Shown here one piece after another: positions 1 through 64,000 of a stretch of 64,000 bases of DNA. A program made the position numbers and the translations under genes. Source of the DNA: Mantamonas sphyraenae STR306 (Eukaryota; Protista; CRuMs); contig JAPMXV010000006.1 of assembly GCA_026936335.1 (NCBI GenBank), positions 248,001 through 312,000 of the forward strand, read 5' to 3'. How positions within the stretch are numbered: position 1 is the stretch's first letter; each line of letters starts with the position of its first letter. The notes under the pieces are model-generated. The model saw only the letters and a program-made list of their open reading frames with translations, did no database searches and was not told the origin of the DNA.

Positions 1-632
1 GCAACTACGAATCCGTGTTTGACGACTTTGCAAACGCGTTCGTCGACCCCTACGCCTCTGGCGAGGACTTTGACACGTTTGATGAAGATGAAGTGGAAAA
101 AACATGGAACCATCTGGTAGTGGTATCTGTGGGATCGTACAAGATCAGCATCGTGCCCACACTGGACGACTTTGATCGCTTGGACGCGTCTGTGTTTGCG
201 CTCTCGCCCGACCTGGGTAAGGTGTTGGCGGAGCACTACCCCAGCGGCTATGCGTTCCTGGCATGCGTGTTCACCGAGGGTGGCAAGATGCACCCCGTGG
301 CGTACGAGCATGCACGCAAGGAGGAGGCAGAGCTGTTTGTGCCTACGCATCACGAGCACGGCGACGGCAACCAGTCAAAGGCACACTGGGACCACAGCAT
401 CTACTGGAGCTTTGGGACGGGCAAGGCGACAGAGACGGACAGCACGGCAGCAGAGATGGTGAATGGGCTCAAGGTGGAGACGGCATTTGCGACGACCAAG
501 GTCGACTGGAGCAAACTTCCAGAGACGCTGGTGCAGCCGAACCAGGCCACCGACTTGTACCGTCTGGAACTCGAAGGCATGCAACCGAATGTGGATCTGT
601 TTCTGGAGGCGAACGTGGAGGCGATTGCATGA
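1..632 (+). CDS. Uncharacterised protein, 5'-truncated by the window edge
   Basis: Open frame with coding-like codon use to TGA at 630-632. Motifs VGSYKISIVP..DFDRLD, HPVAYEH, LFVPTHHEH, HWDHSIY. Confidence 0.75.
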   Translation, partial: NYESVFDDFANAFVDPYASGEDFDTFDEDEVEKTWNHLVVVSVGSYKISIVPTLDDFDRLDASVFALSPDLGKVLAEHYPSGYAFLACVFTEGGKMHPVAYEHARKEEAELFVPTHHEHGDGNQSKAHWDHSIYWSFGTGKATETDSTAAEMVNGLKVETAFATTKVDWSKLPETLVQPNQATDLYRLELEGMQPNVDLFLEANVEAIA

Positions 633-676
633 TTGGTGAAAGAAGGGCCGACGACTCCATTTTCCCTCCCCCAGGC

Positions 677-1470
677 TCAATAGAACGCCACCAGATCGTC
701 GTTGTACACATGGTCACCCCGCACATCCCCACGTGCGGGTTTCTTGCCCTTGGGATTCGACCTACGCTCTTTGTAGTAGGCGCGCCACTCGTGTTTTGTC
801 TTGGTTTCTGGTTCCCAAGACGTCACAAGCTTCTCCACGACCGTATGCATCTCTGGCATGCCATTCTCCTCCAACAGACGCTTCTTCCAATCTACTTTGC
901 GCTCCTGTGGCATGGGTGGGTGGATGCCCGGGGAGGGGAAAGGGGGTCAGCACCACAAACACCGTATTGAGAATCCCGCGGATTCGCTCGAGGCGTTCTC
1001 GAACCCCACCTTGCGAGTCGGCTTCTTTGGCCTGTCTTCTGGATTGTGCCACACGTGACTTTGGTACTTGTGGAACCAGGTTTCGTTGTCAGCGGCGCGG
1101 TCGTACCAGGTGTGCGAGACCTTTTGCATCTGGAGCAGGGACTTGGCGTCGAGAAACGGAAACAGATTCAGACGCAGCACACGCTTGGGCAGCTCCGCCA
1201 CAAAGTCCACCTTGTGGGTTGAGGTGCGAAACACGTCTGTGTCCACCCAGTCTGCCAGACGCCCCTTGAAGACGATGGGCTCGTCGTCATCGTCGTCGTT
1301 TTCACCCTGTACATTCACGGCGCTTCCTCTTGCTCCTCTCCTTCCTCCACCTCCTCCTCCTCCTCCACCTCGGTCGCCTCCTCCTCAAACCAGTGCTCCC
1401 GCGCATACGCTTCGAGTTCTGCGGGCGAGAGAGCGCTGAGATCAATCTCAAGTGCGTCCACCTCACCCAT
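677..1470 (-). CDS. F-box domain protein (spliced; 5' exon junction uncertain)
   Basis: LPKRVLRLNLFPFLDAKSLLQMQKVSHTW..AADNETW is an F-box. In-phase GT-AG intron 905-1009 joins PTRK to ERKVDW. An acidic N-terminal exon from ATG 1470 is in a different frame. Confidence 0.7.
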
Positions 1471-1515
1471 TGGCGTTCTCGGTTGGTTGGCCTCGACGGC
1501 GCTGTGCTCGTCTCG

Positions 1516-2751
1516 TCACACAAACACATTCTCCCAAAAGCTGACCCCGTTGAGTGTTTCGTCTCTGCACAGCAGCTGGATGCTCTCTGCGTACAAGAGC
1601 TGCTCCTTGGCAAGTTGCAAGCTGGTGTCCCATCTCAGGGCAAGCTGGCGTGCGGTGAGGGGTCCTTCCGCCTGGATAAGCTGCAGAAGCCGCTGTGCCA
1701 TAGCATCATCGTCATACTCGGCCATTTCCACGACCAGGACGCCGCTGTCGAACGTACGAAGGCGCAGGGGCAGGTCCAGCTCGTCAAACAGCAAACACGC
1801 TCGATGCAGATCGTCCGGCGAGATGAGTTCGGTGCCACGCACGCGATTGATCACACAGTACATGTCAATGAGGGTGATGCGTCCTCCTGTGTTGCCCAGA
1901 TACGGCACCATGATGTCTGACAGTTGCCGTGCAAGCTGAGTCAGGTACGAATTCCCTGCCAGCTCGCGTGTCACCAGGGAGCCCACACCCATGCTCAGAA
2001 GCATGTTGCGCAGTTCTTTGGTCTGTTTCAGTTCTGCTTCCGACGCGTCGCCCTCCTCCCCGTCCCTATCTGCCACGCTGCGGCTGATCCGCTCGGCCAT
2101 TTTGATCATGTCCTTGGCGTTGCTCATCAGAGCCTCCAAATCCGAAAATGCCTCTTGCAACATGTCGTTGTCCATTTGTGTGCGTTGTTGCCTGGATCGA
2201 AGGAGGCCGCCGACGCCCGCTCGGCTTGTGTTGACCCCCTGTTCGGCGGAGCCCAGGGACGAGGCACCCTCTTGGGTCCCGGACGCCGTTTTGCCTGCGT
2301 CCGAAAGCCATGCTTCGCCCGACAGACACCCGTTGAGCTTTTCCAGAAAGGCGGGTTGGCCCCCGTTGCGGAAGCTGAGTTTGACAAAGAGTGGTGCGTC
2401 GCCGGAGCCGGAGGAGGAGTTGCCGGTGGCCTTGGCCAGCCATTCGCTCTGCAGGTTGACAATCACCTTGGGATGTGAAAAGATGCCAAAGCCAGCCCAC
2501 GACTCGACGTTGTCGACGGCTTGCAGGTTGAGGGCGATGGCAGTGGCTGCTGAAGCGGCTGTGAGGGTGCCAATCCAAATCACCCTGTGTGTGGTCAGGT
2601 GCACCACGCCCTCCTGGTACACACTCTCGCTATCTCCGTCGTACAACGAGACTCGGTCGCACACTTGCACCTCATGTTCATTGTCATATAGCATCGGACG
2701 GCCTGAGCTGGTCAATTTCACCGCCCGAAAGCCAGCTGGCAGGTCGGCCAT
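1516..2751 (-). CDS. VPS36: ESCRT-II subunit Vps36 (GLUE + EAP30 winged-helix)
   Basis: VSLYDG..GVVHLTTHRVIW, VKLSFRNGG, AGVGGL, EAFSDLEALM..AKDM, LIDMYCVINRVRGTELISPDD, LCRDETLNG..FWEN. Confidence 0.95.
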   Translation of the reverse strand: MADLPAGFRAVKLTSSGRPMLYDNEHEVQVCDRVSLYDGDSESVYQEGVVHLTTHRVIWIGTLTAASAATAIALNLQAVDNVESWAGFGIFSHPKVIVNLQSEWLAKATGNSSSGSGDAPLFVKLSFRNGGQPAFLEKLNGCLSGEAWLSDAGKTASGTQEGASSLGSAEQGVNTSRAGVGGLLRSRQQRTQMDNDMLQEAFSDLEALMSNAKDMIKMAERISRSVADRDGEEGDASEAELKQTKELRNMLLSMGVGSLVTRELAGNSYLTQLARQLSDIMVPYLGNTGGRITLIDMYCVINRVRGTELISPDDLHRACLLFDELDLPLRLRTFDSGVLVVEMAEYDDDAMAQRLLQLIQAEGPLTARQLALRWDTSLQLAKEQLLYAESIQLLCRDETLNGVSFWENVFV

Positions 2752-2776
2752 AGGTTTCGAGTTTGCCTGCTCGCAC

Positions 2777-3292
2777 TCACGCATGCTCGTCATCCTCCCT
2801 GTCAAAGTCCAATGTACGTGCCTCGAGCTCTTCCTCGCGCTGGGCGAGCTTCTCAATGATGAGCACCTCGGCAGGATGCAGGACGACGCGCAGATCGAGG
2901 AGCGTGTTGCGTGTGGTCTGCCAAACACGTGCGCGTGCCTCGTCCTTGGCAAAGGCAAACACGAGTTCCAACACGCCGCCTGTGTCGGTGCCCACCTGAC
3001 GCACCTTGGCGGCTTTAAACCGCGACAGCTCGGGTGTCGACAGCTCGCTCAGCGTCAGCTCCTTGAACGCGATTACAGACCCTTCCTGGAGTGTCATGGC
3101 ATCGTGGGTGAGTGAGTGAGGGGATTGGGTAAGGCGGTTTGGGGAAACGCACGTGTCTGTGTGCCCTTGTGCGCAAGCTCAGTAGAAATTTACATGGTCC
3201 TCGTTCATGTGGTATTTCAGAACAGGTCTGTGTCATGATGTTTTCTCATCCTAGCAAGGCAGTGGGCATCGGCACGGCATGCAACAAAAGAC

Positions 3293-3329
<37 letters not shown>

Positions 3330-4670
3330 ACAACATACCTCGACGTCCTGGTCGTCCTGGAGCACGGGGAGCTGTTCCAGATAGCGTTGGGTCCAGCCCT
3401 TGTTGAGGAGCTCCTGCTTTGGCTGCGTCTGATCACTGCTGCCTGTGTCTGCTGCTGTGGCATCGTCCAGCAACCCCGCGCGTGCGCGTGCCTTTTCCTG
3501 CTGCGGTGTCCCCGTCCAGTACCAGTGCTCGTAGTACTCCACAGGCGGGCCCTTGCGTGTGTATGTGCTTGCGTTGATCATGAAGCTGCGATGTTGGTAC
3601 CTGTCCTTGGCTGCGAGAGCGCGTGCTCGTTTGTCCTCTTTGTCCTCCTCGTCTTGTGCACGCTCGTGCTCTTCCTCCTCTGCCTCGGCGGTTTCAAACA
3701 CCGTGTACTGGCCCTGTGGTGCGGCATAGTTGCCCTCCTCTGCATTTTCCTGCTGCTCCTGCACGGGTTGCTTCCTCTTGCTTTGTTTCTGTTGCTGCTT
3801 CTGTTGCTGCTGCTGCTGCTGCTTGCGGGCCCACTTTTTGTGTGGTCCCGCGTTGGCCCACGAGATCTTCACCACCTCTGCCCGCTTGGCATTCTCTGCC
3901 ATCTCCTCTGCAGAAGCCTCAAATCCTTCGTCCCGCCCGCGCACGTACCGAGGCCCCGCCGACCCGATTCGGTCTGGAGTCGCAAGCACTTTCGGCAAGC
4001 CGTACTTCAGGAACGCTCCCAGCGATTTGGTTCCATACAACACACTCGGCTGCTCTTCTTCTTCTTCTTCTTCTTCTTCTTCTTCCTTCTCTTCCTCTTT
4101 CTCGTCCTCGTCATCGCTGCTGCTGTCGCTGCTGCTGTCACTGCTGCTGTCACTGCTGCTATCGCTGCTGCTGGCGCTGTTCAGCCGGCGTCGCTTCCCC
4201 CGCTGCCCTCTTTGCCTCGGCTTCTTGACCCGTTTCTCGTCCGTCTCGCTCTCACTGCTGCTGCTGCTGCTCGAGCTGCTATCACTGTCACTCTCGCTGT
4301 CACTGCTCTCGTCGTCCTCCTCCTCATCCTTCTCCTCCTCCGCTTCCTCTTCCTCGTCGTCTGAAGACGAGGAACTGTCCAATGCAGCATCCTCCCGGGT
4401 CCGCTTGTTTTGGCGCGTGTGCACCTGTCCACCGACGTGAACGGTGTCGCCGTCGCGCAGCACCTCGATGGGCTCGTGTGTGGGCAACACAAAGCCGTCC
4501 AGCGAGAGCAGCAGGTCGACGTGTGTGTCGTGTGAAGCGACGAGGAACATGCGCTGCACATGCAGCTGCAGTTCCGCCACCGTGCTCACCTGTCCTGGCA
4601 CGTGCAGCCACACCTTTGCATGTTTCGCCATGTCCCGCAAGGGCACATCAAACTCCACGCGCAGACGCAT
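2777..4670 (-). CDS. COIL: Coilin (N-terminal domain, acidic/basic linker, C-terminal Tudor-like domain); intron 3086-3338
   Basis: MRLRVEFD..LLSLDGFVLP..EVLRDGDTVHV matches the coilin N domain. EGSVIAFKELTLSELSTPELSRFKAAKV matches the coilin Tudor domain. The GTATGT...CTCCAG intron joins them in frame. Confidence 0.85.
3175..3256 (-). ncRNA. Intronic box C/D snoRNA, U25/SNORD25/snR56-like (18S Gm1428 yeast / Gm1490 human equivalent)
   Basis: Minus strand: C-like box AGGATGA (3252-3246), guide CACAGACCTGTT (3232-3221) directly before D' CTGA (3220-3217), terminal D box CTGA (3182-3179). The guide is the exact complement of conserved 18S AACAGGUCUGUG. Confidence 0.85.
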
Positions 4671-4725
4671 CCATCAGAATTCACGTGGTTTGGCCGTTTG
4701 CTTCGCGTTTTTTTTGCTGCCGCCC

Positions 4726-5581
4726 ATGTCGCATTCTTCCGTCACCCCATTTTACGAATATGTGCCCAAGCAACCACGTGAGTCTCCGTTGGACTCGCTC
4801 CACGTCGGCTCCTTCTCCTCCGGGGCTGCCAAGTTTGGCTATGCCACAGCGTACCCGTTTGCCCCGCACGCTCTGCGTCGCACCACCTCCAAGATGCGAT
4901 CGCAGATCAAGGAGAGCTTCCATGCGTTCGATTCCGACGCAAAGGGCTTCCTCAACCGCAAGGACTTTAAACTCGCCACCCTCTCGCTGGTCGGCTACAA
5001 ACCTACAAAAGTCCGTTGCTTTGCGCGCGACTCAAGAAAGCGCCATCCCCGTGCTGACACTCTCCTCCCCAAACCCACCGCAGTACGAAGTGACACGCAT
5101 GCTGCAAAGCACGGCGGACGGCATCAAACAGATCTACATCCAGGAGCAGACTGGGGACATCTGTGTGGATCTGGCTCTGTTTACGCGGCTCATGGAAGCG
5201 AAGCTGGTCACGCTGTACGACGAGGAGGAGATCCGGCAAATGTTTGCCGTCTTTGACGACACCTTTAAAGGATTCATCACGCTGGACGACCTCGAACGCG
5301 TGCTCCAGGACAATGCCCACTTTCTCCTCGACTCGGACGTCCTCATGCAGATCTTCAGCGAGATCGACCGCAACCAGGACGGCCGCATCTCCTTCAGCGA
5401 GTTCCAGTGGCTCATGCGCTGGTCCGATAGCACACAGGACGACAACGACGACGACGCCGACATCGACGACACTGGAAACAGGTCCAGCAGCAGTGGCAGT
5501 GGTGGTGGCGCATACGGTGGCAACCAATCGACGACGACCACGACCACTGCAAAGGATGTCCGATTCCGAGGTGTCGAGTGA
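4726..5581 (+). CDS. EFCAB11: EF-hand calcium-binding protein EFCAB11-like; intron 5011-5083
   Basis: FDSDAKGFLNRKDFKLATLSLVGYKPTK|YEV, FAVFDDTFKGFITLDDL, FSEIDRNQDGRISFSEF. Confidence 0.8.
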
Positions 5582-6460
5582 GAATCTGGCAGAGAAGCTG
5601 GGGGTGGGTTGCGTGTGGGGGGGCAGGGTTGCTTCTTGGGGAGTAAATTATCGTTGCAATTGTCTGTTGTTGCTGACACCCTTGGCGGCAGACGTACGAG
5701 GGAGAACGCAACGATGCTCAGCAGCGCCATGGCAAGGGCCATGCGGTGTTGCCCAACAAGGACGAGTACGAAGGTAGGTGGCCAAACGACGTCCTCTCAC
5801 GCCCACACGTGGCTTGTCTCTTGCCATGATCATGCAGGACACGGGAGGGAGATGTGATGTGCTTGTGCTTTGTGACCGTTTCCCAACCTGGGCCTCTTTT
5901 CGGCGTCGCCACAGCCGCAACATACGCTTACACGGACACGCAACTCGGACCACGGGGATGTGAAAACACTGTGTGCAGGCGAGTATGCCAACGGCAAGCG
6001 CAACGGCAAGGGCAACTATGTGTTTGTGGGGGGAGCACTGTACGAGGGAGAGTACAGGGAGAACTTGCGGGAAGGCCAGGGCACATACAGGGTGCTCAAG
6101 GGCGAAGAGACGGTGGTGGCCATGTACGAGGGCAAGTATCGTGGGGGCCGTCGTGAGGGCTCGGGCACATACACCTACCCGAATGGCGACACGTACACGG
6201 GCGACTGGAAGAACGGCAAACGCCACGGCACAGGCACATACACGTACGCGGACACAGGTGCCACCTATGAGGGTGACTTTGTGCGTGGCAAGCGCCATGG
6301 CCAGGGTACATTGACTCTGGGCCCCACCGTGTACAAGGGTGCCTTTGTCAACGACCAACCCGCCGGCGACGGCACCTTTCTCTTCCAGGACGGCTCGCTT
6401 GCCCAGGATGGCACCATGGTCAACGGCAGCTGGGTTTCTGGGGATGTCCGTGCGCAGTGA
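5556..6460 (+). CDS. RSPH1: MORN-repeat radial spoke head 1-like protein; 2 introns
   Basis: Spliced MSDSEVSSENLAEKLG|TYEGERNDAQQRHGKGHAVLPNKDEYEG|EYANGKRNGKG..., followed by ~7 MORN repeats. The N-terminal YEGERN..RHGKG..LPN.D.YEG is typical of RSPH1. Confidence 0.75.
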
Positions 6461-6582
6461 CGCGCGACGAGATGCGACGAAGCAAAATCTGCCAAAAAGA
6501 AACCTGGTCTTCATCCACAGCAATCATTCACTTCCGCCTCCCATGGTGTGGCTTCCTCCCTTGCTTTTGTCACGCGTTCCTC

Positions 6583-7707
6583 TTACGGCTTGTTTCCGGG
6601 GTACAAGAAGGAAAACGCACGCCAGACACGATCGCCCCAGTAGTGCTCGTTGTGCATGCCTCCGTTGTCGAGGAAGTACGCCAGGTTCTTGCCCAGCTGG
6701 AATCCCAGAGTCTCCATCTGGTTGCGCACACGGATGGTTTGGGCCTCGTCGTCGTTGTCTGGCCCTGCGTTGCCGCTGTCCAGGTACACACGGATGGCCG
6801 GCGTCGCGTGCGCGGGCATCACCGTGTTGAGAAAGTCCTCGTTGTTCCACCAGAAGCTGGAGCTCATGCAGCCCACGCGTGTGACCTGGTGCGGACGTGT
6901 CCACCCAGCGTAGCAGGAAAGCAGGCCGCCCAGGCTCGACCCAATCGAGCCCACGTTTGACGGATCCGTCTTTGCACGCAGCTGTCCCTTGAGTTCAGGC
7001 AGCAGTGTGTCAAACACAAAGTCCAGATACTTGTCCGCGTCACCTCCCGCTCCCACCGAGCTGTCGTACGAGTACGTGTACTCGCTGGTTCGGTTGGCAT
7101 CGTTGTACGGACCAATCACAACCACCTCCTGCATGTCTCCGTTGAGCATGAGACCATCCAACGTCGGCTGGATGCCCCAGCATCCCAGCGGACAGCACGA
7201 AGAGCACTTGATGCCGTTGTAGAGGTTGTTCCCGTCGTGCATCACCAGCGTCGGGTAGCTTTTGTACCCATTCTCGCCAAACGACGGCGGCATGTACACC
7301 GACACGTCGCGAGTGTCGTTCAACGTCGGCGCATACGCACCTTGGTACACACTGATGGAACCCTGGGTCAGGAAGAACCAGGGGTAGACGGTGGCGTCGC
7401 CCTGCTGCACGCGCACGTTTTCTCCGCGCTGCCACACGGTGTCGTTGAGCAGCACCTTGACCAGGAGCTGGCTGCTGCTGTCCTTTACCTGCACCGCCAC
7501 ACTCCATGTGTCCTCTCCACTCGCCGTCATCTCCACACCCTTGCTCCAGCTCAGGTTGCCGCCCTCTCCGCGCAGGAATACACCTGTGTCGGTGCCCACG
7601 TTCTTTGCCAGCGGGTACTTCACCACCACTGTCAGTGTCGCTGCCATACCGCCTGCAACCAGCATGCCCAGCAGCAGCAGCAGCACGACCAGCAACGTTG
7701 TGCGCAT
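6583..7707 (-). CDS. Secreted alpha/beta-hydrolase (esterase family) with N-terminal CBM20-like module
   Basis: Signal peptide MRTTLLVVLLLLLG; FLRGEGGNLSWSKG carbohydrate-binding-like module; YPTLVMHDGNNL, nucleophile GSSLGG, YLDSG, GGMHNEHYW. No introns. Confidence 0.85.
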   Translation of the reverse strand: MRTTLLVVLLLLLGMLVAGGMAATLTVVVKYPLAKNVGTDTGVFLRGEGGNLSWSKGVEMTASGEDTWSVAVQVKDSSSQLLVKVLLNDTVWQRGENVRVQQGDATVYPWFFLTQGSISVYQGAYAPTLNDTRDVSVYMPPSFGENGYKSYPTLVMHDGNNLYNGIKCSSCCPLGCWGIQPTLDGLMLNGDMQEVVVIGPYNDANRTSEYTYSYDSSVGAGGDADKYLDFVFDTLLPELKGQLRAKTDPSNVGSIGSSLGGLLSCYAGWTRPHQVTRVGCMSSSFWWNNEDFLNTVMPAHATPAIRVYLDSGNAGPDNDDEAQTIRVRNQMETLGFQLGKNLAYFLDNGGMHNEHYWGDRVWRAFSFLYPGNKP

Positions 7708-7721
7708 GTTTGTGTGTGGTT

Positions 7722-8903
7722 TCATTGTCGACCCTCGCGCACCTGCATCAGTCCACACACCTGCACGTCGCACGAGCACCTGAACCATCCAACTTGAAAT
7801 GTGGCCACCACCTCTTGACAGCCTGGACAGCACACAGGTGTACCCACCACCTTTCGTTTCCTGCTCGACGACTCCAGTGGCACCGTGATCACCACGTCGT
7901 CCTCCGTCTCTGCAAACTCCACAAACCGAGGCACCACGTGTGTCCATCGACAGCCTCCCTCCCGGCTGCTGCCACTGTCCACCACCCCGCAGTACTCGCC
8001 CAACCCTGCATCCTCATCATCTTCCAGCGACACCCATCGGCAAGCCATTCCCTGCTTGCCGTTGCCCTCGTCTCCGCTGCTGCCACCCTTTCCCTTGTTC
8101 ATTTCCTCTTCCAGTGTCTGCAGATCCTTGTCGTCCCAGGGCAGCTTGAGCGTGGATGACTTTGCCGATTTGCTCTTGCTGCGCGCCTGCATGATGGACA
8201 TGTCTGCATGGTTATGCACCACACGTGACCACGGCGCCAACACGTAATTGCAGTGGGTGCATGTCACAGCGTGTCCTTCTTTGTCCACGTCGTCGTCGTC
8301 GTCGTCCTGGACGCCCAGACGCAACACCAATTCCAGATCGTCTCCTTTGCGCTTGCCTTTGCTGTGGCCGTCCACCCACGTGAGGGATTCCACCATGGCC
8401 TGTCCCAACGCCGCACGTTCCGTGTCGCCGCTGTACACTTCGCCAAACACAGCCAGCTGCCAGGCAAAGGAGGCGTTGGGGTGCACGGCGATGCGGCGTT
8501 GTTTGACCCACGCTGCCGCCTCCTGCATGGACATGTCACGGAAGCGGCAAAGGTAGGCCATGACCACAGAGGCACTCCTGCTGATGCCAGCCACACAGTG
8601 GACGAGCACACGTCCTCCGCCTTGCAGGGCGTCTTCAATCCATTGGCTTTCCGCTTCCAGGTGTGGGTACACTGTGCACCACGGCTCATCCTCGATGTCC
8701 ACCCATTTCCACGTCACCCCCTGTGTCTCTGCAATTGCCTGCGCCTTGTCGGCCAGCAGCTTGCGGTCATGGATGGCCAGCACGTGGGTCAGGTCCAACT
8801 CCTCCCACACCCCTCCGTGTGTGCCTGCCTTCATCGAACCCAAGAACAAAACATCGTCCAAGATGGTGGATGGCCATGCATTGCCAAACTTTGTTACGCT
8901 CAT
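7722..8903 (-). CDS. Dual-specificity phosphatase, DUSP12/Yvh1-like with C-terminal Zn-binding domain
   Basis: VLVHCVAGISRSASVVMAYL active site; C-terminal CTHC...CPGC...RCSC. Confidence 0.8.
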   Translation of the reverse strand: MSVTKFGNAWPSTILDDVLFLGSMKAGTHGGVWEELDLTHVLAIHDRKLLADKAQAIAETQGVTWKWVDIEDEPWCTVYPHLEAESQWIEDALQGGGRVLVHCVAGISRSASVVMAYLCRFRDMSMQEAAAWVKQRRIAVHPNASFAWQLAVFGEVYSGDTERAALGQAMVESLTWVDGHSKGKRKGDDLELVLRLGVQDDDDDDVDKEGHAVTCTHCNYVLAPWSRVVHNHADMSIMQARSKSKSAKSSTLKLPWDDKDLQTLEEEMNKGKGGSSGDEGNGKQGMACRWVSLEDDEDAGLGEYCGVVDSGSSREGGCRWTHVVPRFVEFAETEDDVVITVPLESSSRKRKVVGTPVCCPGCQEVVATFQVGWFRCSCDVQVCGLMQVREGRQ

Positions 8904-8972
8904 CACTCTGGCCGATTGCACTGTGTTGTGTCAGGCACCCCGCGCACCCGTCCTCGTCCTCACGGTGTGTCC

Positions 8973-9473
8973 TCATGACTTGTCCACCACCTTGGGTGCC
9001 ACAAAGTAGGGTGCGTGCTTCACGCGTGCGTGTTGCAGCGTGTCTTCCTCCCCTAGGGCGCCTCCGCCGCACTCCTCCGTGTCTTGACGCAGCTGCAACG
9101 ACTCTACGTCCTGCACGGGACTGTACATGGGTGCCACACTGTGCACCGCCTCTTCCGTGCCAATTTCCTCCGCGTGGATGTCGTCAATGTAGCGCAGCAC
9201 CTGGTTGACGTCGTAGGCGAGTCCGCCGTCCCTCGCAGGTGCAAACTCAAGACGCACCATGCGACACAGGTATGCCAGTTGTGTCTCATCCAACGCCTCC
9301 TTTGTCTCTCCCTCCCTGCCCGTTGCTGCAAACTCGGCTAGTGACCAGTGTGGCTCGTGACCCACCAGCTCTTGCAGCGTCGTGGTCTTTCCACCTCTGC
9401 CGCCGCTGCTGCTGCTTCCCGCTTGCCCCAGTGTCACACGTGTGGCACGCACCACACCGCGGGATCCAAACAT
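8973..9473 (-). CDS. GATC: Mitochondrial glutamyl-tRNA(Gln) amidotransferase subunit C
   Basis: Arg/Ser-rich presequence; [39 protein letters not shown]. Confidence 0.75.
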
Positions 9474-9560
9474 TGGTGCACGTTTTGGAGCAAGTTTTGT
9501 GGGCGGGACTGGCGTGGCAAGCGCACACGGCACCACCTCAAACCTTTCGAACCGCCATCC

Positions 9561-12500
9561 ATGTCGACCACGGATGGAAAACAGGCTGCCGCCACGCTGC
9601 AGGAAGTCAGCGACAAGTTTGACTTTCCCGCACAGGAAGAAGAGGTGCTGAAGCTGTGGGAGGAGCTGGACGCGTTCCGCGAAAGCGTGCGTCGCAGCGA
9701 AGGCAATCCCGAATTTGTCTTTTACGACGGGCCCCCGTTTGCCACGGGTCTGCCCCATTACGGCCACATCCTGGCCGGCACCATCAAGGACGTGGTCACA
9801 CGCTACGCCCATCAGACGGGCCACCACGTCGAGCGTCGCTTCGGCTGGGATTGCCACGGCCTTCCCGTGGAGCACGAGATCGACAAAACCCACGGCATCA
9901 CCGTACGTTTTCACACCCCCGCTGCGCCCGCCTGTGCCTGTATTGGCCTTTGTCCGCACACATCATGCATGCACACACCATCCGCACAGCCGTGCTGCTG
10001 TCCCCACAATCGCGCCATGCACCTGGCCGGCGGAATCCGCCCGACGACCGTTGAGCACATTCTTCCGCATGTTGCCTCCATTCGCCGAAACGCTGCTTTC
10101 ACCGCAATTTGCCATGCTGCAGAGAAGGAATGGAAACGTGGGCCGACGCACGGAGGGTGTCTGCTGGGACCACTGACACGGCAGCATGCACACGTACACA
10201 ACCCCCACCTGCATACCACCACAGTCGCGCGAGCAGGTGCTGGAAATGGGCATCGACAAGTACAACGAGCTGTGCCGCAGCATTGTGCAGCGGTACAGCA
10301 AGGAGTGGGAGTCGACGGTGACACGCCTGGGCAGGTGGATTGACTTTGAGAACGACTACAAGACGATGTATCCGGAGTTTATGGAGTCTGTGTGGTGGGT
10401 GTTCAAGCAGCTGTTTGAAAAGGACCTCGTGTACCGCGGCTTCAAGGTGATGCCCTACTCCACCGCATGCACCACGCCCCTGAGCAACTTTGAGGCCAAC
10501 CAGAACTACAAGGATGCGAAGGACCCGTCGGTGGTGGTCAACTTCCCCGTGCTCAAGTCGCCGCTGGCGGAGCTGGAGGGTGCCTACCTGGTGGCATGGA
10601 CAACGACGCCGTGGACGCTGCCCAGCAACCTGGCGTTGTGTGTGCACCCGAGCCTGGAGTACGTCCTGGTGCTGGACAAGCCCACAGGCAACAAGTATGT
10701 GCTCATGCGCGACCGTCTGGTCGAGCTGTACAAGCCCAAGAAGAGTGGAGGAGGCAAGAAGGGCAAGAAGGGAGGCAAGAAGGACGGCAACAGCAGCAGC
10801 AACACACAGAACGCACCTGCGGGTGGCGAGGATGCACTGGACTACGAGGAGCTGAGCGCGTTCCCTGGCGAGGCCCTTGTGGGCACGCAGTACGAGCCGC
10901 TGTTCCACTACTACGACGCTTTCGAGTCGGAGGCCAAGTGGCACGTGTATGCGGACGAGTACGTGACGTCGGGTTCGGGTACGGGCGTGGTGCACCAGGC
11001 ACCGGCGTTTGGCGAGGACGATTACCGCGTGTGCCTTGCCAACGGGGTGATTGTGAAAGGTGGCGAGCTGCCGCTGCCTGTGGATGCGGACGGACGCTTC
11101 ACGGAGCCCGTGAGCGATTTCGTGGGCATGCACGTGAAGGACACGGAGACGGACAAGCAGATCTGCGCGATGCTGAAGGAGCAGGGCCGCCTGGTAAGCA
11201 AGGGCACCATTGTGCATTCGTACCCGTTCTGCTGGCGATCGGACACGCCGCTGATCTACCGAGCCATCCCGTCGTGGTTCGTCAAGGTGGAGTCGATGCG
11301 CGACCAATTGTTGGAGAACAACACCAAGAGCTACTGGGTGCCGTCGTTTGTGCAGGAGAAGCGCTTTGCCAACTGGCTGGGCGACGCACGCGATTGGGCC
11401 ATCTCACGCAACCGTTTCTGGGGCACGCCGATTCCGCTGTGGGTCAGCGACGACCTGGAAGAGGTGGTGTGCGTGGGTTCCATCGACGAGCTGGAAGCGC
11501 TGTCGGGCGTGCGTCCGGACGACCTGCATCGCGAGGTGGTGGACAAGATCACCATCCCGTCGAAGCAGGGCAAGGGCGACCTGCGACGCATCGACGAGGT
11601 GTTTGACTGCTGGTTCGAGTCGGGCTCGATGCCCTACGCCTCGCAGCACTACCCGTTTGAGAACAAGGAGAGGTTCGACAACGCCTTCCCGGGCGACTTT
11701 ATCGCCGAGGGTCTGGACCAGACGCGCGGCTGGTTCTACACCCTGTTGGTGATCAGCACGGCGCTGTTTGGCGAGCCGGCGTTTAAGAACCTGATTGTCA
11801 ACGGCCTTGTGCTGGCTGAGGATGGAAAGAAGATGAGCAAGCGCCTGAAGAACTACCCGCCGCCGACAGATGTGTTGGACTCGTACGGTGCCGATGCGCT
11901 GCGTCTGTACCTGATCAACTCGCCCGTGGTGCGCGCGGAAACGCTGCGATTCACCGAGTCGGGTGTGCAGGCGGTGGTGCGTGACCTGCTGCTGCCGTGG
12001 AGCAACGGCTACCGGTTCTTTGTGCAGAACGCACGCATGATGGAAAGCGAGGGCCTGGCTGCGTTTGAGCCGGACTTTGACGTGCACAACGCGACCACCA
12101 ACGTGTTTGACCTGTGGATCCTGGCCGAACTCAACGCGCTGATCGAGTTTGTGCAGGAGGAAATGGAAGCGTACCGGCTGTACACGGTGGTGCCGCGTCT
12201 GGTCACCTTCCTGGAGGACCTGACCAACTGGTACGTGCGCTTCAACCGCAACCGTCTGCGAGGCACGGGCAACACGGAGAGCGACCGACGCAACTCGCTG
12301 AGCACGCTGTACATGGTGCTGCTGGACATGTGCAAGCTGATGGCGCCGTTCACCCCCTTCCTGACGGAGATGATGTACCAGAACCTGCGTCTGTGTCTGC
12401 CGGACGACGTGCGCGAGGACAGCGTGCACTACTGCATGATGCCCAAGCCGCGCCCGGATGTGATCAACGCGGATCTGTTGCGTTCCATGCGTCTCATGCA

Positions 12501-13242
12501 GCAGGTGGTTGTGTCTGGGCGCAAGATGCGCGACCGTCGCACGCTGCCGGTGAAGATGCCGCTGAGCTCGCTGACGTTTGTGCACCGCAACGTGCAGTCG
12601 ACGAAAGACCTGGAGTCGCTGAAGGAGTACGTGGTGGACGAGCTGAACGTGGAGGAGCTTGTGCTGAGCAACAACGAAGAAGAGTACGTGGAGCTCGTGG
12701 CACAGCCCAACATGCGTCAGCTGGGCTCCAAGTACAAGAAGGAGGCCAAGAAGGCAAAGGCCGCCCTGGAGACGCTGACGTCGCAGCAGCTGCAGGAGTA
12801 CGAAGAGACCAAGACGCTGTCTGTGGGCGACTTTACCTTTGTGGAGGGCGACTTTGAGGTGGAACGTCGTGCCACGGACTCGGACGGACGCCACGAGAAC
12901 GAGGCGTGCGCAGGCGGCGTCACGCTGCTTGACACGCTGGTGACGGAGGAGCTGCGTGAGCGTGGAGCGGCACGTGAGGTGCAGTCGCACGTGCAGAAGC
13001 TGCGCAAGAAGGCAGGTCTTGTGCGCGAAGATGTGGTCGGTGCATTCTACAAGCTGGGCGACAACTGCGAGGAGACGCTGGTCAACGCCCTGTCCTCTCA
13101 GCAGGAGTACTTTGTGTCTGTGCTGGGCAGCGAGCTCAAGGACCGCAAGACCGCACCCGAGGGCTGCGAGTTTCTTGCGGAGGAGGAGTGCGAGTTTAGC
13201 CTTGTCAAGGGCACCGTCACTCTGTACCTGGCCAATGTTTGA
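9561..13242 (+). CDS. IARS1: Cytosolic isoleucyl-tRNA synthetase; intron 9903-10224
   Basis: [15 protein letters not shown] (HIGH), [26 protein letters not shown]. Confidence 0.97.
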
Positions 13243-13456
13243 GCATGTTGAGAATCGGGAGGTGAGAGGTGAGAGGTGAGTGGAAGGAAATGGAGAGGGG
13301 CAAGAGCTGCGCCAACTAGAGCAAACCAACCGCAAACTCGGAAAAAGGACACAAGCAACCGTTCCACGGAACACTCTTCCTTCTATTTATATTATTTTCG
13401 ACACACACACAACCGAAAATAGTACGCTTAAGGACTACTCGTGCTTGAACAGACCA

Positions 13457-15094
13457 ATGGAATCTCCGAGCGCAAAGGAACCTCCGTCTTCCAAGGCAGT
13501 GCGAGCGTGGCCGACACTCGCACAAATGCCATCTACTCACTCCCATGACATGGGATCGGTCCGAGCCATCATGGAGGCTCGTGCAGCTGAAGCGCTGGCA
13601 GCGTTTCTGCCAAAGGGGCGTCGCACGAAATCGCCGAAGCAGGGCAGTGCGACGCAGCGAAACAAAACGACGACGAATGACGAGATGACGACTGAAGGAG
13701 CCAGGGAAGGGCTGACGACGACGACGACGACGACGACGACGAAGCGCGTGTCTGATCGTGTTGCCATGGACACGGAAGATGCAGACAAGGGCGCAGGAGG
13801 AGCTTCGGGCGCGGGCACGAGGAACGAGCAATTCCACGAAAGTCGGTTTTCGGCTCGGGACTCGTACGCAGAGGTGGAGGCGAATGCAGAGGGAGGACGC
13901 GGCAAGCGCAAGCTGGAGGATGTGGATGCAGACGCCGAGTCGGATGAGGACAGCGAAAAGAGGGCCGAATACGACCCGGGCAGCGTGTTGGAAGCCAGGA
14001 ACGCAGCAGGATTTTCTGAGAAGACGAGCGTTTCGCACACTGCGGGCGAACCCGACCGTAAGCGTGCACGCGTGCTGCTGAAGGACCCAAGCGACAGCAG
14101 CGTGAGCAGCGTGGGCAGCGCATCGTCGTACGGGAGCTCGCACAGTTGCGTGTCGTGCGAGGTGCAGGTGGAGGGAGGCAACACGAGCACAGGGGTGGAG
14201 GCACGTCTGCGTCAGTTTCTGCGACAGCGCAAGCTGGGCGGAGGTGACGTGATGCAGACGGAGTGTGTGAATGGGGGCAGCGGTGTGATCCGCGTGTCTG
14301 CCACGAGCATCCCGTTGCCTGTGAACCACCCGGCGTGGACGCACGCGGCAGGCTTGTACGCAAAGGTGCCGTTTGTGCAGCGTCTGTACCTGCTGCTGCA
14401 CTTTGGTGGCTTCAACGCTCTGCGATGGAACTGTGCGGGCGACCGCGTGCACGTGACTGCGCCTGTGCGTCTGCTGTCGCTGCTGGGCCTGACGAAGCAC
14501 GTGCAGCTGGAGCGCCTGCTGGTCAAGCACGGGTTCAAGAAGGCCACCGACGCACACACGCATGCGGTGTTGGCATTTGCCCACCCGTGCTTCCTGCGTG
14601 GCTCTCCCAACCTCCTGCCAGGCGTTGTGGCGCCGCAACACGTGGTGGCTCTCAAGGAGCAGCTGGATCGCCAGAACGGCCTCTCCCAGATGCTGCTGGC
14701 CGCCTCTACGCCTTCGCCGCCGCAAACCCAAGCCCAGGGACAGCAGGAGCAGGAGCCAGATTCGCCTCGAAGCCATGCGTCGTCGTCCTCGAGCAGCAGC
14801 AGCGGTTCGGGGATCCGGGTGCACGTGTGCACGCCGGATTCGGACGTGCAAAAGGCAGTCACGCTGCGTGGCAACGCGCAGAGCGACTTTGAGGCGTTCT
14901 TTGCTCTTGTGTGCCGTCGTCTGAACCTGGACGCAGGCGTGGAAAGCACGCTCTCCTTTCGCACCGAGCACGGCGACCATGTTTGCTGCGCGGAGGACCT
15001 TGCCGAGCTCCGCGACGGCGACCATTTGTTTGTACATAAGAACGGCAAGCAGCAACAGCAACAACAGATCACTCACCCAATCAACACCCACTGA
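13457..15094 (+). CDS. Divergent HSF-type DNA-binding domain + C-terminal ubiquitin-fold (KHA/PB1-like) protein
   Basis: PFVQRLYLLL..LRWNCAGDRVHV..HGFKK..FAHPCFLRGSPNLL resembles the HSF DBD. The C-terminal IRVHV..AELRDGDHLFV resembles KHA/DCX-like domains. Confidence 0.6.
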   Translation: MESPSAKEPPSSKAVRAWPTLAQMPSTHSHDMGSVRAIMEARAAEALAAFLPKGRRTKSPKQGSATQRNKTTTNDEMTTEGAREGLTTTTTTTTTKRVSDRVAMDTEDADKGAGGASGAGTRNEQFHESRFSARDSYAEVEANAEGGRGKRKLEDVDADAESDEDSEKRAEYDPGSVLEARNAAGFSEKTSVSHTAGEPDRKRARVLLKDPSDSSVSSVGSASSYGSSHSCVSCEVQVEGGNTSTGVEARLRQFLRQRKLGGGDVMQTECVNGGSGVIRVSATSIPLPVNHPAWTHAAGLYAKVPFVQRLYLLLHFGGFNALRWNCAGDRVHVTAPVRLLSLLGLTKHVQLERLLVKHGFKKATDAHTHAVLAFAHPCFLRGSPNLLPGVVAPQHVVALKEQLDRQNGLSQMLLAASTPSPPQTQAQGQQEQEPDSPRSHASSSSSSSSGSGIRVHVCTPDSDVQKAVTLRGNAQSDFEAFFALVCRRLNLDAGVESTLSFRTEHGDHVCCAEDLAELRDGDHLFVHKNGKQQQQQQITHPINTH

Positions 15095-15135
15095 AAAAGG
15101 CATTCCACGTTCCATTGCTTTTGCCATCTTGGCGC

Positions 15136-16155
15136 TCATTCTTCCCACACCTCGGGCCTGTCCACGTTGAGCATAAACTCGCGCAGAACCTCATCCTTGG
15201 CCCAGTTGACACCGCTTTGCAGGACCACAGCCTGCATGACATTCCGCACGTAGGCGTCTGCGGTCTGCAGCTTGCGCAACGCACGTCGTTGTTCCGCCAA
15301 CCCCTCCCGTGTACCATCATCATGATCATCATCACCATGGTGTCTGTCGTTGTCCCTGCTGGTCTCTTGTTCGTTGTCGTTGTTTGTGTTTTTCAGCGCC
15401 TCCAGGGTGTTGTGCAATCCCCTGTTCCTGGTCAGCGCCACCTGGTTCTCGCGTTGGGCCGCCGCCACCTTGCTCTCGACCGCCTCCAGCTTGGCCAGCA
15501 GCTTGTTCAGCTGGATGGTTTTGTCGTCACGCACGCCCATCTCCTGGATCATGGTCCTGTTGCGAGGGAAGGCGGGAGCGGGAACGGGGTTTGTCGGCGG
15601 GTGAGCGATCATGGATTCGGCCTTGGCGCCAAAAATCCGGTTGGACGACACTTACTCTGTCTGTACACTGAGGTCGTCCTCGTTGCCAAACACCAGGGAT
15701 TGGAGTACACTGCTCTGCAGTATGCGACGTTCCACGGCCTCGATGTGATTCTGCTGGGTGGCCAGGGCGTACAACCTGTCGCGCAGGGCGTCGTTTTCTG
15801 CCTGCACCGCCTCCATCTGCTGCCTGACCTGCTCACTTGTGTTTGTGCTCACTGTGGGCAGCACGCTCATCGACGAGGTGTTGCGTGCTTCCACGTCCAT
15901 GCCCTGCTCTCCCTGCTCCTGTTCTTCCTCCTCCTCGCTGCGTGCCATCTCCTCTTTGACCAGCGCCTGCGCGTACTGAGCCGTCTGCTGGTCCAGCCAC
16001 TCGGCAAAGTCAAGCCACATCTTGACCTGTGTCGAGAGACCCGTGTTGCCATACAGGCCCTCTTGTGGCACGTGTTCCATCCCCACCTGCGTACCCAGGC
16101 ATGTCTGTAGAGTCTCCGACGCCGCTCGGTCCAGCGACGCAAACACCTTGCTCAT
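15136..16155 (-). CDS. CENPH: Centromere protein H-like (CCAN); intron 15557-15655
   Basis: Coiled coil ending VRNVMQAVVLQSGVNWAKDEVLREFML, the CENP-H signature. The GTAAGT...AACAG intron joins two ORFs in frame. Confidence 0.8.
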
Positions 16156-16298
16156 CGTGTTGGCCTCGTCGGCGCACGCCGAGAAAAATCACACCTTCAC
16201 ATCCACAGTGCATGTCACTCGCACTCCATCGGCCGCTGTTTGCTTGTTGTCGATGCGTGGTGGGGGGGGACGATTTGGGTAGAATTCAGTTCCGATTT

Positions 16299-17009
16299 CT
16301 ATCCAAAGTCCCACGCGTTTGTCCATTGGATAAGAAGCGAGCCAGCGAGGAGGGCGACAAAAAACCAGCCACACCAGGCGACGGTACGTGCCTTGGGGTT
16401 GGAGGAGCAGGTGTAGCGGCCAAAGAGACACAGAATGGAGATGCCGCAGGTGAAGAAGCCGCCGAGGAGGCAGATGAGGGCGATGTAAAAGTCGTTGCCC
16501 TCGTCAATCTCTTTGTAGTATCGAGCACGTACGTCTGCGTACTGATCAAAACTGTTCTCGCGCCTGTGGACGTGCAGGACGATGTCTTGGTTGTCGTTGA
16601 CCACCACCTCGTGCACGCCCACATGTCCCACCCCGGGAATGTAACGCCGCGTAGAGGAGTCGTCGTCGTTGTCGTTGTCGTTGTTGACAGCAGTGTTGGA
16701 TCCCAACACTGCTGTTTCCTCCTCGTCCACCTGTCCGTGATGCTCCACCTGTGGTTGCAGGGCGGACAGCTCCACTTGCACGCTGTCCATGGACTCGTCC
16801 GCTTCGCCCTGCAGCGATGCACCCCCCTGCGTGTTGCTCATCGCCTCTTGCTCTTCGCTGTCCTGCCCTCCGGTCTCTTGCGTGTCCGCCTCCTGCGCGA
16901 GCATGGTGTGTTGTCCGCACCTGCGCATCGCCTCCACCCACGCATCCAATGTGCTGTTCATCCAACCCTTCCATCGGGGTGGGTCCGGATTGTTCCGAAT
17001 GCCGTCCAT
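16299..17009 (-). CDS. Uncharacterised membrane protein (acidic N-terminus, C-terminal hydrophobic helices)
   Basis: FYIALICLLGGFFTCGISILCLF and VAWCGWFFVALLAGSLLIQW. Start uncertain. Confidence 0.6.
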   Translation of the reverse strand: MDGIRNNPDPPRWKGWMNSTLDAWVEAMRRCGQHTMLAQEADTQETGGQDSEEQEAMSNTQGGASLQGEADESMDSVQVELSALQPQVEHHGQVDEEETAVLGSNTAVNNDNDNDDDSSTRRYIPGVGHVGVHEVVVNDNQDIVLHVHRRENSFDQYADVRARYYKEIDEGNDFYIALICLLGGFFTCGISILCLFGRYTCSSNPKARTVAWCGWFFVALLAGSLLIQWTNAWDFG

Positions 17010-17091
17010 CCTATTGCCACACACGCGCGTGTGTGTGTGAGCCTTGCTGGGTTTCGCGACTTGCGCTCTCGCACGCATTGGAAACTTGACG

Positions 17092-18462
17092 ATGAGTGAG
17101 AGCGAGGTAAGCGGCTGGGCACGAGTGGACGCGTGAGACGTGTGGGTGGACCCTGTGTGCAACCCTGCCACGCGTGTTGCGCTGGAGTGTGGTGGCCGAC
17201 GTCTTTTGGGCGCGCCAAACAAGGTGATCGGCAGCTGACCCAATTTTCGCGGCGCTCGTGCAGGGAAACAAGAACGTTTTTGTTGGCAACCTGCCGTACT
17301 CGGTGAACGAGTAAGTTATGAGGCGGTAGCGTGTGTGTGCGTGCGTGTGTGCATGTGCACGTATGCTCCTTGGCATGTGCGCAGCGTGCTGAGCGCGCGT
17401 TTGTGCGTGTGCTACGCATCGCAAATGTGTATTCGGGCCCTCCGCGTTCCGAGTTTGGCCCAAGGAACACGCAGAGCCACTGACACGCGTTGCCCACCGC
17501 GCCTTCTTTCCAGTTCGCGTCTGGCCGAGCACATGAGCCAGGCTGGCGAGGTCGTGTCGGCCATTGTGCTGCGCATGGGCACCCGTTCCAAGGTGCGTTT
17601 TGCTTTTCGCCTTTTCCCCTCCTCGGCCCTCAGAGGCCCCCTTTTTTCCTCGCAGGCCCCTCCTGCCTGTGCTCGCCCTCCTGTCGCGTCATCCGCCTGC
17701 TCACATGTCTACCCATCTGTCTGCGTTGCGCCTGTCCACGTCGACGTCTCCTCTGTTTACCTTTTTAGGGCTGCGGGTCAGTTTGCCATGCCTTGCCTGC
17801 GCGAAAAAAATGCGTCTCCCCTCTCGCTCGTGTTTTTGGCCCTTTTCTCGCCTGGACCCACTCGTACACGCCTGCTCACACGCCTGTGCTTCCTGATCCC
17901 GTGACGCTTGCTGCTGCGACTGCTTGTGTGCTGCGCCTGTTGCGTCGTGCGTACTGTCCATCGTGCTTTTGCGACACGCAGTCTGGTCGAGTACAGCACT
18001 GCGGACGAGGCTGAGAACGCCATCAAGATCCTGACCGAGACGGAGCTTGACGGCCGCAACATCTTTGTGCGCGAGGACCGTGAGGTTGGCAAGAAGCAGA
18101 CGTCGTTCAACAACAACGTCAGCGAGGAGGTCAACGACAACGGTGACGGCGACAGCCTGCAGAAGTTCAACCAGCGTTTCGGCAACGGCCGTGGTGGCTA
18201 CGACGACACCGGCCGTCTGCTGTACATTGGCAACTTCCCCTACCAGACTTCGTGGCAGGACCTGAAGGACATCTTCCGTGACTACGGTGATGTCATCCGC
18301 GCCGACGTTGTCATTGGCCGCGACGGTCGCCCCCGTGGCTTCGGTACCGTCCTCATGGCCGATCAGGAGGGTGCCAAGGCTGCCATTGAGGGTCTCAACG
18401 GCTCGGAGATGGGCGGCCGCACCATCGAGGTCCGCCTCGACCGCTACGCCGGCAGCAACTAA
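17092..18462 (+). CDS. Two-RRM Gbp2/hnRNP-M/GBP1-like RNA or G-strand binding protein; 5 exons
   Basis: Exons 17092-17106, 17264-17310, 17514-17592, 17769-17776, 17982-18462 give VFVGNLPY..SKGCGLVEY..LDGRNIFVREDRE and LYIGNFPYQTSWQDLKDIF..RGFGTV..IEVRLDRYA. Confidence 0.88.
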
Positions 18463-18710
18463 GCGGTGTTCCCCGCAGCAGCTTCCTGGTGGGGTCGCTG
18501 TGACACCAACCCTGTTTTCCTGCGTGGCCGCGCGTGCGTCGCCCCATGACGTCGGTTGCCTGCTCGCTCGCCCTCTGTGTATGTGTGTCCACACCCCGCG
18601 TGTGTGTGCACAGGGCAGAGGGTGTTTGTCCACCAAAACGCCGGAAAATGAAAAACGTGCATTGGCAATCCCATCATCATCATCATCATCATCATCATTC
18701 TGTCTCTCTC

Positions 18711-20906
18711 TCACAGCTCGTCCTTGCCCTTGTGCTCGTCCTTGTCCCTCTTGTGTTGGCCCACATGCTGCAGCAAATCGCTATACCGTACTGCTTGGCG
18801 GCCGCGTGCTTGCTGGCCTTGCCACAGGGCGTCCCATTCACGTGCGCCATCCACACGCACGGTCAGCGGCTGCAGCTTGGCACTCTTTGAGCCCGGCCCA
18901 CCCAGGCGCTGGGCCACGTCGACGGCCTCCATGGAGTGAAAGTTGCCCATGGTTTGGAAATGGCGAGCGGAAGGCTTGCGTGTGTTGGACAGGCGCTGGA
19001 AGCAGAACCACAGCTTGCTTGCGAGTGAGGCCCCCCACGGGGCACTGCTGGGCATGTGTGCCTCCTCGTGCTGGGCCATGAGCCGTTGACACTGCGGCAA
19101 CTGTGCGGCCATGCGCATGAGCACCTCAAAGTGCATGACATGACCGGCCTCGACGTTGGGCAGGCTGATCCCCTGGCCGTTGGCAAGCTTCCATCGCCTG
19201 CGGTTGGCCATCCAGGCATGCACCATGTGACCACGCGTGCGGAGGAGACGACACAGGTTCTGCACCATCACAAACGTGTCGGCCTGGGCAAACAGCACCC
19301 AGTCCACGTTGGCCTTTTCCACCAGTCGCTTGCGTACCGCACGCACCACACCCACGGCGTCGTCCAACGCCTCGGTGTGCACCACACTGCGACGCAACTC
19401 CTCCGACAGCAGCGTGTGGTCCAGCAGCTGGGTGTTTGTGACCACCAGCACGTTCTCCCTGCGGATCTGGCTGCCCCAGCTGCCCAGGACCTGTGGCAAA
19501 CCACGAGCCACACTGGCTGCAGGCATGATCATCACCACGGCCACGTTGTGCGGACATTGCACGGCGTCGTCGTCCAACCAGCCTGCGTACAGCTTGCGAA
19601 ACGAAATCGGCTCCGTGTCGCTCTCGCGTGCGTGCTTCAACACAATGCGGTGCAACCGGTGCAGCTTCACGTAGCTGTTGTAGTGCAGCGTGGCTGGCAG
19701 CCGTTTGCTGCGTCGTTCCGTGGTCACGTAATCCTCCAGCGTGCCCGTGCGAAACGCACCGTTGGCACGTGCTTCCACCTGCCCGGCATACGCCAGACAG
19801 TACCACAGCCGTCGGTCGCCCGCATGCACTTTGGACACGGTGGCCCGTTCACACGCCCTCACCTTGCCTCTCCTCAGCTGTGTCACCAGCGCCCGGGACA
19901 ACACAATGCCGCCTCGCAGACGTACGTAACTGCGTCCCTGCGCGGCACTCAGGTCCATGGTGTCGCTTGCATGCTTGTTCACCTTGGCTGTGCTGCCCAT
20001 GTACACAATCTTGTGGTTGGAGGAGGAGGAGGAGGTGGTCGGGGTGGACGGAGACGAGGACGAGGTGGCAGGTGAGCGATCCTGCTTGGCCAGCTGGGCA
20101 CACAGGTTGGGCATGACCACGTAGGTGCTTGCGTCCACAAGCACCAACCATCGCTTGCGTGTGTTGCGTCGCATGATCTTGGCCGCGTGGTAGACCACAG
20201 GCACCGCGTGCCACGAGGCAAAGCTCATCTTTTCGTCCGGGTACGTGCGAACCACCCGTGTGCGCACGCCGCGGATGCGTGGCAGACGTTTCACTCTGGG
20301 AATGGACGCCACTTCGTCGTCTTCGCCCACTTCCTCGTCCCCGTGCTCTTTCGCCTCTGCACTCGCCGTCGAGGCGGCTGTGGACGACGACGACGACGAG
20401 GAACTTGTGTGGTTGCCTCCCTTTTCTCCGCCTCCGGTCCGTCGCATGGCTCGTTCGTCCGTGAACAACACCACCGAGTTGGCCGGATCATGCGTCAGAC
20501 CCACCCAGGTGTCGACCAGAGCCACGGCCCGGTCGCGGTACTCGTTGCCAGGCACCACCACAGCAAAGAGTACGTCCCGCGCGCAGCTCAGCGGTTGCCG
20601 CTCGTGTTCAAACATGCTCTTGTGTGGCTTGCGGTACGGATCCGCACGTGTGCCATCCCTGTTCTTCCCCTCTCCCTCTGTTGTGTGTGTGGCGTCCCCC
20701 GTGGCCATCCCCGTGGCGCTTGTGGCTGCGTTGGCCTCCTCGTCATCCGACGACCAATCGCTCTCCACGTCACCTGCCCTTCCTTGCCTGCCCTGCGTCT
20801 GCTTGCCGGCCATCCCACGGCCCACAACCAGCCACTGGTGCATGCCAATCAGCACTGCAGTCAGCACCAGGGCTATCAGCACCATACGCCCTGTACCCGA
20901 CAACAT
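18711..20906 (-). CDS. Type II membrane protein with two degenerate GT31/Fringe-like glycosyltransferase domains
   Basis: N-terminal TM anchor; RAVALVDTW, RWLVLVDASTYVVMPNL, GGIVLSRALV, DRRLWYCL; second copy WVLFAQADTFVMVQNL. Confidence 0.7.
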   Translation of the reverse strand: MLSGTGRMVLIALVLTAVLIGMHQWLVVGRGMAGKQTQGRQGRAGDVESDWSSDDEEANAATSATGMATGDATHTTEGEGKNRDGTRADPYRKPHKSMFEHERQPLSCARDVLFAVVVPGNEYRDRAVALVDTWVGLTHDPANSVVLFTDERAMRRTGGGEKGGNHTSSSSSSSSTAASTASAEAKEHGDEEVGEDDEVASIPRVKRLPRIRGVRTRVVRTYPDEKMSFASWHAVPVVYHAAKIMRRNTRKRWLVLVDASTYVVMPNLCAQLAKQDRSPATSSSSPSTPTTSSSSSNHKIVYMGSTAKVNKHASDTMDLSAAQGRSYVRLRGGIVLSRALVTQLRRGKVRACERATVSKVHAGDRRLWYCLAYAGQVEARANGAFRTGTLEDYVTTERRSKRLPATLHYNSYVKLHRLHRIVLKHARESDTEPISFRKLYAGWLDDDAVQCPHNVAVVMIMPAASVARGLPQVLGSWGSQIRRENVLVVTNTQLLDHTLLSEELRRSVVHTEALDDAVGVVRAVRKRLVEKANVDWVLFAQADTFVMVQNLCRLLRTRGHMVHAWMANRRRWKLANGQGISLPNVEAGHVMHFEVLMRMAAQLPQCQRLMAQHEEAHMPSSAPWGASLASKLWFCFQRLSNTRKPSARHFQTMGNFHSMEAVDVAQRLGGPGSKSAKLQPLTVRVDGAREWDALWQGQQARGRQAVRYSDLLQHVGQHKRDKDEHKGKDEL

Positions 20907-20952
20907 GCGTGTGGTTGATGAAACTTTTCTTCTGCATCCATGCGTGCGGTCC

Positions 20953-22793
20953 TCACAGGACATCCTCCAACCCATCCTCGTCTTCCGGGGCCACGGTGGA
21001 TGGTACACGTCCACCGGCAAGGGCACTGGTGGACACACCCCCATTGGTGAGGCCACCCACGCTACTACTGCTGCTGCTACTGCTGCCTGTGTTGCCCACA
21101 CCCGCACCCACACCCACACCACCAGGACCAGCTGCTCGCCTGCCACTCTGCCTACGTTGCTGCTGGTCATACGCAGCCATGGCCAGCTCCATGTCCTGGC
21201 CCTGGTCCATCATGGCGGAAACGGCGGCAAACTTGTTCAGCGCAGCGTCGAGTTCCCGCTCGGGCATGTTCCTCGTCATGCGCACAAAGTGGGCCAGCAT
21301 CTCCTGTTCATCCTTGTCCGAATGCTGCCCACCGGCGGCACCGCCTCCTCCCAGTGTGCTCAACGAGGCCATGAGTTTGCGTTCGCGTCGCTTTGCAGCC
21401 ATGCGACGATCCTCCTCCTCGCGCTCCCGTGCCCGGCTGCGTTCGTGCTTGATTTGGGCCGCGTGCGCCGCACGGTCGTCGCTGCTGGCCCCCGCGGGCG
21501 CAGTGACACGCATGGCCCATTTGTAGCGCAGGAATTGTTGGCGCATGGTTTCCAGGAGGGGCCACAGGAACTGGGAGTTGATTTCCCGGCGGCAGGCGTA
21601 GCAGAACACGTTCTGGTTGTCCAGCCGCGCAGCCACACAGTGGCCCGTGGCCTGGTGGTGCTTGTTGATGTGGAACGAGGCGTTGCAGAAGATGTCGAAG
21701 CATTGCAGGCAGACGTAGTTGCTCGACGGCAGCAGTTGGAACGCTGTTTCGTCCACCTCCAGCACGGGGTCGTGCGAACACATGCTGCATGACATGTCCA
21801 TCATTTCCTTCTTGTCCTCGGGCAGGCTTGTCACGTGCGAAAACACATGTGGGCACACGTGCTGGTCGTCCTCGTCCTCTCCGTCGTACTCCTCCTCCTC
21901 CTCCCACGCCTCGTACTCTGTGTCCGACAGGTCTTCAAACCCAATGTCCCCAATGTCTCCGTCCACTCCCACCAAATCCAGCATCCTTCCTCCGCCTTTG
22001 CTCTTCTTTGCCGGTGTCTCTTGTGTCTCCTGTGTCTCCTGTGTCTCTACCGATCCACCTGGCCCGGTGCTGGTCTCTTGTGGTGTGCTTGGTTCTGTTT
22101 CTGTCTGTGCCTCCTCTTCCGTCTGTACAGTTGCTGCTTCGTCGTCGTTGTCGTTTTCGTCGTCGGCGACTTCAATCACTTCCACCTCGTCCTCCTCCGT
22201 CGCTCCCTGTGTCTTGTCATCACCCGTGTCTGCGTCGCCTGGGCCCTCCACCTCCTCTTCGTCGTCGCTGACAAACTGGACCTCGCTCTCGTCGATGAAC
22301 CCGGCCGCAATCGCCCGTTTCGTGACGGCGATGGCCACATCCTCGAGATCCTCGTCCGCAGACACCAAGACCAGGTCACAAGCGTGACAGTAAAACTGGG
22401 GCGCGTGCATCATGCCACACACCAGGTGGTCCTTTGCATCCGAGTGTGATTCCATGTGTCCCTCCCTGTTGCGCCGGGTCAGTGGATAAGAACGAGAATT
22501 CGCGACGCTCGTCAGCCGCAAAACCTACTCTGTGCAGTACACACGCGCACACTGCATGCAGAACCACAGGTCGCCCGATTCTGCCCCGCACGTTGTGCAT
22601 ACACTGTCCACTGTGGGTGGTGAATGTGAGGACAAAGTGAGCGAGAGGGGAATGATGATGAGGAGGGAGCGTCCCCGGCTTTGCTGGCCATGAGAGACGT
22701 ACACTCGGGCAGACGGCTCAAGTCAAACGGAAGAACCTGGGTCAGGTGAGCGCAGGTGCCCTCACGCACCAGCTCGTCAATGCTGCTGCTCAT
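20953..22793 (-). CDS. Protein with two ZnF-UBP domains, acidic linker, no USP/HDAC domain; 2 introns
   Basis: Spliced CAHL..CTTC..LWFCMQCARVYC..GHMESH..DHLVC..FYCHACD and CPH..CSMC..YVCLQCFDIFC..HINKHHQATGH..VFCYAC. Confidence 0.75.
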
Positions 22794-22998
22794 CTGGGGG
22801 AGGAGGGAATCTTTGTTTGACCATGCGCGATGATACCATCCAGTGGTTGTATCTTCTCCACCACCAACACACCCCACAATCCCACGAACCCTCCCACCCG
22901 ACTCACAGCATCCCATTCATGCACATCCATGCGCACGCCCACCCTCCAACCGCCCCAACGCAATCGCAGCTCCACCTACCATCACAGAGTACAAAACA

Positions 22999-23655
22999 AT
23001 GTCTGAACCTGGTACGTACCACCCCCATCTCATCACCCTGCCTCATCCTACATCCGATCCCCTTCCACCGCATGCCCACTCCGGTCTCCAGGGTCCATTT
23101 CCCATGCGAAAACTCTCCGCTCACCCACGCCCCGACCCTTCCCCCCCCCCCTCCCCACCCCATCCTCGACCCATCAACTCAGCCGGCTGGCACCTCTACG
23201 TCGACTACGATGCATTTGGCTGGGCCGAGACTGTGTTGAAGTTTGTGGGCATGATCTTTGGCTTCCTGGCCTTTGCCGACCCGGCCAGCCCTTCGCTTCC
23301 GGCCAACGGCAATGCCATGGGCATCGTCATGTGCGTCCTTGCAGGCTTCCTCTCCATGGGTCTGTTTGACCGCTTCAAGCAGCAGGAGATCTTTGCCATG
23401 GTGTACATCGTGATCAACAGCGCCGCGCACTGGCTTCTTGCCGCCGCCCTCTTGACCCACACCGTGCGTCCCACCTACCTCATTGCCTTCCTCTGTCTCT
23501 ATCTCGTGGCAGACACCACCAAGATGATCTGGCTCCAGCGCAACCTGTACAAAACCTGGCATCCCACGGGCGAAGTCCCCGCCGTCGTCTTTTACATCCT
23601 CACCGGCATCTTTCTCGTCGGCTACATCGTTGTCCTCATCCTCAACTTTGTCTGA
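22999..23655 (+). CDS. Small 5-TM membrane protein of unknown function; one intron
   Basis: MSEP|AGWHLYVDY..GWAETVLK..FDRFKQQEIFAM..HW..D..K; five hydrophobic segments. Confidence 0.75.
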   Translation: MSEPGTYHPHLITLPHPTSDPLPPHAHSGLQGPFPMRKLSAHPRPDPSPPPSPPHPRPINSAGWHLYVDYDAFGWAETVLKFVGMIFGFLAFADPASPSLPANGNAMGIVMCVLAGFLSMGLFDRFKQQEIFAMVYIVINSAAHWLLAAALLTHTVRPTYLIAFLCLYLVADTTKMIWLQRNLYKTWHPTGEVPAVVFYILTGIFLVGYIVVLILNFV

Positions 23656-23880
23656 CGCCAGGCGCCATTGCACGCCACCACCACGCCCACCCAAGAGGAG
23701 AAAGCGCGGTAACGAATGGAAGCAAACACGAGCATCCCTTTCCATCCATCGCCACCCCATCATCCCCAACACCCCATCCCCATTCCATCCCCCGTCTTGC
23801 TCCACTCCGCACCACTCCGCACCCCTCCTTTCCCCCCTTCCACCCCCTCGCCCCATCCCACCCACCCCAACCAGCAACAC

Positions 23881-24895
23881 ATGTCCCAAATCTTTGAAAG
23901 CAAGACCGTGGAAGAGGTGGCCGACTTCTGGAATGCCCGCCCGTGCAACATCCGCCACAGCAACGCCGAGTTTGGCACCAAAGAGTACTTTGACCAGGTG
24001 GAGGCCAAGAAGTACAAGGTGGAGCCGCACATCCCGGTCTTTGCCCAATTCGAGCGCTGGGAGGGCAAACGCGTCCTGGAGATCGGCTGCGGCATCGGCA
24101 CAGACAGCATCAACTTTGCACGTGCCGGCGCAGACCTCACCATCATCGAACTGAGCGAAAAGTCCCTGGAGGTGGCCAAGAAGCGCTTCGAGGTCTTTGG
24201 TCTCGAGGCAACCTTCATCCAGGGCAACGCAGAGGAGCTGGTCGACCTCCTCGGCGACGACTGCGAGCCCTTTGACCTTGTTTACTCCTTTGGTGTCATC
24301 CACCACACCCCGTTCCCGTCCAAGGTCACCCAGGCCGTCACAAAGGTCCTCAAGCCCGAGGGCGAGTTTCGCTTCATGGTCTACTCCAAGTTTTCCTACA
24401 AGCTCTTCTGGGTCATGCACGAAAACAACCAGTGGGACTTTGGTCGCATGGACGAAATCATGGCCGAGAACTCAGAGGCCCAGAGCGGCTCTCCGGTCTC
24501 CTACACGTGCGTGCTGCAGCCCCCCCCCCAAAACCCGTTTCTCGCGCCGTTTTTGCCTTCCCTCCCTCGTCTCCCCATGGGCCCCTTTCCCTCGTCTCAC
24601 ACCTCCCATGCCTTTCCGTCCCTCCACCTTGATCACTGCCCCCTTCCCCCCCCCCCCCCCCCAATCCCACAGCTACACCTTTGACGAGGTCAAGAAGGAC
24701 CTGCTGGGTGATGCCTGGACGGTGACGGAGATCTCCAAGGACCACATCTTCCCCTACTCCATCCCAGAGTACCGTGAGCACAAGTACGTGCGCGACAAGT
24801 CCTGGGAGGGCGTCTCGGACGAAACCTTCCGTGCCATGGAGAAGGAGTTGGGCTGGCACACTCTTGTTGTGGCCCAGCTGGCCAAGCAAGAATGA
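23881..24895 (+). CDS. Class I SAM-dependent methyltransferase; one intron (~24507-24672)
   Basis: [11 protein letters not shown] motif [37 protein letters not shown]. Confidence 0.9.
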
Positions 24896-24967
24896 GATGT
24901 TGCTGTTGTTGATCGGATCCAATCCATTCCCTTCCCCCTCCTCGTCTCTCTGCCATCCCAAACCTCG

Positions 24968-27900
24968 TCAATAGCTGGGGTTCTGCCCTGTGCCACACCA
25001 GGGACAGGCACGCATCTTGGCAAGCAGCCTGTTCCAGTCGTCCCTGCGTGCGGGCTTGTAGCACGACTTGCAGTTGGCGTGGTCCCTCTCGATGACCGGG
25101 TACCCCGTGGCAATGCAAGGTTCGTACTTCTTGCTGCAGTTGGGACAACGCAGGCTGGCTTCGTAGATGTCAGCGCCGCATGCGTCGCACGGCCGCGTTT
25201 CCAGTTCCTGGGAGATGTGCCTGTTGGTCAGGTTGGCCAGCACCCACGTGCGAGCCTCCTCTGTGGCCTCGTCGTCCACAAACGTGCTCTTGGGCAGTTC
25301 AAACTCAAAGGGCACGTCCGTGCGCGCAAACGACTGGTTGTCCTCCAGCATTTCCGTCTCCTCCAACTGCACCGCGTCCATGATGTCCAGATATCGGCTC
25401 CAGATCACCCACGCCATGTTGTCCCGTCCCGCCGCACGGCAATCCGCGCCGGCCTCGTAAAACACCCGATCCGCAGGCACCAGATTCGCATACCGCAACA
25501 GCGACACACTCAGCTTCGCCGCAATCTCCAGCAGACCCCCTGCACGCGCGTCGTCACGCAGCGCCACAAAGTGGCTCACCAGCAACAGATCGCGAAACTC
25601 CTGTCCCGACTTGCCGTAACTCTTGGCCCCCTTGCCCAGGTTGCCTCCGCCGCTGCTACTGCCATCATCAAATCCACCAAACGACGACGATGACGACGAC
25701 GACGACGATCCACCAGCGTCTCCACCGCTGCCCTCGCCATCCAGCGATTGCACCAGTTTGTACATCATCTGACGCAGCTCGCGGATGCCCTCGTTTGTGT
25801 TGTCGCCCTGCGGACGCGCAAGCACAGACTGCGCCAGCTGCCTGTACATGGGAAAGTTGTCCACCACGGCAGGGGCGCCATACTTGTTAAACACCCCCAT
25901 GGCCTGGGCCGCCTTGTCCTCCTTGAGCAGCGCACGCGCATACATGGCCGCGTAGCGATTGATCACCTCCTGGCTCTGCCCGCTGGCAATCTCCATGCAC
26001 TGTTCCCACTCGCCCTTGTCCGCGTGGATCTCCAGTGCGTCGCTCACGTTGCCCGAGTTGATCAGTCCGCCAATGTTGCCACTCTGCTTCAGGTGCGCCA
26101 CATACGCCGCCTGCACCGTCTCGGCCAGCTCCGGCGCACGCCTCGCCGCCACCTCCTTCGCCTTGTCCCACAGGTTGGCCTTTACGTACACGTTGATGGC
26201 CGCCTTGAACGCACCCACCCCCACAAACAGTTCCGCCGCACGCCCGTACTCCTTGATGCCAATCAGCCGCTTCGTCACCAGGCCCACCACGTCCTCCACG
26301 CGTCCGGGCTCGTGCGACTCTGCCAGACGCACCGCCTTCTCCCACACCTCCACCAGGTAGCCACGGTCCTGGATGTTGGCCTCGGTGGCCTTCAGGTACG
26401 CGTCGATGGCCTTGCCGTACTCGCCGTTCTGGATCAGGAACGGCACCTTGTCCAGCAGCTTCATGATGTCCGCCGACGTCGCGTCCCCGCGTTCGCTGGC
26501 ACTCGCCAGGTAGCTCGTGTACTCCGCCTTGAGTGCCCGTGCGTTGTGCGGCTCGTACTCCTCCGTCAGCCGGATGGCGTCCTCCCACCTGTTCTTCGCC
26601 TTGTACGCCTCAATCATCCGCTCGGGCTTCTTCGCACGCAGGAAGAACGACTCGGCACGCGCGTCGTCCCCATTCTCCAACGCCTCTGCACCCTGCGCCA
26701 GCGACACCTCCACCACACTCTCCGGATCGTACGCCTCCGCCACACGCACCGCGTTCAGCCAATCCTTCTGGTGGATGTACATCAGCACCGCCTCCTTCGG
26801 CTTGTCCGCCTGCAGAAAGTGGTCCTCCGCCTCCTTGAACTGGCCCTCGTCCTCCAGGTAGATCGCCTTGCGCAGGTAGATGTCCGGCAGCTTGTGCTTC
26901 GCGTTGGCGTTGGCCAGCTCAAACGCGTGCACAAAGTTCAGGCACTCGCACGCATAATCGATGGCCGGCTCAATCAGCTTCAGGCCCGTCAGCAGACGCG
27001 CGCCGTCCTCGCCCCCGAGGTGGTACGCCCACGCAAACGCCACGTGCGTCGCCGCCTTGGGTCCCCCGTGCACCTTGGCCACCGTGATGGCGTCCTCCCA
27101 CCGGTCCGCCTTGCGATACATGTTCACCGCCGCCTTCCAGTTGCCCGCCGCCGTGTAGTGCTGCTCCGCACCCTTGAAGTTGTGCTCCGACGCCAACTGC
27201 GCCGCCAGACTCAGGTGCTCCTCCTTCAGCGACTCGGGCGCAAAGCGGCCCAGCAGGCGGAACTGTGCGTCGTAATCCCTGGCCTTGCGGTACATCTCAA
27301 TGGCCAGGTCGTGCGCCCCAATCGTCAGGTACAGCTTCTCCGCGTCGCCCAGCTTGCCCTGTGCCTCCAGCCGCTGCGCCTGCCCAATGTACAGCACGTC
27401 CACGTCCTGCGGCTTCATGTACTGCGACGCCACCGCGTACGCCTTGTCCCACTGGTCCGCACTCGTGTACATCTCCACCGCGTTGTTCGGCAGGTTGGCC
27501 TTGATGTAGTACACCTCCGCCTTCTCCAGCTGCTTGTTCTTGTGGTACCGTCGCGCAATCTTCTTGTAGTAACGCCCCTGCACCTCCGGCTCCACCGTCT
27601 CCACCAACTGTGCCGCCTTGTTCAGCAGCCGCGCCTCGATGGCCGCCTCGATGGCCTTGATGTACTTGCCGGCCTCCATGTAGTGGTTGATCGCACTCTC
27701 CAGCTGCTTGTTGCCCACCAGGTGGTCGCCGTACTGCTCCTCCAGCTCCGTCACCTGGTTCGGGTACACCTGACGGCACAGCTCAATCGCACGCCGGTAC
27801 ACGTTGCCCCGCTTGTACGCGTCCAGCGCCCGGTCGTGCTTGTGCATCTCCGCAAAAAAGTCGCCCGCCTGCTCAAACAGCGAGGCGCGGAACAGGGCGT

Positions 27901-30881
27901 CCGCAATGCGCTCCTGCAGGTCCTGTTCGTAGTTGCCCATCGATTGCTGGTTGAACAGGTGCGCCGCACGGCCCGGCAGCCCTCCCTTCAGGTACAGAAT
28001 CACCGCCTGCGTGTAGTTGCCCTCGCGCTCCTTCAGCTGGCCCGCCTTTTCCTCCTGGCCCGTCTTGAGCAGGTGCGAAAAGTAATCCTTGCGCAGCTGC
28101 TCCAGACGCGCGTGGTTCTTGGCTTCGGCCAGCGCAATGCAGTCCTCCCACCGGCCCAGCTGCAGGTACATGTCCATGGCCTCCTCCACCTTGCCGTTCT
28201 CCAGCAGGATTGCCTCGGCCTGCTTGAAGTTGCGGTTCAGCGTGGCAATCTTGGCCCGCACCTGGTAGTGTGCGTACGGGTCCCCGCCCGGGTTGCTTTC
28301 GTTCAGCTCGTCGATGATGTCGTTGATCATGTGCAGGTAGTGCGTCTTGCTGATGTCCCCTCGCGCAGCGTAGCACCGCTCCGCAATGTGCAGCAGGTGT
28401 TCGTCCAGCGCACGGTCCGACAACTGCGCCCACATCGCCTCCGTTTCCGGCGTCAGCTCCAGGTCCTCCAGGATTTGGATCGCCCGGTCGTAGTCCTTGT
28501 CCTCCATGGCCGTGCCAAACCCAATCAGGGTGTCGTCCAGCACGTAGCGACCCGTGGTCAGACCCTCGTCCACGAGCACCTCGGTGCCCTCCTGCGAGCG
28601 CACAATGTCCACAATGTCGCCCTTGATCTTAAACACCGTCACCTGGTCCGGCGTGTCGATGCTGTACCACACGCACAGGTTGTCCCTGTTCTGCGCCACC
28701 ACCACGTCCGACTCGGGCACCCATTGCACGTACGAGCAGTAGTTGAGCAGCGTCGTGCTCTCGTTGCTGTCCAGGTCAAACAGGCGCAGGTGGCGCCGCT
28801 TGTCCCTGTACAACAGCTGCTTGGCACTCCCGTTCAGCTCCAGCCAGTCGATGCGCGAGTCGTGCGACACGGTGGCCAGCGTGTACTTGTTGATCATGTC
28901 CACAATGCGGATGGTCTGCTGGTCCACCAGGTACGCAATCACCTTGTACTCGTGCGACACGTTGCGTTCGTTCATACGCACGCTGATCAGGTGCAGGTTC
29001 ATGTGCTCCGTGCGACACATCGCAAGCACGTCATTGTTGCCATACTCCACCAGCGTCAGCTCGCCTGCGTTGAACACCATGCACGAGCCCGGATAGTCAA
29101 AGTGGAACTTTTCGTTGCCCGACCCCTGCCACGCAATTTCAGACAGCTTCCGCGACGCCATGTCGCCCACCAGCAGTGTTTCCGGCGTGTGGCACACAAT
29201 GTACTGGTCCTGGTAGATGTTCACCTTGGTGATGTCGTAGCCAAACTGCGACTTGAGCACAATCTTGGTTTGCGACGACAGACGCTCCACAACCACCTGC
29301 GAGTTGCTCACGTACGTGATCTCGTACGTCCCTTGGTATTTGTAGCGTCGGATGCACGCGTCGTACGCCTCCACGCCGCCGCACAGCGTGCCCACCACCA
29401 CACGCGACCCGTCGCTCTTCCACGACGCCGCCGTCAGGCTGTACGCGTTGTCGATGTACCGCACCGCCGTCTCCTGCCATTGGTACTTCTTTGCGTTGTA
29501 TGTATACACGCGGAACTGGTTGAACGATCCCACCACCATCGACGTCGCGTTGGGCGACACCGCCGCACACATAAACTCCTTTTCGTTCTCGTCGTTGCCG
29601 TAGTCGAAGCGCTGATTCACCTGGCCCGACTGGCTGTCGTAGAACGTCACAATCTTGTCGTTGCCTGCACACATGATGCTCTCGCCCCATGCCACCGTAA
29701 ACGGAGGGCACGAGTGTTGCAGCAGCGGCGGCTGTGTCAACCGTGTGTGTGTGTGTGTGTGTGTGTGTGAGTGTGAGTGTCCCTTTCCCATCACCTCTCC
29801 TCCCCTCCTTCCCCCCCCCCTCCCCCCTGCCCTCTGTGAGGGACAATCCCCCTCCTTTACCCCCCCTCCCACCCACGCCGTGCAACTCACCGGAGTCATC
29901 TTGCCGCTCAACCCGTCCTCAAAGCTGAACCGAAACAGACAGCCATCGAGGTGGGCAGAGAGAAACGCATGGCCGTCCGGTGCGCTGATCACCTTGCACA
30001 CGTAGTTGCCATCGCCGTTGTAGATCGTCCCGCTCTTCCTGCTGCGCAGGTTGCCGAGCTTCACCTGTGTACAACCACCACCACACGCACACATACCACA
30101 CACACCACACAGCACACATACAAACATACCACCAGCCCCCAGTGTGAGTCTCTGCTGTCCTTCTGCTGGCCTGGGCGTGCGTCTGCGTGCGCAGATCCGC
30201 CGAACGGCTGCGCGCCAAAAAACGGCTGCGCCGCGCACAGGGCTCGCCCCACGCGTTCTGCATGCATTGCAGGTCACAAACACACGACCAAACGTTGGCA
30301 AAACCCGTCTCGCATCCACCCACCTTGCCGTCGGCGGTGCCAAAAATCAGCTCGTTGGGGTGCAGGCGCGGCCAGGTTACGGAAGTGACCGGCGAGCTGA
30401 CTTCGAACCGGCAGTAGATCGTCTTCTTTGTGCCCCACTCATTGCCCAGTCGGTACACAAACACTGCGTTGTCCGACTGTGCGATGGCCAGCATCGACGA
30501 GTCGGGCGAAAACGCCATGTCGCGCACCGTAAACGTTTTCGGACCCTGTGCAACGCGTCCCCCCGGAGTCAGCGCGCGCGCGAATTTCGACCCAACACAC
30601 TGGGTCCCACACGTGTTTGTGCACGTGCACACACTTTGTGCCTTGGCGCACGCACAGCCACGTCACCCTCCCTCAGCCCACACCATCCGTTCACTCACGT
30701 CCTTCTTTGTGGCCTTGGCCGAGAAGCGGTCGAGCATCTCAAAGTTCTCGTCAAAGAGCATCACCACCAGGTTTGTGGTCACCACGGCCAGGCGCATGCC
30801 GTCGGCACTCCATGCCATGGCCGTCACGCGGTTGATGTCTCCAGCCGCAGCAATGACCGTCTGAAAGTGACGCAGTTGCAT
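24968..30881 (-). CDS. IFT172: Intraflagellar transport protein 172; three 5' introns
   Basis: MQLRHF..AMAWSADG..DRFSAK, AFSPDSSMLAIAQSDNAVFVYRLG.EWG.KK, YCSYVQWVPESDVVVAQNRDNLCVWY, TPR-like solenoid, C-terminal Zn finger. Confidence 0.97.
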
Positions 30882-31908
30882 TGCAAGAGTGTTGTGTTGG
30901 TGGTGGCCGCGCCAGTCGCCGCAACACAAAACACAACAGCGGCAACACCGTTTCCAGTTGCCAACCCCCCAACAACCACACTTTTCTTATTCTGGAAGGA
31001 CGCACCACAGCTTCCGCCTTGCGAACAGCCCAATTCAACCACAACGGCTCGCCTTTTCGCAACCTTCCACATCCAGTCAAATTTGCTCTCCACAGACATG
31101 AAAGGTACCATCCACACTCGCTTCCGTGTGCGCACACATCCCCTCGCCCTTTGCTGTGTATCTTTCGCATCCACCACATCCCATGTGCATGCCTGCGTCT
31201 CCCTCGCCTCAGGGTTGCGTCCCTGCCCCGCGGCGTTTTTAGTTTCTCCGACGCTGCCCACTTTGCACGGCGCCCGTGCTCCCGTGTGTGTGTCCACGCC
31301 TGCGTGCATATGCATACGCGCTGCTCCACAGCTGTGACCAGCCATTACGGGGCTTCTACAGTGGCAGCACATGGTGTGGCACGTGTTCAGGGCCGTTTTG
31401 CGTTCAGGAGCCGCTCCCACCAGCGGAAAAAAGCGCCATGCGCACCGGCCCGCGCCTCGTGCCTCCATGCTTCGTTTGCTCCGTGCTCGCCCTGTGCCCC
31501 ACCGCCACGTGGCCATCCTGCATCTACTCTTTATCATGCGTGTGCCTCTGCGCCATTTCTCGTTCCTCCTGGGCTCCGAGGGCGGGAGGGAAAAATTCGC
31601 ACAACCTTTGCCGCCAAAGGCCCGTCTGCGCCAGGAGAGAGAAGAGCGCAAGCCTGGCAACGCCCCACAGAAACGCCCCATACGCGTAGCTGAGCGCACC
31701 CGCACACACGCAACCATGTCCACCTGCACTGTGTGCACATGCGCCATACACACACATGCATGCGCCGCCTTGTGCTTCACCATGGGCCCCTCCACACGCT
31801 GTTTTCTACAGCGGACATTCACCATTGCTCGCCTGCCGCCTCTTTGCCCTTCCCAACGCCCCACGCGCTCACACAGCCGCCTGCTTCCTGCGCCACTATC
31901 TCTCAGAC

Positions 31909-34900
31909 ATGCGTATCAGCACTCCCCTCTTTCTGGTTGTGGTCAGCCTCTGCCTGGTGCAGCTCGTCACTGCAGGTAGGTTTCGCAAACCGGTTTTTTT
32001 CCATTTTTGTGTCACAGCCCAAATCATCGCGGCAGTTTTCTCGCACGCAAACGGCTGGCCCGCCTCTTGCTCTTGCTCCTTCGCTTCCCCTTTGGCCGCC
32101 CTCCCCTTGGCCTGCCCCCACCTTGTCCCCGTCTCATACCGCTTCCCTTGTCCACACCTTGGCTCACACCGCCCTTCCCCGCTTGCACAGACGCCGCTGC
32201 CGAATGTCGCCAGACGAACGAGCTTGAAATCGCTCGTGTCAACCGACTCCAGCTGGGCAAGCTGTACCACGAGAACCTCGCACTCAACACAAACACCACC
32301 GGCACCACTGCTGGCACCGGCAAAGGCGTGACCCCGTACAAACTCGTCGACGGCGATCGTTGCTGCTCCAATGCAGACAACACCACCGACGGCGAAAAGT
32401 GCGGCGTCTCTTTCGCCCTGGACAACAACAACTACATCTATGCACAGGTTACCATCAACCAGACGGCCTTTGTCAACGAGTTCATCACCGCATGGTACCT
32501 GCCTTGCCGCAACGAACCCCGTCCCTTTTACGTCCTCCAGTACTACGACTATGTGACCCACGCCTGGACGGACATGTATACGCGTGTCCTCAAGGCAAAC
32601 TCCATCGTCAAGGAGGAGCCCAAGCCCTGTTATGTCATTCCCGGTGACAAGGGTGATGTCTCGTTGTGCATCGACTTCCTGGACTACCCCGCACGTCCCT
32701 CCGACCAGTTCCGCATCCGCTTCAACAACTCCGAGGCCTCCACAGGCCTGCCCGCGGATTTCACCGACGGCGGCTGGATCTACGAGATGGAGGTCCACGG
32801 CGTGTACGCAAACAAGCCCTGGGAGCTCCAGAACGACGGCCTCTCCATCAGCACCTTCCAGAGCGCCCTCAACGTCTCCCTCGGCCAGATCAACCTCTAC
32901 ACGGCAAACATCAACCAGGAGCGCCTCCATAGCCAGGATGTGGCCACCACAAACGTTGTGGCCAAACTCGTCACCTATCCGGCAGGCGCAAACGCAGACC
33001 ACCTGCTCATCGGCTCCAAGAACCTCACCGTCGTCAACGGCAACGCAAACTTCACCGACCTCAAGGTCGAGCGTCCCCCGGCAGGCACCTACAACCTGAC
33101 CTTCAACGCTCCCGGAGTGCCCGTGCCCACCTCGGTTTTGTTCACCATCATTCCGGGTCTCCCCTACGAGCTCAAGGTCATCAGCGGCGACGCCTCCTCG
33201 CAGAAGAGCGCCATCAACGGCGCCATTGCGTCCGTCACCGTGTCTGTGCGCGATCCGGGTAACAACGTGGTCACCAACCACACCTCGTACCAGGACCCGC
33301 ACATGACCGTGTCCATCACAAACTCGGTCACAGGCTCCTTTGGCGGCACCAAGTACGTGTCCATCAGCAACACCACCGGCTCCGCCATCTTTAGCGACCT
33401 CACCCTGAACCGCCCCACCAAGGGCTCGTACACACTGTACTTCAACACCCCGGGCGTGTCCATCAACACCACCAGCACCTTTACCATCACCGAGGGCAAC
33501 CCCGAAACCCTCGTTGTCGTCGCTGGCAGTGTCACCGGACCCCACCCGTCCATCGCCTCCACGCTGATGAACACCGTGCAGATCGAGGCTCGCGATCCGG
33601 GTAACAACCTGACCCCGCTTGCCTCGGGCACCGCCGTGACCGTGACCATGCCTTCCAACGCCTCGTTCACCCTCACCGGCACCACCTCGGAGACCGTGCA
33701 AGCCAACGGCACCGTCTTCTTTTCCAACATCCGCGTGCTCCGCCCCGTCGTCGGCGACTACAAGCTCGACTTTGCCCTCGCCGGCGTCGGCACGGCCGTC
33801 GTGTCCACCATTGCCAAGGTGAGCATCGGTCCTGCCACCGAGCTGCGCATCGGCAACGCTCCGGGCCACACCTACGTCTCGGACTACGTCGTCAACCTGA
33901 ACGCCATCAACGTGCGCGCCCACGACGCAGGAGGAAACCTCGTCGGCGCACAGGACACCCTCACGCGCCCGGTCACGGTGTCCATTGCCAACGCGTCGCA
34001 GGCGCTGAACGGCTCGCTCTCGGTCAACATGACCAACGGCGACGTCACCTTCAACGCCCTGTCGCTGCTTGCGCCGCCCATCGGCACCTACACGCTGGTG
34101 TTTAGCACCACGGGTCTGCTGTCCACCACGCAGAACCTCGTCGTCAACGTCGGTCCCGCACGCATCCTCGCCCCGACCATCACCTACATTGCGCGCTCCA
34201 GCATCGAAACCGTCTCGCTCGGCTCCATCACCGTGCAGGTCCTCGACGCAGGTCGCACGCCCACTGGCACTTCCGACAGCGCAAACAACGGCCGCACCGT
34301 CACAGCCGCCTTTGTGCCCTCGCGCCAGATCGGAGGCACCCTCACACCTGCGACCGCCAACGGTGTCGTGACCTTTTCCGACCTCAGCATGAACGCCCCC
34401 GTGGCACAGAACTACACGCTGACGTTCAGCGCCGCCGGCCTGGTGACGGGATCGCTTGTGGTTGCTGTGACACCCGGCCCTGCGCGCAGCCTGCAGATCA
34501 AGCCCGGCACGACGTACGTGTACCCGAGCAACGTGACGACGCGCATCGCCGACGTGATTGTGCGCGCCCACGACGCCTCCAACACGTTTGTGGGCACGTA
34601 CCAGATGGCCCAGAGCGGCTCGCTGAACGCCACGGTGAAGATCAACACCGCCGGCTCGGCCCTGGGCGGCGTGCTCGGCGCCAAGGACCTGACCAACGGC
34701 GAGGTGACGTTTGGCGGCCTCACGCTTGCGTCGCCGCCTGTGGGCACCTATGTGCTGGAGTTTTACATGAACTCCCTCGTGTCTGCGCTGCTCAACGTGA
34801 ACATCACGGTGGGTGCCGCGTACCGCCTGCGCGTGGTGGACCCTGCGTCGATTACGCGTGACTCGGTGGTCAACGCGGGCATCACGGGCGTGGTTGTGCA

Positions 34901-37900
34901 TGCGCTGGACGCAGGCAACACGTTTGTGGGCACGTCGGACGTGATCACACGCACGGTGACCATCACGTGCGGCACCGCCACGCTGGCCGGCACCACGTCG
35001 GCCAACATGGTCAACGGCTCGGCCGTGTTCAACGGCACCGTGCTGTCGTCGCCCTCGGCAATCACCCACGTGCTGACCTACTCCAGCGCAGGTCTGCTGT
35101 CGGACAGCCTCAACGTGCAGATCACCACGGGTCCGCTGCACTCGCTGCGTGTCATCAACACCGGCGCCACCAGCTACCCGTCCATGTACGACACCGTGCT
35201 GGCCAACATGCGCGTCGAGACCCTCGACGCCGGTGGCAACTTTACCACGCGCGACCAGACCGAAAGCGTGACGGTGAAGCTGTACAACGGCGTGGGTGCC
35301 GACGTGACTGCCACCTACCTGCGCAACGCCAACGCCCAGGCCTTTGCCAACAACGGCTTTGTGGTGTTTACGGGCATTGCGCTGGCGTCGCCGCCGCAGG
35401 GCACGTACACCCTGCAGTTTGACTGTCCCACGGCCGCGGCAACCAACGCCACGGTGACGGTTGTGGTGGGCCCTGCCGTGAAGCTGGGCACCGCCAACAC
35501 GGTACACAGCTACCAGTCGCTGATGCGCTCCAACGTGAGCACCATCCGCATGCAGGTGCGCGACGCAGGCGACAACCCGCTCCTCGGCGGCGACCCGCTC
35601 AACAACCGCACCATCACCGTCGACATCCGCAACGCCAGCCAGGCTCTTGTGGGCACCCTGTCCAAGGCGGTGACCAACGGCGAGGTCGACTTTACCGACC
35701 TCGGTCTGCCCATGCCCCGCACGGGCGTGTATGTGCTGCGCTTCAGCGCCACGGGCCTTGTGTTTGCCGACGTCTCGGTGACCATCACCATCGGTCCCGT
35801 GGTCAAGCTGGTGGTCAACTCGCCGGCCTCCATCAGCAAGCCGACTGCGGCAACTGTGGCCATCGACTCGATGACCGTGCGTGGCCAGGATGCAGGCTCC
35901 AACGATGTGCTCGCTACCGACACGGTCACGCGACCCGTGACCGTCACCGTGAGTGCGCCGGGCATGTTTACGGGCGGCTCGGGCACGTCGGGCAACATGG
36001 TCAACGGCCAGGTTGTGTTTAGCAATCTGGCGCTGGTGGCCCCGCACGTGATTACGTACACGTTGACGTTTGCCACGGCCAACCTCACGTCGGCCGTGTT
36101 CCCCGTGGTCATCCAAACGGGTGCGCCCGTGTACCTGGACCTGCAGAGCAACGGCAACGCCGCCGTCCTGCAGAGTGCCGACCCGCTCACGCTGGCACCC
36201 ATTGTGGTGCGCACGCTGGACGCAGGCCGCAACTTTACGGCCCTGGACGCCACGGGCTCCAAGGTGGTGGCTGTGGAGGCCAACAGCACGGACGCCAAGC
36301 TGCAGTTTGAGTCGGATCTGCTGACCAGCGGCACCGCAGGCGTGGTCAACTTTGCCGGCGCCAAGGCCATCCGCCTGAACAAGCCGCTGGTGGGCAACTA
36401 CCTGCTGACCTTTTTCACCCTGGATGCCCAGCTGGCCAACGTGACGTTTGCCTTCCGCGTGAACCCGGGCACGCCGTACGCGCTGGCGGTGCACAACTGG
36501 ATGCCCACCACGTATGCGTCGGACTACAAGACGCCCCTGCAGACGGTGACGCTGCGTGTGCAGGACGTGTCGACCAACTTTTTGGGCACGTTTGACTCTG
36601 CGTCGCGCACCGTGTCTGTGCAGGGACCCTCGTTCCTGAACGGCACCCTGTCGCGCACGAGCAGCAACGGCGAGGTGCAGTTTGCCGACCTGGCCTTCCT
36701 CAGCTCCACCGTGGGCGTGCATGCGCTCAACTTTTCGTCGCCTGGCCTGCGCTGGGTGGTGCAGAACGTGATGACCAAGGTGGGTCCCGCACGCAAGGTG
36801 ACCATCAAGATGCCCGCCGGTCCCATCACGGTGGACTCGCAGGCAGCCACGCCCATCCCCACCATCACGGTGACGATCCGCGACGCGGGCAACACCGAGG
36901 TGCTGGACACGGACGCGGGCAACGACCGCCCCGTGTCCGTGACGATTGCCGGCCAGACGCTGAACGGCGCCTCGTGCACGACGGTGAACGGCACCTGCAC
37001 CATTGCCAACATGGTGCTGGTGAAGCCGCCCACCAACCCGTACACGATGGTGTTTGCCAGCGCGGGCATGGAGAACGGCCTGCTGGGCCTGAACGTGAAC
37101 CAGGGCAAGGCCTTTTCGCTGGACACCGACGGCTACACGCTGCAGGTGGAACCCTCTGTGGTGGACCTTGTGTGGAGCCCCATCACGGTCATCACGCGCA
37201 ACGCAGGTGGCAACTTTACGAACGACAACACGCCGCTGCTGATCAAGGCCACGGTGGACCCTGCCCAGGGCAACACGCTGTACGCGCCGCTGATGGGCGA
37301 CACGGAAGTGACGGCTGTCAACGGCCGTGCGGTGTTTAGCAACCTGCGCCTGGCCTCGCCGGCACGCGGCGTGTACCAGATCCGCTTCAGCGGATACGGC
37401 ATGGACGTGAACGCGACGGTGGTGGTGCAGGTGAGCACGGGCAACGTGTGGAACCTCAAGGTGTCGTCGTTTGACACGAGCGAGCCGATCAGGTCGGAGT
37501 ACAAGTCGCTGGTGAAGCCCGTGACGATCCAGGCGATCAACGCAGGTGGCGACCACGTGGGTGCGCTGGACACCAACACGACGCGCCTGGTGCGCGTGGA
37601 GCTGCTCAACACGACGCTGGCAGGCATCAGCGGCACGCTGCAGGGCTACCTGAACGAGTCCACGGTGGTGTTCAACAACATCATCCTGGAGAACGCCACG
37701 GCGACGACGCTGACGCTGCGCTTCTGGACGAGCGATATCCGCCCGTCGGGACAGCCGGTGTACACGGACGCCAAGGTGGCCGTGGTGGTGGGCGAGGTGC
37801 GCGGCCTGGTGGTGCACAGCGGTGGCAACCAGCAGCAGAGCTGCGAGACGAGCTTCCAGTTGTCGCCCATGCAGGTGCGCACGGTGGATGCCGGCCGCAA

Positions 37901-40900
37901 CTTTGTGAGCACCGAGTTTTCGTCCACGGTGTCGATTACGCTGGTGAACAACGTGGCGGCGGTGTCGGGCAACAACACGGAAATCATCACCAACGGCGTG
38001 GCCGACTTTTCGCAGGTGGTGCTCTCGTCGCCGATCGACTCGCCGATTTCGTCGGGCGCCCACGTGCTGCGCTTCTCCACGTACAACTCGGTGACGCTGC
38101 AGCAGCTGTTTGTGGACACGCCGATCACGATTACCAAGGGCACAGCCTCGCGCCTGAAGATCCAGAGCGTGGGCGGCTCGATCAACACGGTGGACACGCT
38201 GGGTGGCAACTTTGCCACCACGCTGACGTACGGCGGCAAGGACACACAGGGCCGCCAGCGTGTGCTGCTGCCGGACGTGGTGGTGCGTGCGTACGACAAC
38301 TGCCATGCGCTGCAGGACACCGTCGCCATGACGGTGACGCTTGTGGACTTGGACAACGGCCTGGTGCCTGCCGCCGGCCTGGGTGCCTCGTGGCCGCGTG
38401 CGGTGACGCCGCCGACGGCCACGATGACCAACGGCGAGGCACGCTTCCAGAACGTGTATGTGACGCCCAAGGTGGGCACGTACCGCCTGCAGATCACGGC
38501 GCCCAACCAGAAGCCGTCGACGCTGACGGTGACGGTGCTGCCGGGACCCACGGGTGGCCTGACCTTTGTGGGCGACTACGCCAAGACGGGCTTCAAGGTG
38601 GTCACGGACAACAAGAACCCGGTGAACCCGCCGCCGACGGTGCAGATCACGGACGACGTGGGCAACCCGCTCAACGCGACGCTGCGCATCCGCTGCTCGC
38701 TGACACCCAACCCGACCAACCTGGAGAACAACGAGCGCCGCGCCGAAGGGGGCCGCTGGACGTTTTCGGAAATGATGGTGTTTGGCCGCCACGGCAGCGA
38801 GTACACCATGCGTTGCGCCACGGTGGCGTTTGGCCAGGGCAACGAGCTGGAGACGGTGGACTTTACGGGCATGTCGGTGAGCCGATGCACGGACCCGTCG
38901 GAGCTGGGATCCAACAGCGAACCGGATGACAACCTGGGTGGCACGGAGTGCAAGTGCTCGCCCGGCTACTACCAGGTGCCCAGCGACTCGGGCTTCTCGT
39001 GCCAGGCATGCCTGGAGGGCACGTACAAGGAAAAGGTGGGCAACGAGCCGTGCCGCAAGTGCCCGCAGAACATGAACACGGGCGGCCTCAAGGCGCAGAC
39101 GCTGGAGACCGCGTGCATCTGCAAGCCCGGTTTCTTCAACAACGCCACCAACCCCACGTGCGAGGAGTGCACGGAGGGTGGCCTGTGCCAGTCGGGCAAG
39201 CCCATTGCTCCCAAGCCGGGTTTCTTCCGCTTCCGCTCGGGCTCGTCGGTGTTCTTCCCGTGCCCCAACGAGGACGCGTGCATCGGCGGCCAGAACGCCT
39301 CGTGCCAGGTGGGCTACGAGGGCCCGCTGTGCTCCGTGTGCAAGGAGGGCTACGGTAAGTTTGGTGTCACGTGCACGCCGTGCGGTGCCGCCGAGACGTC
39401 GTGGTTCCTGGTCGTGGGCGCCATCATTCTGGTGTGCCTCATGCTCAGCTTCCTGGTCAAGACGGCCTCGGTGGAGCGTTCCAAGAACGCCACCATCCTG
39501 AAGATTCTGCTGAACTACCTGCAGGTCATCTCCTTTGTGGGCGACCTGTCTGTGCGCTGGCCGCGTCTGATTGTGGAAATGTTCCAGATGATGCGCCTGT
39601 CGCTGTTTTCGCTGAACCTGCATCCTGTGGATTGCTCCATGCGTCCCTCGTACTACGACCGCTTCATCGTCTACATGATCTTCCCCGTGCTGGCCTTTGT
39701 GGGCCCGGCCGTGTGGTTTGTGATCTACTGGGCGTACCGCCGCTTCATCCGCCCGCCCCTGAGCGAGGCGTGGCACAACTACCGCAACAGGAACAGCGGC
39801 TCGACGTACGGCCAGGGCGAGGACGACAAGCCGTGGCTGATGACCGACGAACGCAAGCGCGAACTGCTGCGCTCGTGCAAGACCCAGTACGGCCTGACTG
39901 TGCTCATTGCCACCTTCCTGGCACATCCCATCATCACCAAGAACTCGTTCCAGATGTTCAACTGCGTGGACTTTGACGGCTTCAAGTACGTGGCCGAGGA
40001 TCTGTCTGTGAGCTGCGACACGGAGGAGCACGCGTTCTGGACGGCCATGGCCATCCTGATGGCGTCTGTGTACTGCACAGGTGTGCCCATGCTGGCCGTG
40101 TACCTGCTGTGGCGCAACCGCCACCAGCTGCACACCAAGGCGGTGCAGGACCGTTACCGATTCCTGTACGACGGTTACAAGACCACGCGCTTCTACTGGG
40201 AGGCTGTGATCATGATCCGCAAGGTGCTCATTGTCATGGTGATTGTGTTTTACCGCGAGAAGCCGCTGACGCAGCTGTACTCGTCGCTGTGGGTGATCTT
40301 TGCCGCGCTGATTGCGCATCTGTTTGCGCGTCCGTTTGCCACACATCTCACGTCCCGTTTGGAGATGTTTTCGCTGATCACCACGGTGGTCACGCTGATG
40401 ACGGGTCTGCTCTACTACTCCAACGAGTTGGAGACGTCGGAGGAGGAGGGTGTGAACGGCTTTTTGATTTCGCTGAACGTGATCATGCTGTTTACGTTTG
40501 TGGCGCTGCTGGTGCACGGTCTGCTCAAGGCGAGCGTGCAGGCGCGTGAGGTGCTGAAGAAGCAGGACCAGATCGCCAACATGCTGGCCAAGGTGGGCAT
40601 CGACGAGGACGAGAGCAAGCCCGGCTCCGGAAAGGGTGGCAAGGGCGAAAAGGTGGAGATGAGCAACCTCGGCGCAGACAAGCCCGTGGCTGCTGCAGCC
40701 GTGGACGACGGCGAGAAGAAGAAGAAGAAGAAGAAGAAGAAGAAGACGGATGCGGACGAGACGGAGATGACCACGCTGGATCTGGCCTCTCCCGCGTCGG
40801 TGGACGAGGAGACGACCACGAAGAAGAAGAAGAAGAAGAAGAAGGTGGATGTGGAGGAGGAGGCACCCCCGGCTTATGAGGAGGATGAGAAGCCGCAGGA

Positions 40901-41051
40901 CGAGCCGCCGGCGTTTGACGCGCCGACGACCACGTTTGCGCCGCCGCCCCTGGAGGACACAGGCGACGACGAGCTGAAGAAGAAGAAGAAGAAGAAGAAG
41001 AAGAAGCGTCTGGACGCTGCGGTGGAGGAGGAAGAGGAGGAGGAGGAGTAA
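31909..41051 (+). CDS. Giant surface receptor: signal peptide, discoidin-like domain, ~17-18 Ig-like repeats, Cys-rich GCC2/GCC3-type region, multi-TM domain, K/E-rich tail; intron 31976-32190
   Basis: Signal MRISTPLFLVVVSLCLVQLVTA; ~120-aa repeats with D[AP]GxN and NG.V.F..L...P..G.Y.L.F; CQACLEGTYK..CRKCP; GYEGPLCSVC; KILLNYLQVI, RYRFLYDGYK..FYWEAVIMIRK. Confidence 0.9.
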
Positions 41052-41864
41052 GCGACGGCGGTGGTGCTTGCTTGGACGAAGCCACACGCACTCGCGTCGA
41101 GTCCCAAACGGTTCATCGACACTCGCGGTTTTCCCGAGACGCGACGACACGCACAGGAAACAACCTCACATGAACGGACGGACGGATGGCACACAGCACA
41201 CAGCGGAGGGGTAACGAGGGGAGATGCACACTTGGCTTGATGCACCCGAGACACGGCACACAGAGACTGGAGCGGCAGAAGGAGGCGAGTGACATGCGCT
41301 GCGTGGAGACCAGGACACACACACACACACATGCGAGCAGCCCAGGTTTGGGGCGTGGCTGAGGATTCCAAAGTGATGTTTTTGTTGCTCCACTCGATTT
41401 TGGCTGTGGTTGGCCAACACGGGTGTGATGCGCCAGGCATGCTTGGACCTTGGGCTGCTCGTTGTGTTGTTGTTTTGGTTTGTGATGCGCAGCGTGCTCG
41501 CTGCTCTTTGTTTGGCTCTGGGGCCTCTTGTGTGCGAGTGTGTGTCGAGGGAAGGCGTCGCCGTGTGGCACCCTGTTGGGATCCCCTGTCCCTGTACGTG
41601 TGTGTGTGTTGTTCCCGGACGGCTGTGTGGAGGTGTGCGTTTATGATTTGTCGTCTGCTCTCCCGCGATGGATGGACTTTTTGTGGCTGGGCTCGAAGCT
41701 GGTTTTGTTCATGCACCCTCTGTCTGATGGGGTTGCTGGCCACAGGGGCACCCGTCGTATCGAGAAACATCTATTTTGTCACACTTGTCATTGAGCATGG
41801 ATGTGGATCAGCAACTGAGAGTGCAGGAAGGGAGAAATGAAGGTTTCTTTCTGCAGAGAGATGA

Positions 41865-44789
41865 TCACTCACGCTTTGCCTTTTTGCTCGCCTTTTTCTT
41901 CTTCCCACTGGCCTTTTTCTTGCTGCTGCTGCTGCTGCTGCTGCTTGCTGCTGCAGCTGTGTCGAGCTCCGACAGCTCCGAGGCCGACGATTCGGGCTTG
42001 TCCTTGCGCTTCTTCTTCTTCTTGCCGCTCCCCTTTGTGCGAGAGCGCACTGCCTGTGCATCATCATCGTCGTCATCGCTCGAGACATCTGCGTACTCCA
42101 CATCCATGCTCTTCTTGGCCTTCTTCTTCTTCTTGCTGCTCTTCTTGCTGCTCTTCTTCTGCACCAGCGGCTCTGGCTCGGGCTCGTCGTCCGACGACGA
42201 GACAATGTCCTGCGGCTGGCCGTACGAGTAGGGACCCTCGTCATCGCTGCTGTCGCTGTTTGCCGAGGAGGAGGAGGAGGACGAGGACGACGAGCTGCTG
42301 CTTGCCTGCTGCTGCTGCTGCTGCTGCTCGTCTTCCTGGCCCGGAATGACATTGGAGATCTTCTTGAGCTTGCAGACAAAGAAGCCGTCCATGTTGTGTG
42401 TGTGTGGGAAGAAGCGGCGTGCGTGCTTCATGTGCGGGTGGAACTGCTTGCCGCGGAAGCGAGTGAAGCCCGGGACGCCAAAGTCGAGCTCTGTGGGCAC
42501 GATCTTGACGGCACGCTTCTTGAGAGCGTACTCAATGACGGCTTCGTCCTCGTCCACCAGGACGGAGCAGGTGGAATATACAATGTAGCCGCCGGTGGCC
42601 GACTTTGCGTTGACCGAGTCGATGGCAGAGAGGAGCAGCTGGCGTTGCATGTGCGAGCGCTGCATGATGTCGTTGTCATCCTTGCTGACCTTGACGCTGG
42701 GATCCTTCCAGATGACGCCTGTGCCCGAGCAGGGGGCGTCGAGAAGCACACGATCAAAGCCGCTCATGACACGCGGAAAGTCGCGGCCGTCGTAGTTGAC
42801 CACGACGGCGTTGGTGACGCCCATGCGAAAGATGTTTGCCTGCAACGACTTTGTGCGCATCTTGTTGAATTCGTTGGCCACAACCAGGCCGGTGTTCTTG
42901 AGCAGGGCTGCAATGTAGGTTGTCTTGCCACCCGGTGCTGCACACATGTCCAGCACACGCTCCTTCTCCTGCGGAGCCAGGGCCATGACGGCACTGAGGG
43001 ACGAGGCGGCCTGCTTGATGTAGTAGCCTGCCAGGTACTCTGTGGTGGCACCCACGCTGACGGGCGTGTCGTACACCACCAGACCCACCTTGCTCCACTT
43101 GCTCAGCGACTCGACACTCATGCCACGGTTGACCAGCAGCTGCTTGAGGTCACGACGGCGTGTCTTGAGCGTGTTTGTGCGGATGGTGGTGGGGCGCGGC
43201 ACCTGGTTGGCTTCCAGAAACTCGATCGCCTCGTTCACAGGAAACAGCTCCAGGATCTTGGACATGAGGTACTCGTTGTAGCCGTAGTATGTGCCCAGGT
43301 CCCGCTCCAGCATGTCCATGTACTCCGAACGCGGACGGTTGTCCTTTCGCAGCCGCTTGAAATCGCCCAGCACCGTCGCGACATCGGCGATGCGCTGACG
43401 CACAAGCATCAGATCCGGTGTCTCAGCCACTGTGGTGTGCGGGTGGAGGGTGGAGGGAACATGGAGTGTGAGCCAGTGGCCAGTGTGTGAGGAGGAACGG
43501 GAGGAGAAAAACACGTCAACACTTACGCTCCTGTTCGACCTCTTCACCCGTGGGAAGATCGTACTTTTCGCTGTCGTCGATGTTTGTCTCCATGTCATCG
43601 AGTCCCTCCTGCTGTTCGCGCATGCTTGCCTCTGCAATCTTGGCGCGGTGTTCGTCCAGAAGGCGTGCCTCCCTCTCCACCTCCAGCTCCTCATCCGACG
43701 AGTCTGATTCCAGTTCGTACTCGTCCTCCATTGTGTCCAGCTCCTTGAGTTTAAACGACAGCCGTTTCTTGTCACCGAACGCTTTGTCGTCATCATCATC
43801 ATCGTCATCATCGTCGTCGTCAAACGGCAATTCCGAACGACCAACGTCGTCACTGTCATCCTCATCCTCATCATCCTCATCATCGTCCTCATCATCCTCA
43901 TCGCTGTCATCGCCGTCGTCACTGGGTGGCTCATCCTCAGCGTCAAAGTCAAAGGCAGGCTCTTCCTCATCACTGTCGCTGATGTCGCTTGCGTCACTCC
44001 CCATCAGCCCACCGCTGTCGTCGCTATCATCCTCATCCTCATCCTCATCCTCATCCTCATCGCTGGCAGACGGCTTTTGCCACTGGCCGCTGTTGCGTGT
44101 GCGCTTGCTGTCCTTGACGGTGCGAGGCTTGGTCATTCCCTTGCCCACACGCTTCATCTGTGCCTCGAGAGCACGTGCATCCATCTCCACAATGTCCTGT
44201 GCCCCTGCCTTCTTCTTGCCGCTCTTCTTGCTGCTTGTGGGTTTGCTCTTGCCCAGCGACGGCGGAGTCAGGAACTTTGCCTTGTCGCTCGAAATCTTCT
44301 TGCCACTCTTGGCCGCCGATTTGGCCAGACGTGCACCGGGTGTGCCACTGTGCATGTGCGTGTCGTGTGCAACCGTGCCGTGGGGTGTCAGTGTGCCACT
44401 CTTGTCCTCACTCTCCTTCTGTGTGTCCCTGTGTGGGCGTTCCGGCAACGCGCATGGTGGGCGGACGACGGATTTGTGTCGCGCATGCGCCTCGTCTCCA
44501 GTCCGCCACAGCGCCGCCACAGGCCATGGATTGCCATGGCATGGACAAACACACACCCATGGGACATGGGACATCCCACATCCTCGACTCACATGCTCTT
44601 CTTTGGTGTCTGCATGCGAAAGGTGACGTCCTCGTCGCGGTAGTCGATCACCCCACTCTCGTCCGCTGCCGTCTCCTTCTGCTTGCGTTTGGACTTGCCG
44701 CCGGCCTTCTTGTTGGCACTGCCGGCACTGCCATTGCCACTGCCCACGCTCTTGCGACGTGTGCGTTTGCCCGTACTTCCTCCGCTCAT
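41865..44789 (-). CDS. NOP2: Nucleolar rRNA m5C methyltransferase Nop2/NSUN1; 2 introns
   Basis: RTNTLKTRRRDL, LDMCAAPGGKT, FDRVLLDAPCSGTG, VYSTCS, FFPHTHNMDGFFVCKLKK; acidic/basic termini. Confidence 0.95.
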
Positions 44790-44857
44790 GGTTGTGTGTG
44801 GTTTCTGGATGGGTGCGCCGGCGCCAGGCAGCAAACAGGCAAGCAGAACAGCAAGCC

Positions 44858-46039
44858 ATGGCAAGCCGAGATTTGGGTGCAGCCCAGAACGCCTTTGAAT
44901 CGGGAGACATCGAAGCATCGCGTGCAGCCCACGAGGCCAAGAAGCATGGCGAGAACCACGTGGAGTGAGTTTCGGTTTCCGGGTTTGGTGGCGGTGGTGG
45001 TTGGCCGGTGTGTCTCCGGAGATCGCCGCGAATGTGGAAACTGGTTCACTTCGGCGGAAGGGCTGCTGGGGCGGCAGGGACTGACACACAGACACTGGCC
45101 ACAGCGAGGGAGCGTACATCAAGAGCATTGTGTACGGTGGGCTGGATGGCATCATCACTACGTTTGCAGTGGTGGCAGGTGTGGCTGGAGGAAACCTGTC
45201 CCTGGACGTGGTCCTGATTCTCGGCTTTGCCAACCTCATTGCCGATGGCATCAGCATGGGGCTCGGGGACTACATCTCCACAAAGGCGGAGATCGACTAC
45301 GCCAAGATGGAGCGCAAGCGCGAACGCTGGTAAGTGGAAAAACACAGCGCAGTAGCCCCTTTTGGCGTTCGGGAAAGGAAGCGGCGAGAAACGCCACTCG
45401 GGGACAAAAACTCCGGAACTGGAAAGCACACAAGCACCCCCCCCGCGACACCCGGATGTGACATGACATGTGCACACACACACACACACACACACCTCTC
45501 TCACACCCCCCTTTCACCAACTCCACACGCACACACTTAGGGAGTGCGACAATTTTATGGAGGGCGAACGCAAAGAGATGATTGAACTTTACGAATCGAG
45601 GGGCCTGACGCACGAGGAGGCGACGCAGGTCATTGACATCATCTCCAAAAAGACGGACTTTTTCGTGGATGTGATGATGGTGGAGGAACTGTCGATCATG
45701 CCTCCCCCCACCGAGGACGAGGCGATGAAGAACGGCGCCGTCACCTTTGCCTCCTTCCTCTTCTTTGGGCTCATTCCCCTGCTGGCATTTGTGGTGGCTC
45801 GTGCCGTGGATCCACGCAACACCAACGACCTTGGTGCCACCTTTATCGTCTCCTGCTTCCTGACCGCTGCCACCCTTTTCATCCTCGGGGCCCTCACCAG
45901 CAAGTTTTCCCATGACAAGTGGTATGTCGCCGGGTTCAAGATGTTTGGAAATGGCAGTCTCGCAGCCGCTGCCTCTTACCTCATTGGCATGCTCATTGCC
46001 TACATCGTCTCTGGTGATGCCAGCCAAGCTGCACACTAA
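44858..46039 (+). CDS. VIT1/CCC1 vacuolar iron/manganese transporter; 2 introns
   Basis: YIKSIVYGGLDGIITTFAVVAG, GFANLIADGISMGLGDYIS, MMVEEL, TFASFLFFGLIPLL. Confidence 0.92.
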
Positions 46040-46367
46040 CAACACCCCCAAAAATGTACACATGTGTCCCTTTTCCCACTCCACCTTCCCCACCTTGCTT
46101 GTGCTCATCGCGGACACCCATGCGGAAGCTGTGCGTTTCCACGAGGGTGTCGTGCGGAAGCGGAAGGCGGATGTCCGTTTTTGGAGCGGATGCAGGATCT
46201 GGATCATTCGCCGGCCAGCCACGCGTCATCCTCTAGCCTTACTTATGTGTGTGAGCGTGTGTGTGTATGCAAAGTCTCAAGTGGAGGCAGATGGGGATGG
46301 TGCATGCCGTTTGGGTTGCGTCCATGTGGGATTTGGGGCGCGGAATTTGGGGCTGTCGCTGAAAAAA

Positions 46368-46393
46368 TGACGTCAATCCGCGCAATGACGTCA
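46368..46393. promoter_or_regulatory. Tandem CRE/ATF-like palindromes (TGACGTCA x2)
   Basis: TGACGTCA at 46368-46375 and 46386-46393, ~135 nt upstream of ATG 46529. Confidence 0.45.
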
Positions 46394-46528
46394 CGCCAGG
46401 CACAAAAGCAGGGACACACGGCACGCGCAAAAGCGCCCAAGAAAAAAAGAAAACACTCGCACACGCGGATTGTGATCGTACGTACGCACGCACACGGTAC
46501 ACACATCAATTCCAACGAGCAAAACCAA

Positions 46529-48106
46529 ATGAGCGGCGACCAAGCAAATGCTGAGCAACGTGCGGAGGAGAAGGAGCGACTGGAATCCAAGCTGGCGTCC
46601 ATTGGAGGACTGATGGGAGAGGAAGATGATGAAGGAGGAGCAGGGGAGGAGGAGCAGCATGGAGACAAGGAGAGCCAAGGAGGATGCACGGGTGAGGACA
46701 AGGAGATCGAAGGCAAGAAGGACAAAGGCGTGGAAGGCGGATTGGACAGCAACAAGGAGGCGGACAACAACGACAACAAGGACGTGTCTCTGGCCACTCT
46801 GTATGCCCAAGAGGTGGCCAAGAAGAAGGAGGAGCTGAGGAGGAGGGTCAAGGAGGAGTTGGAGACGCTCAAGGTGCTGGAAGCGGAGGTTCGTCGACAG
46901 GCGAAGCGGGAGGCATCGTCGTCATCCTCGACATCGTCGTCATCGTCGTCATCCTCGTCGTCTTTGGATGCCAAGGGAGGTGAGGATGAGGAGGGGGAGG
47001 AGACGGATGAGGACATGTACGAGGTGGAGGTGGTGGCACGTGTCAAGTACGACTGGTGCAAGGCAGCAAAGCGAGCATTGCGTCGCGGGTGGACCAAGGC
47101 ACGCTCGGGATGCCAATGGGCACGAAGGCAGGTGACCCTGAAGCGTGTGGCCCTGTTGATTGTGTTTGGCATTGTCATGCAATTCCAGTACCAGCTGGTG
47201 TTGCGTGGGGCCGAACAGCAGCGGTTGGGTCTCTCACGTGCCAACGTGGCATTGTACCGCGAGCTGCACACCCTGAAGAACCAGGTGCAACAGCAACGCA
47301 CGGCCCACGCACACTTTGAACGCTCGGTCATGGAAAAGCTGCGTGGCATGGAACCGAAGGGGGGCAATGTGTTGGTGGCGCTGCATGAGATGGATCACAA
47401 GGTGAAGGCATTGCAGGCGACACTGCAGCAGGTGCGCATGGAACGTCATCTGGCGCCGGAAAAGATGGCACAGGCGGAACGGCAGGCGGAGGCGCTGCGA
47501 GCGCAGATCAACATGCATCAGGGGCGCCTGGGGGCCATTGAGCGACAGTTGCAGGGGATGGAGAGGACACAGAAGCAACAGCTGGCACAGCAGCAGCAGG
47601 TGATCAAGACACAGGGTGTGCAGAACACCAAGATGGCACACGTCGTCTCCCAGGTGCAGCGTGCCCACTCGCTCATCCAATCGCAACAACAGCAGATGCG
47701 ACAGAAGCAGAAGCAACAGCAACAACAGCAGAGCAACACACGCAACACTGCACAAACGACGGACGACAAGGCAAACACAGCTCGACAGGAGCAGCAGCAG
47801 CAGCAACACAAGGCAGGGTTGGATGTGTCCCACATGCCGCTCAAGGCTGCAGTGAAGCATCTGCTTCAGATGCCGCCTGCCATCCTGCGTTCGCATCTGC
47901 GCAGGGTGGGTGGCGAACGTGCCTCTGAGCTTCGCAACATGGCCAAGGAGTACCTCAATGGCATCAAGTCCAACCACCTCCATGCCGATCGCACCCAGCG
48001 TGTCTTTTGGCAACGTGTCCTTCGCTTTGTCGACATTTTCTACCCGCAGGATCAGCTGGAGAAGCAGATTGAGGACACCATCAACTTTGTCACCTCCCTC
48101 TTCTAA
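46529..48106 (+). CDS. Single-pass membrane protein with acidic N-terminus and long coiled coil
   Basis: Long ORF; TM VALLIVFGIVMQFQY followed by a heptad-rich Q/E/K region. Confidence 0.7.
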   Translation: MSGDQANAEQRAEEKERLESKLASIGGLMGEEDDEGGAGEEEQHGDKESQGGCTGEDKEIEGKKDKGVEGGLDSNKEADNNDNKDVSLATLYAQEVAKKKEELRRRVKEELETLKVLEAEVRRQAKREASSSSSTSSSSSSSSSSLDAKGGEDEEGEETDEDMYEVEVVARVKYDWCKAAKRALRRGWTKARSGCQWARRQVTLKRVALLIVFGIVMQFQYQLVLRGAEQQRLGLSRANVALYRELHTLKNQVQQQRTAHAHFERSVMEKLRGMEPKGGNVLVALHEMDHKVKALQATLQQVRMERHLAPEKMAQAERQAEALRAQINMHQGRLGAIERQLQGMERTQKQQLAQQQQVIKTQGVQNTKMAHVVSQVQRAHSLIQSQQQQMRQKQKQQQQQQSNTRNTAQTTDDKANTARQEQQQQQHKAGLDVSHMPLKAAVKHLLQMPPAILRSHLRRVGGERASELRNMAKEYLNGIKSNHLHADRTQRVFWQRVLRFVDIFYPQDQLEKQIEDTINFVTSLF

Positions 48107-48199
48107 CAATCAAGCATGAATGAACACAATCATCTCTCTCTCTCATTCTGTCTCTACCTCTCTGTGCTCATCCCGCGCCGATCCAGTGAAAATCCGGAG

Positions 48200-48828
48200 A
48201 TGAGTTCCAGCGGCCGAAAGACTGCTGTGCAGGAGGACTGGGACAACAGAGAGTATCTGGAGTCGGTGACCATGAACATCATGAAGATCACCGAATTCCT
48301 CAACAAATTTGGTAGGTGACATCCACCGTTTGCATCCCCTGCTTGCCCCAGTCGGTTGTTTTCTCAGTGCCCCGTCCCCGTCCGCCGCCAGCGTCCCACA
48401 TAGGCAGCCTTTACGCACGCACGCAGTCCAAAATGTGTTCCCACCCCACCCCACACGGTCCATTGTCCACCTTTACTTTCCCTCGTTGCCCTCCGCCATC
48501 ATATGTGCATGTGCAGGAGCAGGGAAGGACGCCAGAAGGCCGGCGTCGCGGAAATCCCTCTCTGCCAATGGCGCCGCGCAAGGCCGTTTTTCGTGGTCCA
48601 TGCCGCACCCGTTACCCCATGCACACGTCACTACCCTGCACTAGACACTGACACAGGCTACATCGACATGGTGCGTGTGCATCCGTATGTGTGTGTGTGT
48701 GTGTGCCCCACGCAGACGTGACGACGCGAGGCAAGCTTGGGGAAATCAACGAGAAGCTGACGCGTCTGGAGAGGCAACTGGAGTATGTGGAAGCAGCCTA
48801 CTCGTCGTTGAGCACACTGCCCAAGTAA
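48200..48828 (+). CDS. BRK1: BRICK1/HSPC300, WAVE complex subunit; intron 48312-48715
   Basis: VQEDWDNREYLE..IMKITEFLNKF|D..TRGKLGEINEKLTRLERQLEYVEA. Confidence 0.93.
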
Positions 48829-48907
48829 ACACCCCACCAACCTCATTGTGTGTTTGTGAACCATGTCCATTTCAGTCTGTTGTCATCATCTCATCATCAT
48901 CATCACC

Positions 48908-51098
48908 TCATTCCAGCAGCAGCTCACTCACGGGCATGTGCACAATGTATGTGATCATGGGCACACAGCTGGTGGGATTGAGGAGGAGCACCTTGATGGG
49001 TCCGTTGGCGCCGTTGACATCGATGCTCTCCACGGCAAAGCTCTTCTTGTAGGTGAGTGTCGGCACCAGCGCCGGCAGGAACATGATTGGCTTCTGGATT
49101 TCGTAGAGCTGCTTGTCGTAAGAGAGCACCAGGGGCAGATCGGTGATGCTGCGCTTGCCCGTGTTGGTCACCTGGATGCGCAGCCTGAACAGGGGTCCCA
49201 TCCCCTGCACCTCGGCGTTCATCTTGATGCTCTGTGCGTTGGTGGTGTACAGCGCACCGTGGGTGTCGGAGATGGTTTTCACGTACGCGCGTGCGGTGGA
49301 GTGACGCAGTTTGTACAACTCCTTCTGGGACACACGATGCATATCCACCCCTTGGGCCACCTCTCGTTGTGCCTGCTCCAGGTACACCTGTGTCTTGGCA
49401 GGCACGTTGAGGGGCACATCCTGCTCTGCCGGTGGGCCCTGCCGTCCGCCTTGCGATTGGATGTTTGTCAGACGGGGCAGGAAGCGTACGTCGAGGCCGC
49501 CGTTGTCCAGGGACAAGACAAGCGAGTGTTCCTCACGGCTGTACGTGCCAAACCGCATGCCCATCACCGAGTCCTTGACGTCAAAGGTGGACACGACGTT
49601 GCGTTCGTTGTACACACGCACGCGGTTGTCGTCCGTGGCCACGAGGAGGGCGTGAAACTCGCGTGTGTACGAGTACAACGGCGCAAACGCGGTGATGTTG
49701 TGTTCCAGATGCACACTCCACAACTTGTCCGCCTTCTCCGTGTAGCACTGGATGGTGTTGTCCATGCAACTGACGAAAATCTGCTTGTTGTAGTACACCA
49801 GGCCGTTGGGTTGCGACTCCAGCGTCACACTGTTGCCCATCAGTTCCCCTCGCTTGATCGAGTACACCCGTGCGTCACGACACGCCACCACAATGCGATA
49901 ATCCACTTCAAACTTGCCCGCACATGCAACGTACACCGGCGTGGAGGGCAACTTGACGGACGCCTTGACCCCACTCAGATTCGACGCTGTCACAAGGAGC
50001 ATGCCAGACTCGGTGCCCACCACCAACTGACCCACCGCCTTGTCGCCATCCACATTCTTGTTGACCACCCCCAGGCAGGTCACCACCGTCTGTTGCTGCA
50101 ACGGCATGTCTTTGTACAGCCCCACGTACTCGTCCGCCTCGTCCTCGTCCGTGAAACCCAACAGGTCCATGGAACGTGACGAAAGCACCACGTTGGAATC
50201 CTTCGCCACCTGCAACAGGTCCACTGCATCCGCACGTGTGCGCGACCCATCCTTCAGCGAATCCCACACCTGCACACACACACACACACACGCACACACA
50301 CACGTGTTCCATCCGCGATGGGCGATCCCATGTCAGTTGTACGCACACACATGCACAGCACACATGCGCTGGTGTTTGCCTCATGGTAGACTCTCTGGGG
50401 AACGGCTGCTGCGGCGCCGCGGACGGAGCAAGGCAGCGCGCCAAAAAAACGCCTGATCCGATGCCGCGGCTGCGGGCGGTGAAGTGGATAGGGATGGAGA
50501 GTGGCGTGTGGGAGGGTTGGAGGGATGGCAGCGGTGTGTGTGGCTTGCTTACCTCTTGTTCCTCCTGTGCAATGGGCGTCTCTGGGAGGGAATACTTGAA
50601 GTAGGGCCGGAGGTTGGAGTAGACAAAGACGTGTGCGCCCGAGGCGACGGCAATGACGGGCCTCTCCAGGGCCTCGCCTCGCTTGGATTCCAAATAATAG
50701 CACTTGATGGCAACGGGCACCTCCATGAGGGCATGTTCCGACACAAGACTGGTGCCCTTGAACACCTTGAGCTTGCGATCGAGGGTGGCAACCACCAGCT
50801 TCACGTCGCCGTCCCCTTGCAGGTCAACCAACTCCATACACGGACTGTACGCATGCACCCCAGCCACAGGGTCGTACCATGCATTCAACCATCCTGCCCC
50901 CTTGCCCTTTTGGTCGTGCACCGTGCGTGCAGGCGACTTGCCGGCATGGTTTGATGAGGAGGAGGACGACGACGAGCTACCACCCCCGCTGCTGCTGCTG
51001 CTGCTGCTTCCACTGCTGCTCGATGATGATGATGATGATGACCCCGACGAGGTGATCATGTGTGACTTTTTCTGGCTTCCGCCAAACAACGAGGACAT
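48908..51098 (-). CDS. BBS1: Bardet-Biedl syndrome 1 protein (BBSome); one intron
   Basis: WLNAWYDPVAG, DLQGDGDVKLVVA, VYSNLRPYFKYSLP, GMRFGTYSREE, PPAEQDVPLNVPAKT, VQGMGPLFRL, VHMPVSE. Confidence 0.95.
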
Positions 51099-51121
51099 TT
51101 TCAGTTTGGATTGGATTGGAT

Positions 51122-53668
51122 TCATTCGGGACCAAAGGAGTCATCGCCAGAGAACGAGTCCAGGGTGGACGACAATGCATCGTGTTCTCCCATCCTGGCC
51201 AAAATGGGCGAAAACACTGCACTGCTGTCGTGCTGTTGCTGTTGTTGTTGTTGTTGCGATGCCTGCTGGACCTTGTCCTGTGGCGATGACATCCCTGCAT
51301 CGCGTTCTGCATCCTCTGTGTGTTTGTGTTTGTGTTGCTTGTCCACCCCCTCGTCATCGTCCTCCTCGTCCCCTCCATCGTGACTGTGGGCTGCAAACGG
51401 ATTGTCCGGCTGTGCCCACCGACGTGGAGACCTGCCCATCATGTTGCCCGTCACACTTCCTGCTGCTGCCCCACTGCCAAACAGTCGCATCCGTGTGCTG
51501 GGCGACGAGGTCGTCGTCGTCGTCGTCGCTGCACCGGCCCCTCCTGCCGCTGCTCCAACGCCACCAAACTTGGCTTGCAACGCTGCCAATTGTGCTGCCT
51601 GCTGCTCCCGCTGACGTTCGCGCAGCCTGTCCAGTGTGGCTGTGGCTGGCGATTGTTGCACGTATCCTGTGTCACCGCCTGCAAGCACACCGCCGTTCCC
51701 ATGTCCTCCTTGCTGCTGCTGCTGATCGACTCTACCCCCACGCAACTTTGCCATCTGCATGTGTGCCTGCCACACCTGTCGTTCCGCCTCCATCACCGCC
51801 CGTTCGTCGTCCATCTGCAGTTGCATCTCTGTCAGCGCCGCCTCCTTGCGACGCATCTCTGCGCGTGCCTCTTCCACCGCCTGCATCTGTTCCTCCACAT
51901 ACTCCCTGTCCTGTTCCACCAGGAAGCGGGAGGTGTCTGACACCGCTCGTGCTTCACCGTCATCCTCGTCATACCCTTCACCATCCTCACCACCAAGATC
52001 GCCCTGCCGCCGCCTGCGTGCGTTGGCGTTGCCCTGCACCTGCAACGACAACTGGATGAGCTGCTCCTGTTCGCCCACCACCTTGTGGTACTCTGCCAAC
52101 TTGGCACGCAGCGCACGCACCGTGTCGCTCTCCTCACGCGCTGCCGCCTGTTGCTGCACCGTGGCATTTGCCTCCTCCTCCTCCTCCTCTGCCGCACGCA
52201 ACGCCGCCACCTGCTCCCGCAACAGCTCCAGCTTGGCCTGCATCTCATTCATGATGTCATCACGCACCATTTCAAACGGCATGTCAAACATCGCCTCCTT
52301 CAGCTGGCCCAGCTGCGTGTGTACGTCAAACTCGCTCGCACTTGCCACACTGCCCACAGACAGCACCGACGACGACAGCAACTGATGCTGTTGCTGCTGC
52401 TGCTGTTGCTGTTGCTGTTGCCTCTGTTGCTGGTGTGCATTCAGTGCCTCCTTCATCTCTGCCTGCAACTGCTGCAACGCCTGCTTCAGGTCCACGTTTT
52501 CCTCGCGCAACTCCTCCAGCTGGCCCTCGTACGCTGCCACAATCGATCGTTCAAACTCTCCGCGTGTTGTCGACGTGGAGGACGAGCCCATTCCGCGTCG
52601 TGAACCCGTCGTCGACATGCTGCTGCTGCTGCTGCTGTTCGACTTGAGCTGGTTCAAGATTTCAATGTTCGAACGCGTCTCCCGGTTCTTTTCCGACACC
52701 ATCGATTGCATCTTTTCCTTCAGCTTGTCCATGGCTCGTTCGTTCTTTCGCATCGCGTGTCGGAATTGCGTCTCTCGTCGCACCATTGTCGTGTGCTGCT
52801 TCTTGGCTTCGTCCACCTCCCGTTGCAGCTTTTGCACCTGCCTATGTCGCTTCTCTTCGATTTGCCTGCCATGCCCACGTCCAATGTGTATGTGTGAGGC
52901 TTTGTGATTCCCCTCTCCTCTCTCTCCTCTCTTCCCCGCTGGTCACTCACGTGGCTTTGATTTCCCGCGTCGCCACCTCCTGCTCCAACGCAGCAACGGT
53001 CGCCTTCAGCCGCTCCTGTGGCATAGTGTGGCGTCCATGTGTCAGCGTGTGAGCATCTCAACACACACGAGTGGCCGTGTGCATGCATCCCATGCCACGT
53101 GTGCCTCTCCTTGTGGGCTTGTGTGACCCAACACAACGTACCACCGTGCTGCTCTTGGCGCTCAACTCGCTCTCCAGCCGCTTCACAATGCTCTGTGTCT
53201 CCTCCCATCGTTCCAGATCTTTCTGACGCTGCTGCACCAGTTCATGGACACAGTTGACCACCGCCACCATGTGCTGTGCGCCGTACTGTTCGCCAGCGGC
53301 GTGTCGGAAGGGTTTGCCAAAGCCGAACGCGCCCAGCGTGTTGTTCAGGTACGCCATGCTGTTCGCCAGGTTGGACACATTGGCGTACTCGTCAGACTCC
53401 ACAGAACTGCCACCCTGCGGATACATGTTCTCTTGTTCCGCAAGCGCGTTCGACAGGTCATACTTGCCCTGCGTGCACACGTGCGGCCCCAACCTGTCAG
53501 TTCGCCGGATTCCCGCGCGCCAAAATTACGCCCCCTCGCCCCCCCCCCCTTCCCCTTCAAAACCACCTCCCACACACATACCCCTTTCTTGGCCGTGTCC
53601 ACAAAGCTGGATTGCAGGTACAGCGACAAGTCCGTCTCTTCGGCCTCACCAAACAAGTCGTGGGACAT
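51122..53668 (-). CDS. SSX2IP: SSX2IP/ADIP/Msd1-like centriolar coiled-coil protein; multiple introns
   Basis: NLANSMAYLNNTLGAFGF..VVNCVHELVQQRQKD..ETQFRHAMRKNERAMDKLKEKM matches the ADIP domain. Confidence 0.75.
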
Positions 53669-53728
53669 TCCTGGATGGGGAGGTTTTTCTTTTGGCCGCC
53701 TGACCGCACAACCCTCAGCCTTGCTTGT

Positions 53729-55225
53729 TCACACTGCATCTGGATGCACACGGAGCAACATGCGTTCGAACCGGCGATGGAGTATTCTGTTGGACGTCTG
53801 CTCTGAGGAGGGTTCCAGCATGAGGTTGTGGAGAACCACCCATGTCTTGGTTGCCGTCTCCTTGTCCATGGCTCGCACTGACCTCTCCAGCTTGTCGTGT
53901 GGCCATGTCATCATCACTTGCACACGCATGCGGAGATCGGCGTCGTCTTTGGGTGCCACGGATACCTGGCTCCCCGAGGAGCCAAACCGGAAGTTGTTGA
54001 CGCGTTGCAACTGACGATGGCAGAACAGATCTCTGTGTCCTGGACACATGCCAAGCTTGGAAAGGCTCACCTCATCGTCGTCCAGTTGCTTACCGTTGAA
54101 GGTGAGGCGTTGTTGACCTGCCGGGATGCGTGCGTGGGGATGTTCCTCGATGCGTCGCTTCAGGGTGCCGACGTTGTCCCTCAGGCTGATCTCCACCCAG
54201 AATGACTTGCCATGGAGCAGGTTGATGCACACGGCAAAGTTGGGATGCATGACATCGTCTGCATGCTCCTTTGCCTTTTCCATCCGCGTTTCCAGTTGCT
54301 GGGCAAACAGATCGCCCGTTTCCACGCGTGTCTCCATCCTGTCCAGTCTCTGGGCCACATCCTTGCCCTCAGCCACGAGGGTGTTCACCTCCTGCTCTGT
54401 GCGTTCGACCTGCGCCCGCATCGACAGCATGTGGGACACGTGTGCCCGATCAAACCCGATGTTGCTGTTTCTCTCCAGCTCACGATGGCGGTTGTACACC
54501 TGTATGCGTGTGGCACGGATGGCGTCGTCCAATCGTCGTCTGTCCTGCTGCAGCGCCTCGATCAGCTGCCGCACCTCGCCCGCATCCTCGTCAAAGTTTG
54601 CACGCATGTGTTCCTCCAGGTGATTTGTGTGGAGCATGCTGAGGAGAACCATCAGCACAAATGCACCGTACACACCCACGCCGAAGCGTAGCATCATGGA
54701 CGAGTGCCACGCCTGAACCAGCCTTGCCTCCCCACGCCGAACCGCTCGAAAGCACCAAATCTCCATGCGGCTCATGAGACTCAACGATGCCCAGTAACGT
54801 CGTTCTTTCTCCGCATCGTGCGCGTCTCGTCGCATCTTGAGCTCCTCGTGCACCTGGTGCCTGCTGTTCAGCCATGTGGCCAGCTCCCTGCGCTTTGCAT
54901 CCACCACTTCAATGAGACCATCGGTCCGATGTTGTTCCTCCTCCGTGCAATCATCGTCCACAGCCTGGATGGCCTGCAATGCCTCCAGCTCAGCAACCAC
55001 GTCATCGTACTGGGCCTGCTTCGCTCGCACTTCCGCATCCATCGCCTGAGCCTGATGCTCCAATGACACCATTCGATCCGCGTTCATCTGAGTGTGTTGT
55101 TCAGCCGTGATGATGGTGGCCGGTGGGTCGCACTTTCGTGGCGGTGCCGTCTCCGTTGTCTCTCCACCGCTGCTGCTGCTGCTGGATGCCGACAATGAGC
55201 TCTTTTGGTTGGCAGACAATGTCAT
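53729..55225 (-). CDS. Membrane-anchored coiled-coil protein with ubiquitin-like domain and terminal HPD (partial J-like) motif
   Basis: TM FGVGVYGAFVLMVLLSML; UBL GKSFWVEI..VGTLKRRIEE..IPAGQQRLTFNGKQLDD; ends RRFERMLLRVHPDAV. Confidence 0.7.
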   Translation of the reverse strand: MTLSANQKSSLSASSSSSSGGETTETAPPRKCDPPATIITAEQHTQMNADRMVSLEHQAQAMDAEVRAKQAQYDDVVAELEALQAIQAVDDDCTEEEQHRTDGLIEVVDAKRRELATWLNSRHQVHEELKMRRDAHDAEKERRYWASLSLMSRMEIWCFRAVRRGEARLVQAWHSSMMLRFGVGVYGAFVLMVLLSMLHTNHLEEHMRANFDEDAGEVRQLIEALQQDRRRLDDAIRATRIQVYNRHRELERNSNIGFDRAHVSHMLSMRAQVERTEQEVNTLVAEGKDVAQRLDRMETRVETGDLFAQQLETRMEKAKEHADDVMHPNFAVCINLLHGKSFWVEISLRDNVGTLKRRIEEHPHARIPAGQQRLTFNGKQLDDDEVSLSKLGMCPGHRDLFCHRQLQRVNNFRFGSSGSQVSVAPKDDADLRMRVQVMMTWPHDKLERSVRAMDKETATKTWVVLHNLMLEPSSEQTSNRILHRRFERMLLRVHPDAV

Positions 55226-55435
55226 TGTGTGATGGGATTGTATTTGTGCCGGGAGGTTTCAAGTTGTCGTGGTGGGCGCACGTGTTGCACAGCCCACACA
55301 CCGATTTCGGGGCTTGACGTCATCGCGCCGCATCTGGCTCCTCCGGCTGCGCACGGCAAGTCGGCCCCAGATGCAAAAGTGAACGGCATCATGGTGACCC
55401 CACGAGTAGCACCACGACTCATGTTGATGTTTGCA

Positions 55436-57010
55436 TCAAATGTGCAATTGTGTCCTGACTTCAAGGAAGCGCATGACATCTCGAGCCAGCCGTTCGACGG
55501 CGCCTTCCGCGTCGCCATCCTCCAGTTCCCACACAAAGCCACCAAGGACGGCCCTGCGCAGACTACGTGTGTGCTCATCCTTGTGCTTGCGCAACGCACG
55601 TCCCAAATCCATCCAGATGTGTGTGTGGTCCAGGTTCTCGTAACGGATGCACATCACCCAGCTGCCCACCTGCTGGACTGCACGTGCATAGCGAGCACTG
55701 CTGGCAAGGGGCACCGTGCCGTCTCCTGCGCCGTGAAGGAGCAGCGTGGGTGGCAGCTGGCGTTCGTTGCTGGCCGAGGATGCGTCGGTAGCCAAGATTC
55801 GCAGCACTGTGGTGGGAGACCAGACGCCAAACTCTTCCAACCCATGCATGGTCTCTGTCATGGGACTGATTTCGGCCAAGCCACGCCAGGCCTCGTGTTC
55901 CCTGTGCTCCAGCAGGTGGTAGGGGCCACACATGCCCACAAAGCCTGCGATTTGTCCCACTCGCCACCACTGCTGCTGACAATGCGACAGGGCCAGCAAA
56001 CGCGACCCTGTGCGGTGCACATCACTGTCTCGCACCACATCCTGTCGTTCCATCAGGGCCTCCCAGGCAGCCTCCAACTCTTCGAGTTTGGCGGTGTGGT
56101 GTGCCACCTGATACGGGTGTGGCAGCGATGCATGCTTCTTCAACTGTGCCACATGCTTTTCGTACTGTGCTCGCAGCTCCGTGCGCTCCACAAGCATCTC
56201 CTTGCGCTGTGCTCGGTGCCGTTCTGCCGCAAGCTTGTGTGTGAGCAGCGTACTGACCAGATGGGATCCACTGCTGTGACCCACGAGAAAGACATTGTTG
56301 GGGTCGCCCCCGTAGAGGTGGATGTTCTCAAACGTCCATTGGATGGCCGCGTTCACGTCGTGCAGGATCTCGTGGATGCGTGCCGGGTGCATACAGAACT
56401 GGGGCACCACAAAGAGCATGTGACGACGCCGTACACCCAGTCCCAACTCTGCATACAGCCATTTGTTGCCATTCTTCCAGGCACCCCCCTGCACAAACAC
56501 GAGCACGGGCAACCGCGGATGTTTGCCCGCCCTCGGGTTCTCCATCCATTGTTGCGCCTGCATGGGCACATAGATATCCAGCTTCTGTGTGTTCATATGG
56601 TCCTCGTCAGAAACCCATCGAGGTGCGTCGTAGCTTGGGCTTGGCGCGAATCCCGGACTGTGCGAGGTGGAGGAAGCCGGTTTGCTCGAATTGTCGCCTT
56701 CCGCTTCGCCGTCGTCGTCGTCCTCCTGGCCCATGTCGAAGCGTTGCATGTGTTGGTGCCGCATGTGGTCGCTCAACACGGCGTAGGACACGTTTCGCAC
56801 AATCCCCGTGTGTCTGCTCCATATCCTATACGTGCGCATGGCCCGAACGGAGTTGCGCAAGATCCACACCAACTGGTTCGACGCCTCCCAAGCCACCAGC
56901 GCATACATGCGCAGCCACTGCCACACACGCACCACATGGAAACGCAGGAAGAACCACACAAAGAGCAAGGGCCGGTCGACGCCCAGGCGCCAATGAAGCG
57001 ACGACGGCAT
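55436..57010 (-). CDS. Isoprenylcysteine methylesterase (ICME)-like alpha/beta hydrolase
   Basis: LDIYVP, PVLVFVQGGAW, YGGDPNNVFLVGHSSG, LLHGAGDGTVP. Confidence 0.8.
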   Translation of the reverse strand: MPSSLHWRLGVDRPLLFVWFFLRFHVVRVWQWLRMYALVAWEASNQLVWILRNSVRAMRTYRIWSRHTGIVRNVSYAVLSDHMRHQHMQRFDMGQEDDDDGEAEGDNSSKPASSTSHSPGFAPSPSYDAPRWVSDEDHMNTQKLDIYVPMQAQQWMENPRAGKHPRLPVLVFVQGGAWKNGNKWLYAELGLGVRRRHMLFVVPQFCMHPARIHEILHDVNAAIQWTFENIHLYGGDPNNVFLVGHSSGSHLVSTLLTHKLAAERHRAQRKEMLVERTELRAQYEKHVAQLKKHASLPHPYQVAHHTAKLEELEAAWEALMERQDVVRDSDVHRTGSRLLALSHCQQQWWRVGQIAGFVGMCGPYHLLEHREHEAWRGLAEISPMTETMHGLEEFGVWSPTTVLRILATDASSASNERQLPPTLLLHGAGDGTVPLASSARYARAVQQVGSWVMCIRYENLDHTHIWMDLGRALRKHKDEHTRSLRRAVLGGFVWELEDGDAEGAVERLARDVMRFLEVRTQLHI

Positions 57011-57072
57011 GATGTTTGTGTTGCAGTGTATGTATTGTATTGTGTGTGTGAATGCAATGCAATGTTGAAGGA

Positions 57073-58049
57073 TCAGCCCTCCTTGGGGGTGGTGAGTTCA
57101 GAGAGGTGATCAAAGAGGATGACACTGTCCGGGATGGACCCCTTGAACGAGGGTGCATCGGGATGGTGAAAGTTCAGGAGGTCCTGTGCAACGCCACGAT
57201 AGGCCACAAAGGGAAGGTGACGGAAGAGGTGGGCAGTCACCAATTCACTGCACTCCACATGGGCCACAGGGTCGATCTGACGCACAATCGACGCACGGCC
57301 CACGGTTGTGTCACAGTACAATGATCGCTGTGGCGGCGCAGGATGGGTGAGTGGCATGTGGGTGTAAGCAGACGCTGTGTTGGTGTTGGGAGTGGTCGCC
57401 TGTGGAACCCTCCCCCCCCTCTTTCAGCACACTTACGTAGCTGGGGATGCCTGCGCCGCGTGAGAACAGTCCCGCGTTGCGAAAGAGGGCGTGCAGCTGG
57501 GCCTGCTGGGCGTCGTCGTCGCATTGTGTGATGAGATAGACGTTGCAGGAGGCAATGAGTTGATATACAATGTTGAGCACGTCCTCATCGAGCTCAAACT
57601 CTCCGTTGGAGTTGTTTCGCACCAGGAGCAGCTGCAGCAGAGGAGGCCTGGATGTGAGTTGCCACTTCCCCACGTGGTAGCGTGCACAGACACACACACG
57701 CACACACACACACTGAGTGTGTGACCGATACTCCATCCCACTCACATTGTTGGTGGTCAGCGTCACACGCGAGCGTTGTGAGCTGGAAACAAGGCGTGCC
57801 AACAGGGGGCCGGACGAGGCCAGCGAGGCAGCAGCGGAAGACGAAGCACCGGAGCCTGCCTCACGCCCTCCACGTCCCCCTGCGTTGGGGGTGGCCAATG
57901 CACCGCCACGTGAGGCGTTGTTGCGTCCACCTCGGCGTCCAGGTCGCTGTGGGGCAGGACACACAGGTGGAGGGAAAATGGGGGTTTGCGGTGAGTTTTC
58001 TCCTCGTGGTCGACCACACACACACACATTCACACATGCACACACGTTA

Positions 58050-58098
<49 letters not shown>

Positions 58099-58406
58099 AA
58101 CACCACATCCGGGTGGGTGAGGGAATGGGGTTGTGAAGAACATACACGACGGCGTGCAAAGAAGAGGCGATGTACAAGGAAGCCCAGGCCGAGGACAGAG
58201 GCAACGAGCCAAAACAGGCGCTTGACCATGGCGATTTCGTTGTTCTGACGTGCCAGAACACCCATGGAGGCACGTTTGACTGCCGGATCGGTGCCGGCAA
58301 AGAAGGCAGCCGACTCCACAGGGTCCAACACAATCATGAGCCATCGAGGCACATGCTCACGCACTGTGTGGGCCAATGCCAGCAGTTGCTGGGTTGTGGA
58401 CGACAT
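57073..58406 (-). CDS. PEX22: Plant-type peroxin Pex22; 3 introns
   Basis: N-terminal TM; NVYLITQCDDDAQQAQLHALFRNAGLFS..RSLYCDTTVGRASIVRQIDPVAHVE resembles the plant PEX22 C domain. Confidence 0.7.
58015..58095. repeat. (CA)n microsatellite in PEX22 intron
   Basis: Long, near-uninterrupted CA run. Similar intronic tracts lie at ~3294-3330, 29743-29769, 45473-45493 and 50273-50303. Confidence 0.9.
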
Positions 58407-58490
58407 CTCTCTCACACACTCTCTCCCTGCTGCAAACAGGCACAAGAAGAGATGGATTGGAGGCAACTGTGCACACCTACAGCTGTAGCT

Positions 58491-59395
58491 CTATTGCTTC
58501 GATCCATCCACACTGTTGCTGGTCACGTTCACCGTCGTCACGCCTGTCTGGTCGTCGGAAGCCCGCGTGGTGTCGTCGACGGACGTGGAGGAAGCCTGCT
58601 GTGGCTTCTCCTCCTCTGCCTGTTCCTCCTTTCCTTCCTCACGCCCATGCCTATCCTTGTGGCGTCGTGGACTATGATGACGATGATGTCGATGCCGCCT
58701 GCTGCTGCTGGTGGTGGTGGTGCTTCTGTGATGATGATGGTGGTGCTCTTTCCTCCTTCGCTTCTTGCTATGTCGCCTGCGCTTGCCTTCACTCTCGCTG
58801 CCACTACTGTTGCTGTCGACACTGTCTCCTCCTTCTCCATTTCCGTCATGGTGATCATCATCTGTGCGACTGCGCTTTCGTTCTTCCCTCTTTCGCCTCC
58901 TGCGTTCCCTTCGTTCTCGTCTCCTCTCCTTCCTCGCCCTCCTTCGCGCCCTTCGTTCCTCCTTGCTCTCCTTCCGCTCCCGAGCCTCCTCGGCAGCCTT
59001 GTACGCTGCCAGTGCGGCCATGCTCACTTCTCCGCCCCCTTCCTCGTCCGACGACGATTCCGACGACGTCGAGCTCACGTCGCACTCGTCTTCCGGCGCA
59101 AGCGGCGTCAGCCGGATGTGGTTTCGGCACTCGTGCGTCAGATGTCCGACTGTCCCCATCCCCCCCCCCCCCAAGCATACAAACACACACGTGTGTGATC
59201 ACAAGATGTGTGCATGTGTGTGAGTGAGTGTGAGTGAGTGTGAGTGTGCCTGTGTGAGGGAAGGTCTCCCAGTTTCCGCCTCCTGTGTGGTCACTCACAG
59301 CCATTGCAGCGTCTGCACGTGCCCTTCCGTGCATCCTCCTCCTTGACAGCCACACCCAGGTTTCCCTTGAGCACAGCATTGGCTGGGGTGGTCAT
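58491..59395 (-). CDS. Zinc-knuckle SR-like protein (CXIP4/SREK1IP1-like); one intron
   Basis: ARKGTCRRCNG|VGHLTHECRNHI CCHC knuckle followed by an R/K/S/H-rich low-complexity tail. Confidence 0.75.
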
Positions 59396-59471
59396 GGTTG
59401 GGTTGGGTTGGGTGGGTTGGGTGCAGCATTTCATTTTTGGCGCATTGGCACATTTGGCACACACACCTGAA

Positions 59472-60770
59472 TCAATCATGCTTGGCCTTCTTGGGTGTCT
59501 TCTTGTTTGTAGCTTTGCTCTTGCTTGTCTTTCCCTCCTGCTTGTCGCCTTTGCTGTCCTTGAGGCCGCTGGCTTCGGCAGCCGTCTTTGCCGGCACCTT
59601 GCCCGTGCGCACAGGCTTCTTCTGCAGTCCCATGATGCGCAGAAGCATGCGTGCAATCTCGGCGCCCCACATAACGTTGAGGAGATTGAGGAAAATGGCG
59701 GCGGCAATGCAGATGGAGGCCTGCAGCGGGGTGGTCTCCAGGTGAGCGATCAGCACAGCGAGCAAACGCGGCATCGCAAAGATGCCGTAGTACCAGCGCA
59801 CCACAAAGAACATGGTGGCAAACAACAGGTTGTTCAACATGGTCAGCACACTGGCGTCGCTGATGCCAAGTTGCTTGAACAGCAGGCGCAGGTCAAGGAA
59901 CACGGTGGACAGCTCGTACGTCAGGAAGCGGATGCCCCACGCCTGCATAAACGGCGTCAGCAGGGAGCCAAACGCAAGGCTTGCAGCAATCGAATGCAGC
60001 AGATATGGCACCTGTGAGTCATCCACGCGCACATAGCACCGGTCCGCACGTGTGTCAGGCTCTGTGTGTGTGTGTACAGGAGGAATCTGGGGGCGCGGAG
60101 GGGAAATAGGAAAAGCACTCTCAACACGTACGCCAAACACGTCGAAATGCAGGCAGCACATGACAAAGTCAAAGGAGAAAAACGCCACAGTGATGCAAAT
60201 GACAAAGATGGCACGGTGACTCGTGCCCAGGATGGGGTCTATGTTGTGTGTGTGTGAAGTGTGAAGTGTGTGTCAGCGCTTGCCCGTTGCTCTTGGGTGC
60301 TCCCTCATTGGACCACACACGTACCCATGCTGCGCTCGGGTTCGGCCCACAGCAAGGCCAGGGCACTGAAGCCAACGAGGGAGGAGTGGACAATGGCAGG
60401 GATGTTGACATCCCACAGCACACGGTCCTTCTGGCGGGTCAGGCCTGCGTAGGATCGCGACAGCAGTGGCGACAGCAGACCCGAAGCCAGGTAGATCAAC
60501 CAGAACACCACATGCCAACCAGCAAGCACCCTGTCATTGAAATGGTGTGATTGTGTCAGGTGGTGAAAAGCAGAGGGGTGGTGATGGAGGGGGGCCAACT
60601 CACTTGACGTATCCGTGCTCGGCCACCAAGGCTGCTCCCATGTCGAGGTAGGGCAGTACAAGGTCCGACCATTGTTGCAAGTACGGGGACACCATTGGCT
60701 CAACGGGGTCCAGCAGAGTGAGCCGGAACTGCGACATCTGGTCCAGAGGCAAGCCCTTCAGAAACTCCAT
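59472..60770 (-). CDS. TLC-domain membrane protein (TMEM56/TLCD4-like); multiple introns
   Basis: WDVNIPAIVHS, YLLH, YELSTVFLDLR, FFVVRW, LNVMW; C-terminal KAKHD ER-retrieval signal. Confidence 0.8.
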
Positions 60771-60984
60771 CCTGTGAATTTTCGCTGCATGCCACTGCGC
60801 ATGGCACATCACATGCACCACATGGCGTCACATGGCGTCGTGCATGATGCGTGGGATGATGACGCAAGATATCCCTCCATGGCGGCTCCATGCGCCATCG
60901 CATCCAGCAAGGTTCAAACAAACACCACAGCCACACACAGCATCCCCCACCACCACCACACACACACACACACACATCCGCGCC

Positions 60985-62028
60985 ATGGACAGCATCACAC
61001 CTGTGAAGCTTGCAAGCACCTATTCACCACCGGCGGTGTACTTGATGTACCAGCGCGGCACCCAGAAGCGTGTACTTCGCATGCGATTGGACACACAGGC
61101 CTTGGGTCGCAAGATGCCCTCTGAGATTGCCTCTGAACTGCGCATGGAACACTTTGAACAGTTGCGTGGTGTCACTCTGAGTCAGGTGTGTTCTTCCCCT
61201 GTGTTGCCCGGTGGAACACCACGCTCCCCACGTCCACACCACGTGTCCCCAGGCACACCAACCGCCTCGAATGCCTTTTCCAAACGCATTGTAAACATTT
61301 GCTGTGCCCTTGCCTGTGCATGACCTGCTGTGGTACGGCAGAGGGGCGTTTTGGGAGCTTCCACACGTTCGCCCGCCCTTTTCACACGAAATCTCACCCT
61401 TCCTACGCGACACGACGACGCGGCGTGGCACGGATGACCCGTTGCACTGCATGCACAGTTGACAAACATGATTGCCAAGGTGTTGAACCAGCAGTCAAAC
61501 ACAGGAAGCCAGTCTCCGGCTCGTGGGAGCACCAGCAGCAGAGCAGCCGACTGGTCGCAGGGCTGGAACGTACGAGGAGGCACGGGATCAGCCTCAAGCA
61601 CGGGCTCAGGCACAGGCTCAGGAGGGTACACACGGACGCAGTATGGCCAGCGTGGGGAATCAGACAAGATGGGCACGGACGGCGACGAGGTGGAGGACGA
61701 AGAGGAGGAAGAAGACTACGGCGGGTTCTTTGGCGGCCAAACAGACTTTATGGCAACGCGCTCGAAGGAGCTGGAGGATCAGTTGGCGGCAAAGAGGGAA
61801 GAGAGGGTGGAGGAGGAAAAGAGGAAGATGGCAGACAGCCTGCGCAAGTACGACGGTGTGAATCTGAACAAAGTGAGCGAAGAGGAGCTGGAAAAGGCCA
61901 AACGGGACATGGACGTGCTTTTCTACCACAACCAGCTCAAACCAGGCGACGAAGGATACGAGTATGACAAGCGGGTGGACTTTGGCGAGCCGACAGAGGA
62001 GAATGATTGGGACAAGTTTGACTTCTGA
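60985..62028 (+). CDS. CEP19: Centrosomal protein 19; one intron
   Basis: PVKLASTYSPPAVYLMY N-terminus; NLNKVSEEELEKAKRDMDVLFYHNQLKPGDEGYEYDKRVDF..DWD C-terminus. Confidence 0.85.
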
Positions 62029-62133
62029 AGGCGACAGTCGAAATCAATTCCATTTTGCTCGTTCGTTCCTGACTCAGGACGGCTGGGCGAGCGCCAGCCA
62101 CCGGCCGTCTCGCACTCGCTACGCGTTTGCTGG

Positions 62134-63918
62134 TCAGGGAAAGTAGTTCTTGTACAGACCCTTGCCCTGGTGGAAGGCACTCCAGATGTGCATGGCCTGG
62201 TTCATGATGTCCTTAAACTCGCCCTCATGGACCTCTGTGGCCAGCGAGGGACCACCATGCTTGTCCATGTGTGTGTTCTGCCATCCCAGGTAGATCTTGC
62301 CCGTCCACTTGGCCAGGTTGCGCATGGAACTCTGGTGCCAGGTGGCCGGAAACAGTTCGACCACCACTGCCTCGTCGGGCAAGAACACCAGGTGTGTGCC
62401 ACCGGCGCCGTGCATAAACACGTAAATGTCCGTGTTGCGAATGGTGGACAGCTGTTCACGGTACGAGAGGGCAGCAAAGTCGACCTTCTTGGCCTGGACC
62501 TCGGAACAGCTGTCGAGGATGGCCATGAGGCGATCTTCGTTGAGGATGGTGCGTCCCAACTGGCCTGCCTTTTCCTTAAAGGGTTTCCGTGAGCTGAGGG
62601 TGACGCGAGCCACCTTGTCCGAGGCCGGGGTGTACTCGAGGAGGTCAAAGTGGCGCAACACAGTGAGGGTGTACGCACGCATCAGATCGCTCATGCGACA
62701 TTCGTTGGGCGCCCAAATGTCCTTCCACATAAAGGCACTGCCTGCCGGGATGGCCCAGATGGTGTTTGTGAAGCACACGAGGCCATCCAGGCTGCGATAC
62801 TTGTCCAGAAAGGCACGGCCCGAGAGCACGCCCTTACCACCAAAGGCATTCCACAGCTCAAAGTACGGCCCATCCTTGTCCCCATCAAAGATGACCACCT
62901 GCACATCCTTGGGGTCCAGACGCAGGATCTGGAGGGCCTGGAAGGCGTTGAGGAAATCGCTCATGGAGTGGAACACGTTGAGGAAGCCATCACGAGACAC
63001 AAACAGGGTGGGCGTGGTCACTGCCTCCTTGCACTGCATGGCATTGTTGGATTGGAAGGAACCCATGATGGCCCCCAAGTCGAGTTGGAAGTTGCCGTGG
63101 TTCCATTCCCCGGTCTTGCTGCAACGTCCCTGCAACGCACCTCCACCCAGACCCATCTTGTTGCCCAGTGTCATCTTGCGCACATCGAATCCAATGTTGC
63201 GTCCCACACAGAAATTGTCCGGTGCCGTGTGCTTGTGCTGCTGCAGGCGCCGGCAAAAAACTGCGCTCTCCAGCTTGCTCGCCTCGTCAGCGGTGATTGG
63301 CGCCTCGTCCGCACGAATCTCCACCGCCTGGCTGCCACAGTACACCGATCCCTGTTGACGCCACTTGTCCAGCAGCGGATATCCAAAGTCGTCCTCACAC
63401 CCCTTTTGGTGTGCGTTGAGTCCCTTTTGGGCCCACCACGCACCCGGATGTGCGTTTTCGCCCACATGGGCTGCCACCGACCCGGACAACTGGCTCACTT
63501 TGCTCTCCAGTTGCGCCACTTGTTGCTTCCACGCCTCCACCTGCTCCTCATGCGCTCGCTTGGCTTCAGCGTCCTGTGTGCCCGTCGACGGTGTGATGTC
63601 TGGAGACCCGGAAGAGGAGGAGGAGGAGGAGGAGGAGGAAGACGCCAGTTTGGCCACCAGCCGTCGATTCTCGTCCATGAGTTGCCGCAGTTGCTTCTCC
63701 ATCCGTTGCATGTCGGCATCCGTCTTGCTGTGGTGTGACGCCTGTGAGGAAGAGGAGGAGGAGGAGGCTGAGCCAGGGTGCGTCTGCTGGCCTGCTGGTG
63801 TGGGTGTGGTTGTTGTGTCGTGCTCTCGGGGGGCCGAGGTCCCGTGCCAGAAGATCACTTCGTACAAAAAGACCATGAGGACCATGGCGAACAGCAAGCG
63901 CGTTTGTAGCTTGGACAT
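62134..63918 (-). CDS. GT61 glycosyltransferase (EOGT/xylosyltransferase-like), type II membrane
   Basis: TM anchor, coiled stem; NVFHSMSDFLN, RTILNE, EQL..IRNTDIYVFMHGAGGTHLVFLP..VVVELFP, NLAKWTG..Y..W. Confidence 0.88.
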   Translation of the reverse strand: MSKLQTRLLFAMVLMVFLYEVIFWHGTSAPREHDTTTTPTPAGQQTHPGSASSSSSSSQASHHSKTDADMQRMEKQLRQLMDENRRLVAKLASSSSSSSSSSSGSPDITPSTGTQDAEAKRAHEEQVEAWKQQVAQLESKVSQLSGSVAAHVGENAHPGAWWAQKGLNAHQKGCEDDFGYPLLDKWRQQGSVYCGSQAVEIRADEAPITADEASKLESAVFCRRLQQHKHTAPDNFCVGRNIGFDVRKMTLGNKMGLGGGALQGRCSKTGEWNHGNFQLDLGAIMGSFQSNNAMQCKEAVTTPTLFVSRDGFLNVFHSMSDFLNAFQALQILRLDPKDVQVVIFDGDKDGPYFELWNAFGGKGVLSGRAFLDKYRSLDGLVCFTNTIWAIPAGSAFMWKDIWAPNECRMSDLMRAYTLTVLRHFDLLEYTPASDKVARVTLSSRKPFKEKAGQLGRTILNEDRLMAILDSCSEVQAKKVDFAALSYREQLSTIRNTDIYVFMHGAGGTHLVFLPDEAVVVELFPATWHQSSMRNLAKWTGKIYLGWQNTHMDKHGGPSLATEVHEGEFKDIMNQAMHIWSAFHQGKGLYKNYFP

Positions 63919-64000
63919 GTTTGCCAGAAGGGAACACGGGAGAGGGAAGGTGTGTGTATGGGGGAGAGGGGGGGTGTCGAGAGAAGGTGGTGTTGCAGTG

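Follow-up and report, generated by a model that had tools for sequence, protein, structure and literature searches.

Seven genes were found head to tail on the minus strand of a 64,000-nt stretch of the Mantamonas sphyraenae genome (hereafter the window), running from position 60770 down to 48908 in the order TLC-domain gene, CXIP4-like, PEX22-like, ICME-like, UBL, SSX2IP and BBS1 (Table 1). The array had originally been predicted to be operon-like, and the coordinates behind that prediction were reproduced exactly, with stop-to-ATG gaps of 76, 84, 62, 210, 60 and 23 nt in array order; the 23-nt spacer at 51099-51121 holds no AG, as had been claimed. Scans of the window for Rfam families and tRNAs returned no match.

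Table 1. Features of the array and its two neighbours (positions in the window; for minus-strand genes the ATG begins at the higher coordinate and the stop codon ends at the lower).
Feature	Position	Strand	Details
TLC-domain gene	59472..60770	-	about 4 exons: 60604-60770, 60325-60530, 60132-60238, 59472-60011
TLC to CXIP4-like spacer, 76 nt	59396..59471	-	AATGAA at 59430-59435, then C/A-rich tract to ATG
CXIP4-like gene	58491..59395	-	2 exons; CCHC zinc knuckle; tail rich in Arg, Glu and Ser
CXIP4-like to PEX22-like spacer, 84 nt	58407..58490	-	no AATGA-like motif
PEX22-like gene	57073..58406	-	at least 3 exons; N-terminal membrane anchor
PEX22-like to ICME-like spacer, 62 nt	57011..57072	-	C/A-rich; no AATGA-like motif on sense strand
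ICME-like alpha/beta-hydrolase gene	55436..57010	-	single exon, 524 aa
ICME-like to UBL spacer, 210 nt	55226..55435	-	no tRNA or Rfam RNA
UBL gene	53729..55225	-	single exon, 498 aa; coiled coil, membrane segment and ubiquitin-like domain
UBL to SSX2IP spacer, 60 nt	53669..53728	-	GAATGT overlaps SSX2IP ATG
SSX2IP/ADIP gene	51122..53668	-	4 exons: 53582-53668, 53142-53468, 52951-53015, 51122-52865; CDS about 2,223 nt
AATGAA fused to SSX2IP stop	51121..51126	-	TGA at 51122-51124; candidate poly(A) signal
SSX2IP to BBS1 spacer, 23 nt	51099..51121	-	C/A-rich, no AG; candidate BBS1 5' leader
BBS1 gene	48908..51098	-	exons 50553-51098, 48908-50269; intron 50270-50552; GAATGA fused to stop
BBS1/BRK1 convergent spacer, 79 nt	48829..48907		stop to stop; 3' boundary of array
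BRK1/HSPC300 gene	48200..48828	+	2 exons: 48200-48311, 48716-48828
TLC/CEP19-like divergent spacer, 214 nt	60771..60984		5' boundary of array
CEP19-like gene	60985..62028	+	about 2 exons

Database searches were run exon by exon, and joined-exon models were used only for ATG counts and internal-stop checks. The labels originally given to BBS1, SSX2IP, the TLC gene and the ubiquitin-domain gene were upheld by Pfam, while ICME, PEX22 and CXIP4 are tentative labels. The BBS1 label is solid on its matches to the Pfam families BBS1 (PF14779, E=2.2e-40 and 8.6e-30 for the two exons) and GAE_BBS1 (PF23304, E=4.7e-30); 92 homologues of 580-670 aa were found with identities of up to 44%, and in a word search with exon 2 the best match was 44% identical, with no Mantamonas relative among the matches. 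The SSX2IP (ADIP/Msd1) label is likewise solid on profile evidence, as exon 2 matched ADIP (PF11559) over profile positions 2-74 with 50.5 bits (cut-off 34.3, E=3e-13) and exon 4 matched positions 99-150 of the same profile with 23.1 bits (E=8.5e-5). Its introns carry GTRNGY, CTGAC and AG signals, and the joined exon model has no internal stop. Pfam matches also make the TLC domain (TRAM_LAG1_CLN8, E=5e-14, in an exon model from our own gene finder that is free of internal stops) and the ubiquitin domain of the UBL gene (E=1.1e-10) solid assignments.

Among the three remaining genes, the ICME-like one matched only generic Pfam families (BD-FAE, COesterase, Abhydrolase_3), and by sequence it may be called an alpha/beta hydrolase and nothing narrower. 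In the PEX22-like gene a hydrophobic N-terminal segment is visible, and the last exon alone matched HAD_Pex22 (PF22978) with 23.8 bits, below the Pfam cut-off of 27. The CXIP4-like gene matched no Pfam family; its C-x2-C-x4-H-x4-C knuckle spans the intron and becomes visible only after intron removal, and further in-frame ATGs lie at 59434 and 59479. Of the flanking genes, BRK1 matched the Brk1 structure 3pp5_A in the PDB using phmmer (E=2.3e-9 for exon 1 and 2.9e-6 for exon 2), and the CEP19-like gene matched Pfam CEP19 (E=1.9e-18).

M. sphyraenae is a free-living heterotroph with a genome of 59% GC, about 9,400 genes and many introns. The assembly comprises 25,061,354 bases (25.06 Mb) in 78 contigs, and the published set holds 9,416 genes with a mean length of 2,282 bp (PMC10492846, Table 1 for the assembly). 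By these figures genes cover 85.7% of the genome and lie on average 379 bp apart (a distance in which the 12% of repeats is included), and our own gene calls on 264 kb around the window gave 82-84%. The statistics on orientation, spacers and motifs refer to these 264 kb, or about 100 genes, and to home-made gene calls in which some introns are taken for spacers and some start codons are misplaced. A plain ORF caller split multi-exon genes, and a strict splice-aware version split real genes; a lenient splice-aware finder based on dynamic programming fused neighbours through chance introns (SSX2IP, UBL and ICME, for example), and longest-ORF extension overshoots in GC-rich DNA, giving negative divergent gaps. 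Figures are consequently given as ranges over the finder versions, with weight placed on convergent gaps and on junctions anchored by domains. A splice fusion of SSX2IP with BBS1 was also considered and rejected, as no consensus donor precedes the stop, the spacer has no AG and the lenient finder kept the two genes apart.

Same-strand neighbours made up 0.43-0.49 of gene pairs, that is, orientation is random. For 100 randomly oriented genes the probability of a longest run of at least seven is about 0.5, and a set of 9,416 would be expected to contain about 74 such runs; outside the array, same-strand runs in the window comprise 1-3 genes. In the 264 kb, the median convergent spacer measured 81 nt, and spacers of no more than 100 nt made up 15 of 27 convergent and 17 of 46 same-strand cases (3-99 nt in the latter). 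The shortest divergent spacers measured 68-87 nt, and the divergent median, about 416 nt by our own calls, is longer than the same-strand mode, so that same-strand downstream genes lack room for a promoter of equal size outside the upstream gene. Short spacers of the kind expected of a compact genome thus occur in convergent, divergent and same-strand pairs alike; those around the array, regardless of orientation, measure 93, 79, 23, 60, 210, 62, 84, 76, 214 and 105 nt. Two unrelated same-strand pairs in the window are similarly close: a DSPc phosphatase gene is followed after 14 nt, again without an AG, by an esterase gene, and a coilin-like gene is followed after 25 nt by Vps36, whose N-terminal domain aligns from residue 13 and so anchors the gap. 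The spacing and run length of the array are normal for a very dense genome, in which the array is nothing special, and its description as operon-like did not hold.

All 4,096 hexamers were compared at positions -6 to +60 relative to stop codons. AATGAA ranked at the top, with 18 of 100 genes carrying it where 0.51 would be expected (p about 1e-22), and did not occur at all in the 280 nt of coding sequence before the same 100 stops; AATAAA was found at none of the 100 stops in the same interval. The motif often takes the form A-A-TGA-A. In SSX2IP and DSPc it is fused to the stop codon; in the TLC gene it lies 36 nt after the stop, ahead of the next gene. The 5-mer GAATG clusters in the same way at 3' ends in convergent pairs, and the signal is therefore not derived from start codons. 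AAUGAA is a rare human variant of the canonical poly(A) signal AAUAAA. Like AAUAAA, from which it differs by one base, the Mantamonas motif is specific to the sense strand and concentrated within 60 nt after stops; unlike the canonical case, it appears to be the main recognisable form and is often fused to TGA. AATGAA is a likely candidate for the poly(A) signal, although only 18-27% of genes carry AATGAA or AATGA, and an AATGA-like motif is missing from three of the six internal spacers of the array (CXIP4-PEX22, PEX22-ICME and ICME-UBL).

Upstream of start codons, the interval from -40 to -1 was C/A-rich in genes of divergent and same-strand pairs alike, and poor in T (0.15-0.18). Short divergent spacers pass from a GT-rich part through a GC core to a CA-rich part. 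For all genes together, out-of-frame ATGs become scarce just before the start codon: counts per 10-nt bin were 6, 7 and 4 over the last 30 nt, compared with about 12 further upstream. A k-mer enrichment analysis of the sequence before start codons yielded C/A-rich words only and no discrete promoter or initiator motif, and CCAAT and initiator-like patterns showed no positional peak there. Taken together, AATGAA, the C/A-rich leaders and the scarcity of upstream ATGs are indirect signs that each gene may form a transcription unit of its own.

The seven genes are probably an ordinary stretch of an extremely gene-dense genome, composed of monocistronic units that abut or slightly overlap, and not an operon. 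Each gene would most likely yield its own capped and polyadenylated mRNA, with a transcription start in the C/A-rich tract or a little ahead of it, no further than about 30-40 nt from the ATG. For the gene upstream, the mRNA would end a few tens of nt past a signal at or just after the stop codon, AATGAA where one is recognisable. Neighbouring units may therefore touch or share up to a few tens of nt, and the core promoter of the downstream gene may occupy the final codons or the 3' end of the gene before it. At the SSX2IP-BBS1 junction, the AATGAA in the SSX2IP stop would serve as the 3' signal and the 23-nt spacer as the BBS1 leader. We agree with the original prediction that 23 nt leaves no room for a classical 3'UTR, a poly(A) site and a promoter in succession. 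It had offered, genome-wide, polycistronic transcripts or promoters buried in upstream coding sequence; the second option is in essence the explanation favoured here, as judged from the DNA, with promoters probably overlapping upstream gene ends throughout the genome as an effect of its compaction, and the first found no support. In the published poly(A)+ transcriptome, 9,255 contigs with a mean of 2,218 nt compare with 9,416 genes (PMC10492846), or about one contig per gene, and multi-gene contigs therefore cannot be the rule, although these statistics are indirect and the authors retained one ORF per contig.

That SSX2IP and BBS1, and perhaps more of the genes, share one capped and polyadenylated mRNA without trans-splicing, with termination-reinitiation at the ATGA of 51122-51125 for example, is unlikely. 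Such an mRNA would account for gaps of 23, 14 and 25 nt, which cannot hold classical signals side by side, for an in-frame BBS1 ATG (51125) that overlaps the SSX2IP stop and for the three internal spacers without any AATGA-like motif, and same-strand spacers do tend to be shorter than divergent ones. Orientation is random, however, with convergent spacers just as short. The transcriptome, with its one contig per gene, also speaks against shared mRNAs, as does AATGAA where it is fused to the SSX2IP stop or, after TLC, precedes the next gene; leader composition, which divergent genes share, and ATG depletion point to scanning from near each ATG. The upstream ORFs are moreover long (711-1,575 nt, and 2,223 nt for SSX2IP) and contain 10-49 ATGs, more than shuffled sequence does (49 against 29.8 for SSX2IP, with the other upstream genes alike), and leaky scanning therefore cannot reach the next ORF. 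The polycistronic mRNAs of green algae, cited in the original prediction, are borne out by the literature and provide a precedent (PMC7896298): their loci share with the array same-strand ORFs tens of nt apart, some stop/start overlaps and, probably, the lack of trans-splicing (PMC7896298; PMC11291117). In the algae, however, ORF 1 is short (median 291-357 nt), ATG-depleted (PMC11291117) and in a weak Kozak context, whereas the Mantamonas upstream ORFs are long and rich in ATGs, and the algal ORFs lie far closer together than ordinary colinear genes do (2.5-3.4 kb), whereas the Mantamonas spacing is the ordinary spacing of its genome. Neither a short ORF 1, nor start-codon depletion before ORF 2, nor exceptional closeness was found at the array. 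It is quite unlikely that the tight pairs (SSX2IP-BBS1, DSPc-esterase and coilin-like-Vps36) are genuine bicistronic mRNAs, which would have to rely on reinitiation or an internal start after ORFs of 300-740 codons; if they were, polycistrony in this CRuMs protist would be of a mode unlike that of green algae.

Kinetoplastid units and nematode operons are recognised by long directional clusters or SL2-type processing and by an AG acceptor with a pyrimidine tract. Polycistronic precursors resolved in this way by spliced-leader trans-splicing are extremely improbable in Mantamonas, where nothing beyond the same-strand arrangement and the short gaps speaks for them. Unrelated genes lying head to tail on one strand are common to both; in Mantamonas, however, orientation is random and without long directional clusters, the 23-nt and 14-nt spacers have no AG and the T-poor leaders provide no polypyrimidine tract. 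Neither the clusters nor the acceptor with its tract was found at the array, the window had no Rfam match, and a literature search found no link between spliced leaders and CRuMs. Selection for a cilium gene cluster, in which CEP19-like, SSX2IP and BBS1 are kept together for co-regulation, is very unlikely. SSX2IP promotes BBSome entry into cilia, so the shared ciliary pathway that had been invoked for the two genes is borne out by the literature (PMC3923641), and the array begins 214 nt from the CEP19-like gene. On the other hand, the five intervening genes are functionally unrelated and have nothing to do with cilia; no neighbour with an ADIP domain was found at a distance of 6 kb or less from BBS1 on contigs of three further eukaryotic lineages; and about 2% of nine-gene stretches, or about 20 per genome, would hold three ciliary genes by chance, in an estimate that assumes 5-10% ciliary genes in a flagellate (a rough guess rather than a measured value). 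A better candidate, though still a doubtful one, is that BBS1 starts at the in-frame ATG at 51059, in which case the true spacer would be 62 nt, like those of its neighbours (60, 62, 76 and 84 nt), and the 23 nt an artefact of start choice. In-frame ATGs lie at 51125, 51098 and 51059, with none later before the conserved BBS1 domain at 50891; the segment 51098-51059 is not conserved, and the surroundings of the ATG at 51098, GAAAATG, are similar to the family of 3'-end motifs. Against this, a transcript begun in the C/A-rich spacer would have 51098 as its first AUG, and spacers this short do exist, as the domain-anchored gaps of 14 and 25 nt demonstrate. Even 62 nt would leave an overlap of signals necessary.

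Abutting or overlapping monocistronic units, the favoured explanation, have their closest counterparts in other compact genomes. Williams and colleagues are said to have described such units in 2005 in the compacted genomes of microsporidia and nucleomorphs, and Giardia has very short UTRs. Phrases from the title of the 2005 study recur in PMC3629993 and other papers. With these systems Mantamonas shares spacers of tens of nt in all three orientations; its candidate 3' signals, which adjoin or include the stop codon, and its putative leaders, a few tens of nt long, would be further points in common, as would signals that necessarily lie inside the neighbouring gene. It differs from them as a free-living organism with an intron-rich genome of 25 Mb, being neither a reduced parasite nor an endosymbiont remnant, and its overlap of transcripts is an inferred one; its candidate 3' signal, AATGAA, is not the motif of Giardia or Trichomonas.

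None of the terms intergenic, gene density, UTR and polycistron appears in the genome paper (PMC10492846). The results described here indicate that in a free-living eukaryote from the deeply branching CRuMs gene packing is roughly as tight as in some reduced parasites, with spacers of 14-90 nt whatever the orientation, a likely poly(A) signal within stop codons and putative leaders of about 30 nt. If RNA mapping confirms this, Mantamonas would provide a non-parasitic model of promoters, poly(A) sites and coding sequence that share bases. Confirmation would also improve the annotation of the reference genome (start codons, UTRs and genes falsely fused or split) and would show the minimal flanking DNA that expression constructs require.

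Three-frame translation of the minus strand, combined with peptide look-ups, reproduced the start and stop codons originally predicted for all seven genes of the array, as well as the gaps between them (76, 84, 62, 210, 60 and 23 nt, from TLC to BBS1) and the absence of AG from the 23-nt SSX2IP-BBS1 spacer (51099-51121). Spliced models were searched against databases exon by exon, joined models being used only in scripts. The names BBS1, SSX2IP and TLC were upheld, as were the ubiquitin and alpha/beta hydrolase domains, while the labels PEX22 and CXIP4-like are weak. BBS1 has two in-frame ATGs in addition to 51098, one at 51125, which overlaps the SSX2IP TGA as ATGA, and one at 51059, which would make the SSX2IP-BBS1 gap 62 nt; the conserved part of BBS1 begins only at 50891, and homology therefore cannot decide among these ATGs.

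Genes and 3'-end motifs of the array, its neighbours and a second tight gene pair (window positions)
Feature	Position	Strand	Remarks
TLC	ATG 60770, stop 59472	-	TLC domain match, well supported
CXIP4-like	ATG 59395, stop 58491	-	CCHC zinc knuckle only, across an intron
PEX22	ATG 58406, stop 57073	-	weak; score under Pfam cut-off
ICME	ATG 57010, stop 55436	-	alpha/beta hydrolase, well supported as such
UBL	ATG 55225, stop 53729	-	ubiquitin domain, well supported
SSX2IP	ATG 53668, stop 51122	-	ADIP domain, exon by exon
BBS1	ATG 51098, stop 48908	-	Pfam BBS1 and GAE_BBS1 across two exons; 92 homologues
BRK1/HSPC300	48200-48828	+	SCAR/WAVE complex subunit; two exons; matches to PDB Brk1
CEP19-like	60985-62028	+	divergent to TLC
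DSPc phosphatase	7722-8834	-	
Putative esterase	6583-7707	-	signal-peptide-like start
AATGAA	51121-51126	-	fused to SSX2IP stop
AATGAA	59430-59435	-	36 nt past TLC stop
AATGAA	7721-7726	-	fused to DSPc stop
GAATGA	48907-48912	-	fused to BBS1 stop

The published M. sphyraenae assembly comprises 25.06 Mb in 78 contigs at 59.19% GC (PMC10492846, Table 1); the assembly total was found to be 25,061,354 bases in 78 contigs, with a GC content of 59%. The same paper reports 9,416 'mostly mono-exonic' genes with a mean length of 2,282 bp and 12% repeats, and its figures imply that genes cover 85.7% of the genome and that intergenic distances average 379 bp, repeats included; the terms intergenic, gene density, UTR and polycistron are absent from it (PMC10492846). 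Genes were called on 264 kb of contig C6 (JAPMXV010000006.1; the window and 200 kb more) using a codon-bias ORF caller and a small splice-aware finder, which yielded ~100 genes, a genic span of 82-84% and 2.5-3.0 kb per gene, near the published figures. Introns numbered ~0.8-1.3 per gene in these calls and are commoner than 'mostly mono-exonic' implies. Introns, among them those at 50270-50552, 57632-58145 and 53469-53581, share a strong consensus (5' GTRNGY, a CTGAC branch-like motif, then the next AG), and many introns carry (GT)n or (CA)n runs.

Across the 264 kb, the same-strand share of neighbouring pairs was 0.43-0.49, and a longest same-strand run of at least seven genes arises roughly half the time when 100 genes are ordered at random; genome-wide, ~74 such runs are expected. 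Convergent gaps, which are unaffected by how start codons or introns are called, had a median of 81 nt (15 of 27 were 100 nt or less), same-strand gaps measured 3-99 nt in 17 of 46 pairs, and divergent gaps had a median of ~416 nt, with five at 68-87 nt. Neither the seven-gene run nor its tight spacing therefore singles out the array.

The surroundings of the array are similarly compact. It is bounded at its BBS1 end by the convergent BRK1 gene (79 nt from stop to stop) and at its TLC end by the CEP19-like gene, which is divergent and lies 214 nt from the ATG of TLC, and successive spacers between 46.5 and 62.1 kb measure 93, 79, 23, 60, 210, 62, 84, 76, 214 and 105 nt, irrespective of orientation. 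Elsewhere in the window the DSPc phosphatase and esterase genes are separated by 14 nt (7708-7721), tighter than the SSX2IP-BBS1 spacer, and a coilin-like stop lies 25 nt (2752-2776) from the start codon of Vps36, a start anchored by the alignment of the N-terminal domain of Vps36 from residue 13 onwards. BRK1/HSPC300, a small two-exon gene, was weakly scored by our own gene finder, and such genes are therefore easily missed in annotation. Outside the window, the stop codons of one convergent pair overlap by 4 nt (L019:3690-3693, C6 ~151,690-151,693). Other convergent pairs are separated by 11-12 nt, which means that their 3' ends must overlap. Two giant plus-strand ORFs of ~4,560 and ~2,050 codons lie in different frames 5 nt apart (TGA, 5 nt, ATG; L011:4927-4937, C6 ~72,927-72,937), which could represent separate genes, a single gene carrying a frameshift or an error of assembly, or a case of recoding. 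A 214-codon gene is present twice in inverted orientation ~11 kb apart, at C6 ~177,603-178,247 (+) and 188,686-189,330 (-) (pieces L021-L023), the 110 nt upstream of both copies being near-identical.

Within 60 nt downstream of stop codons, GAATG was the top-enriched 5-mer (22/93 genes, 2.9 expected); the enrichment was positional and strand-specific, and was also observed in convergent pairs, whose stops are not followed by a start codon. Among all hexamers, AATGAA ranked first at gene 3' ends in the 264 kb (18/100 genes compared to 0.51 expected, p ~1e-22), with zero occurrences in the 280 nt preceding those 100 stops, while AATAAA was found at none of the 100 (-6 to +60). The motif lies at or just past stops and is frequently fused to TGA, the stop codon of 78 of the 100 genes. 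AATGAA is a candidate for the main poly(A) signal of M. sphyraenae. No AATGAA/GAATGA-type motif was present in the spacers following CXIP4, PEX22 and ICME; the PEX22-ICME spacer (57038-57060) contains the motif family in reverse complement (sense-strand sequence CATTGCATTGCATTC), with its GAATG-type motifs pointing the other way. Cleavage in other eukaryotes takes place 10-30 nt beyond the signal; at that distance from its AATGAA, the SSX2IP mRNA would end at ~51111-51091, at the BBS1 start codon.

The 40 nt preceding ATGs were C/A-rich and G/T-poor (~100 genes, 264 kb), and this held equally for genes of same-strand pairs and for those of divergent pairs, where no gene ends upstream. Short divergent spacers run in order from GT-rich through a GC-rich core to CA-rich, a layout which is, judged by composition, that of two mirrored leaders of ~25-30 nt each. 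Counted in 10-nt bins, out-of-frame ATGs fell from ~12 per bin further upstream to 6, 7 and 4 in the three bins nearest the start codon. Together, the C/A-rich leaders, the mirrored divergent spacers and the depletion of upstream ATGs suggest that the capped 5' end of each mRNA lies no more than ~30-40 nt before its ATG; the sequence preceding ATGs yielded no discrete initiator or TATA-like motif.

SSX2IP promotes BBSome entry into cilia in human cells (PMC3923641), which agrees with the pathway link originally drawn between the two genes; their adjacency was not recovered in other lineages, as no ADIP-domain neighbour was found within 6 kb of BBS1 on long contigs from three other eukaryotic lineages. 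The other five array genes are functionally unrelated, and the SSX2IP-BBS1 adjacency is treated as coincidence. Three cilium/centriole genes (CEP19-like, SSX2IP and BBS1) lie within ~13 kb, a grouping which is probably due to chance.

The original prediction had proposed either polycistronic, non-trans-spliced mRNAs or promoters within upstream genes, genome-wide. In green-algal bicistrons the first ORF is short and ATG-poor, and the two ORFs lie much closer together than ordinary neighbouring genes do (PMC11291117). In contrast, the SSX2IP coding sequence is long (~2,223 nt) and contains 49 ATGs compared to 30 in shuffles, the remaining upstream ORFs of the array contain 10-40 ATGs each, and the array's spacing is the ordinary spacing of the genome. 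These long, ATG-rich upstream ORFs and the random gene orientation argue against an operon. Polycistronic precursors resolved by spliced-leader-type processing are unlikely: the shortest spacers lack AG, leaders contain little T, genes are randomly oriented, and the literature search found no link between spliced leaders and CRuMs. The second alternative, promoters within upstream gene ends, is favoured by the short spacers and the end and start signals across the 264 kb. In the published transcriptome, contigs and genes are about equal in number and close in mean length, which fits separate mRNAs, support that is indirect because a single ORF per contig was retained (PMC10492846). With the RNA ends of all array genes placed from sequence, we lean towards an array of separate monocistronic units which would adjoin one another or share at most a few tens of nt, with each downstream core promoter embedded in the last part of the preceding gene. 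Such a layout would characterise the genome as a whole and not the array in particular.
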